The notes under the pieces: generated by a model
The model's database searches: none
Told to the model about the DNA's origin: nothing
The model's input: the letters and a program-made list of their open reading frames with translations, nothing else
Shown here: positions 1 to 38,278 of the stretch, in pieces
Layout of the letters: each line of letters begins with the position of its first letter
How positions within the stretch are numbered: position 1 is the stretch's first letter
Assembly: GCA_965215885.1 (NCBI GenBank)
Contig: CBDCEW010000025.1
Location: 1 to 38,278, forward strand
DNA length: 38,278 nt
Source of the DNA: Candidatus Moanibacter sp.
Lineage (GTDB): Bacteria > Verrucomicrobiota > Verrucomicrobiia > Opitutales > UBA2987
Reading direction: 5' to 3'
Position numbers and translations under genes: made by a program

Positions 1-222
1 TCAAGGCCACGCGATAATTTGACCGAGAACGGCTGTTTCTCTTTTAGGCATGACTTTCTGATTTTCGCTCGTAATGTCCCTCATGGGTTGGTCTTTTTTT
101 ATCTTTCACATGCTGAGATCCAGTCTGGGAGCCTGAAGGACATTGCCGACAGAAAACTAGAGGCAAGTTACTGGGAAAACTACCCTGAATTTCTAAGGTT
201 TACGGGACGCCACCTCCAATGA
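1..222 (+). CDS. 3' end of an upstream gene (partial, unknown product), coupled to the glycosyltransferase gene
   Basis: Frame is open from base 1 to TGA at 220-222, which overlaps the ATG at 219 (ATGA overlap). No recognisable motif. Confidence 0.45.
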   Translation, partial: SRPRDNLTENGCFSFRHDFLIFARNVPHGLVFFYLSHAEIQSGSLKDIADRKLEASYWENYPEFLRFTGRHLQ

Positions 223-1403
223 AACTGGAAAAAGTCATCACTTTGGCCAACGAATCGGTGCGTATTCTCTTTCTCGCGATGGTTCGTTCGCTGCGCGCGA
301 CTGAGTGTGAACTGCCCGTCTGCGTGATTCCGTATGATGATCGCAGATTTGAGCTTCCCGAGGGCTGTCAATGGTGGGAAATTCGAGAAGTGTTGGAGTG
401 GCTCGACACCCTCGAACCTTACCGACATTCGCAACATTTAATGCGCAAATACCAATGTCTCCTGACCGAGAATTATCAGTTTATTGATTCCGATGCGATT
501 TTCCTGCGCGATCCGGAGGCCGCCCTCGCTCCACACTCCGGATTCATAACTTCATGCGGCCATTGGCACAGCCCTGTTGAGACGTTTGACGAATATTCGT
601 TTCCCGTCTTACGCGAGCGCACGACGGTCTGGCAAGCGAGCGTATTCAACACGGGGCAATTTGCTTGTGACAGGCGCCTCTACGACTTTCAGGAATTAAA
701 GGAAACCGCGGAGGATGCGCGACATCGACGGACCGTACTTGAGAACCCTTTTCATGAACAACCGGGATTGAATTTACTGGTAAATCTGAAGTGTGTTTCG
801 GTAACGAATCTGACCTTGCCCCCGAACCACATGGAGTCTACTTGGGCCAATGATTACCCTGATGAATTCGAGTGCTTCTGGTCTGAAACCGGAGGAGAAC
901 CGTACTTGATTCATTGGGCTGGTAGAAAAGCTGATGGCTCCCGACCGATCGACCAACTTTTCTTCAAATTCTTGAGCCTTAGCGAAAAAGGAGAGTATTT
1001 AGGTGTAAATTCACATCAACAATCAAAGGAGATTCAAGAAATGAGTTCGCAACCGCATGCCACGTTCCATGCCGCCTATCACCCGGCGGCCTTTCATTCA
1101 GCGACATACCACGCCGGTCCCTATCAACCGGCCGCGTTTCATCCCGAGACATACCACGCCGGTCCCCATCAACCGGCTGCGTTTCATCCCGCGACATACC
1201 ACGCCGCCGGCTATCACTCGGCGGCATTTCACCCTGCCGTATACGACGCGCTGATATCCGGCCAGCACCACGGGAAGGCTGTGCCTTTGCGTGTTCAGCA
1301 GAGCTACCTGTCAGCAATCGCCCAGTTCCATGAAGCAACCGCAAAGGTGTTTTCTACGTGGGCCAAAGAACTCACGGAAGAGGCTGAAGATGCGAAAAAG
1401 TGA
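219..1403 (+). CDS. GT-A fold glycosyltransferase (GT8-like) with in-frame C-terminal His/aromatic repeat module
   Basis: aa 1-~265 carry GT8-like motifs: FIDSD (DxD), FNTG, EQPGLN, IHWAGRK. aa 275-394 are a repeat region plus a helix-like tail. Confidence 0.75.
   Translation: MKLEKVITLANESVRILFLAMVRSLRATECELPVCVIPYDDRRFELPEGCQWWEIREVLEWLDTLEPYRHSQHLMRKYQCLLTENYQFIDSDAIFLRDPEAALAPHSGFITSCGHWHSPVETFDEYSFPVLRERTTVWQASVFNTGQFACDRRLYDFQELKETAEDARHRRTVLENPFHEQPGLNLLVNLKCVSVTNLTLPPNHMESTWANDYPDEFECFWSETGGEPYLIHWAGRKADGSRPIDQLFFKFLSLSEKGEYLGVNSHQQSKEIQEMSSQPHATFHAAYHPAAFHSATYHAGPYQPAAFHPETYHAGPHQPAAFHPATYHAAGYHSAAFHPAVYDALISGQHHGKAVPLRVQQSYLSAIAQFHEATAKVFSTWAKELTEEAEDAKK
1041..1403 (+). CDS. Putative RiPP precursor peptide (120 aa, internal start): repeat core plus C-terminal follower
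   Basis: AAGGAG at 1026-1031, 9 nt before an in-frame ATG at 1041. 13 aromatic positions (F/Y/H), mostly followed by H and nearly all 5 aa apart. Its stop overlaps the start of the RRE-rSAM gene. Confidence 0.65.
   Translation: MSSQPHATFHAAYHPAAFHSATYHAGPYQPAAFHPETYHAGPHQPAAFHPATYHAAGYHSAAFHPAVYDALISGQHHGKAVPLRVQQSYLSAIAQFHEATAKVFSTWAKELTEEAEDAKK
1086..1244 (+). repeat. Imperfect 45-bp (15-aa) tandem repeat, about 3.5 units (AAFH[S/P]-[A/E]TYHA-GP[Y/H]QP)
   Basis: Units start at 1086, 1131, 1176 and 1221. Many differences are synonymous (gcg/gcc/gct, cat/cac), consistent with selection on the peptide in this frame. Confidence 0.9.
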
Positions 1404-2745
1404 TGCTGTGGCGTTCGCCTATCTGCGTCAAACCGTACCCGCCGTCCGGTGTAGGGATGGCGGTGCACAGTTCAGCTGGCACGATCTCAACATCTCCGTC
1501 AACGCTGCGGGGCTGAGGATTTTGAATGCCCTGGACGGTTCCACGGCCATACCGGAACTCGTAGCACGAGAGCAATGGGACCTCTCCGTCGTCCGCGAAT
1601 TCATTAGGCGATTCATCGACGCAGGTTTAATAATACCACTCCACGAACCCCAGCGTAGAGCTCGGCGCGGCTGGATAAAAACCACGCGACTGTCAGCGGT
1701 ATCTGTCGAGATTATCCAGCAGTGCAACCAGAATTGCGTCCGTTGCTATCTAACGGGTATCGTTCCCGAAGGTAACCATCTATCGCTCTCAGAATTGGAA
1801 GACCTGTTCCGTGATCTGAAGTGGTACGGGGTAACGGCAGTATGCTTAAGCGGCGGGGAACCGTTCATGCGATCCGAGTGGCCAGAGATCGTTCGCCTCG
1901 CGGTTTGTCACGATCTTCAAGTTTCAATTGCCACCAATTCAACATTTTTGAGTGCCGAGACCCTTGCCCGTATTCGAGAATCGGGAGTAGCTGCGCTTCA
2001 GATCAGTGTCGACGGCACGGAGGCCACCCACGATGCGACACGCCAGTCCCCAGGGTCGTTTATCGCGCTGAAAAAGGTCTTTCATTCTTGTGCCAGGGCA
2101 GGGGTCCCCGCATTCGCCATCACGAGCATAAGTCGCGAGAACGCCTCGGACATCCCATCCCTTAACAGCATCCTCCGGGAATGGGGTGCGGTTGGCCACA
2201 TTGTGAACCGCTACGTCCCAACCGGTGTTTCTACCGACGACTATGTGTGTAGCTCGCGACAACAGTTTGAGAGTGCACTCGTCGAGCTACGCGACCGCAT
2301 GGCGGTTCCCGTGACCTCCTGCGATCCGGTGATTAACCATTGGCTTGGCCGAAAACAAATGTGCGGCGCGGGTTATTACGGAGCGAGTGTTTCCGCAACG
2401 GGGATGGTAAAAATCTGTGATACCGTTCCGCACGATACATTGGGCAATGTACGGAATACGAGAATCGGTGATGCATTTGAAAGATCGCCCCTCGTCGGTA
2501 ATATCGTTGAGCGGCATCAAGAGGCTCTCTCGAATAACCGATGGCACGACGATCCCTGTTATGGTTGCCTCGCTCATCAGACAGCGTGTCACCGCAAAAT
2601 TGATGGCGAAGACCCCTATCACTTCTCAGCTTCAACTACGACGGCCGCAGCGAAGACGCATGCAATCGGCAACGGTGTTGTTCCTTATGTCAAGATCGAA
2701 CAACAAGGTGCAGGGAGCGTCGGAAGTGCATACTCGGAAAATTGA
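1390..2745 (+). CDS. Radical SAM protein with N-terminal PqqD-like RRE and C-terminal SPASM/twitch domain (peptide-maturase type)
   Basis: CNQNCVRC at 1723-1746; LSGGEP, IATNS and QISVDG motifs; C-terminal CGAG...GMVKIC...LGNV...CYGC...EDP; N-terminal 'VNAAGLRILNALDGS...VREFIRRFIDAGLI' is RRE-like. Start placed at ATG 1390 (GAGG upstream) rather than 1291. Confidence 0.9.
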   Translation: MRKSDAVAFAYLRQTVPAVRCRDGGAQFSWHDLNISVNAAGLRILNALDGSTAIPELVAREQWDLSVVREFIRRFIDAGLIIPLHEPQRRARRGWIKTTRLSAVSVEIIQQCNQNCVRCYLTGIVPEGNHLSLSELEDLFRDLKWYGVTAVCLSGGEPFMRSEWPEIVRLAVCHDLQVSIATNSTFLSAETLARIRESGVAALQISVDGTEATHDATRQSPGSFIALKKVFHSCARAGVPAFAITSISRENASDIPSLNSILREWGAVGHIVNRYVPTGVSTDDYVCSSRQQFESALVELRDRMAVPVTSCDPVINHWLGRKQMCGAGYYGASVSATGMVKICDTVPHDTLGNVRNTRIGDAFERSPLVGNIVERHQEALSNNRWHDDPCYGCLAHQTACHRKIDGEDPYHFSASTTTAAAKTHAIGNGVVPYVKIEQQGAGSVGSAYSEN

Positions 2746-2833
2746 TTCCGCTAGCCCGAACATTTCACAAACCTTCTACTACTACGACGGATCACACCGC
2801 CTGTCAATGCCTTCGCTGGCCAGGAAAAGCGGG

Positions 2834-5182
2834 CTAAGAATCTCCTTCCCCACCCTCCCACCGATACTTTTCCACTAAGGCTCGAAATCGCGGGTGGTCG
2901 CGAAGCGTGTCCATATGTGGATCAAGATTCAGTAGCTCGATCGGAATGCCATTAGGGACTGAATAATAGAGCTCCATCTGGGCGATTGCTTCTGCCGGTT
3001 GCCCGACCATTGTGTAAATTGTCGCGAGATGTAACGTGAATTTTGGACCCCCGAGGGCATCCTTAGAAACTGGATGAAGGCGAACCGCCAAGAGGCCTTC
3101 CCTGACGGCGTCCTCTTTTCTATTGAGACCTGCATAGGCAAATCCGAGAGCACTATGAACGCTAGCGTCCTTTGGCCTGCTGATGATTTCGCGCTCGAGA
3201 ATCTCTCTGGCCGAGGCAAAGGCTTTCGCCGCTCGCTGCCTTTCGCCGGCAGATTGGGCGGTTATACCCATCAGGAGTGATTTTGGTAGATAATCCCCGA
3301 GATACTGAAGCGTCTCTTCATCCGTCCTGGAAAGAAATTCATCCGCGGCTTCGTAATTGCGATCAAGAAACTCAACCCACCATCGATCGCGGTCTAACTC
3401 GGGATATCGTTCAACAGCAGACCTGAGGGGGCGAAGTTGCCTCTCTCGTATGTATCGAATATATCCCTTGACCAGTGCTGCCGACGAACTTTCAGGAGCG
3501 AGAGAAAGCGTCTTATCGATATAGTACTCCGCATCATCGAAGCGCCGGTGGCGATACAAAAGCCATGCCAGCGAATGAGTGAGTTGCGGATCATATGGGT
3601 TCAGAATGAGGGCCTTTTCCCACGTCTCAATCGCTTCTTCCGACCGTCCGGATTGGTAATACATCCACCCCTGATTCCACAGCAATTCGTCGCTACCGGG
3701 CAGCCCCTTTTCCGCTTTTGCAAACTCCGCGAGTGCCCGCTCGAAATCTCTATACGCGTCATAGTAGAACCAGCCCATCGCGAAATGCCCCGCAGGTAGA
3801 TCGGGGTCCAGCGCGACGGCTCGTTCCGCCGCCAGCCGGACTTTCTCCAGGCGCTCATCGATTTTCTCATAGGTAGCCCAATAAACCCCATCTACCGTCG
3901 ATAAACGGGCATGGGCCAGAGCAAAGTTTGGATCCAGTTCTACCGCTTGTGTGAGCAATTCACGCGCTCGCTCTAGATATTCCTCCGGCCAACCGGGGCG
4001 TTTGAGAAACTCCATTCCCTGCAAGTATAAATCGTAAGCTTGCAGGTTCTCGGTTGGCTTTTTCGCGACTCGGGCGACTTCCTCCGGTGAAAATTCAGCC
4101 TCCAGAGCTGTGGTGATCTGCCGGGCGATTTCGCTCTGAATCGCAAAGAGGTTCTCCACCGTCAACTCGCGGTCGAATGAATCGGACCAGAGTTGTTCGT
4201 CGCTTTCAGCGTCGATAAGCTGCACATTGATGCGCACGCGATTACCGGCACGCTGGACGCCTCCCTCCAGAACTGTCGCCACACCCAGTTCCCCGGCGAT
4301 CTCACTGATCTTCTTAGTGGTATTTCGATACCCAATCATCGACGTCCGCGAAATCACCTTCAAGTCGCGGATCTTAAAAAGAGCAGTCAATAAGTCGTCG
4401 TGAATCCCGTCGGCGAAGAAGGCCACATCCTCCTCATCAGCACTTCTGTTTTCAAAGGGTAAGACGGCGATAGATTTTCGATTTTCCTCGCTTCTCGGTA
4501 TGGCGCGGATTTCCGCTTCTTGTGGATCGGTTCTCCAGAATTTCACCGCCAGTATTCCCATCAAGATGACAATAACCACGGTCGCAGGCATCAACAAACT
4601 GACTCCGCGCCGTTCGACTTTGGTTTCGGGCGTGGTTGGAGCGGACCTCCCCTTCCCGAACCGGACATGGTATACCCGCACAGGACGCGCTATGTTTTTG
4701 ACCCTCCGCTCTCCGGAAAACTCAAAGGCAAACTGCAGGTTTTCCATAACACTGTCATGGACGCTCCCCGCCACGCAAATACCGCCGCCATCCGCGAGAC
4801 CCTCCATGCGCGCCGCTACATTGACTCCGTCACCATAAATCCGATCCCCTTCCGTAATGACATCACCGAGATTCACGCCGATGCGGTAGCGCATGCGCCG
4901 CCTCTCCGGTAGTGAAGCGTTTCTTCCCAGCATCTCGATTTGAATCGCAACTGCGCAATTGACCGCCGCAACGGCACTGGGAAATTCCGCCAGGATGTTA
5001 TCGCCGGGGGAATCGACGACTCTCCCACTGTGCTCCTCAATGAGACGACTCGCGACTTCTCGATACGCCTTCAGGGTACGGATCGTCGCCTCCTCATCTG
5101 TTTCCATGAGACGACTGTATCCCTCCACGTCGGCACTTAGAATGGCTCTAAGCTTGCGTTCCATCGTCCTCTTCCTAGCCAT
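2834..5182 (-). CDS. Class III adenylate/guanylate cyclase + TM + TolB-N-like domain + TPR repeats
   Basis: AILSADVEGYS, GDNILAEF, RIGVNLGDV...YGDGVNVAARME; hydrophobic segment; SIAVLPFEN...VISRTS...LEGGVQRAGNRVRINVQLID; TPRs. Confidence 0.9.
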   Translation of the reverse strand: MARKRTMERKLRAILSADVEGYSRLMETDEEATIRTLKAYREVASRLIEEHSGRVVDSPGDNILAEFPSAVAAVNCAVAIQIEMLGRNASLPERRRMRYRIGVNLGDVITEGDRIYGDGVNVAARMEGLADGGGICVAGSVHDSVMENLQFAFEFSGERRVKNIARPVRVYHVRFGKGRSAPTTPETKVERRGVSLLMPATVVIVILMGILAVKFWRTDPQEAEIRAIPRSEENRKSIAVLPFENRSADEEDVAFFADGIHDDLLTALFKIRDLKVISRTSMIGYRNTTKKISEIAGELGVATVLEGGVQRAGNRVRINVQLIDAESDEQLWSDSFDRELTVENLFAIQSEIARQITTALEAEFSPEEVARVAKKPTENLQAYDLYLQGMEFLKRPGWPEEYLERARELLTQAVELDPNFALAHARLSTVDGVYWATYEKIDERLEKVRLAAERAVALDPDLPAGHFAMGWFYYDAYRDFERALAEFAKAEKGLPGSDELLWNQGWMYYQSGRSEEAIETWEKALILNPYDPQLTHSLAWLLYRHRRFDDAEYYIDKTLSLAPESSSAALVKGYIRYIRERQLRPLRSAVERYPELDRDRWWVEFLDRNYEAADEFLSRTDEETLQYLGDYLPKSLLMGITAQSAGERQRAAKAFASAREILEREIISRPKDASVHSALGFAYAGLNRKEDAVREGLLAVRLHPVSKDALGGPKFTLHLATIYTMVGQPAEAIAQMELYYSVPNGIPIELLNLDPHMDTLRDHPRFRALVEKYRWEGGEGDS

Positions 5183-5602
5183 TGGCTGAGTGTTGATCTA
5201 TTTTTCCCCGACCTGCCAATCATTCGGGCAACTTCACCGTATTTACGAATTGGAATATTAAGCGGGGGCATGGATGCAATAGAATTGTTCATGCTAAAAC
5301 AATCCTCTTAAGTGTGTAAAGTAATGATAGCGAGCCACAACCTTAGATACCTCAGGCTTCCCGAGGTGCAAATTCCTTTGTGTCTACTTTTTATTCTAAA
5401 CTGGTCTAAGTACTCCAATTAGTAAACATGGTTAGGTATGTGGGAGCGCTATCGGGGGGTAGATTGTCTTGAGTAATCGTTTCCTTTGGGAGATTCTCAT
5501 GCCAGCAGCCGGTCGGACTTTGTTCGATCCCGGCTTGCCGGGACTAGAAACAGGAGCGGGAAAGACATATCGGATAAGTCCGCGATTTCGAAAAACTTAG
5601 AA

Positions 5603-8383
5603 ATGGCTCAGCGAACTGCCGATAGGACCTCTCCTGACCGGCCGCACCGTTCTCAGCACGACGAACGCGCCGAAAGTTTGCGCTGTTGTGACGTTTTCGC
5701 AAACCTATCTGACCGCGATTTGCAAAGGATCGTGGTAGTGGCAGAGAAGGTAAAGGTCCCGGCCGGCCGGCAGTTCATCGTGCAGGACCGCACGGCCACG
5801 TTCGTGGATGTTTTGATATCGGGCCGCGCGCTTGTCTACCGGAAGATGGAGGAGGGCGAAGAGCTATCCCTCGCCGAGGTTCATGCCGGGGAAATGATTG
5901 GGGAGATGGGATATTTTTCGGAGGGTGTTCGGACAGCTTCGGTAAAAGCAATTGAAGAAACCCATCTGCTCCGCATCCAATACGCCGATTTCTTCTACCT
6001 GTTCGATCAGATACCCGTTCTAGCTCAGGCCTTTCTCTCGCTTCTGACCCACCGACTGCGGGATGCCAACATGCGCTATCAGAACAGCCTGCACCAACGG
6101 CGGCTGGCGGAACGGTCACTGAAGCATCTTACCGATTTCCTGGACCTTTCGGACGAGTTGGTCCTGGGCAAAGGAATTGAGGCCTTGATCAACCGGATCG
6201 TGCAGATGGCGTCCAAGGTAATGAAGGCGGACAGGGCTTCGCTTTTTCTCGTGGATCCTGCTACCGGCGACCTCTGGTCACGAGTGGCGGAGGGAGAAGA
6301 TACAAAAATGATAACTATTCCCGCGGGGACCGGCATTGCCGGGTGGGTCGCACAGCATGACAGCATACTGAACATCAGAGAGGCTTACAATGACGAGCGC
6401 TTCAACCCCGCTGTAGATAAGGCCACAGGTTACCACACCAAGACAATCCTCAGTGGTCCGGTAAGAGATCTGCAGGGGCGAGTGATCGGGGTCATTCAGG
6501 TTATCAACAAACTAAAGGGTGAGTTCGATGATCAGGACATTAGCCTGTTCAACGCCTTTGCCCACCAAGCGTCGGTCGCGGTCGAAAACAGCAATCTTTA
6601 TCAGCGCTTGATGACGAGCCATCAGAAGATGGCGATCTTGTTGGATGTCGCCAACTCAGTAAGCCAAACCCTGGAGCTTCCAATTCTTATCCACAAAATA
6701 ATCGAGAAAACTACCGAAATTCTTTTATGCGACAGATCGTCTTTCTTCATTCTTGACCGCGAAAGAAACGAATTGTGGTCAATGGAAGCGAAGGGGACTG
6801 AACTGAAAGAGATACGCTTTCCCGCCACCCTCGGGTTAGGGGGTTATACGGCGACGCACAATGAGATTTTGAATATCAAGGACGTATATCAGGACCCACG
6901 CTTTAATCGGGAAATCGACAAACGGACCGGCTATCGCACCTACAGCATGCTCTCGGTTCCGGTCGACAACCGCCAGGGAGAGGTGATCGGAGTCATACAG
7001 GCCGTAAACAAAAAAGGAGGAGTATTTGAAACAGAAGATGTAGAACTCTTAAAGGCCATCTCTTCGCAGATCGGAGTGGCGTTGGAAAATTCCCAGCTCT
7101 ACGCCGATACTATCAGTATCAAAAACTATCTTAAAAGCGTGCAGGAATCCATTACGAACTGCATCATCACGCTGGACCCCTCCTGCAACGTGGTTACGGC
7201 AAACCGGGCCGCTTATGAGCTGTTTGGTTTGCAGGAGGACAATGAGGGGGCAGGTCTGCTCGGAGCCAGTCTTGAGGAGTTACTGGGCGACAAGGATCAT
7301 TCAATTGTTCAACTGGTCAGAGAAGTCTGCAAGTCGCAGAACAGCATCGTCGAGTACGACATCAGCTTACAACTTCCCAACGATCAATCGCATTCAATCA
7401 ATGCTAACGTTCTGCCCCTGACGGATCACGAAGAGAAATTTCGTGGTGTCGTCATCGTTTTGGAAGACTTCTCATTGGAAAAGCGGCTGAAGAGTAACCT
7501 GACTCGCTACCTGGCCAAGGATATCGTGGAGAAGATGCTATCAGACCCCAAGATGCAAGCCTTGGGTGGGGAGCGCATCAAAGCGACCGTGCTGTTTACG
7601 GACATTCGGCAGTTTACGCCAATGGCGGAAGGTTTGTCCGCTGAAGCAACCATGGATTTTCTCAACGAATACTTTACGATCATGGTCGATGAGGTCATTC
7701 GCCAAGGTGGCTTGCTGGACAAGTTCATTGGAGATTCCCTCCTGGCCGTATTCGGCGTGCCTTATAATCGTGATGATGACGCTCTACGTGCCGTCTATGC
7801 CGCGCTGAATATGCAGGAAGTTCTTAACGAATTTAATCGCCGTCGAAAGGATAAGGGTCTTGGTGCGGTGCGGATGGGTATCGGTATCAACACCGACGAA
7901 GTGATCTCTGGAAATCTTGGATCGGAAAAGAAGATGGACTATACCGTGATTGGGGATGGGGTTAACATTTCGTCCCGTTTGGAAGGGCTCAATAAAAACT
8001 ATGGTACGCATATTCTTCTCTCCGATTCCACCCTGAAAGAGATCGGCGACCGCTTCACCACCCGGCCGATTGACTACGTGCGCGTGAAAGGAAAAACCGC
8101 ATCGATCTTAGTTCACGAAGTGCTTGGAGACAGTTCGTTAGGGTTCACGGAGTCACAAGTACTCTTTAACAAGGGTTTTCAGGCCTATCGCAATCGCGAT
8201 TTTGCCCAAGCCGTCAATATCTTCAGCAAGGGTTCACGCGGCGACCGGCTTTTCGCCACCTCTTTGGAGAGGTGCAATCATTTGCTCGAACACCCCCCCA
8301 GCGAGGACTGGGATGGGGTTTGGACAATGCACGACGAAACCGTTACTTATCCCTCGAGTGAATATGAATCGGGTTCGGACTAA
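5603..8383 (+). CDS. Adenylate cyclase, cNMP-binding + GAF + GAF + PAS + class III catalytic domain (CyaB1-like)
   Basis: IGEMG...RTASV (cNMP-binding); two GAFs (D-x-RFN...D..TGY.T...NK); PAS; LFTDIRQFT, DKFIGD, DYTVIGDGVNISSRLE. ATG 5603 preferred over TTG 5486. Confidence 0.92.
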   Translation: MAQRTADRTSPDRPHRSQHDERAESLRCCDVFANLSDRDLQRIVVVAEKVKVPAGRQFIVQDRTATFVDVLISGRALVYRKMEEGEELSLAEVHAGEMIGEMGYFSEGVRTASVKAIEETHLLRIQYADFFYLFDQIPVLAQAFLSLLTHRLRDANMRYQNSLHQRRLAERSLKHLTDFLDLSDELVLGKGIEALINRIVQMASKVMKADRASLFLVDPATGDLWSRVAEGEDTKMITIPAGTGIAGWVAQHDSILNIREAYNDERFNPAVDKATGYHTKTILSGPVRDLQGRVIGVIQVINKLKGEFDDQDISLFNAFAHQASVAVENSNLYQRLMTSHQKMAILLDVANSVSQTLELPILIHKIIEKTTEILLCDRSSFFILDRERNELWSMEAKGTELKEIRFPATLGLGGYTATHNEILNIKDVYQDPRFNREIDKRTGYRTYSMLSVPVDNRQGEVIGVIQAVNKKGGVFETEDVELLKAISSQIGVALENSQLYADTISIKNYLKSVQESITNCIITLDPSCNVVTANRAAYELFGLQEDNEGAGLLGASLEELLGDKDHSIVQLVREVCKSQNSIVEYDISLQLPNDQSHSINANVLPLTDHEEKFRGVVIVLEDFSLEKRLKSNLTRYLAKDIVEKMLSDPKMQALGGERIKATVLFTDIRQFTPMAEGLSAEATMDFLNEYFTIMVDEVIRQGGLLDKFIGDSLLAVFGVPYNRDDDALRAVYAALNMQEVLNEFNRRRKDKGLGAVRMGIGINTDEVISGNLGSEKKMDYTVIGDGVNISSRLEGLNKNYGTHILLSDSTLKEIGDRFTTRPIDYVRVKGKTASILVHEVLGDSSLGFTESQVLFNKGFQAYRNRDFAQAVNIFSKGSRGDRLFATSLERCNHLLEHPPSEDWDGVWTMHDETVTYPSSEYESGSD

Positions 8384-8456
8384 GTATTCGAGTTCGTAAC
8401 TACGGCGATGTATGCCGAGGCGATTTTGGATACTCTCACGCTTCGAAGAACGAACC

Positions 8457-9533
8457 ATGGGAACCAACCATCGCTTCCAGGCCGCTCATCTCCGCGCTAT
8501 CGTCCGGCAACTGCTCGTTGCAGCAGGCACACCCCGCCACATCGCTGACCATGTAGCGGATATTCTCGTCAATTCGGATCTCGCCGGACACTCTTCGCAC
8601 GGAGTGCTCCACATGCCCATGTACCTGCGCGGAATCTTAGACGGTAGAATCGACCCGGCCGCCGAACCAGAGGTAGTTAAAGAGAAAACCAAAGTCCTGT
8701 TTATTGACGGAAGGGGCGGTTTTGGGCACTACACGGCCCGCAAAGCAATGGAGCTGGCGATCGAGAAGGCCAAGCTGGTCGATATCTGCTCTGTAAGCTT
8801 GGTCCGGACTGGACATATGGGGCGGCTTGGGGAATATGCCGAGGCAGCTGCCCGGACAGGGTGCATCGGAATCGTCACTGTTGCTGGTGGCGCGAAAAAA
8901 GGGCAGATGGCCAGGCCCTTTGGCGGCGCTGACGGGGCATTGGGTAGCAACCCCATTGCCGTCGGTGTCCCTACCGGTGACGATACACCGTTCATTATGG
9001 ATTTTGCCACCACCATGGTAGCCGAGAGTAAGATTCAGGTTGCCCAGAGCAAAAACGCCGACCTCCCCGAAGGATGCATTGTGGATAAGCACGGCGCCCC
9101 CAGCGTTAAACCAACGGACTTTTACGACGGTGGACACCTGCTGCTATTCGGCGGACACAAAGGTTACGCATTATCTTTGCTAACCGTCCTCCTGGGAGGA
9201 CTATCTGGAAACTTCGACGTTGAGAAAGGCTCCATGAGCGGTCCCTTCATGCAAGTGATTAACGTCGACGCTTTTACCCCGTTGGAAACCTACCAACAAG
9301 GGGTGCGCGCCTTGCTGGACGGTATCAAAGCGAATCCACCGCTTTCCGGTTTTGATGAGGTGCTTGTCCCCGGTGATTTTGAACGGCGTTCCCGCGCTGA
9401 GAATCTGGTCCGCGGCATCGAACTCCCCGACAAGATCTACCAACAAATTCAGGAATGGGCGGTCAAGTTGAACGTTTCCTTGAGCGAGGAATCAATCGAA
9501 GCCACCAGCCCGGACATTTCACACACTTCGTAG
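8457..9533 (+). CDS. Ldh_2 family (malate/L-lactate/ureidoglycolate-type) oxidoreductase
   Basis: DLAGHSSHG, HMGRLG, GSNPIA, MDFATT, FGGHKGYAL, VLVPG. Confidence 0.9.
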   Translation: MGTNHRFQAAHLRAIVRQLLVAAGTPRHIADHVADILVNSDLAGHSSHGVLHMPMYLRGILDGRIDPAAEPEVVKEKTKVLFIDGRGGFGHYTARKAMELAIEKAKLVDICSVSLVRTGHMGRLGEYAEAAARTGCIGIVTVAGGAKKGQMARPFGGADGALGSNPIAVGVPTGDDTPFIMDFATTMVAESKIQVAQSKNADLPEGCIVDKHGAPSVKPTDFYDGGHLLLFGGHKGYALSLLTVLLGGLSGNFDVEKGSMSGPFMQVINVDAFTPLETYQQGVRALLDGIKANPPLSGFDEVLVPGDFERRSRAENLVRGIELPDKIYQQIQEWAVKLNVSLSEESIEATSPDISHTS

Positions 9534-9770
9534 CGAGAATGCGTCCCGGCGCGCCGGGAGGAGCAAAGACGGATCTCCGCATTCCCGCATCAGCGCACTC
9601 GACACGGCGAGAGCCGAGCGAAGACGATTCATCTTTCTTTGATGAGACCGATTTGAAACTCTACATCCGCTTCAGCTACCCTATGCTTCGATGGTAGGAT
9701 CCCGTCAATCATCTGTGCGAAAACAGGTAAATGAGCATCCCAGTATTGACGCGGTGACAGAGATTTACTC

Positions 9771-10523
9771 ATGGACAAACGGCAATCATTTCTAGGCGGG
9801 GTGACTCTGGGCTCCACCTTCGCCCTGGTCTTCGTCGGACCCATCGCCCAGAATCTCGATTACCATATCTTTGCGGACTCGCGCAATTTCTTCGGCGTTC
9901 CCAATGCCATGGACGTCCTCTCATGCTGCGCCTACCTCGTTGTTGGAGCCTTTGGGTTTGCACCCACTCTCCACCGCTTGCCGCGGGACCCTTCGGGAGT
10001 CGCTTTTCTCGTGGCTATTGTGGGAGTAATCCTTACCGCACTCGGCGGCGCATTCTATCATCTAAATCCGAATAACACTTCCCTTATGTGGTACCGGTTA
10101 CCCAGCACCATCGCGGTTGTGGGGCTCTTTTCAGCCGTGTTTATCGATAGGGTCAGCGTGCGCGGGGGACGGATTCTATTATTACCGTTGCTCGCATTCA
10201 CCATGGTAGGAGTCGGTTATTGGGCGCTCTCCGAATCGCTGGGGAGGGGAGACTTGCGAATCTATGGGTTTGTTCGCGTCCTCGCCTTCGTGCTCACTCC
10301 GATAGTCGTTGCCATTTACCCGGAGCGCCGAAAAAGCGAAACCGTTCCTATCCTCGGCTGGTTTGTCTGTTACACTCTCTCGACGGTTTTCGAATTTCAG
10401 GACAGGGAGATCTTCACTTTCGGAGAGTTGGTCAGTGGACATACTCTCAAGCATATCGCGGGAGCAGCGGGTTTCATCTTTATCATACGGATTCTCAAGC
10501 AGCGTGAAGACCAACAGACATGA
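9771..10523 (+). CDS. Alkaline phytoceramidase-like (CREST superfamily) membrane protein
   Basis: PIAQ..DYH.FAD.R.FFGVPN, YHLNP, GDLRIY, SGHTLKH; multiple TM segments. Confidence 0.8.
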   Translation: MDKRQSFLGGVTLGSTFALVFVGPIAQNLDYHIFADSRNFFGVPNAMDVLSCCAYLVVGAFGFAPTLHRLPRDPSGVAFLVAIVGVILTALGGAFYHLNPNNTSLMWYRLPSTIAVVGLFSAVFIDRVSVRGGRILLLPLLAFTMVGVGYWALSESLGRGDLRIYGFVRVLAFVLTPIVVAIYPERRKSETVPILGWFVCYTLSTVFEFQDREIFTFGELVSGHTLKHIAGAAGFIFIIRILKQREDQQT

Positions 10524-10936
10524 AATTTGTCGGAACAATCGTCTAAAAACTCCTCATCATAGCTTCTCTCGCCATCGGTTTGGCCGGTCTTCTCCCGTCG
10601 GTTGAATCACGATATTCGGCGGTAGCTTTTGCGCAGGAAGACCTACACCTGCCATGTTCCCACTCAACGGGACGAAGGGCCCTCACTTCTTCGAAAATCT
10701 CCCGATTCCCGCTACGGATTCACAAATCGATGTAGTCCCGGCGTACCGGGAGATGGATTTCGACGCGATCCCGCATTTTTCACGGCGAAGGGGAGCGAAG
10801 ACGGACCCACCTTTCATCCCTCATCCTTCACCCTTCCGCCTTCTTCCTTCTCTTCCCCACTGCTTCATTGACACGTAGTGCCCGGACGCATCAGTCTCGC
10901 CGAGTAGGACTTGCGCAGATAATGCTCCAGGAATCT

Positions 10937-10942
10937 TATAGT
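10937..10942 (+). promoter_or_regulatory. -10 box (TATAGT) of the IS110 circle-junction promoter
   Basis: Immediately after the left CT core; 17 bp from the right-end -35 in the circular form. Confidence 0.8.
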
Positions 10943-10948
10943 AGCTCC

Positions 10949-11235
10949 AGGTTATTCATCCAAGGGGCCGAGTGGAGCCGCAGGAAAAACTCGGCGAGGC
11001 CCCTTTGTGAATAACTTGGCCGATCAGTGGTTGGCGATGGGTCAAAGAGTTTGTTTGGCTAAGGGTGAAAATATTCAAAGGCAGCCGTCCACTACGAACT
11101 TAGGAATCAGTCCGAAGAGGACTTCCGACAGAATTTCGAGTGGACGGCCTGCCTGGATGACCGAAAACGAACACTCAGTTTACATCCTCATAACAGGATC
11201 CAACTATAAGGACTTCGCCTGGACATCCAGTGCCT
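10949..11235 (+). ncRNA. IS110 bridge RNA (5' hairpin, target-binding loop, donor-binding loop); ends approximate
   Basis: Stems 10962-10969/10998-11005, 11084-11093/11139-11148 and 11153-11159/11224-11230. Internal-loop segments match the target (AGGAATC 11102-11108; TCCGACAG 11124-11131) and the donor junction (CTCAGTTT 11174-11181; ACTATAAG 11203-11210). Confidence 0.88.
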
Positions 11236-11273
11236 TTGAAAAAAGCAAAAAGACAAACTAAAGGAACAAAGGG

Positions 11274-12584
11274 ATGCAGAAAAGGGAAAAAACAAATCGA
11301 TATAGTGTGGTGATAGGAATTGATTGGGCGGATCAGAAAAACGATCTGTGGATCATAGAGAGCGAAACGGGAAAAGGGACCCATCGACAGGTGGCGCAGG
11401 ATGCGGTCAGCTTGCACGAATTTGCCGTAGAGATGAGAGAAAAGTATGCCAGCGTGGGCAAGCGCATGGCCATGGTGGTGGACCAGAAGCGAGGAGGGTT
11501 GATCAACTTTCTGATGGGCTTGGAGTTTGTCGATATCTATCCAGTGCATGCGGCCAGGGCGAAGGATTATCGCCGGGCGCTGTATCCATCAGGGGCCAAG
11601 AGCGACCCGGTCGATGCGCAAATACACGCGGAGTTTTTCCTCAAACATCCCGAGCTTTTTACCAAATGTTTCATACCTGACACGGCCCAAACACGGGAGC
11701 TGAACCTGTTGTGCGAGGACCGCCGTGGATTCGTCGATCAGGCTACCAGCCTCGAACAGCAGTTGGGCAGTTGTCTGAAGCAATATAACCCTTTGGTCTT
11801 GAAATTGTTCGATGATCTAGGCAGTGGCCTGTGCCTGCACTTTATATTGCGTTGGCCGACCCTCAAGAAGCTGCACAGAGCATCGGAGGGTGTCTTGCGA
11901 AAGTTCTTCTATAAGCACAACTGTCGCAGTGACGCCAAAATCCAGGAGCGTCTCGAATTGATCGGTAACGCACGAGCCTTGACCGAAGATGCAGCCATCA
12001 TTGAAGCATCCAGCAGAAAAGCACAGACGTTGGCCGGACAGCTTTTGACCCTGTGCCCGCAGATCAAAGCGTATGAGAAGCGTATCAGGGAGCTATTCAG
12101 AAGCCATCCCGATGCAGCCGTGTTCAGTGGCATTCCCGGAGCCGGCGAGGTCATGAGTCCCCGGTTGCTGTGCGCGTTCGGGACCGATCGTTCGCACTTC
12201 GAAACGGCCCAGAACATGACCCAGTGGAATGGATCCGCTCCGGTCACGATCAACAGCGGGCAGGACAAAAGAACCGGACAACCGAAACGAATGGTCAACT
12301 GGCGGTGGGCGGCTCCTACCTTCGTGCGGCAAAGTTTCGTTGAATTTGCCGAACATTCGATCCGAAACTGTGCCTGGGCAAAGGCCTTTTACCAGATCAA
12401 AAAAGAACAGGGCAAACCCCGCCAAACCATTCTTCGTGCCCTCGCTCTCAAGTGGACCCGCATTCTGTTTCGCTGTTGGCAAAATAGCGAACGCTACGAT
12501 GAGCAAAAGTATCTCCAATCGCTCCAACGCACCGGTTCACCGGTGTGGAAAAGACTTCAGCAAGCAAATGCCAACGCCTTGTAA
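11274..12584 (+). CDS. IS110 family transposase/recombinase (DEDD RuvC-like + Transposase_20 domain)
   Basis: VIGIDW, KSDPVDA, GIPGAG, GSAPVTINSG (catalytic Ser region), WAKAFY...ALALKWTRILF. Confidence 0.95.
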   Translation: MQKREKTNRYSVVIGIDWADQKNDLWIIESETGKGTHRQVAQDAVSLHEFAVEMREKYASVGKRMAMVVDQKRGGLINFLMGLEFVDIYPVHAARAKDYRRALYPSGAKSDPVDAQIHAEFFLKHPELFTKCFIPDTAQTRELNLLCEDRRGFVDQATSLEQQLGSCLKQYNPLVLKLFDDLGSGLCLHFILRWPTLKKLHRASEGVLRKFFYKHNCRSDAKIQERLELIGNARALTEDAAIIEASSRKAQTLAGQLLTLCPQIKAYEKRIRELFRSHPDAAVFSGIPGAGEVMSPRLLCAFGTDRSHFETAQNMTQWNGSAPVTINSGQDKRTGQPKRMVNWRWAAPTFVRQSFVEFAEHSIRNCAWAKAFYQIKKEQGKPRQTILRALALKWTRILFRCWQNSERYDEQKYLQSLQRTGSPVWKRLQQANANAL

Positions 12585-12615
12585 ACACAACATGAGAAAA
12601 AACTCAAAAAATCCC

Positions 12616-12621
12616 TTGACG
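12616..12621 (+). promoter_or_regulatory. -35 box (TTGACG) in the IS110 right end
   Basis: 15 nt upstream of the right CT core, giving a 17-bp spacer to TATAGT after circularisation. Confidence 0.8.
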
Positions 12622-12638
12622 GACTACCTCAGTTTTCT

Positions 12639-12728
12639 GTCGGACTTCGCTTTTCTAGACTTCCCTGAGGTACGGATTCTTAGGTGAGAGATTGAGATAC
12701 CGACGAAGATTGAGACCGACAGATTCCT
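12639..12728. repeat. Remainder of a small inverted-repeat element whose left arm was split by the IS110
   Basis: CCGACAGATTCCT (12716-12728) is the perfect reverse complement of the reconstructed AGGAAT-CT-GTCGG. Confidence 0.75.
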
Positions 12729-12906
12729 TCGAAGAAAATGAACCTGAGATTTGAGACAATTTGTAATACCTATTGCGTCCTTGGCTGAGATTCCTCCGAT
12801 ATAGAGTTGAGGCCCCTGCATTCATCGTGGAAAAATCGTTTAAAGCACATCGGCCGAGGAAAACTTCGACCACTCTCCCACAATTCTCAGATTCATTTTC
12901 TTATTG

Positions 12907-12974
12907 CTAGCAACCTGTCGGAATGAAACTGAGTAACTCTGCCGAAAGAAGCATAAAGTCCGACAGGTTGCTAG
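12907..12974. repeat. 68-bp REP/MITE-like element with perfect 16-bp terminal inverted repeats ending in CTAG
   Basis: CTAGCAACCTGTCGGA (12907-12922) / TCCGACAGGTTGCTAG (12959-12974); related to the IS110 target. Confidence 0.8.
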
Positions 12975-12990
12975 GCCGGAGCAATCAGCT

Positions 12991-14853
12991 ATGAAACGCA
13001 GGCTGAAGCATGTAGAATCTACTGAGCGAAGGGTATGGTTAGCTGCCCTCGCAATTGTCGTCCTGGTGCCGGCAATCGGGATGGGATTTCGAATTGTCGA
13101 TAAAGCAACGCAAGAGCCACCTGTAGAAGAAGCTTCTCTGCTATCATTTTCCGGGAAACCCTCTATCGCCGTGCTTCCCTTTGCCAATCGGAGCTCCGAT
13201 AGGACAGAAAACGCTTTCTTTACGGAGGGAATTCATGATGATTTGCTCACCGCTCTCGTTAAAATTCGCGATTTAAGAGTGATCTCCCGTACGTCGGTTA
13301 TGGGGTATCGGAACACCTCGAAGACAACCAGGAAGATCGCGGACGAACTGGGAGTGACTACGATCCTGCAGGGTAGCGTTCAGCGAGCGGGAAACCGTGT
13401 CCGAATCAACACGCAGCTCATCGATGCTCGGACGGATATTAGTCTCTGGGCGGAGTCGTTTGACCGCGAGCTTACCGTTCAGAGCATGGGGGTAAAGCAG
13501 ATCAGTATCAGTGGGGCGAACATATTTGCTATCCAAAGTGAGATTGCTCAGGAGATCGCCCACGCCCTCGAAGCTGAGCTAACGTCTGAAGACAAGGAAT
13601 TCATCGAAAAAAGACCAACAGAAAACCTCGAAGCTTTCGATTTTTATCTTCGGGGATGGGCGCATTTTAGTCGCCCCGGAGAAAACACCGAGGATCTCTT
13701 GAACGCTCAACGGATGTATGAACGAGCGGTCGGGATCGATCCCGCATTCGCCCTGGCGCACGCAAGACTCTCCGAGGCACACTCATATCTGCATACCCAT
13801 TACGATCACAGCGATGCACGGCTGGATAGGGTACGGGAACATGCGGAGCGGGCGGTCGAACTGGACCCCGATTTACCGGAGGGACTTTCCGCCTTGGCCT
13901 GGTACTACGTCGATGCCTTCCACGACAATGAGAGAGCGTTAGTCGAGATAGCTAAGGCCGAAAGGGTAGCCCCGAAAAATATTGAACTGTTGGAGGACAG
14001 GGCATGGATACTCGGAATTCAGGGAAAGTGGGAGGAGGCGCTGCCTGCATTTCAAAATGCTGTTGCTCGCGATCCGAGAAATCCAGCGTTGCTTTGGGGT
14101 TTTGGAGAAGTGAATATGTTCCTCCACCGGTACAAAGAGGCGGAGAGATACACAAGCAAGGCGTTCGATCTCAACCCGCATTCATTTTCCGCAGGTCTCC
14201 TAAAGGCGAGTATCCCTATTTACCGCGATGGAGACACCGGTCCGCTGCGCTCCTTTCTCAAGAGCCGTCCTTTCGAAGAGGCCGACGTAGGATTCTGGCT
14301 CTGGCAATTGGAACTTTGGGAGGGCAATTACAAAGCGGCCCTCGAAATTCTCTCACGGATAGAACAAGATTACTGGATGTCCAATACCTGCTTCTATCCC
14401 AAGCCTCTGCTTCAGGGGTATGTTCACCACTTCGACGAGGATAAAGACCAGGCCAAAGCCGCTTTTGAATCGGCCCGCGCAATGCTTGAACCAAGGCTCG
14501 CCAAACAATCGAAAGATCCCTGGATACATAGCGCACTCGGTCTCACTTACGCTGGACTCGGTCAAAGGGAGGAAGCGATCCGGGAGGGACGTCTGGCAAC
14601 CGATCTCATGCCGATATCTAAAAGAGCGATGCTAGGCCCGGCCTATGTCTGGGAACTGGCAATAATCTACACCCTAATCGACCAAATCGATACCGCCATT
14701 GACCTTTTCGATCTCTGTCTGTCGAAACCGTGGTCCAATACAATCGAATTTCTACTCCTCGACCCTCGAATCGATCCCCTCCGCGGTCTTACCCGTTTTC
14801 AGACGCTGGTGGAAAAGTATCGACGGAGCGCAAGGAGCGAGATCGAACAGTGA
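12991..14853 (+). CDS. Membrane-anchored TolB-N-like/TPR protein, paralogue of 2834-5182 without the cyclase domain
   Basis: N-terminal TM; SIAVLPFANRS...GIHDDLLTAL.KIRDL.VISRTS; TPRs; HSALG..YAGL...EA.REG shared with the paralogue. Confidence 0.85.
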   Translation: MKRRLKHVESTERRVWLAALAIVVLVPAIGMGFRIVDKATQEPPVEEASLLSFSGKPSIAVLPFANRSSDRTENAFFTEGIHDDLLTALVKIRDLRVISRTSVMGYRNTSKTTRKIADELGVTTILQGSVQRAGNRVRINTQLIDARTDISLWAESFDRELTVQSMGVKQISISGANIFAIQSEIAQEIAHALEAELTSEDKEFIEKRPTENLEAFDFYLRGWAHFSRPGENTEDLLNAQRMYERAVGIDPAFALAHARLSEAHSYLHTHYDHSDARLDRVREHAERAVELDPDLPEGLSALAWYYVDAFHDNERALVEIAKAERVAPKNIELLEDRAWILGIQGKWEEALPAFQNAVARDPRNPALLWGFGEVNMFLHRYKEAERYTSKAFDLNPHSFSAGLLKASIPIYRDGDTGPLRSFLKSRPFEEADVGFWLWQLELWEGNYKAALEILSRIEQDYWMSNTCFYPKPLLQGYVHHFDEDKDQAKAAFESARAMLEPRLAKQSKDPWIHSALGLTYAGLGQREEAIREGRLATDLMPISKRAMLGPAYVWELAIIYTLIDQIDTAIDLFDLCLSKPWSNTIEFLLLDPRIDPLRGLTRFQTLVEKYRRSARSEIEQ

Positions 14854-15317
14854 GCAACGAAATGCATCCACCACCAATACCCAAGAAAAAAGGTGATTGG
14901 TTTTCCAGGAATTGGAAGTGGTTTATACCCTTGTGTGTAATTGGCGGCGGCGTTCTTCTGCTTTCCAGCATCGCAGTTGTAATTGGTTTGGTCATGAAAA
15001 TTATCAAGTCATCCGAACCTTATCAAGAGTCTATGGCGCTTGTGAGAAATAACAATGCCATCATCCAGTTAATCGGCGAACCGATTGATGAGGGCCTATT
15101 TGTAAAAGGCAATATACAGACTGGTGGTACCACAGGATCAGCCGATTTGGCGATTCCTATTCATGGACCCAAGGGTGAAGGCCACGTTTATGTATATGCA
15201 GTGAAACGGGAAGGAATTTGGGAGTATGAAGTATTGAGATTCGTAGGCGGGGAAACTGGAATCGCTATTGAGATTTCTAGGGGAGAAGAAACCCAAGCGC
15301 ATGCAGCGCCGCGCTAA
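14850..15317 (+). CDS. Coa1-like (cytochrome oxidase assembly factor family) membrane protein
   Basis: WFSRNWKW.IP + TM, SSEPY...LIGEPI..G...G.ADLAIPI.GPKG.G. GTG at 14850 overlaps the upstream TGA; ATG 14862 is an alternative start. Confidence 0.7.
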   Translation: MSNEMHPPPIPKKKGDWFSRNWKWFIPLCVIGGGVLLLSSIAVVIGLVMKIIKSSEPYQESMALVRNNNAIIQLIGEPIDEGLFVKGNIQTGGTTGSADLAIPIHGPKGEGHVYVYAVKREGIWEYEVLRFVGGETGIAIEISRGEETQAHAAPR

Positions 15318-15363
15318 AGCGCCCGCTTATACTGATCGCTAGACAACAGGAGGTAAATATACG

Positions 15364-15810
15364 ATGGCGAACACAGATGTCCGAGACTACGAGGTACAAG
15401 CTCACTCCACAGACACTTTCGGTCGCGTGCTCTGCGGCTGCCGTAACCACCATTTCGTGGCTGACGGGCCGCTGCAGAATGGTTGCCCAGGTGAAGCGAT
15501 CACACCTGCGGAACTCTTTCTTTCAGGCATCGCGGCCTGTGGCGTCGAACTTCTCCAGGTCCTGGCTCGACAACAGAATCTGCCGCTGGAGGCTGCGAGC
15601 GTGGTAATTTCCGGTGTGCTGGCCCGCAGCAAGCCGGTTCGTTCAGACCTCACGCTGTTCAATTCACTGCGGCTCCGGTTCCTCTTGAAAGGCGTGAGAA
15701 AAAAGCAGGGCGCTCAACTCGTAGAGGCCTTTAAGGGAAGGTGACCACTCTACGGCAGCGTCGCAGTTGCGACGCCGGATCTCCAAGTCCACGTTCGCAT
15801 CGAACATTGA
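15364..15810 (+). CDS. OsmC/Ohr-family protein, probable selenoprotein (TGA 15742-15744 read as Sec; 148 aa)
   Basis: Strong AGGAGG RBS; TPAELFLSGIAAC (first Cys). The frame continues past TGA as KGR-U-PLYGSVAVATPDLQVHVRIEH*, matching the OsmC C-P motif. Confidence 0.8.
15753..15777 (+). promoter_or_regulatory. Candidate bacterial SECIS hairpin
   Basis: GCGTCGC-AGTT-GCGACGC (15758-15775); loop G is 22 nt downstream of the TGA. Confidence 0.65.
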
Positions 15811-15814
15811 GGTC

Positions 15815-16981
15815 TCAATTCCATTCACCCGTACTATTGAACCGATCAATCGCTCTACGCTCAGGCAAATAGATCGCCAACCCGACTGCCAAAAGTGGAA
15901 GAATGGCGAGATAGTGCAGGGCCACAGCGAGCCCGACTCGGTCCGCGAGATGACCAATAAGAGGCAGGCTGAGTGAAGCGAGCCCCCAGCTGAATCCAAG
16001 GGGCAGACTGGACGCGAGGGCCTTATTTTCCGGCGCAATTTCCTGTGCCATCGCAACCATAATGGAGTTTGAACCCATGATACCGACACCGCCGAGCATC
16101 AGACAGAAGTAACCTGAAAGACCTTCCGAGTGGAGAAATCCGAGCAGCCCCGGCGAAGCCAGGAGAATCGATAGCCATACGATTCTCTTGGCATCATAGC
16201 GGTCCGCGAGGTAGCCGGCAGCGAGACTTCCCACGACGCCTGAAAGATTGAAGATCGCCAAAGGAATCCCTCCTTCTACAAGGGTAAGGCCGCGTTCCCG
16301 TCCTAACTGTGTGAGGAAGAAGCCGAAGCCGACAAATGTGATGTTGCGGAGTATAACGATCGCTGTGATGAGAGTTAACGGGGCGGCCTTATGACGAAGA
16401 GAAAGGAGGAGTCTGCCAAATCGAACGCGCTGAACTCTTGGATTCTGTAGTGGTACGTAGCGCCCGATGAGAACGACCGCTACGATTCCGGGAAGTGAAA
16501 CAAGAGGGAGGATTCGAATTCCGAAGTTTTCCGCTAAGAGCGGCACCCACAGGGGAGTAAAGCCTATCCCGAGGGTGCCGCCAAATGCGAAGAGCGCTAT
16601 ACCAAAGGCGCGCCGTTCCGAACTGAGTTCGCCGGCAAGAGTAAACGCTTGTGGATGAAATGCCGATACCCCCATTCCGCCCAGCATTAGAACCGCTGCC
16701 AGTGTCCAAAAGTTCGGCGCCAGGCCAAGCAGGGGTGTAAAGACAGCTGTCATCAAGGCGCCTCCCACCACGAGGTTTCGTCGAATCATTCTGTCTCCCC
16801 ACAGTCCCATAAACGGCTGCGTCAGGTTGCACACTGAAAGGATCGTTCCGAGAAATCCTGCCATTGCCAACTTCAGGCCGAGCCGTTCGTTGATGAGCGG
16901 CAATACTGGGATTAGCATCGTTGCGTAGGAATCGACGCAAAAATGCGAACAGCTGAGAAGAAATAGTCGGGCCTTCTGCAC
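15815..16981 (-). CDS. MFS transporter (Fsr-like)
   Basis: SHFCVDSY, QPFMGLWGDR, G.SAFHP, GYLADRY; about 12 TM segments. Confidence 0.9.
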   Translation of the reverse strand: MQKARLFLLSCSHFCVDSYATMLIPVLPLINERLGLKLAMAGFLGTILSVCNLTQPFMGLWGDRMIRRNLVVGGALMTAVFTPLLGLAPNFWTLAAVLMLGGMGVSAFHPQAFTLAGELSSERRAFGIALFAFGGTLGIGFTPLWVPLLAENFGIRILPLVSLPGIVAVVLIGRYVPLQNPRVQRVRFGRLLLSLRHKAAPLTLITAIVILRNITFVGFGFFLTQLGRERGLTLVEGGIPLAIFNLSGVVGSLAAGYLADRYDAKRIVWLSILLASPGLLGFLHSEGLSGYFCLMLGGVGIMGSNSIMVAMAQEIAPENKALASSLPLGFSWGLASLSLPLIGHLADRVGLAVALHYLAILPLLAVGLAIYLPERRAIDRFNSTGEWN

Positions 16982-17197
16982 AGTAATATCGAATTGAAGC
17001 CTCTGTATAGCGCGTCCGATGCCTATTGGATAGCATTTTCAGGGATCTTCCAATTTGGGCAGGAAATGTCGTCCGAAGACCCGATGGCAGGGCGCAGGCA
17101 GCAAATCGTCTATCCGCTACCTTTACGACCTTCCAGAGCACATCCACCCAATCATGGTCGAAGTCGAAAGTCGAAGCCGCAGTCGTATGAAGACTAT

Positions 17198-17280
17198 GTC
17201 ATCGCGAGCCGACCGCAGGGAGGCGTGGCGATCCAGTGCAGGGTTCACCTCCCTATCCTTATTCCAGGATCGCCGCAGTC
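17198..17280. repeat. Degenerate palindromic element (GTCATCGCGAG...GTGGCGATCC...GGATCGCC)
   Basis: Internal inverted repeat GGCGATCC/GGATCGCC; resembles, from memory, the GTCATTGCGAG-type dispersed palindromes. Confidence 0.4.
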
Positions 17281-17307
17281 CTCCCTTTTGCCTCAGCGGC
17301 TGGCGAA

Positions 17308-17403
17308 TCAGGAGGTTTCCCATTTCTCAACTTCGAGTCCGGGCACCCTCACGAACTCCTTCACATAGGCCGAAAACGCGTTGGTATCGGGGAAGTAGAT
17401 CAC
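17308..17403 (-). pseudogene. vapC: Internally deleted VapC (PIN) toxin, 31 aa
   Basis: GTG overlaps the antitoxin stop; MIYFPDTNAFSAYVK (PIN N-terminus, DTN) is fused directly to EFVRVPGLEVEKW (PIN C-terminus). Confidence 0.8.
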
Positions 17404-17639
17404 TCAAAGTCTCGCCGGGTATCAGCGTTCGCATTAACCTGCACTTCGGGAAAATCAGGACAGGAACCACGTAATTTCCGGAATCGGGCGACCTTCTTTT
17501 TTATCGCTGAGGGATCTCGAATAATCAGCCCCGAGTCGATCTTCTCAATCGTAAGGGTGCCACTTTTCAATCGGAACTCTTTCGGAATGCGTACTGCTTG
17601 GGAATTCCCATTCTTGAATACTCTTGTGGTCAATTTCAT
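17400..17639 (-). CDS. vapB: AbrB/MazE-type VapB antitoxin (79 aa)
   Basis: MKLTTRVFKNGNSQAVRIPKEFR; start ATG at 17639. Confidence 0.9.
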   Translation of the reverse strand: MKLTTRVFKNGNSQAVRIPKEFRLKSGTLTIEKIDSGLIIRDPSAIKKKVARFRKLRGSCPDFPEVQVNANADTRRDFE

Positions 17640-17741
17640 CTCAACGTGTGTATTGTGTATACGACAGATTCTGGTTGTCGAGCCTGACCAGAATGGCGCT
17701 AAGATAACGGTCATAAATTGTATGTCCGGCCTCGGTCGTCT

Positions 17742-17805
17742 TCGGCCGCAAGCAGCCTTCCTACAACAACATAAGGTGCCTGTAGGAAGCTCGCTTGCGA
17801 GCGAT
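17742..17805. repeat. Pair of GTAG-type REP sequences in opposite orientation
   Basis: TCGGCCGCAAGCAGCCTTCCTAC and GTAGGAAGCTCGCTTGCGAGCGAT; the latter (17782-17805) is identical to 29140-29163. Confidence 0.75.
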
Positions 17806-17950
17806 AATCCCGGTATCGCAGTGCCATTCAAATCTGACCATTTACTTCCTGTAACTTCTGTTCAGTCAGAAACCTTTCAGTGAAAGAATCGCAATTGCGT
17901 TGCCTTCTGGTTGCGAAAACGCAACGGTTGCGCGACCAAGTTCCCGAAAG

Positions 17951-19304
17951 ATGCAACGCTCCTCCCCGAGACATCGCACGGTCAAAACGCTATTTCCGGC
18001 GGGTCTTTTCATCGGAGTTATTCTTGTCTGTGGTCTCATTTTTAACCTGAGAAGGGCCGATCGCGTCTCGAACGATTCCGAAATCCCCGATTCATCGAGC
18101 CATAGTTCGAGGGTGGAGAGGGACGCGGACGAGCATCCCGACGGAAGAACGGGTAGGGGGAGCTACAAGCACTCGCCCCCCGGTGAGGATTCTCAGCCAA
18201 CCCTTGACTCAATAGATGAGGCCTGGTCTCGGATCTCAAATGGCAGTTCGACAGAGGAAACACTCGCCATTCTGATCGAACTGAGAAAAGTCCTCGCATC
18301 CGGTAGCAGGAAAGAAGGAGCGGAGGCGCTCCTGGAGTTCCTCAAGAGCAGGAAGGATGCATCGACAGGATTGCCTTTTCATCTGAACAACAAGGGCTTT
18401 CTCGACCATGCCCCAACCCTGCGAGTATTCGCCTATGATCAATTGGGAAGATTAGATCCGGGTTCAGCTAAGGATTACGCGTATACCGTTCTCGATTCGA
18501 ATGACTCGGGAGCGGAGTGGGCAATCGCCCTGCGGAGTATCGGTAAATTGATGAGCCCCCGAGAAGCCTCTTCGAATGTCTATTTTCTCGACAAACTGGA
18601 AGAATTGCTGGGCAATCGCCCTGCGGAGTATCGGTAAATTGATGAGCCCCCGAGAAGCCTCTTCGAATGTCTATTTTCTCGACAAACTGGAAGAATTGCT
18701 AGGCTATGATCCCTGGCTCGAAGATCCCTCGATGGGCTTTCTGCAGTCTTTTGACGCAGTCGTTTATAGTGGCAATCCGGCGCTCGCCGCGCGATTGGCT
18801 TCCCTTATTAACGACGCTTCGACCCTCCGGGCGGTTCGCTATGCCGCGACTCTGGCTCTCGACCGAATGGTGCTGGACCAGTTCAGGTCAATCGTCCCCG
18901 ACCTTCGGCGGGATCCTGAGCTTCTTTCTGCTTATCCAAAAGTGCGGTCGAATCTTCTGGCAAGAGCCGATTTGAGAATACCGGAAGAAAGAGTAATTGT
19001 CGAAGACTACCTCTTGGATGAGAACGTATCGGAAGCGGAATTAGCTCATTTTGTAAGTGCATTCCCAAACGCGAATCTGGAGATCTCCTATAATCTCCTG
19101 ACTCGACCGAAAAGATCCACGATCTCCGATTTGATTCAGCACGATCGGTCCGCTTATGCGGTGGTAGTTGATTGGAAATCGGATGCAAGATTTTCCCATA
19201 TTGCTCAAAAGATCGAAGTCATTGAGAGCAGGCTGAAGAGGTTTCTGGAGTCGGCGGAAAGGGGCCGACGGCAAACCGTCGCGCGGAATAACGGAGTCCA
19301 GTAA
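17951..19304 (+). pseudogene. Membrane-anchored helical hypothetical protein (~420 aa) frameshifted by a 91-bp tandem duplication
   Basis: ORFs 17900-18637 and 18576-19304 share the peptide WAIALRSIGKLMSPREASSNVYFLDKLEELLG; deleting one copy joins them in frame. Confidence 0.75.
18518..18700. repeat. Perfect 91-bp tandem duplication
   Basis: Copies start at 18518 and 18609. Confidence 0.95.
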
Positions 19305-19305
19305 C

Positions 19306-21810
19306 ATGAGTTTCGAATTCTCCAGGTTCCGTGCAGGTGGCAGATGCAGGCTTCTACTCGCTCATGCACTTGCCGCATCGTGGATTATCAATTCCGCCTC
19401 CGCTCAGATTGAGCAGCGACTGCCGAATCCGGTCAGTGATGTCTCCGTCAAACCCTATTCAGATGTCGGGCTCGTTTCTTCCTCCGGAGGTTCGGGAAGT
19501 GGATTCGTCCTGAAGAGTCCACGTGTGATTCTATCCGCTGCGCACGTCTTTCATGATGACGACGGTAACCTGGAGTTTCAAGACGCGACCTGGCACCGGC
19601 AGCATCACGGCCAATTTTTCCCTTTATCGTCCTCGGGAATTCCCCTGCGTCGTATCTGGTCGTTTACCGGGCCCTCCGGGTATGGCGCGATGGTGGCGGA
19701 GAACGGGGTTCGCGATTTAGAATCCTTCAACATCGATATCGTGGCCATACATGGATACCAAGATCTCGGCGACGGAGAAAACGCCGATTTCTACCTTGAC
19801 GGCAGGGAGGCCCTTCGATCGGAGCGCGAGAAAAAGATCATAGGGTATCCTTCTTCTCTTTACGACGACGTCGTCCGTCCCTCTTCAAGCTCCTCCAGGT
19901 ATCGCATGCACGAGACCAACTCGAGTTTTACCCCATACAGTGCAGGAATGCCCGCGTCACCATTTTTTCTAAGAGTGCTTAGCGCCGACAAGGACGAGAC
20001 CGATCTCATCTCCGCTCCGGGAAACAGCGGGGGAGCCGCAATGGTCCAGGACGAAGTTGGTAACTGGCGTGTGGCCGGTGTAACTGTAGCCCACCAGCCT
20101 GATCTCATAATAGGAGAAGATTCGGAAGGAGAGGACATCACAGCCGGTCGAAACGGCGCCAGCGCTCTAAGAGAAGAAGTGTTCCGAGAGCTGGTTGATC
20201 CCGCCTTGGAAAATTCGAGTCTACCTCCGTCACCGACTGGCCTCAGGGCCTCTGACGGGACCCAAGACTTCTTCGTCCGGATACTTTGGTACAGCATTGA
20301 TGGAGCCGGCGTTTCTGAGCTCTTCCGCAATACGATCAACTCAACGACAGGTGCGGAGATGATTTACGCGGGAGGAAGCACCTTTTTCGACGATCGAACC
20401 ATAGATCTGGACATCGTTTACTATTATTTTGTGAGAGCGCGGATAGGAGACACAGTAACGGGCCTCTCCGCGGGCGAGAGCGGGTTTGTGGCTGATAAGA
20501 ATATCTCCGACTTGAGCTTGAGCAATTTTGAGTTCTTTCCGCTTCGGCTGAAACCAAATGATGTCCCTGAAAGAGTTTCCTATCGAATAACAAACGAAGG
20601 CTCTTCGCATTTTGATAATGAAGGTCAGCGATTCCTGGTAAGCCTCTTCTTATCGAAGGATGACTCTCGCGATCCTTTCGATGACTGGATTAGATTCAGC
20701 CCCTGGTCTGATGGATCTCTCGCCAAGGGTGAGAGTTGGGACCTAACGGTACCCCCGAATGAGTTGAGTCGCCTGATCATCCCGGAGAATGTTTCCGGTA
20801 TCCGGCACGTCTATGCGTCCGTAGTGTTGGAGCCCAGTCATACGGAAATCGATACCCGTGTCGGGAATAACAGTATTTTCCTGGAATCTCCGATTCTCAT
20901 TGCGAAATCGGAGGGAGCAGAAGGTCTCAGGGTTGAGGGGGAGGCGGATTTGGTTAACGATGGCACCGAATTCCAGGGATTCATCTACAATGGTTTCCAA
21001 CTGGTTGAGGATCGTGGAGTGTTCGCTTCGGAGCCAGGCACAATTACGCGAGTCTCCATGTTGGATCCGGGAGGCGACTTGATTTTCTTTGAGTTTGGCA
21101 GCGACAACCCTGCCACAACGATGGAGATTATTGTCGACGAGGGTTACCTCCAGAAGGTGCCTTCCCCCTACAACCAGGAAGGGGTAACCTATACGCAGGG
21201 ACTCGCCTCCGTCACTATTCGGTATGCCACCGAATTGACCTTCATTTCCGTATTCTCCCTTGGCAACGATCCCAATAGAATCAATCTCACCCTTATCAAT
21301 GCGCAAAGCTTCCCCGAAAACGCAGACGGTATGGCGGACATCAAGAAGCTGAGTATCGAATCGATTGATGGAAAGATTGGAGGAATCAATCTGGCGAACG
21401 CAAATCTCACCGATTCCTCTGAATGCAGTCCCAATGAAACTTTCGGCCTGATCGCCGAATCGATCCAGCATTTCTGCTTTCTCGGTGACATCACCTATGT
21501 CGAAGGTGGTGGAATTCCCACAATCCAGATCAGTCCCGATTCGCCGATCGATCAAATCCTGGTTTCGGGAGGTGATTTCTTTGAATCCGGTCAAGGCAAC
21601 GAGGAGGCAAAGATCAGGACATTGGGTAGAATCTATCCCTTTCCCTTTGTCGTCACTGATGCACAACGCTCAATAGCGAATTCTCAATTTCGCGAGGATC
21701 TGGAAGACGGGAAGATCCCGGCTTCGCGCGACACTATCCTGATCGATCCGGACCGTTACTTTGACACCCCAGGTCAAACCGTGAAACTCCATCCCGACCT
21801 AGAAGAATAA
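19306..21810 (+). CDS. Secreted trypsin-like serine protease with FN3 and CARDB/Ig-like domains and an unrecognised C-terminal domain
   Basis: Signal peptide (...INSASA); GSGFV...LSAAHV, DIV, PGNSGG triad motifs; PTGLRASDG...YYYFVRA (FN3); DLSLS...ITNEG...GNN (CARDB-like). Confidence 0.8.
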   Translation: MSFEFSRFRAGGRCRLLLAHALAASWIINSASAQIEQRLPNPVSDVSVKPYSDVGLVSSSGGSGSGFVLKSPRVILSAAHVFHDDDGNLEFQDATWHRQHHGQFFPLSSSGIPLRRIWSFTGPSGYGAMVAENGVRDLESFNIDIVAIHGYQDLGDGENADFYLDGREALRSEREKKIIGYPSSLYDDVVRPSSSSSRYRMHETNSSFTPYSAGMPASPFFLRVLSADKDETDLISAPGNSGGAAMVQDEVGNWRVAGVTVAHQPDLIIGEDSEGEDITAGRNGASALREEVFRELVDPALENSSLPPSPTGLRASDGTQDFFVRILWYSIDGAGVSELFRNTINSTTGAEMIYAGGSTFFDDRTIDLDIVYYYFVRARIGDTVTGLSAGESGFVADKNISDLSLSNFEFFPLRLKPNDVPERVSYRITNEGSSHFDNEGQRFLVSLFLSKDDSRDPFDDWIRFSPWSDGSLAKGESWDLTVPPNELSRLIIPENVSGIRHVYASVVLEPSHTEIDTRVGNNSIFLESPILIAKSEGAEGLRVEGEADLVNDGTEFQGFIYNGFQLVEDRGVFASEPGTITRVSMLDPGGDLIFFEFGSDNPATTMEIIVDEGYLQKVPSPYNQEGVTYTQGLASVTIRYATELTFISVFSLGNDPNRINLTLINAQSFPENADGMADIKKLSIESIDGKIGGINLANANLTDSSECSPNETFGLIAESIQHFCFLGDITYVEGGGIPTIQISPDSPIDQILVSGGDFFESGQGNEEAKIRTLGRIYPFPFVVTDAQRSIANSQFREDLEDGKIPASRDTILIDPDRYFDTPGQTVKLHPDLEE

Positions 21811-21849
21811 TAGTCCCGATAATCAATCCCCCGTCCACTCCCGCGAGCA

Positions 21850-22233
21850 TAACGAAGGCAGCCAATCGACTATCGAGTAGTTACATTGGTCAGGGTACTC
21901 GGGGCCTCCCCTGGCGGTTTACTCCCCAAGAGCTCTCTCGTCGCTCGCCTGGTTACTTCTCTGCCGTTGCACGGCTCGATGCTGTCTTAGACCCCTGGGC
22001 GGCTCCCTGATGGAGAGGATCGGCTCAGTCCCAAACTTGGTGGTTCTCGGGGCTACGTGTCAGATTCAGAGCTACACCCTTCACCCCGCCGCACTCGCTA
22101 ATTTCCTTTCTTCCTTTCGGTCTTCTCAGTCATTTCACTTCGGGGCCGCTGACCAGGCACTACCCGGGGAGGCTTACATGCCGTTGACATGTTCCTCCTC
22201 GACAGCCAACCATTGCCAGGCTGCCCCATCATT
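21850..22233 (-). ncRNA. Candidate large structured RNA, group II intron domain-I-like
   Basis: Basal stem 21857-21863/22219-22225; hairpins at 21874-21901, 21963-21975, 22048-22088 and 22176-22192; G-U pairs favour the minus strand. Confidence 0.45.
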
Positions 22234-22245
22234 CCACTCCTTTTC

Positions 22246-22755
22246 TCACTCTCTCAAAATCTCATCCACATCCAGCGGTTCATCGAGAGCCATGGATGCG
22301 ACACGCCGGAATAGAGTCGCAGTGTGCACGACACCGATGGCACGCCTTCCCTCAGCGACTGGAAGAAAGTCCAGACCCGCGCGCACAACCTTCCGGATAG
22401 CATCGACGATGGAATCGTGAGCCCGAAGCAGGGGCGGGTCTTTGATGGCGGCTTCGAAGACGCTCGATTGCAGCCGACCTTGTGCCCGTTCGAGAAAATC
22501 CCTTGCGGAGTGATCTTCGTTGACCGCCTCTTTGAAAGAGCCATCAACATGCGTTTCGTCCGCACACAGACCCTGTAGTAAAGCGAGCGGGGAAACGATA
22601 CCGGAAACGTCGCCTTCGCTATCCAAAATCACCATGGCCGGAAAGCTACCGTCCCGTTCCATTGCCGCTACGGCGATACCGAGGGTTTCGCGAAGGGTAT
22701 GCCCGCTGCCCAGCCTGATGTAGGAGGGACTGATCAGATCACCTAAGTCCGACAT
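22246..22755 (-). CDS. CBS domain-containing protein
   Basis: MVILDSEGDVSGIVS and FLPVAEGRRAIGVV form a CBS pair. Confidence 0.8.
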   Translation of the reverse strand: MSDLGDLISPSYIRLGSGHTLRETLGIAVAAMERDGSFPAMVILDSEGDVSGIVSPLALLQGLCADETHVDGSFKEAVNEDHSARDFLERAQGRLQSSVFEAAIKDPPLLRAHDSIVDAIRKVVRAGLDFLPVAEGRRAIGVVHTATLFRRVASMALDEPLDVDEILRE

Positions 22756-22850
22756 ATATCCCTCAATGTTTCAAAAATTCTAGAAATCATAACTCTTTCG
22801 TTACAAATCATTTGTATCCTATCGCGAAATGCCATTTGAAACTTTGACGG

Positions 22851-25178
22851 TTACAGCGCGCCTTCCTCCACAGGCTTCTCCGCAAGTTCTTCCATTACCG
22901 TAGCCGGGTTAAGTTGCAAACAGCTGCAGAGACTTGAAATGAGGGTGGCATCGCGAACAATACCGACGAGGCGGTCATCATTATCGACGACGGGAATATC
23001 AACTGCGCCATGACGGCAGGCGTAGGCGATCATCTCGCCCAAGGAAGCATTTCCATCGAACCGAGGTAATTCCTTTGCCGCCAGGGTCTCAATCGAACTT
23101 TCCAGGGATTGCCGGATGGTTGTGCGCAGTTCACTTTCGTTCATTTTCTCGGTTCCCTCATTAGGCACATGCACGACCAAGGCGTCCAGCATGGTGCGCA
23201 GGTTTAACTCCCCGGCCACCCGCCCCTCACGATCCTGAAGAAAAAGCGTCCGAGGATTCAACGTCGGCTCCCGTTTCTGCATCTCCGACATCAACCAGAC
23301 CGCTTCTCGCAGCTGATGCTGATTGCCAAAGCGGATGGCCCGATGGGACAACAGGTTCTCGGCCGCCGGGATGTCGTCTGCGATTCTGGCAAAGGGCTCT
23401 CTCGTGGCCTCCTGGCGGCGGCGTGCCATCTCTACGATATTCCAGGCGCGCGCCAACGCCAACTCGGTGGATTGAAACAAGTGAATGTCGGCATAAAAGA
23501 TGTTTTGCTCGCCGATTGCTCGGCGAAGCCCCGATCCCGTCATCACCTGCTTCAATTCATCTTCTATGCCACATATTACCAACGTGATATTGCGCTCCTT
23601 CAGGACCTTCCAGAAATGTCCCAGCATGGCCATGGCGCTGCTGCCGACGGCGCGCATTCGTTTCATTCTCAACACCACGACGCGTGTCTCCGCGGTCAGG
23701 CAACGCAGCAGTTCGTGGTCGAGGTCTTCAACCGCCGCGAAATACAAATCGCCCTCCAGGTTCACAGTAACAACGGGCGACGGCGCGGCCCGGTTAAAAG
23801 GTACTTCGTCGAATCCGGAATCCGGGCGCGGAACGAGCTGGGTTAAATCGGCCCTACCCGTTACGCGAAGAAAGAGGACGATGGAGAGGAACACCCCGAC
23901 AAAGATAGCGTATTCAAGGGGAAGCAGAAGGGTGGCCGCGAGGGTCCCGCCAAGCACCATCTTCGAATTACGGCCCGACCGCCAGGCCAGAGCCATGCGG
24001 TGCTTGTCCACCATCGTGTAGGCCACGACTACTAGAATGCCGGCGAGACTCGCCGTGGGTATGTAATTGGCCAGGGGTCCAAACGCAACCAGAGTCAGGC
24101 CAGTCCAAAAGGCGGAGTAGATAGCCGCCATGCGCGTTTTGCCACCGGATCGAAAACAAACAGCGGAACGGGTAAAAGAACCGGAACCGGCAAAACATGA
24201 GAAAAAGCCGCCAACTATATTCCCCAGGCCCTGGCCCGTAAATTCCCGATTAAAATCGAGACGCTGGCCCGATGTAGCAGCCATGGCTCTGGCGATCGAG
24301 GCGGCTTCCACCAGCCCCAGGAGCGCCAGAGCTATCGCACCCGCACCCAGTTCGCGCATCAATTCCAGGTTGGGGTTTGCGATCAGCTCGGGGATATGGC
24401 CGATGTTGAGATCGCCGCGTATCGGTTCAATATCTCGGACAATACTGATCTTCCTCTCTCCTCGATCCGGTTCGTGCCAACCCAGGACGAAGGCGAATAC
24501 AGCGGCAAGCGCCACCCCGATCAACGCCCCCGGCAGGCGCGGGTTGATTCGGGGTAAAATGATCACCACGGCCGCCGTCACAACACCGAGAATAAGCGCG
24601 TGAGGGTTCGTCTCCGGAAGGTGGCGAAGGGTAACCGCGAGAACCATAAAGAAGCCCTCGATGTGCTCCCCGGAGAGATTGAGACCAAGCAGATTCTTCA
24701 ACTGGTTGGCGGCGATGAGGATACCCGCGCCCGCCGTAAATCCTACCACAACAGAATTCGACACGTAGCGAACGATGCCACCGAGCCGGAGTAGCCCGAA
24801 CGACAACTGAATCAACCCCGTCAGAATGGTCAGCAGAAGCACGCACTCGATCAGCGAGACACCGTATTTCTCGGGCAGGTGCAACGTCAGACTGAGGATG
24901 ACCATGCACAGCGCATTTGTCGGGCCTGTTACCAGATGGCTGGAACTACCGAGGACCGCGGCAACAACACAGGTAACAATCGCGGTATAAAGCCCATAGA
25001 CCGGCGGAAGTCCCGCGATCAAAGCATACGCCATCGCTTGCGGGACCCCCATGACCGCCACCGTCAGCCCGGCAATCATATCTCCACGCAATTCGTGCGC
25101 AGCATAGGAAGTCAAACGCCGACGCGTCTTTTCGCCCACCTCAGTCAGGGAAAATTTAAGCGAACTCTTCATCGCCAC
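22851..25178 (-). CDS. SulP family anion transporter with STAS domain and C-terminal CBS pair
   Basis: AGLTVA...PQAMAYALIAGLPPVYGLY, GPTNA, GSGSFTRSA, GDLYFAA (STAS), IPVVDNDDRLVGIV. Confidence 0.93.
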   Translation of the reverse strand: MAMKSSLKFSLTEVGEKTRRRLTSYAAHELRGDMIAGLTVAVMGVPQAMAYALIAGLPPVYGLYTAIVTCVVAAVLGSSSHLVTGPTNALCMVILSLTLHLPEKYGVSLIECVLLLTILTGLIQLSFGLLRLGGIVRYVSNSVVVGFTAGAGILIAANQLKNLLGLNLSGEHIEGFFMVLAVTLRHLPETNPHALILGVVTAAVVIILPRINPRLPGALIGVALAAVFAFVLGWHEPDRGERKISIVRDIEPIRGDLNIGHIPELIANPNLELMRELGAGAIALALLGLVEAASIARAMAATSGQRLDFNREFTGQGLGNIVGGFFSCFAGSGSFTRSAVCFRSGGKTRMAAIYSAFWTGLTLVAFGPLANYIPTASLAGILVVVAYTMVDKHRMALAWRSGRNSKMVLGGTLAATLLLPLEYAIFVGVFLSIVLFLRVTGRADLTQLVPRPDSGFDEVPFNRAAPSPVVTVNLEGDLYFAAVEDLDHELLRCLTAETRVVVLRMKRMRAVGSSAMAMLGHFWKVLKERNITLVICGIEDELKQVMTGSGLRRAIGEQNIFYADIHLFQSTELALARAWNIVEMARRRQEATREPFARIADDIPAAENLLSHRAIRFGNQHQLREAVWLMSEMQKREPTLNPRTLFLQDREGRVAGELNLRTMLDALVVHVPNEGTEKMNESELRTTIRQSLESSIETLAAKELPRFDGNASLGEMIAYACRHGAVDIPVVDNDDRLVGIVRDATLISSLCSCLQLNPATVMEELAEKPVEEGAL

Positions 25179-25653
25179 TGTGACGCTGAACCCATACCCT
25201 CACGTTGATCCGGCGTGAAGGTTTCTTCAAGGGTGAATATCTCGCGAATGCCCATTCCGCGATGAAAACGCCAAAGTCCCCCTTTTCATCTCCAGGGCGA
25301 TGCAGCAATCTAGCGGCGACCCATTCCGTCCCCCTCGGCCGAATCTGCAGTAGCAATACGAAAATCGGATTCCTGCCTTGCTCGAACAAATAAAATGATA
25401 CTTCGCACTACGACCCCAATCTCCAACTTACACTTTATAATAGATATCCAAATTAAGAGCCTTCTTGCCGCCTTTTCCGTCTATTTACCTGTCCCTTATA
25501 TTTATCTTCGATACATCTTTCCGGTCTGGAATGTATATGGCATAGGAATTCTCCTTGATTCGACGCCTATTCTTTCGACTGGCGCGTACGCTTTTCCGCC
25601 ACAGAACGGCGATCAGAGTCAATAGATGCCGCAAAAGAACTTCCTGATGATAT

Positions 25654-26466
25654 CTATTCGTCGGTCAAATTGCCCATTAAAGCTAAAGGAGAAGCTGCAA
25701 ACAGACCCGCGTCGACAGGAATAACGACACCGGATATCCAGCGGGATTCGTCGCTGGCCAGGAAAACTGCTGTCCACGCCACGTCCCAGGCCGTACCTTC
25801 GGTGCCGAGGGGCGCGATCCGGCGGCGGCGCTCTCTCAAATCTTCGGAGATCTGGTGGACGAAAGTTGTATGGATATGTCCCGGTGCAATGCAATTGACC
25901 CGGATATTCTCCCGGCCGTGGTGAACGGAAGTTTGACGGGTGAGCGTAATGATGCCTCCTTTAGCGACGCCATAGGGTATATTGGGGGTGAATCCCGCCC
26001 GCATGCCGTCGATCGACGAGATGTTGATTATAGACCCGCCGCCCGACTCCACCATTCTGGGGATCGCGTATTTACAGAGGAAGGCCATGCTCTTCAATCC
26101 TACCGCCATCTGGTGGTCCCAGTTCTCCTCTTCAATCTCCGTGACCTTACCGGGGCCGTACATCCCCACATTGTTGAACAAAATGTCCAAACTTGAGTAG
26201 TGTTCGATAGCGGTCTCCACTATCTTGCGGCACTCGCTGGGTTCCGATACGTCCGCTTCAACGATCTCTGCCTGACCGCCTTCCCCCTGAATCTTCACTC
26301 GAGTTCTTTCCGCATTCCCACGGTCGATATCTGCCAGCACCACCTTAGCGCCCTCTCGAGCAAAGAGCATCGCGGTTGCGCTCCCCGTACCGACTAGTCC
26401 GCTCTCTTCAACTACCCGCGTTCCCGCCCCCGTAACAATGGCAACTTTGCCCTCCAGGCGATTCAT
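25654..26466 (-). CDS. SDR family NAD(P)-dependent oxidoreductase
   Basis: VAIVTGAG, NNVG, IINISS, YGVAK, RVNCIAPG. Confidence 0.95.
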   Translation of the reverse strand: MNRLEGKVAIVTGAGTRVVEESGLVGTGSATAMLFAREGAKVVLADIDRGNAERTRVKIQGEGGQAEIVEADVSEPSECRKIVETAIEHYSSLDILFNNVGMYGPGKVTEIEEENWDHQMAVGLKSMAFLCKYAIPRMVESGGGSIINISSIDGMRAGFTPNIPYGVAKGGIITLTRQTSVHHGRENIRVNCIAPGHIHTTFVHQISEDLRERRRRIAPLGTEGTAWDVAWTAVFLASDESRWISGVVIPVDAGLFAASPLALMGNLTDE

Positions 26467-26499
26467 CCGATTTCCATCTGCCGCAGCCTGAGTCTTTTC

Positions 26500-28005
26500 T
26501 CACCTGAGCCGAATGGCGACGTAGCCGTAGGTGCCGCCGCGGTCGTGGACCCAGAGGTAATTGGCGCCGCGTTTGAGGAGGTTCTGGACATCGGAGAGGG
26601 AACGGACGGGAGACTTATTGACTTCGACGATGACCATACCCTCGCGCAAGGAACGCACATGGGGGGAGCGGGCCTCGACGGCGGTGACGGCGATCCCTTC
26701 GACGTCTACATCGATACCGAATTCCTCACGTGTCCGGGAATTCAATTTTTCAAGAGTAATGCCCTCGAGGATGGAATCGCTACTTCCCCCAGCGATTTGA
26801 GTGGGGTCGTCTTTGTCGCTGAGGGTTACTTCAAATTCCTGCTTCCTGCCTTCCCTCATGACGGTGAGTGTGACGGCAGTACCGGGAGGGGAGGAGCCGA
26901 TAAAAAACTGCAAATCGGAAACGCCGGCAATCTCCTTGTCACCGACCGCGAGGATGACGTCACCACGTCTGAGACCGGCGGTATGGGCGGGCAGGCCCTC
27001 GATTACATTCTGGATGAGGGCTCCCCTGGTATCCTCGAGTTCCATGGCCTCGGCAATATCCCTGTCCAAATCCTGGATATTGACGCCGAGGAGACCGCGC
27101 GGCACGGTGCCCGTCTGAATGAGGCTGAGCATAACGTTGCGCGCCAGTGTCACGGGGATGGCAAACCCGATGCCGATATTGCCGCCCGACCTTGAAATGA
27201 TGACAGTGTTAATACCGACGAGGCGCCCGTCCGCATCGACTAGTGGACCGCCCGAATTCCCGGGATTAATTGAGGCGTCGGTCTGGATAAAATTCTCAAA
27301 GCCCTCCTGACCGAGGAGGCCAAGATTGGTGCGTCCGGTAGCGGATACAATACCCATGGTAACTGTAAGCCCCACACCGAGAGGATTGCCCACGGCGAAA
27401 ACGATGTCACCAACCCTCAAGTTATCGCTGTCGGCCATAGGAAGGTGAGGGAGGTCCTCAGCGTCGACTTTGAGGACGGCGACATCCGTACGCTCGTCGC
27501 TACCCACAATCTCGGCCACAAACTCCCGCTGGTCGCTCAATTGCACGAGTATCTCGTCCGCCTTATTTCCGCGTTCATCCGTGATAACGTGATTGTTCGT
27601 GAGAATATAGCCATCCGCGGAAACGATGACACCGGACCCCAATCCCTGGGGAAGCTTTCGCTCTTCACCTTCGCTGTTACCCCCTTCCGGTAGGGGCAGG
27701 CCGTAGTAGCGCCTCAGCATCTCCTCGAGCGGATTGAGCCGGCGCCCGTCGATTACGCGCACGATACGGGATGGATAGACACCCACGACGGCGGGATTGA
27801 CGTCCGCCAGAACATCGGAGTAGCTCCCCACCCTCTCCGAATTCGATCGGTCGATCGGATTCGCATCGAGCGGAAAGTCCGGCGCGGCAACGCTCACTTC
27901 GGCGCGACCGGCCCGGATCGCTTTTTCCTCTTTCGCCAGCAGGGAGTGCAGCAGATAGCCACCCACCGGCACCAGTATAGCCAAAGCAATCAAATATTGT
28001 CTCAT
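26500..28005 (-). CDS. Do/DegP/DegQ family serine endoprotease with two PDZ domains
   Basis: GLGSGVIV, TNNHV, TDVAV, IQTDASINPGNSGGPL. Start set at ATG 28005 (GGGAG RBS). Confidence 0.95.
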   Translation of the reverse strand: MRQYLIALAILVPVGGYLLHSLLAKEEKAIRAGRAEVSVAAPDFPLDANPIDRSNSERVGSYSDVLADVNPAVVGVYPSRIVRVIDGRRLNPLEEMLRRYYGLPLPEGGNSEGEERKLPQGLGSGVIVSADGYILTNNHVITDERGNKADEILVQLSDQREFVAEIVGSDERTDVAVLKVDAEDLPHLPMADSDNLRVGDIVFAVGNPLGVGLTVTMGIVSATGRTNLGLLGQEGFENFIQTDASINPGNSGGPLVDADGRLVGINTVIISRSGGNIGIGFAIPVTLARNVMLSLIQTGTVPRGLLGVNIQDLDRDIAEAMELEDTRGALIQNVIEGLPAHTAGLRRGDVILAVGDKEIAGVSDLQFFIGSSPPGTAVTLTVMREGRKQEFEVTLSDKDDPTQIAGGSSDSILEGITLEKLNSRTREEFGIDVDVEGIAVTAVEARSPHVRSLREGMVIVEVNKSPVRSLSDVQNLLKRGANYLWVHDRGGTYGYVAIRLR

Positions 28006-28049
28006 ATTAGACTCCCTAGACATCACCATGAATGGGGGTGTTCCAACCC

Positions 28050-29000
28050 TCAAAAGGACTTCACCCGGAACAGACTAGTGATGCTCTCGTGATTTTTGAT
28101 ACGAAGAATCGCCTCACCGAAGAGCTCATAGATACTGAGGACGGTGATGGGCAAGTCGCGCGGTTCCACAGGAGTCGAATCGGTCGTAATGAGCTCATCG
28201 AGAGTCCCATTTCCGAGCCGTTCATAGGCGATATCGTTGAGGACGCCGTGGCTCACCGCGGCCCTCACGGTTTTTGCCCCGCGCTCCTTCAGGAGATTTG
28301 CCGCGGCAATGAGAGTGCCAGCCGTTACGGTAATGTCGTCGAGAATGAGAACGTCCTTCCCCTCCACTTCGCCGACCAGCCCGATCGCTTCTACTTTTGT
28401 CGGGTCTTCGGTGCGCTGCTTGGCGACAAATCCGAGGCCGCATTCGAGAAACTTGGCGTAAGCCGCCGTCATCTTGATTCCCCCCTCATCGGGAGAAAAG
28501 CAGACCAGGTTGGGCGACTTGAATTTCCGCAGGTAATCATAAAAAACGGGCGAGGCGTAGAGATGATCAACCGGAATGTCGAAAAACCCCTGAATCTGTT
28601 GCGCATGCAGGTCCATCGTAAGGACGCGATCCGCCCCGGCTGTGGTCAACAGGTTGGCGACAAGCTTTGACGTAATCGGAACGCGCGGCTGGTCTTTGCG
28701 ATCCTGGCGCGAGTAGCCGTAGAATGGCATCACAGCCGTGATTCTCTGAGCGGAAGCGCGCCGGGCCGCGTCGATCATGATGAGCAATTCCATGATGTGC
28801 TCATTGGCGGGCGGGCAAGTAGACTGGACGATAAAGACGTCCATCCCGCGGATATTCTCTTCGATTCGCACGAAAGTCTCCCCATCAGGGAAATTATCGA
28901 TTGTAATCGCGCCCAGACGCGTGCCGACGAAATCACAAATCGACTTAGCGAGAACCGGGTTTGAACGCCCGGAAAATATGCGCAGCTCACCTACCTGCAT
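28050..29000 (-). CDS. prs: Ribose-phosphate pyrophosphokinase
   Basis: FPDGE, YSRQDRK, DLHAQQIQGFF, ILDDITVTAGTL. Confidence 0.97.
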   Translation of the reverse strand: MQVGELRIFSGRSNPVLAKSICDFVGTRLGAITIDNFPDGETFVRIEENIRGMDVFIVQSTCPPANEHIMELLIMIDAARRASAQRITAVMPFYGYSRQDRKDQPRVPITSKLVANLLTTAGADRVLTMDLHAQQIQGFFDIPVDHLYASPVFYDYLRKFKSPNLVCFSPDEGGIKMTAAYAKFLECGLGFVAKQRTEDPTKVEAIGLVGEVEGKDVLILDDITVTAGTLIAAANLLKERGAKTVRAAVSHGVLNDIAYERLGNGTLDELITTDSTPVEPRDLPITVLSIYELFGEAILRIKNHESITSLFRVKSF

Positions 29001-29136
29001 CGTGCTGGCGTATTAACGGTTCTTTCCCCTGTATTGCAACTCCTAAGTGGGCCCCAACGCCGAGTGGGCAGGAATCAGTGTGACCTTCCCGCGCTCTGCC
29101 TGTCTTCGATGAACCGGTCCGTGTCGAATCACCGAG

Positions 29137-29210
29137 AGGGTAGGAAGCTCGCTTGCGAGCGATTTGGGACATCGGTCTTTCTATTCGCGCGCAAGCGCGC
29201 TTCCTACCCT
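29137..29210. repeat. REP doublet (REPIN-like), GTAG type
   Basis: AGGGTAGGAAGCTCGCTTGCGAGCGA ... TCGCGCGCAAGCGCGCTTCCTACCCT in inverted orientation. Confidence 0.85.
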
Positions 29211-29265
29211 GTCAGTCGTCTGGGATCCGAAGCGCTCCCGCTACGGGGAGGCTGATTACTCCGCA

Positions 29266-29309
29266 CGCCCCACTTACACTCTCACTCTCCACTCTCACTC
29301 TCTCCCCGC
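29266..29309. repeat. 44-bp ACTCTC-rich sequence, exactly duplicated at 29587-29630
   Basis: CGCCCCACTTACACTCTCACTCTCCACTCTCACTCTCTCCCCGC occurs at both positions. Confidence 0.9.
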
Positions 29310-30404
29310 TCACTCTCACACTCCCCCTCACTCTCCGCCATCTGCTCCTCAATGTCGCTGATGCGCTTGAAGAGTTCGGGCAGTCGCCGCTGGAGGATCT
29401 CAACGCGTTGCGCTTCCATGAGGGGGTAGGCAGGGGTTCCTCGGATCTTACTGCCAGCCGGAATATCGTGATTAACTCCCGCCTGGGCACCCAGCATGCT
29501 TCCTTCGCCAATCTTTATATGGCCCACCATGCCGACCTGACCTCCCACAACGACGTAGTCTTCCAGGGTGGTGCTGCCCGAGATACCGCCCCACTTACAC
29601 TCTCACTCTCCACTCTCACTCTCTCCCCGCCTGGGCCACAATGAGACAGTGTTCACCAATCGAAACATTGTGAGCGATTTGCACAAGATTATCGATCTTC
29701 GTACCCCGGCCGATGCGGGTGACTCCGAATCGAGCCCGATCGATCGTGCTGTTTGCTCCCACGTCGACGTCGTCCTCGATGACAACGCTACCGATCTGGG
29801 GCAGCTGGTGATGGGTGCCATCGACGTTTTCGTAGCCGTAGCCCTGCGATCCAACTACCACTCCCGGCAGCAGACGAACCCGATCACCGAGGTGGCAATC
29901 AGCTCCGAGGTAGACGCCGGGGAACAACCGGCAATCCGATCCCACAGAGGAATCCGAACCGATATAGACTTGCGACTCCAAAACGGAATACTTGCCTATC
30001 GAAACACCACAACCGAGAACGCAGAGAGGACCGACATGCGCCGTTGGATCGATTTCAGCACCCCGTTCAACGATGGCGCTGGAGTGAACGCCGGGATCCG
30101 GCATGGGCCAGAGATTCTTCTCGATTCGCTCACAGATGAGGGCCAGGGAAAGGGAGGGATTCTTGACATAGAGATAAACCTGGTTGGGTCGAGGCGATCC
30201 CTCGAAATCCTCCGGTAACAAGATGAGAGAAGCGTGGCAACCCCTAACCAGTTTTCGATATTTGCTGTTGCCGAGAAAGGATAGTTCACCCGGCACTGCG
30301 GCCTCGAGTGAAGCGATTCCGCTTACGGTGGCATCGGTAGCGCCTTCACATCGCCCCTCCCCGAGGATCTGAAGAATCTCCTCAAGGGTGTAACGAATCT
30401 CCAT
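29282..30404 (-). CDS. lpxD: UDP-3-O-acylglucosamine N-acyltransferase LpxD, frameshifted by a 40-bp insertion (29588-29627)
   Basis: Hexapeptide repeats and GANSTIDRA...[12 protein letters not shown]. Removing the insertion restores [24 protein letters not shown] and a 360-aa ORF. Confidence 0.9.
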
Positions 30405-30422
30405 GGAGCGCGCGAAACCGTT

Positions 30423-30998
30423 TCACTCCTCTTCCGGGGCGTCAGCATTTATTTTCTCGAGCACTTCATCCGTGATGTCCCATTTTGGATCGGAGTAAAG
30501 AATCACCGGAACACCCACCGCGGTAATTCCCGATGAATCCAAAACGAAGTTGCGCCCGTTTTCATCCGCTACTTCAAGCGCAACCTTCTTGATCTCATCC
30601 ATAAAAAGATCGCGATAGGTGCGCTGCCTCTGCTGCAATGAACGCTGCGTAGCGAGCTGAAACTGCTGCACTTCTTGCTCTTTTTCGCGAATTCCCTGAA
30701 GAACCCCGTCCGCGTCGGTGGCCGCCTTGGTCTGCGCCTCCTCGGTGAGAGCGGGATTCTTGGAGCGTTCCAATACTTCCTTGTATTCGTCCACCAAATC
30801 CTGCCCCTGTTTAACGAGGTCCTCCGCTTCTACCTTGGCCTTTTCCACGCTCTCCTGGAGCTTATTATTTGCCTCCTTCGTTTTGTAGTACTCATTGTAG
30901 AGTCTCGTCATATCGACAGTGGCGAGGGCGATTTCCTGAGCCGGAAGGGAAAGGGCCGTGGCGAGGACGGAGGTGAATATAATCGTTAGCGATTTCAT
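30423..30998 (-). CDS. skp: OmpH/Skp periplasmic chaperone
   Basis: Signal peptide, ATVDM, coiled coil, VILY...DITDEVL; lies between bamA and lpxD. Confidence 0.92.
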   Translation of the reverse strand: MKSLTIIFTSVLATALSLPAQEIALATVDMTRLYNEYYKTKEANNKLQESVEKAKVEAEDLVKQGQDLVDEYKEVLERSKNPALTEEAQTKAATDADGVLQGIREKEQEVQQFQLATQRSLQQRQRTYRDLFMDEIKKVALEVADENGRNFVLDSSGITAVGVPVILYSDPKWDITDEVLEKINADAPEEE

Positions 30999-31072
30999 GT
31001 CATCAGATAGTTGCTTAAGGTATGGACGATAGATTGATCAGCCGGGAGCCGTAAAGGCCTAACACGCTCCCA

Positions 31073-33421
31073 TCAAAAGCGTGATCCAAAACTGAAATTA
31101 AACTGATTTCCCTTATCATTAAATTCGTCCGACGTAATGGGTATGCCAAGATCCAGACGCATGGGATTATTGAGAACCATAATTCTTACGCCCACTCCCC
31201 AATTTGAATTTGCTCTGCCTATATTAAAATTTTCGCTTCTGGAGTTTACGAACCCCCAATCGTAGAAAATCGCCAATCTTAGAGGTTCCGCCACTTCAAA
31301 GGTATACTCGACACTGGCAAATCCGTAAGAGTTCCCTCCCAATGGATCCTCCGATCCAGGATCCTTCGGTCCCACGTCGCGAAACTCAAAACCCCGCAAG
31401 TCATTAGGGCCGCCCAGGAAGAAACGATCGAAGAAGGGAACAGCCCTATCGCCCGTTTCGTATAAAGTGCCCATCCTTGCGAGGATTGCGACGCTCTGGT
31501 TGGCAAAACGAAGAGTAGGTATATAGCGCGCATAACGCGTCTCGAATTTAATATACTCGGTATCGCCCCCAAGTCCGGCAAATTCCGTGTAGAAAAGCAA
31601 ACGGCTGCCCCGGGTAGTGTAGATGAGGTTATTACGGGTATCCCGCAAGAGGCTGAAACCGACTTTTGAGACTGTCCGGGTGCCGAGTTCCCTGAGGATT
31701 ATCTCCGGAGCGATTTGCGTGTTCACGTCATAGATATCAACAACCTCGTAGCGATAGGATATAGTACCGTCCCAAAGCCGGAAAAGCCGCTTTCGAAAGG
31801 AGACCTCGAAACCCGAGCGCCGTTCATTAAAGAGAGAGGAATTAAACTCCGACTCCTCGCGAAAGAGCTGGAAGCTAAATGCGAGTCTCTTCTCAAAGAG
31901 CCAGGGTTCCTCAAAGGCGAGGACAAAGCTACTGGAACGCGACCCAATGGAGAAACGCAGCCTGAATTTCTGCCCGTCACCCTGGAAAAAGGAACGCCAG
32001 TTGAAGAGATCAAAATTCCCTTGGGAAAACTCGGCGAAGAAGACGCCGCCCTGCACGGAACCGAAACCGGCCCCAAACTGAAACTGGCCGGTGCGGCCTT
32101 CCGAAACCGTTATCTTGAGGTTGCGCCGTCCCGGAATATTGGTGCTCTCGGGGCTCAGGTTTACCTCTTCGAAAAATCGCGTGTTCTCGAGGCGGGCCTG
32201 ACTGTTTTTCATGCGCACCATATTGAATACATCTCCCGGCTCCAGCGCCAGCTCGCGGAGAATGACAACACTACGGGTCTTGGTGTTTCCCTCGATGTTG
32301 ATGGACTCGACATACACCCGCTCTCCCTCCTCGATCTTGTATACCAGATCGATATCGCCGGTCGCGATGTTGGGATTGCGCTCCGGGCGCACGTATGTGT
32401 CGAGGTAGCCGATCAAACCATAAAAATCCGTCAATCCTTCTCGATCTTCATCGAGCTTGGAAGGCGAAAAGACGTCGCCGGGCCGAAGTCGTAATACGAT
32501 TTTCAACTGCTCCGATGTAAAAAGCTTATTTCCGACTACGCTGACTTCGCCGACGTGGCACTGCCCGCCTTCATTGAGGTTTATGGTAATGGCGATGGAT
32601 TTTTTCGCCGGGTAGTCCAGGGTGATATCGGACTCGTCGATCTTAATATCGAGGTATCCCTCATCTTTATAGAATTCGCGCAGCTTGTCCAAGTCTTCCT
32701 GAAAAGTCACTTCGTTGAACTTGCTACCGCCGGTCAAGATGGACATGAAGTTGTGCTTCTTCGTCTTCATCTTCTTCCTCAGCTTGCGCGATTTGATGGT
32801 ATCGTTGCCCACAAAGGTAATGGAACGGATTTTTCTCTTACCACCCTCATCGATGTAAAAGACGATACTACCGAAGCCGGTCACGGGATCCCGATCGATT
32901 TCGTAGTCTACGTCTATGTTCGTAAAGCCCTTGTCCAGATAATACTCATAAATGGCGTCGCGATCTTTGTCCACGATACGCTCATCGAGAACCCCGCCCT
33001 GCCTGGATTCAATCTTTTCAGACAGCTTGCGACCTTTGAGCTTCTTGTTTCCGCTTATGAAAATCTGACTGATACGATATTTGGCCCGAACATCAAAGAC
33101 GAGCCGGACCTTTTCTTCATCAATCGGCTCAGTTCTCGCTTCGACATTCTCGAATAGACCGGTGGCGTAGAGCGAACGGATCGAACGGTCGACCAGATTC
33201 TGATCGAAATCCATACCCTCCCGAATCTGCACATGCACGAGGACCGCATCATCGCTGATGTTGCGAAGTCCCGTAAAAACGATCACCACTTCGTCGACGA
33301 CGGGCACTTCGGAATCCTGGCCGAATAGATTGCCCCCGCCAAATAATCCAAGCAGGGCCGCGATCACCGAAGTGACGCAACGGGTAGAGCATTTAAAACG
33401 TTTGGCTGGTATAGTTTTCAA
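31073..33421 (-). CDS. bamA: Outer membrane protein assembly factor BamA
   Basis: POTRA repeats (GN.KT...VILRE), FFLGG...LRGF, C-terminal FNFSFGSRF. Confidence 0.96.
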   Translation of the reverse strand: MKTIPAKRFKCSTRCVTSVIAALLGLFGGGNLFGQDSEVPVVDEVVIVFTGLRNISDDAVLVHVQIREGMDFDQNLVDRSIRSLYATGLFENVEARTEPIDEEKVRLVFDVRAKYRISQIFISGNKKLKGRKLSEKIESRQGGVLDERIVDKDRDAIYEYYLDKGFTNIDVDYEIDRDPVTGFGSIVFYIDEGGKRKIRSITFVGNDTIKSRKLRKKMKTKKHNFMSILTGGSKFNEVTFQEDLDKLREFYKDEGYLDIKIDESDITLDYPAKKSIAITINLNEGGQCHVGEVSVVGNKLFTSEQLKIVLRLRPGDVFSPSKLDEDREGLTDFYGLIGYLDTYVRPERNPNIATGDIDLVYKIEEGERVYVESINIEGNTKTRSVVILRELALEPGDVFNMVRMKNSQARLENTRFFEEVNLSPESTNIPGRRNLKITVSEGRTGQFQFGAGFGSVQGGVFFAEFSQGNFDLFNWRSFFQGDGQKFRLRFSIGSRSSSFVLAFEEPWLFEKRLAFSFQLFREESEFNSSLFNERRSGFEVSFRKRLFRLWDGTISYRYEVVDIYDVNTQIAPEIILRELGTRTVSKVGFSLLRDTRNNLIYTTRGSRLLFYTEFAGLGGDTEYIKFETRYARYIPTLRFANQSVAILARMGTLYETGDRAVPFFDRFFLGGPNDLRGFEFRDVGPKDPGSEDPLGGNSYGFASVEYTFEVAEPLRLAIFYDWGFVNSRSENFNIGRANSNWGVGVRIMVLNNPMRLDLGIPITSDEFNDKGNQFNFSFGSRF

Positions 33422-34874
33422 ACCGGGTCAATTCCGGGATAAATGTTAACCGGATATCTCCTATTGGCCCATTGCGCTGTTTGGCAATAACTAATTCCAG
33501 CTGCTTGGCCGTCCCCGAAGCATCCTCTTCCTCCTGGTCATCACGGCGCCACAGCGAGAGCAGCATCACCACGTCCGCATCCTGTTCGATTGATCCGGAC
33601 TCGCGCAGATCTGAGAGGCGCGGCTTTCGTCTCTCTCTCTCAGAGTCCCGATTAAGCTGGCTCAAGACGAGAATCGGCACGTTCAATTCCTTGGCCATCG
33701 CCTTCACGCCTCGCGACATTTCGGAAATCTGTTGTTCCCGGCTGACCCGGCTGTCCGTTCCCGACAGGAGTTGCAGATAGTCGACTATGACTAAGCCTAA
33801 ATTCTCTCGTAGCGCCATTCTCCGCGCCTTCGCCCGCATCTCCAGGATTGTGAGGTGCGCGGAATCATCGATCCACAGCGGCGCGTCCTTAAGCTCTTTA
33901 GCGGTCTCGGCAAGCGCCTGTTGCGAGCCTTTCGGTGCAAATCCATCCTTGATCTTGGACATGTTAACACGCGCCCGACTGCAGAGGAGTCGAAAGGCGA
34001 GCTGCTCTGCGCTCATCTCCAGGCTGAAAACGAGGGTCGATACGGGATCCCGTGATCCGCCAGGAGGCAATATGGAAGTTTCCGCGATATTCATTGCCAG
34101 AGAGGTCTTTCCGAGAGAGGGGCGCGAGGCCAAAACGATCATTTCCTGGGCATGCAGCCCGAAAGTCAGCCGGTCAAGATCGATGAATCCGGTGGCAACC
34201 CCGGTTAGTTCTCCCTTCCGTTGGAGCAGATTGTGCACCAGTTTAACGGCTGATTCCATCGATCGGCGGATCGGCATCGCGGTGTCCGAAACGCGGTCCT
34301 GACTGATCTTGAAAACATCCTGCTCGGCCTCTTCAAGAAGCTCGTCGAGCCCATCCTCGCTGTGATAACACCTATCCACAATTTCCGTCGAGGTCTTGAT
34401 GAGCCGACGTAGAAGACATTTCTCCCTCACGATCTCGAGCCAGTAACGCGCATGGGCGGTCGTCTCTATTCGATTCGTGAGGTGAGTTATCGCTCCATAA
34501 CCCCCGATCTCTTCCAGTTGTCCCTTTCTTTGCAATTTATCGGTCAGGATAATCTCATCGACTACCGATCCCTCATCGCAGAGTTCCATAAGGGCCTCGA
34601 ATATCTGTTGGTGAGCCGGCTTTAAGAAGTAGTCGGGTTGGATCTTAGACTCAAGACAGAGGGCTAGAATCTCCTGACCGCCGTCCATAATGCAACATGC
34701 CAAGAGCCCTTCCTCGGCATCCAGATTGGCAGGAAGGACCCGTTCGCGGGTTACGTTTGCTGTGTATCCGGAATTGCGTTCACTACCCGCCGAAACATTG
34801 GAAGGGTGTTCCGCGACTGTCCTCGTTCCTCGCTTGGCGGGCATCTTGGTTTTTGCTCCCAGCGAGCGGTTCAA
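33393..34874 (-). CDS. dnaB: Replicative DNA helicase
   Basis: ASRPSLGKT, IVDYLQL, LSQLNR, DLRESGSIEQDAD, AKQRNGP. Confidence 0.97.
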   Translation of the reverse strand: MNRSLGAKTKMPAKRGTRTVAEHPSNVSAGSERNSGYTANVTRERVLPANLDAEEGLLACCIMDGGQEILALCLESKIQPDYFLKPAHQQIFEALMELCDEGSVVDEIILTDKLQRKGQLEEIGGYGAITHLTNRIETTAHARYWLEIVREKCLLRRLIKTSTEIVDRCYHSEDGLDELLEEAEQDVFKISQDRVSDTAMPIRRSMESAVKLVHNLLQRKGELTGVATGFIDLDRLTFGLHAQEMIVLASRPSLGKTSLAMNIAETSILPPGGSRDPVSTLVFSLEMSAEQLAFRLLCSRARVNMSKIKDGFAPKGSQQALAETAKELKDAPLWIDDSAHLTILEMRAKARRMALRENLGLVIVDYLQLLSGTDSRVSREQQISEMSRGVKAMAKELNVPILVLSQLNRDSERERRKPRLSDLRESGSIEQDADVVMLLSLWRRDDQEEEDASGTAKQLELVIAKQRNGPIGDIRLTFIPELTRFENYTSQTF

Positions 34875-35347
34875 GATCCCTCTTCTTCAATCGGGTTTTC
34901 CGAAACGACTTCGAATTCGATATCCACACTGACCTCGGGATGCAGTTTTATCCGCGTTTCGTGTCTACCCAAACTTTTTACCGGCGTATGGAGCATGATT
35001 CTCTTGCGCTCGACCTCAATTCCCTCCTCGGCAAACCGCTCTTTAAGATCGTTGGCGGATACCGATCCGTAGAGCTTCCCTCCGGGTCCCGTCTTAACTG
35101 GAATCGCGATGTGCAGCCTACGCAGTCTCCCCACCATCTCCTCAGCCGTGGAAAGCTCGCGCGCGAGGCGCTGTTCCCGCGCCTTCAGGAGAGCCTCCAT
35201 TTGTTTGCGGTTAGCTTCCGTCAGGGGCACAGCAAGTTTCTTTCGCAACAGGTAGTTACGAGCGTAGCCGGCCCGTACGTTGACCTGTTCGCCTTCATTA
35301 CCGAGCCCTTCTACGGGTTTTAAGAGCAACACTTCCTTCCTGGCCAT
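34871..35347 (-). CDS. rplI: 50S ribosomal protein L9
   Basis: LG..G..V.VRAGYARNYL, KLYGSV. Confidence 0.97.
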   Translation of the reverse strand: MARKEVLLLKPVEGLGNEGEQVNVRAGYARNYLLRKKLAVPLTEANRKQMEALLKAREQRLARELSTAEEMVGRLRRLHIAIPVKTGPGGKLYGSVSANDLKERFAEEGIEVERKRIMLHTPVKSLGRHETRIKLHPEVSVDIEFEVVSENPIEEEGS

Positions 35348-35460
35348 GGCGATTTATCTGTTAAGAGTTCTAGTGTCGTGTCCTGTCAAAAATCTCACCC
35401 TGATCAGCCGGATGGGTGCGCCATTCAGGGGCAGCCTCACGATCGTAGTCCGACCGGCTC

Positions 35461-35925
35461 TTAGAAAGGAACGTCATCGTCATTATCGTCATCATTTTCT
35501 TCTCCATCGTCCTTTTGCGGAGCCGGGCTTCTCGGCGGCGGAGCTGCCTCCTCGTACTTCGTCGCACTAGCTTCGGGCGCCCGTTCGTCGCTGGGTCGGG
35601 GACCGACAAATCGAAACGTCTCGAGCACCACATTGTGTTTGCTCCGCTTTTCTCCGGTTTGAGTCTCCCACTGATCGAATCGCAGTCTGCCCTCTACCAG
35701 GATCGGCCGGCCTTTCGTCATGTATTTCGCGATCACCTCCGCCTGCCGGCCAAACACATCGACATCAACAAAGGTCGTCTCTTCGCGCTGGGTGCCGTCT
35801 TGCGTGGTATAGGTCCTCGAAGTAGCCAGTCCGAATTTGCAAATTGATGTACCATTAGGCGTCACCCGCAATTCCGGATCACGCGTCAAATTTCCCATCA
35901 GGATGATTTTGTTAAAAGAGGCCAT
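35461..35925 (-). CDS. ssb: Single-stranded DNA-binding protein
   Basis: NKIILMGNLTRDPELR, VEGRL, acidic tail DDDVPF. Confidence 0.97.
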   Translation of the reverse strand: MASFNKIILMGNLTRDPELRVTPNGTSICKFGLATSRTYTTQDGTQREETTFVDVDVFGRQAEVIAKYMTKGRPILVEGRLRFDQWETQTGEKRSKHNVVLETFRFVGPRPSDERAPEASATKYEEAAPPPRSPAPQKDDGEENDDDNDDDVPF

Positions 35926-35945
35926 TGAAACACTCGCTGTAGCTT

Positions 35946-36263
35946 CTATTTCATCGATTCGACATAGACTCGCTTAACCGATCTGTTTAGGCGAAGCTTC
36001 TCCCGCAGTTGAGCGGGTGCTTCAGGCGGCGCCTCGATTTCCAATTGGATGTAGTGGTCTCCCGAATGATTCGCATCCGTTAATCGGACAAAATCCTTGC
36101 GTCCCAGGTTTTCCGCCTTCTCCACTTCTCCACCCAGTTCCGCCACAGATTTTGAGAGGATCTCAATTTGCGATTCAACAGGTGTCTCCAATCCCCGCGT
36201 ATCCAGGATAAAATATGCCCTGTACTTTCGTTTTGCCTCAATTTGATCGCTCAATGTCTTCAA
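35946..36263 (-). CDS. rpsF: 30S ribosomal protein S6
   Basis: Y.AYFILD, GGEV....LGRK, G.Y, LRLN..V.R; positioned before ssb. Start codon uncertain. Confidence 0.88.
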   Translation of the reverse strand: MKTLSDQIEAKRKYRAYFILDTRGLETPVESQIEILSKSVAELGGEVEKAENLGRKDFVRLTDANHSGDHYIQLEIEAPPEAPAQLREKLRLNRSVKRVYVESMK

Positions 36264-36849
36264 CTTCCTCTTTGCTGTTTTTTCGCCTGTTCATTTGATT
36301 CATGGCCAGGACCGGTCCTCTGTCAACCAGTAGGTGGAGTCCTGCCAGATATTCGGGCATTTTTTTATTCACAACGGATTGTTCATAGCGTGTGAATTTC
36401 CCCAGGACGAAGTCCTTAATTCCGATTTCGTTCGGACTCTTAGGTCCGATTCCGAGACGGAATCGCACGAAGCCTTCGCCTACATTCCGTAATACACTCT
36501 CGACGCCGTTATGTCCACCCGGGCTCCCCCCAAGCGAGATCTTTACCTGACCCAATTCAATATTGACTTCATCATATATCACGGCGAGCTGCTCAGCCGA
36601 GAACCGGTAGTAATCACAGAAGAGATGGAGACTCCGGCCGCTTTCATTCATAAAAGTCTGCGGCTTAATGACAGTTACTTCGGCGCCCCCAATTCTTATT
36701 CTAGCCAGTCGCGCTTGAAAGCGCTCTTCTCTGCGCCAAGCCCCTTTCAGATCCTTCGCTAAAGCATCCACTACCCGGAAACCGAGATTGTGTCGGGTCT
36801 TTCGATAGCGAAGCCCGGGGTTTCCAAGTCCTGCAATCGCACTGATCAT
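36238..36849 (-). CDS. pth: Peptidyl-tRNA hydrolase
   Basis: GLGNPG..Y..TRHNLGF, KPQTFMNESG, GGHNG, RLGIG. Confidence 0.97.
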   Translation of the reverse strand: MISAIAGLGNPGLRYRKTRHNLGFRVVDALAKDLKGAWRREERFQARLARIRIGGAEVTVIKPQTFMNESGRSLHLFCDYYRFSAEQLAVIYDEVNIELGQVKISLGGSPGGHNGVESVLRNVGEGFVRFRLGIGPKSPNEIGIKDFVLGKFTRYEQSVVNKKMPEYLAGLHLLVDRGPVLAMNQMNRRKNSKEEVEDIERSN

Positions 36850-36937
36850 AGGAAGCCTGAATTGAGCCCTTAAAATCACTCGCTCCACCAGCCGGGCCGG
36901 GCAAATTTACAGAAGGGCACAGAAGATATTGAAGGGC

Positions 36938-37618
36938 TCAGCTCTTCCCCTCCGAACCACTCCTCTCTTCATGGTCTTCCGTCACTTCTTTACCTTCTGC
37001 CACTCCCTCGCCTTCTTCGTCTGCCACAGCTTCTTCCTCTTCTTCCTCCACTTCTTCTACGAACGCCGGCATGACGCATGAAACAATCGATTTCTCGGGA
37101 TCATCCAATATGGTAACATTTTCGATCGGCTTCAAATCGCCCACGTGAAGGGAACTGCCCACCTGCATTTCCGAAACATCGATCTCTAAAATCTCCGGCA
37201 GGTATCTGGGGAAACACCGGACTCCCACTTCGTGTAAATGAATCTCCAGGAGGCCTCCTTCAATTCGCACGCCTTCCGCTTCACCTATTATATCCACAGC
37301 CACGTTTGTCTGCATTTGCACACCAGCCGCAATCTCCTTAAAATCAATGTGCAGAAACTCATCAGTCATCGGATTGCGCTGCACCTCCTGAATAAGAGAT
37401 CGCTTCGGCTTCTCACCCTCTTCGATCACCTGAATCAACGTCGAGGTTCCCACAACTCGGCTCCAAAGAGTGCGGAACTCAGCCATATCGATTGAGAGTA
37501 CCCGTGTTCCGGAATTCCCGTATATAACGGCGGGAATCCTTCCTTGCGTTCTCAATCGCCTTGTCGGTCCACGTCCTGTCTCTTCCCGGGGACTGACTCT
37601 CAATTCATTCTGTTTCAT
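36938..37618 (-). CDS. rplY: 50S ribosomal protein L25/Ctc
   Basis: RRLR..GRIPAVIYG, QEVQRNP....LHIDF, acidic tail. Confidence 0.96.
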   Translation of the reverse strand: MKQNELRVSPREETGRGPTRRLRTQGRIPAVIYGNSGTRVLSIDMAEFRTLWSRVVGTSTLIQVIEEGEKPKRSLIQEVQRNPMTDEFLHIDFKEIAAGVQMQTNVAVDIIGEAEGVRIEGGLLEIHLHEVGVRCFPRYLPEILEIDVSEMQVGSSLHVGDLKPIENVTILDDPEKSIVSCVMPAFVEEVEEEEEEAVADEEGEGVAEGKEVTEDHEERSGSEGKS

Positions 37619-37814
37619 CGCAAAAAGCGTTCCATAAATAGGTTCGAGATATCAAAATGCAACCAAAAGAAAAAAAGAATTTGCTTTCGCTGAAGAGGCT
37701 GTCAACTTAATCGGTCTCTCTCTCGCAAGGGAGCGCTTTCAAACACCAACTCTCTTTCTGATATCGGCAATTCACCGATCGCACATCTGACGTCTAACTC
37801 AAAAAGAAGGAAGT

Positions 37815-38278
37815 ATGGTCATCAAAAAACTGAGAGATTACCTCGATTCTCATGATATCAAATATGTAGTTATCAGCCATTCTCTAGCCTATAGTGCCCA
37901 GGAAATTGCCGCCCTTACCCACATCCCAGGCAGACAAATGGCAAAAACTATCATCGTCAATGTAGCCGGTGCGTTGGCCATGGCCGTGCTCCCCGCAAGT
38001 TACAATATTAATTTCAATCGCCTCTTCCTCGCCACCGGCAGCGGCGACGTATTTCTCGCCCCGGAAGACGAAATCGAGGCGCTTTTTCCTGATTGTGAAG
38101 TTGGAGCCATGCCTCCTTTCGGGAACCTTTACGGCTTGGATGTGTATGTAGCCCAGAGCCTTACCGAGGATGAGTTTATCGCCTTCAACGCCGGTTCACA
38201 CACCGAACTCATTAAAATGGCTTACAAGGACTTTGAGCGACTCGTCTACCCCAAGGTGTTGAGCTTTACCACCCGCTA
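37815..38278 (+). CDS. YbaK/EbsC (aminoacyl-tRNA deacylase) family protein, runs off the window end
   Basis: Not in the ORF track. MVIKKLRDYLDSHDIKY...AKTIIV...AVLPA...FPDCEVGAMPPFG...FNAGSHTELIKM; the window ends on 'ta', probably within the stop codon. Confidence 0.9.
   Translation, partial: MVIKKLRDYLDSHDIKYVVISHSLAYSAQEIAALTHIPGRQMAKTIIVNVAGALAMAVLPASYNINFNRLFLATGSGDVFLAPEDEIEALFPDCEVGAMPPFGNLYGLDVYVAQSLTEDEFIAFNAGSHTELIKMAYKDFERLVYPKVLSFTTR

Follow-up and report, generated by a model that had tools for sequence, protein, structure and literature searches.

This locus raises the question of whether a short gene encoding a tandem array of aromatic-histidine pentapeptides and the radical SAM gene adjoining it form a precursor and its maturase, and whether the glycosyltransferase-like gene in front belongs to the same system. 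The window, that is, the whole stretch of DNA analysed, covers 38,278 nucleotides of Candidatus Moanibacter sp. (contig CBDCEW010000025.1). We found in it a rare two-gene cassette, made of the repeat peptide and an adjoining radical SAM enzyme that scores below the cut-offs shown for named families. The features are as follows:

219..1040, + strand: glycosyltransferase-like gene (GT) of a widespread surface-glycan family, probably outside the RiPP system
1026..1031, + strand: AAGGAG, Shine-Dalgarno-like, 9 nt 5' of the internal ATG at 1041
1041..1403, + strand: putative RiPP precursor of 120 aa, with a 6-residue N-terminus, 13 aromatic-His pentapeptides and a tail of ~50 residues
1059..1250, + strand: repeat (multi-core) region, residues 7-70, x-x-[F/Y/H]-[H/Q/D]-[A/P/S]
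1251..1403, + strand: tail, candidate follower; P-x-R-V, then an amphipathic acidic helix-like segment common to the homologue P0140
1390..2745, + strand: radical SAM enzyme of 451 aa, with an RRE-like N-domain (~1-90), CxxxCxxC at 112/116/119 and a Twitch-type C-terminus
2751..2821, + strand: MITE-like repeat, truncated copy beginning CTAG, at the 3' edge of the cassette

The 120-aa sequence read from ATG 1041 is exactly the one quoted in the initial annotation, which took it for a free-standing ORF with its own ribosome-binding site. It is not free-standing, since the GT frame from 219 reads stop-free through ATG 1041 to 1403; thus 219-1403 is a single 394-codon frame with no stop between GT and peptide, and it is called as one protein in the protein collection. 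The AAGGAG upstream of ATG 1041 is present, and the Shine-Dalgarno support that it lends to a start there is modest, AGGAG preceding 272 of 16049 internal ATGs and 72 of 1726 5' starts. The overlap reported between the peptide gene and the start of the radical SAM gene was confirmed and amounts to 14 nt, from which we infer that translation of the enzyme would be coupled to that of a peptide initiated at ATG 1041.

The repeat region contains 13 units of the form x-x-[FYH]-[HQD]-[APS], of which units 2-13 (residues 11-70) keep a strict 15-nt register. The three identical AAFHP units differ in their synonymous codons, and the two ATYHA units that fall in register have the same DNA sequence. No other run of at least three such units was found in six frames of the 6.36-Mb genome.

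A single homologue of the peptide, P0140, was recovered (E 2.2e-6, query residues 6-111), and it is a stand-alone protein of 105 aa. It begins at a Met matching 1041, shares M-x-x-Q-P-x-A-x-F-H-A with the window peptide from residue 1, and continues with 12 in-register units of x-x-[FM]-[HNQ]-[APS] and a similar tail. Half of its units carry Met at position 3, and it has no Tyr. When both peptides are pooled, position 5 is A, P or S in all 25 units (Pro in 11) and position 4 is His in 20; the residue two after this His is Ala in 13 of the 20 and bears a Cβ in 18, two His triplets of the window peptide ending in Gly. An aromatic-X2-X3 motif with a Cβ at X3 occurs in 13 of 13 window units and in 6 of 12 units of P0140. 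The tails align with a score of 38, which 45 of 20000 shuffled sequences and 23 of 50000 real segments also reached; this statistic is somewhat inflated, as the tail contributed to the score of the search from which P0140 was chosen. BLASTP gave no tail alignment between the two peptides. The other 32 matches of the peptide search covered the repeat stretch only, and the nine inspected were low-complexity repeats lacking the tail. With a two-sequence profile and a word-index search, P0140 was the sole peptide homologue among 35 candidates.

The radical SAM gene described at 1390-2745 is well founded: Pfam Radical_SAM matches at E 5e-19 (PF04055, 69.5 bits; cut-off 29.5) and Cys112, Cys116 and Cys119 are invariant in the homologue alignment. 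Only two distant orthologues were found, P0005 and P0006; both keep the N-domain and four C-terminal Cys, and one of them is fused to a GNAT domain. The SPASM-like C-terminus that had been claimed gave way to a Twitch-like one. The AuxII motif Cx2Cx5Cx3C is missing in 3/3 homologues and only four C-terminal Cys are common to them (311, 325, 343 and 393), so on sequence grounds the enzyme looks to have one auxiliary cluster and not a full SPASM domain. The Twitch signature is C-x(9-15)-G-x4-C, and here we found C325-x12-G338-x4-C343 together with the shared C311 and C393. No TIGR04085 match was listed at the enzyme locus; positions 1-51 of PF13186 match the enzyme at E 0.0036, with P0005 and P0006 at or above the cut-off. 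The enzyme reaches none of the named-family cut-offs shown, its top NCBIfam scores being those of the heme and cofactor enzymes AhbD and NirJ, far under their cut-offs.

The proposed RRE-like N-terminus stood in part: the N-domain is a β3-α3 domain with weak resemblance to PqqD, TigE and TbiB1, but all RRE scores lie below cut-off. Predicted models show the RRE-type order of elements at moderate confidence (pLDDT 58 for the domain alone). The PqqD profile aligns exactly at the N-domain, which ranks third among its sites in the genome (12.8 bits), with E values of 0.03-0.05 and 12.8-15.1 bits against a cut-off of 23.4. In Foldseek, TigE ranks first (E 0.017, prob 0.84); TbiB1, CteB and TbtB are in the top 10, and no match reaches E<=0.001. 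VIA-align gave a best Z of 4.0 and listed no RRE. The resemblance to an RRE is weak but consistent.

SkfB, which forms a Cys thioether, is the best PDB match of the enzyme both by fold and by profile. The order of RRE or RRE-like domain, radical SAM core and short auxiliary-cluster domain is similar in the two enzymes (PDB 6EFN), but neither the window peptide (P0002) nor P0140 contains any Cys, the core residue that defines sactipeptides and ranthipeptides, and the score of 54 bits compares with a family cut-off of 300.

The N-terminus, register and tail shared with P0140, the RRE-like domain and the match to SkfB together back the earlier idea of a precursor and its maturase, and we consider it probable that the peptide is a RiPP precursor carrying multiple cores and a C-terminal follower and that the enzyme matures it, the pairing being observed at one locus. 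The RRE-like domain would hold the peptide most likely through the conserved tail, as there are only six residues before the repeats begin, and judged from sequence the tail is a plausible follower. By analogy with HaaB and ScaB, the most likely chemistry, which we put forward tentatively at a little under an even chance overall, is a series of three-residue ring-to-Cβ crosslinks: a SAM-derived radical would take a hydrogen from the Cβ of a small residue, the Cβ would couple to the ring two residues upstream, and the single four-Cys auxiliary cluster would accept the spare electron. The reaction might iterate over up to ~12 units, at -2 Da each, and the ring could be that of the position-4 His (H-x-A, as in HaaB/ScaB) or of the position-3 Phe/Tyr (F/Y-H-[A/P/S]).

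HaaB, ScaB and HtkB are radical SAM enzymes encoded beside peptides with several His-x-x motifs, and His C2-Ala Cβ crosslinks are formed on HAA (PMC11499958, PMC11002830); HAA, HPA and HSA triplets recur in the window peptide and the chemistry proposed here is theirs. In contrast to them, the window enzyme has a fused RRE-like domain, no AuxII motif and no score on three triceptide-synthase models (TIGR04261, 13.1 bits against 310; TIGR04269 and TIGR04496, no match listed at the locus), models that stand for the FxsB, GRRM and XyeB families, none of them in the enzyme's top 25. The window peptide also places its cores first and in tandem, with a C-terminal tail in place of a leader. WprB, a Twitch-type radical SAM enzyme, crosslinks repeated Pro-containing WPR motifs (PMC11851443), and so resembles our system in its enzyme type and in its repeated three-residue motifs with a middle Pro, but WprABC uses Trp-Arg chemistry on three spaced motifs and has a separate chaperone, and WprB is reported there to lack the AuxI Cys whereas the window enzyme lacks the AuxII motif. 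The cyclopropylglycine systems TigB/TigE and TvgA/TvgB (PMC10878394, PMC9062424) likewise use tandem short repeats as multiple cores, and TigE has an RRE-rSAM architecture and is the top structural match of the N-domain. However, the GYW motif of TigE/TvgB (PMC10878394) is missing in 3/3 homologues, as is Cx2Cx5Cx3C; the repeat has no conserved Val/Ile and the cassette no transporter or peptidase gene. The bottromycin precursor BotA (PMC10885120) is leaderless with a C-terminal follower, but it has one core, is processed by different enzymes and loses its follower to a dedicated hydrolase. Radical SAM enzymes of HxsABCD, the HXS system (PMC13128918), also mature His-containing repeats; here, the sequence has no evident signal peptide or peptidoglycan-binding domain, one enzyme stands where HXS has two plus HxsD, and His-x-Ser is not the motif. 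The HXS report gives a +8 Da change on the His repeat, an example of chemistry other than crosslinking.

The best-surviving alternative, which we nevertheless regard as rather improbable, keeps the peptide-enzyme pair and dispenses with the crosslink: the enzyme would carry out a mass-neutral epimerisation once per repeat, or else hydroxylation, cleavage or an HXS-like carbon insertion. Repeats that are long and regular and made of small hydrophobic residues lend themselves to epimerisation at every unit, and the invariant Cys152 and Cys234 could donate hydrogen. That invariance rests on three sequences, however (3/3), the match to EpeE/YydG is a generic one (E 2.7e-4), and the strict pattern of ring, His and small residue suits ring-to-Cβ coupling.

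Less probable again would be an unmodified repeat, folded as a His-lined beta-solenoid or a metal-binding mini-protein with a capping helix, the enzyme's substrate lying elsewhere. The A-x-F-x-x pattern does resemble pentapeptide beta-helices, the enzyme's best family scores are those of cofactor enzymes, and P0140 scores weakly with Decapeptide (E 0.012), Pentapeptide_4 (E 0.15) and the DotG repeat (E 0.008), below the Pfam pentapeptide and decapeptide cut-offs (15.9 and 12.6 bits against 45 and 38). The window peptide, however, has no Pfam match at E<=10. Pentapeptide beta-helices require a left-handed turn residue, but Pro occupies position 5, where it is needed, in those 11 of 25 units; the super-periods are unequal (15 vs 10 residues), and the enzyme has an extra RRE-like domain and a gene that overlaps the peptide gene.

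As for the gene in front, the earlier description as a DxD glycosyltransferase stands as regards an invariant DxD-like D90-x-D92 and fails as regards likeness to GT8, a homologue matching PF03407 and not GT8. The GT has no Pfam match of its own, and its profile found nothing meaningful among PDB sequences. It scores 40.5 bits with NF045582 (Npun_R2821/R2822 family; homologue P0011, 37.1 bits; cut-off 250), and its family is a separate one, weakly related to NF045582 and PF03407. The 119 homologues listed of 646 are all 256-306 aa long. At 12/12 relative loci examined the GT stops at 286-297 aa, unfused, followed by a GT2 (9), WecG (1), a GT4-like (1) or an unassigned gene (1), and the family is located in surface-polysaccharide clusters. 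The window GT has neither the basic amphipathic helix found at the C-terminus in its family nor a stop codon, and therefore reads in frame into the peptide. It would be a surface-glycan gene that has been displaced and cut short and that, having lost its stop codon, is joined to the peptide in this lineage; the fusion is probably an accident, and the GT probably an accidental neighbour outside the RiPP system. Glycosylation of the peptide by this enzyme, as the initial annotation suggested, finds no support, given the family's place in polysaccharide clusters, the truncation and fusion, and the GNAT domain that one enzyme orthologue has instead.

We regard as very unlikely a borosin-like fusion of enzyme and precursor, with the GT glycosylating Ser, Thr or Tyr of its own repeat tail and the radical SAM enzyme modifying that tail in trans. 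The uninterrupted 394-codon frame called as one protein, the Tyr, Ser and Thr of the repeats, and the lack of any listed stop-making change in contigs of another sample (X2, 1-1152) or of an RNA run (X7, 723-1028) speak for it. Against this, none of the 119 listed of 646 homologues and none of the 12 loci is fused, the family resides in polysaccharide clusters, P0140 is free-standing and without Tyr, the terminal helix is missing, and an IS4-like element joined at 1014 in run X4 interrupts the frame and would terminate the GT before the peptide's RBS. Beyond the IS, the X4 contig does not come back to the window; that side could be a chimeric assembly and is uninformative about the sequence following the IS. 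An origin of the repeat by degenerate expansion of the C-terminal end of the GT itself, with no link to the enzyme, is hardly credible: some homologues do end in an AAWHA-like motif aligning with the first unit, and 7 of the 119 listed carry aromatic-His-[APS] within 30 residues of their C-terminus, but 0/119 have two such motifs after residue 250, the stand-alone P0140 shares start and tail, and the AAFHP copies are scrambled in their codons.

Returning to the precursor and maturase, a bolder form of this reading seems rather unlikely: a new RiPP class, leaderless and directed by the follower, in which a radical SAM enzyme with a single auxiliary cluster makes about a dozen back-to-back His/aromatic macrocycles of an undescribed linkage, yielding an uncleaved polymacrocyclic mini-protein, with read-through in this strain also adding the array to the GT. 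If true, such a protein might serve as a rigid metal-binding scaffold. For the main reading too, roughly twelve tandem follower-directed cores would exceed the three WPR and up to five TIGSVS of the compared systems and offer a route to poly-macrocyclic His-rich peptides with a leader-free N-terminus. New radical SAM maturase clades tend to bring new bonds, and here the putative substrate is encoded alongside the enzyme in a system of just two genes.

Further enzyme orthologues were absent from GTDB genome contigs (0/14 pattern matches; one weak unrelated match of 62), JGI metagenomes (0/165), viral contigs (0/64), 60 relatives (best E 3e-11), 400 phylum genomes (best 118 bits, most matches covering just the radical SAM core) and 400 genomes of the order (0 at E<=1e-35); plasmids gave generic matches only (<=32% identity). 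No further repeat peptide appeared in metagenomes (0/24), in 400 phylum genomes or in plasmids queried with P0140, and the ESM Atlas gave no usable peptide match. In literature that mostly excludes subscription journals, no title or abstract describing this peptide-enzyme system and no match to the family names was found, and the repeat pentapeptide words retrieved only unrelated papers among the best 20 of 88.

The cassette has no protease or transporter gene, the promoter and terminator scan stayed at chance level, and PADLOC returned generic viperin scores only. RNA run X7 spans 723-1028 and 2048-2276 and cannot show transcription. An integron attC identity for 2751-2821 was considered and dropped because copies of this MITE-like repeat start with CTAG and are dispersed over the genome, with 145 matches at E<1e-5.

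The repeat peptide of 120 aa encoded at 1041-1403 and the radical SAM gene that follows it (1390-2745) probably constitute a new precursor/maturase family inside the radical SAM RiPPs, with a chemistry that is predicted only. The peptide sequence proposed in the initial annotation, read from the ATG at 1041, was confirmed, and so was the overlap of the two genes, such that the enzyme gene covers the last 14 nt of the peptide. The window lies at the beginning of contig C25, in an assembly of 6.36 Mb with many mobile elements, and contains the following features besides the enzyme gene:

1041-1403, repeat peptide, translated in frame with the ATG at 1041: 6 N-terminal residues, 13 pentapeptide units x-x-[F/Y/H]-[H/Q/D]-[A/P/S], then a tail of 50 residues
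2751-2821, truncated copy of a MITE-like element at the 3' end of the cassette
2834-5182 and 5486-8383, a divergent pair of genes for class III nucleotide cyclases, carrying TPRs in one case and cNMP-GAF-GAF-PAS domains in the other
11274-12584, IS110-family transposase
17236-22420, + strand, five long frames, including one of 834 aa with a signal-peptide-like start; no match in Pfam or PADLOC

The full MITE-like element is about 180 nt long with CTAG ends and has 145 matches at E<1e-5 genome-wide; downstream of its copy in the window lies an adenylate-cyclase-like gene, convergent to the cassette.

Units 2-13 of the peptide keep a strict 15-nt register, and units 1 and 2 share one residue. 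All 13 units carry F, Y or H at position 3 and A, P or S at position 5, and 10 of them have His at position 4. Synonymous codons differ among the three AAFHP copies; the two in-register ATYHA copies share one DNA sequence. No second site with at least three consecutive such units was found in the six frames of the whole genome. Of 1.84 billion representatives searched, 34 matched the peptide, counting the window's own protein; that protein aside, only P0140, a stand-alone homologue of 105 aa from a 597-nt contig, aligned over nearly the full length. It starts M-x-x-Q-P-x-A-x-F-H-A, with F9 and H10 at positions identical to the window peptide, and its 12 in-register units carry F (six) or M (six) at position 3, His at position 4 in 10 of the 12, and A, P or S at position 5. 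The tails of the two peptides are alike, with a local score of 38 that was matched by 45/20000 shuffles and 23/50000 real protein segments, statistics affected by the fact that P0140 was picked by a search whose query included the tail; BLASTP returned no alignment of the tails. It is possible that the repeat is an unmodified His-lined solenoid, as P0140 weakly matches beta-helix repeat models; however, 11 of the 25 units have Pro at position 5, where the geometry of the pentapeptide beta-helix disfavours it.

The enzyme is a clear PF04055 member in Pfam, and it falls under the cut-off of every NCBIfam family listed (25 of 60 matches). Its only close clusters are two distant orthologues, P0005 (49%) and P0006 (43%, a GNAT-domain fusion), beyond which nothing reached E 1e-20 among 7999 candidates scored. 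The proposed RRE-like N-terminus stood in part: in predicted models the first 90 residues form three strands and then three helices, the order described as defining an RRE in PMC12710340, and the RRE matches agree with one another, but every one of them was sub-threshold. Foldseek placed TigE first (E 0.017), with TbiB1, CteB and TbtB within the top 10; with the PqqD profile the domain was the third-best site in the genome, a separate comparison with PqqD gave E 0.03-0.05, and VIA-align gave generic winged helices only (Z <= 4.0). The SPASM-like C-terminus did not hold, since Cx2Cx5Cx3C is absent from 3/3 homologues. The four Cys shared by the homologues after the barrel (311, 325, 343 and 393) appear to fit one fully ligated auxiliary cluster, in a region where the structure model is unreliable. 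A short motif ending V/T-P-Y/F-V/I, at residues 427-437 of the enzyme, recurs in the C-termini of P0005 (by eye) and P0006; by analogy with TigE, whose own tail is reported to occupy its RRE groove (PMC10878394), it might serve as a tail bound by the enzyme itself.

SkfB is the best PDB match of the enzyme by both fold and profile. Cys thioether chemistry was ruled out because neither the window peptide nor P0140 has Cys, and the GYW motif of cyclopropyl synthases (PMC10878394) is missing from the enzyme. It falls outside the triceptide-synthase families tested, and may act like these synthases without belonging to them. We propose that the N-terminal domain would bind the peptide via its tail and that radical chemistry would be repeated along the units. 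A leaderless precursor with a follower is described for bottromycin (PMC10885120), and tandem cores for TvgA and TigB (PMC9062424, PMC10878394). Ring-to-Cβ crosslinking would be compatible with two registers. With the position-4 His as ring, the residue two further is Ala in 13/20 triplets and Cβ-bearing in 18/20, a count that omits two His outside position 4; this register matches the HAA motif, which HaaB and ScaB are reported to crosslink (PMC11499958, PMC11002830). With position 3 as ring, 13/13 units qualify in the window peptide and only 6/12 in P0140. WprB, a Twitch-type enzyme, crosslinks repeated motifs with a central Pro (PMC11851443). Epimerisation, or a change like that of HXS (PMC13128918), is also possible on the peptide. 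The cassette has no protease or transporter gene, and the product may therefore remain uncleaved or depend on genes elsewhere for its processing.

We then considered the glycosyltransferase-like (GT) frame. The peptide is not the free-standing ORF initially described: from 219 to 1403 the frame is stop-free, making one ORF of 394 codons, entered as one protein in the protein collection. This is not a single-assembly error, as no stop-making change is listed in matching contigs from sample X2 (1-1152) or RNA run X7 (723-1028). The 119 homologues listed of 646, besides the GT itself, are all 256-306 aa long and carry at their C-terminus a basic amphipathic segment, absent here, with similarity fading past residue 256. 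We inspected 12 of 13 non-self GT loci with 1.5-kb flanks, excluding L023, a weak 23% match. In 12/12 the GT stops at 286-297 aa, the next gene is GT2 (9), WecG (1), GT4-like (1) or unassigned (1), and neither repeat peptide nor radical SAM gene is apparent; counterparts of these neighbours lie on other contigs of the window genome, chiefly C95. Such lengths, stops and the lost terminal segment make a true fused, self-glycosylating GT-precursor unlikely. The fusion looks incidental, and the suggested glycosylation role gives way to a GT that is probably a bystander to the peptide-enzyme system. The peptide would be translated separately from 1041; taken by itself, the Shine-Dalgarno site supports this modestly, AGGAG preceding 272/16049 internal ATGs vs 72/1726 5' starts. 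Sample X4 has an insertion element joined at 1014, such that the GT frame would end 13 codons later, before the AAGGAG of the peptide. This element, presumably an IS4 from the look of its transposase, measures about 1319 nt, and the genome contains 42 occurrences of its left end (e.g., C12:50094).

The peptide-enzyme pairing was seen at one locus; wide searches of GTDB contigs, metagenomes, viral contigs, relatives, phylum and order genomes and plasmids gave no second one. Literature searches listed no description of the system; precursor tables in supplements to radical SAM mining papers could include this family. The GT-like family is large and mostly unnamed, with the listed homologues (P0009-P0127) and loci L011-L022 in surface-glycan clusters and an invariant MESTWAxDY / HWAG motif; it scores under the NF045582 cut-off and has no PDB sequence match. 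A 73-codon frame, open off the contig start (1-222) and overlapping the ATG of the GT, matched neither Pfam nor the neighbours of GT homologues. The X2 contig ends about 32 nt beyond the window start.

Follow-up and report, generated by a model that had tools for sequence, protein, structure and literature searches.

Analysis of a 38,278-nt stretch of contig CBDCEW010000025.1 of Candidatus Moanibacter sp., the whole of which is referred to as the window, revealed an IS110-group element of 1704 bp at positions 10935-12638 with a CT core at each end. This element is best explained, with a probability of about 0.9, as an intact IS110-group insertion sequence carrying a bridge RNA that guides it both to its own target and to its own joined ends. 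The features of an IS621-type element that can be tested in silico, namely the protein, the layout, the RNA and the guides, were borne out, and the IS621-type bridge-RNA architecture proposed in the first-pass annotation is upheld by the Pfam domains, catalytic positions, fold, split promoter, covarying stems and guide matches described below. The element is intact and of a known IS110 kind, and the known mechanism is unchanged by the present findings.

By analogy with IS621, the element would exit the chromosome as a circle, in which the right and left ends, joined at the shared CT, would form a sigma-70-type promoter, the right end supplying the -35 box and the left end the -10 box. From this promoter the left end would be transcribed into a non-coding bridge RNA of ∼280 nt, to which the recombinase (with D17, D70, D111 and D114 in a RuvC-like domain and Ser328 in the Tnp domain) is expected to bind. 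The two strands of the target AGGAAT-CT-GTCGGA would pair with one internal loop of the RNA and the joined ends CTCAGTTTT-CT-TATAGT with the other, and strand exchange at the CT core would then insert the circle. The features concerned are collected in Table 1.

Table 1. Features of the IS110-group element and its surroundings (positions in the window)
Feature	Position	Strand	Basis or remark
Whole IS110-group element	10935..12638	+	Same ends in 10 full-length genomic copies
Left target flank (LT), CCAGGAAT	10927..10934	+	nAGGAAT at this spot in 9/10 copies
Right target flank (RT), GTCGGA	12639..12644	+	Read from sequence
Left donor (LD), final 9 nt of right end, CTCAGTTTT	12628..12636	+	Read from sequence
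-35 box, TTGACG, right end	12616..12621	+	Ends joined by script
-10 box, TATAGT, left end	10937..10942	+	TTGACG 17 nt upstream once ends are joined
Long 5' hairpin of predicted RNA	10950..11016	+	Fold; kept in the G006 sister element
Leader segment, 5' hairpin to target-binding loop; small hairpin at 11017-11043	11017..11078	+	Fold
Target-binding stem-loop (TBL)	11079..11154	+	Fold; covariation in apical hairpin and outer stem
Left target guide, TTAGGAATC, same sense as LT plus first core base	11100..11108	+	7-9 nt match
TBL apical hairpin, AGTCC/GGACT	11109-11123	+	Read from sequence
Right target guide including core complement, TCCGACAG	11124..11131	+	Reverse complement of CT+GTCGGA, 8/8
TBL handshake dinucleotide, AA, complementing donor positions 6-7 (TT)	11132..11133	+	As defined in the available text of PMC11208158
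Donor-binding stem-loop (DBL)	11155..11228	+	Fold; CGAA/UUCG helix and apical hairpin paired across family
Left donor guide, CTCAGTTTAC	11174..11183	+	9/10 to right end plus C
DBL apical hairpin, ATCCT/AGGAT	11184-11199	+	Read from sequence
Right donor guide including core complement, ACTATAAG	11203..11210	+	Reverse complement of CT+TATAGT, 8/8
DBL handshake dinucleotide, GA	11211..11212	+	G-T only with target T7; own donor fits at least equally
Recombinase gene, 436 aa; catalytic positions D17, D70, D111, D114, S328	11274..12584	+	Pfam, alignments, fold match
Unoccupied 13-nt target, inverted partner of the occupied one; both are ends of one repeat unit	12716..12728	-	

Element ends and recombinase

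The CT core occupies positions 10935-10936 and 12637-12638, and the core, target and donor strings and the coordinates reported in the first-pass annotation were all confirmed on the sequence. The left end is non-coding over 339 nt (10935-11273) and holds the guide RNA, and the right end comprises 54 nt (12585-12638). As judged from its two boxes, a predicted sigma-70-type promoter re-forms across the joined ends, and in silico 24 of 26 relatives keep at least four of six bases in each of the two boxes, with 16-18 nt between them. No promoter-like site was found upstream of the integrated copy.

The recombinase matched PF01548 (DEDD_Tnp_IS110) over residues 14-173 (E = 1.2e-17, 64.5 bits, cut-off 29) and PF02371 (Transposase_20) over residues 283-374 (E = 2.3e-09, 38 bits, cut-off 21.3). 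Inspection of the family alignment revealed that D17, D111, D114 and S328 are invariant in all 21 sequences, and S328 aligned to the catalytic serine of IS621. The second acidic position is occupied by Asp70, within the motif MVVDQ; this column holds Glu in 17/21 sequences and Asp in four, which are the present element and its three closest relatives. Both the length of 436 aa and the Asp at the second DEDD position had been noted previously from the sequence and were reproduced here. The equivalence of D70 with E60 of IS621 was judged from the alignment column of the family and from spacing rather than from a residue-level structural alignment.

The fold predicted for the recombinase (pLDDT 88, pTM 0.82) was matched by IS621 (8wt9_A) with a Foldseek E value of 7.8e-13 and a Z score of 20.5 (rmsd 7.4, 312/319 residues aligned), and by ISCro4 (9t56_D) with a Z score of 20.3. 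A phmmer search of PDB sequences aligned IS621 and ISCro4 over the C-terminal half only, and the placement of the N-terminal domain is accordingly taken from Pfam and the fold. The protein length had been considered unusual; the value itself is correct, but ∼420-440 aa is common to the relatives among the matches listed and is a family trait.

Bridge RNA and its guides

The bridge RNA is predicted to be ∼280 nt long, from an inferred start near 10949 through position 11228, where the second stem ends. The minimum-energy fold yielded both stem-loops, at 11079-11154 and 11155-11228 (z = -5.95, with 0/200 shuffles as good); the z-scores of the two folds computed were -5.4 and -5.95. Evidence from the family was drawn from 63 relatives. 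An RNAalifold consensus of a MAFFT alignment, which recovered the target loop only, the donor loop being lost to indels, contained compensatory changes in 16/18 pairs. A 41-pair structure derived from the fold of the window itself, which favours the register of the window and leaves the outer stem of the DBL poorly paired, had 73.4% of cells paired, as compared with 28-46% when partners were slid, and its covariation score of 0.317 (at most 0.153 in controls) was reached by 0/500 shuffles. Pairing in the target-loop stem amounted to 79.4%, with changes on both sides in 17/19 pairs. In the DBL, pairing reached 96.8% in the CGAA/UUCG helix and 70.7% in the apical hairpin; the outer stem was 28-47% paired in the family alignment, which may be a fault of the alignment. 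The check by folding and covariation that had been suggested for this RNA gave stems that covary across relatives and loops that vary freely.

The leader 5' of the target loop measures 144 nt in the present element and 51-275 nt (median 126) in 26 relatives. Of the earlier description of an unusually long RNA, the ∼280 nt stands as a prediction, but the long leader is a trait of the family. The possibility that the longer protein goes together with the long leader was considered and rejected, since leaders of down to 51 nt occur among relatives whose protein matches cover a similar number of query residues.

All guide strings of the first and second stem-loops that had been read from the sequence were recovered, as detailed in Table 1. 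The sole mismatch of the left donor guide (A versus T) adjoins the core in 10/10 copies. Ends of the relatives were called automatically by donor-guide matching, with no call for 8/63; calls with two mismatches, some of which are probably wrong, were kept in the comparison of guides with flanks and dropped in the promoter and handshake analyses. Both target guides matched their own flanks over at least 6 nt in 27 of 47 distinct relatives, as compared with 0/1930 mismatched guide/flank pairings, and the median longest guide matches were 7 and 7 nt to an element's own flanks versus 3 and 3 nt to those of others. The guide matches are far beyond chance.

These results bear on the suggestion that the stem-loops serve the transposase gene merely as a leader or attenuator and that the guides match by chance. 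The structured region does lie directly 5' of the open reading frame, and a scan of positions 10600-12900 against Rfam (E up to 1) gave no match. Such a reading is nevertheless exceedingly improbable, given that matches of 7-9 nt are present for four guide segments in the correct order and on the correct strand, that none of the 1930 mismatched pairings reached that level and that the stems covary while the loops change freely.

Across the family, the handshake rule at position 7 of the non-cognate DNA was obeyed in 18/18 cases for the TBL and 17/18 for the DBL. The present element has T at position 7 in target and donor alike, and its handshake cannot separate cognate from non-cognate DNA. 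In IS621, handshake pairing with the element's own donor lowered recombination, according to the available text of PMC11208158. If the handshake indeed cannot discriminate, the long-form clade (Asp70, extra helices and a leader of 130 nt) would exchange strands under rules somewhat unlike those of IS621.

With regard to expression, metatranscriptome data (two runs of one study, present as assembled contigs that may contain DNA) provided separate contigs at 10990-11223 with a depth of 21.5 and at 10929-11229 with a depth of 13.7. The contigs of the open reading frame next in line in the same two runs had depths of 5.9 and 4.3, which is 3-4 times lower, and two DNA runs each gave a single contig across the entire element. 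The start of one RNA-library contig, at 10929, lies upstream of the predicted start of the RNA. This pattern of contig depth is a weak hint that the bridge RNA is produced. No circle joints were present in the contigs of the two RNA and two DNA runs, contigs being a form of data that drops rare forms.

Genomic copies, target repeat and sister element

Ten full-length copies of the element were located in the genome, a draft of 105 contigs with an estimated contamination of 5.5%. Six of these copies have the same sequence, and the others depart from it at one base (three copies) or two bases (one copy), with single-base variants between copies at 11050 and 11068 in the leader segment, and the recombinase open reading frame is open in 10/10. 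The proposal that other copies should share the same ends and sit in similar sites held for the ends in 10/10 and for AGGAAT-CT-GTCGG sites in 9/10, the consensus at the latter being nAGGAAT-CT-GTCGG. CT is found at both junctions in all ten copies, and free target sites have one CT. Outside the 8-9 nt target the left flanks of the copies diverge, and the copies are therefore separate insertions rather than duplications. The earlier suggestion that the element is probably active is favoured only indirectly, by ten near-identical copies.

The 13-mer AGGAAT-CT-GTCGG has 256 further unoccupied sites in this genome. It constitutes the two inverted ends of a ∼96-bp palindromic repeat, represented by 48 units, and also occurs alone. 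In all nine canonical insertions, the element occupies the stem-loop boundary of this repeat. A search for an autonomous parent of the 96-bp repeat, based on inverted 12-mers 200-6000 bp apart, revealed no preferred distance.

A related genome, G006, carries a sister element with 79-80% amino acid identity in which one guide base is changed. Its left target guide is TTAGGAGGC and its targets contain TAGGAG, the left junctions being TAGGAG-N-CT in 23/23 cases. At these junctions the target base that adjoins the core is T, G or C, as compared with G in the guide. The free 13-mers of G006 comprise 591 with AGGAAT and 237 with AGGAGT, such that the unused AGGAAT variant is 2.5 times commoner; in the genome of the present element (G000), in which AGGAAT is used, the corresponding numbers are 256 and 7. 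The sister element retains the 5' hairpin; as assessed by eye, both bases of one stem pair are altered and other pairs are converted to G-U. The sister protein was represented by 19 stop-free matches over residues 1-436, in addition to partial ones, and shares the Asp variant. The reprogrammable character ascribed to the element in the first-pass annotation gains support from what appears, in the sequences of the two elements, to be a natural one-base switch of guide and target. A one-base change in the guide paired with a one-base change in the target supports specificity set by RNA at single-base resolution, from genome data alone.

The tenth copy, L009, is located inside a gene and outside any repeat, at the site CTCAGTTTA-CT-TATGGG. 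This site matched the left donor guide at 10/10 positions and the right donor guide at 6/8 (CT+TATGGG versus CT+TATAGT), and gave no match to the target guides. An uninterrupted homologue of the affected gene was found that is 98% identical; an orthologue was absent from the five related genomes searched, and Pfam gave no match for either half of the gene. A possible change of frame between the gene halves across L009 was rejected when the homologue showed the insertion site to be in frame, and the same homologue revealed a separate frameshift ∼25 nt downstream of the site. From its sequence, L009 appears consistent with a “half-match” off-target route. It resembles, in its match to the donor guide, the half-match (donor-arm) off-target insertion of IS621 described in the available text of Xie et al. 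2026 (10.64898/2026.08.31.748434). It differs in being a fixed natural event, in a distant orthologue, by which a gene is interrupted, the events in the available part of that report coming from cell-free assays and re-analysed editing data. L009 would imply that sites can be selected by the donor loop as well, as that preprint found for IS621 in vitro, the cost to the host being an interrupted gene.

The concentration of insertions in one repeat could alternatively be explained if the protein read the shape or sequence of the repeat, the loops matching it merely through long residence there. The presence of 9/9 canonical insertions at the stem-loop boundary of the repeat is in line with this proposal, as is the contribution of a target stem-loop to the specificity of ISPpu10, mentioned in the available text of a 2026 preprint (10.64898/2026.03.19.712850), and target structure may have a supporting role. 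As the primary determinant it is very unlikely: the tenth copy lies outside any repeat at a site matching the donor loop, the G006 element uses only the variant that matches its guide at 23/23 junctions even though the other is 2.5 times commoner, and the loops track their own flanks in 47 relatives with unrelated targets. Guidance by the bridge RNA remains the preferred explanation.

A further question was whether the element, although a genuine IS110 member with a bridge RNA, is now immobile, its copies being recent fossils or duplications and Asp70 and the handshake oddities being disabling. The presence of Asp where IS621 has the essential Glu60 is in keeping with such a state, as are the DBL handshake bases that pair with the element's own donor and the left donor guide mismatch adjoining the core. 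We consider this unlikely. The identity of 6/10 copies, the open reading frames of 10/10 and the flanks that mark the copies as separate insertions argue against it, as do the occurrence of the same Asp in the G006 sister with its 19 whole-protein stop-free matches and the interruption by L009 of a gene that is intact in the 98% identical homologue. An element that is intact and probably still mobile is the favoured interpretation.

It is possible, albeit doubtful, that the G000/G006 pair documents the behaviour and evolution of bridge-RNA specificity in nature, in which a guide base shifted together with the repeat variant used, the target base adjoining the core goes unread, a half-match knocked out a gene and the handshake is blind to target versus donor.

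Relationship to known bridge-RNA systems

IS621 of Escherichia coli has a bridge RNA of 177 nt (Durrant et al. 2024, PMC11208160), and its catalytic residues are D11, E60, D102, D105 and S241, with Glu60 being essential (Hiraizumi et al. 2024, PMC11208158), as given in the available portions of both papers. To the extent that IS621 is described there, the present element shares with it the CT core, the long left and short right ends and the promoter split over the joined ends (PMC11208160), along with the succession of a 5' stem-loop, target loop and donor loop. Also in common, on the basis of the same available text, are left guides that read as the top strand and right guides that read as the reverse complement of it, handshake dinucleotides following the core complement, a recombinase with RuvC-like and Tnp domains and a catalytic Ser, and insertion in repeated palindromic sequences. 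In contrast, sequence identity is only ∼17-19%, and the protein has 436 aa as opposed to 326-328 aa; from the secondary structure of the predicted model, short helices at 174-232 and the C terminus would account for most of the extra residues. Asp70 in place of Glu60, the leader of about 130-144 nt and T at position 7 in both target and donor are further differences.

Bridge recombinases are under development as programmable tools for DNA insertion, and documented natural orthologues are useful starting material. The present element provides a compact test case, with four readable guides, 10 copies at known sites, hundreds of free targets and a sister element.

With ISCro4 / IS622 (PDB 9t56; Perry et al. 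10.1101/2025.05.14.653916, available text) the element shares the fold (Z 20.3) and the two-loop logic of the RNA, but is distant in sequence (phmmer E = 8.8e-05, C-terminal half only). As with ISPpu9 / ISPpu10 of Pseudomonas putida, for which the available text of PMC12288879 and 10.64898/2026.03.19.712850 describes all insertions in one repeated, stem-loop-forming intergenic sequence, a single repeat family is targeted; the host and the repeat family are different, the 13-mer here forming the ends of a ∼96-bp unit (48 units) and occurring also alone. In common with IS1111, the element is of the DEDD type, is guided by RNA and homes to inverted ends that belong to a different repeated element. 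IS1111 elements have longer subterminal repeats and a guide RNA in the right end, according to the available text of PMC11208160, whereas the guide RNA of the present element is in the left end.

Guide loops, folding and possible transcript traces

The segment at 10935-12638 of the window belongs to a known kind, the IS110-group elements with a bridge RNA (PMC11208160, PMC11208158), and its reading as IS621-type in the first-pass annotation was correct. Bridge RNAs are reported as predicted in 85.7% of catalogued IS110 elements (PMC11208160). This case adds a well-documented natural record: a repeat that serves as target, a single insertion at a donor-like site, and sister elements that differ in targeting by one base. 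It also adds small departures, namely Asp70 and a T shared by target and donor at position 7, the base adjoining the core. The CT cores, flanks, ends and guide strings of the first-pass annotation were all found at their positions when checked against the sequence.

Features of the window element (window coordinates)
Feature	Sequence	Position	Remark
CT core, left and right element ends	CT	10935-10936 and 12637-12638	read from sequence
Target flanks	CCAGGAAT left, GTCGGA right		read from sequence
Element termini	TATAGT left end, CTCAGTTTT right end		read from sequence
First stem-loop (target loop), left target guide	TTAGGAATC	11100-11108	5' of hairpin AGTCC/GGACT
First stem-loop, right target guide	TCCGACAG	11124-11131	3' of hairpin AGTCC/GGACT
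Target-loop handshake	AA	11132-11133	fits donor TT
Second stem-loop (donor loop), left donor guide	CTCAGTTTAC	11174-11183	5' of hairpin ATCCT/AGGAT
Second stem-loop, right donor guide	ACTATAAG	11203-11210	3' of hairpin ATCCT/AGGAT
Donor-loop handshake	GA	11211-11212	fits own donor no worse than target
Recombinase ORF		11274-12584	436 aa

The fold that had been proposed was likewise recovered: the minimum-energy structure of 11078-11240 consisted of exactly two stem-loops (11079-11154 and 11155-11228) with a z-score of -5.95, and 0/200 shuffles folded equally well. When 10949-11273 was folded (z -5.4), a long hairpin at the 5' side, 10950-11016, was added to the two stem-loops. In silico joining of the element ends produced a promoter across the junction, TTGACG-17-TATAGT; no promoter-like site was found upstream of the integrated window copy, and no intrinsic terminator 3' of the donor loop.

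Assembled contigs from 20 public runs, 2 of them recorded as RNA, contained all or part of the stretch. The left end was present on separate contigs in two metatranscriptome runs (10990-11223, depth 21.5; 10929-11229, depth 13.7), where the neighbouring contigs, over the recombinase ORF, had depths of 5.9 and 4.3, and both left-end contigs stopped no more than a few bases from 11228, where the donor stem-loop ends. A single contig extended across 10929/10935-12643 in each of two DNA runs examined. The RNA-library contigs hint weakly at a discrete RNA, given that both runs come from one study, that the libraries may contain DNA and that contigs cannot show RNA ends. In run X1, one DNA contig joined the left end of the element (10935) to a different flank, at whose end stands the opposite arm of the repeat hairpin (…GGACTTTGAATTC); this junction may reflect off-register insertion in a different population or chimeric assembly.

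Recombinase

The recombinase has the length of 436 residues called in the first pass, and matched the Pfam families DEDD_Tnp_IS110 at residues 14-173 (E 1.2e-17) and Transposase_20 at residues 283-374 (E 2.3e-09). A protein search returned 1585 matches at E up to 1e-5, and the best 120 of these were mostly 418-450 aa long. Alignment of 21 matched proteins revealed that D17, D111, D114 and S328 were invariant, and that the second acidic column was occupied by E in 17/21 sequences and by D in 4/21, the latter being the window protein and its three closest relatives. The Asp noticed earlier at the second DEDD position was confirmed as D70 by a recount of the translation. IS621 is reported to require D11, E60, D102, D105 and S241 (PMC11208158); the spacing of catalytic residues in the window protein resembles that of IS621, and S328 was aligned to the IS621 serine by phmmer.

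An AlphaFold model based on the 21-sequence alignment (pLDDT 88, pTM 0.82) had IS621 (8wt9_A) as its top PDB match (Foldseek E 7.8e-13; Z 20.5, 312/319 residues aligned) and ISCro4 as the other best match (Z 20.3). TIGR-Tas and Nop5-type proteins ranked after these, as the literature leads one to expect for the IS110 recombinase fold. The window recombinase is ~100 residues longer than that of IS621; from the secondary structure of the model, read without residue-level alignment, the additional residues appear to lie in short helices (174-232) and in an extension of the C-terminus. A 7-residue insertion at residues 329-335 (window 12258-12278), directly after the catalytic Ser-Gly, lies in a low-confidence loop of the model. 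It is shared with the related proteins P0002 and P0004 and absent from the 16 remaining full-length relatives; the sequence of a further relative, P0005, is incomplete just ahead of the insertion point.

Genomic copies, the target repeat and one-base retargeting

The draft assembly that holds the window (G000; 105 contigs, 6.36 Mb) contains 10 full-length copies, one partial copy truncated by a contig end (C84:1-491) and two fragments. Six of the full-length copies are identical to the window element, three differ by one base each in the 5' leader (10967, 11050 and 11068) and one by two bases within the ORF; the ends are identical in all 10. As the first-pass annotation had expected of other copies, 9/10 occupy the predicted target, nAGGAAT-CT-GTCGG(A/T), and their left sequences differ farther out. 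One fragment (C99, locus 1519-1711) stands alone and reproduces 193 nt from the middle of the recombinase gene without a difference. The other (C6:7714-7785, minus strand) has 77% identity over 88 nt with the element start; the similarity takes in CT as well as a TATAAGT box and stops after the 5' hairpin. A protein search found no recombinase relative on its contig.

The tenth copy, L009 on contig C84, is inserted at CTCAGTTTA-CT-TATGGG, which has no resemblance to the target but matches the donor guides at 10/10 positions on the left and, counting CT, 6/8 on the right. The 11-mer CTCAGTTTACT has just two occurrences in the genome. The insertion is intragenic: a 698-aa homologue (P0121), 98% identical, is uninterrupted across the site (…KFPDTSVY-LWGAEH…), and its codons there are those predicted from left flank, CT and right flank. 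IS621 has been reported in a 2026 preprint to insert at "half-match" sites, which match the donor arms alone and account for 47% of non-target insertion reads with reprogrammed RNAs (10.64898/2026.08.31.748434). Judged from this one event, L009 would appear to be a natural half-match insertion that has become fixed. For relatives of the interrupted protein the annotation is SAM-dependent methyltransferase or spermidine-synthase-like, and PF01564 is present in some; no Pfam domain was found in either half of the gene. Relative to P0121, the gene also carries a second frameshift ~25 nt downstream of the right junction, within a TC run.

The 13-mer AGGAATCTGTCGG occurs at 256 unoccupied sites in G000 (130 forward, 126 reverse), against ~0.2 expected by chance by our own arithmetic and 0 for a reversed control pattern. 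Distance to a contig end was sufficient for 254 sites; 95 of these have an inverted partner at most 130 nt downstream, and for 69 the spacing is 70-79 nt. The paired sites correspond to 48 repeat units, 34 of which have 94 nt between the outer 12-mer ends, and one unit was predicted to fold into a long hairpin. Many of the sites that occur singly read TAGGAAT-(14 nt)-ATTCCTA, a short hairpin in which the CT core lies at the loop base. The window's occupied site is one end of a repeat unit, whose other end is its free, inverted partner at 12716-12728. The palindromic units are ~96 bp long, with the 13-nt target as inverted ends, the window's own being 10927-10936 joined to 12639-12730; a search for a larger element with such ends found none. 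The right flank starts with T at 62 sites, many of them preceded by CATTTTCTTC, which on the opposite strand resembles a ribosome-binding site and ATG. IS621, ISPpu9 and ISPpu10 are known examples of IS110 elements that home to repeated palindromic sequences.

Among 30 related genomes, a sister element was found in G006 alone, a genome of the same family and another genus (8.3 Mb). The 13-mer has 591 free sites there, one each in two genomes and none in 27. G006 gave 26 protein matches at 75-80% identity, 19 of which span the whole protein without stops, and its left end could be aligned with that of the window throughout. The left target guide is TTAGGAGGC in G006 versus TTAGGAATC in the window. 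Free AGGAGT-CT-GTCGG sites number 237 versus 591 with AGGAAT in G006, and 7 versus 256 in G000. The 23 left junctions in G006 nevertheless read TAGGAGT-CT (20), TAGGAGG-CT (2) or TAGGAGC-CT (1), and A at the sixth position occurred in 0/23. If the variants were indistinguishable and sites independent, we calculate a probability of ~4e-11 for 20/20 in the rarer variant. Position 7 varies among the used G006 sites and mismatches the guide in most, and therefore seems not to be read. The left donor guide is also mismatched to the right end at position 7, in 10/10 copies of the window element.

Relatives and handshake bases

A scan of one genome per species yielded 481 stretches encoding relatives, of which 79 loci were kept; by record titles, their hosts include Verrucomicrobia, Planctomycetes, Acidobacteria, Proteobacteria (enterobacteria among them), cyanobacteria and others. 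Upstream regions could be aligned across the entire two-loop region, giving 63 distinct segments after identical duplicates and one segment cut at the start of its locus (L070) were dropped. Covariation analysis, proposed in the first-pass annotation, revealed covarying stems and variable loops, with compensatory changes in 16/18 consensus pairs. The 41-pair structure from the window fold was paired in 73.4% of cells versus 28-46% with slid partners, and its covariation score was 0.317 versus at most 0.153 in controls, with 0/500 shuffles attaining 0.317. The outer stem of the donor loop was just 28-47% paired; indels that disturb the alignment there are the probable cause.

Calling element ends by donor-guide matching gave both ends in 55/63 segments and 47 distinct target loops. 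The median longest exact match of the target-loop halves was 7 + 7 nt to their own flanks versus 3 + 3 nt to those of other elements, and both halves matched by at least 6 nt in 27/47 own pairings versus 0/1930 others. Among 26 relatives with ends called at no more than one mismatch, the joined-end promoter was re-formed in 24, mostly as TTGAC(G/A/T)-17-TATAGT. The distance from left end to target loop was 51-275 nt (median 126) in these 26 and is 144 nt in the window; the long RNA noted at first is therefore a family trait and not peculiar to this element.

Each loop of the IS621 RNA has two bases behind the core complement that are reported to pair, once strands have been exchanged, with positions 6-7 of the other DNA; if these handshake bases pair with the loop's own DNA, the reaction is reported to be inhibited (PMC11208158). 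For 18 distinct relatives whose ends were clean, donor position 7 is paired by the first target-loop handshake base in 18/18; that base also pairs with its own target in 1/18, the sole exception being the window element. The first donor-loop handshake base pairs with position 7 of the target in 17/18, counting G-T. Because position 7 is T in both target and donor of the window element, the handshake rule cannot discriminate here, and this ambiguity is the element's one departure from IS621 rules.

One relative, L090 from a Bryobacterales MAG, has the two-loop segment twice in a 4.2-kb locus (positions 1285 and 3016, 1.7 kb apart), which suggests two adjacent or tandem copies. The enterobacterial relatives (L033-L060 and others, from Kluyvera, Rahnella, Citrobacter, Pantoea and an Enterobacter plasmid) have ~38% identity; their leaders are short, their guide loops nearly identical, and their core does not appear to be CT. 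Their junctions suggest TTGAGC-GA-AGCGG as the target.
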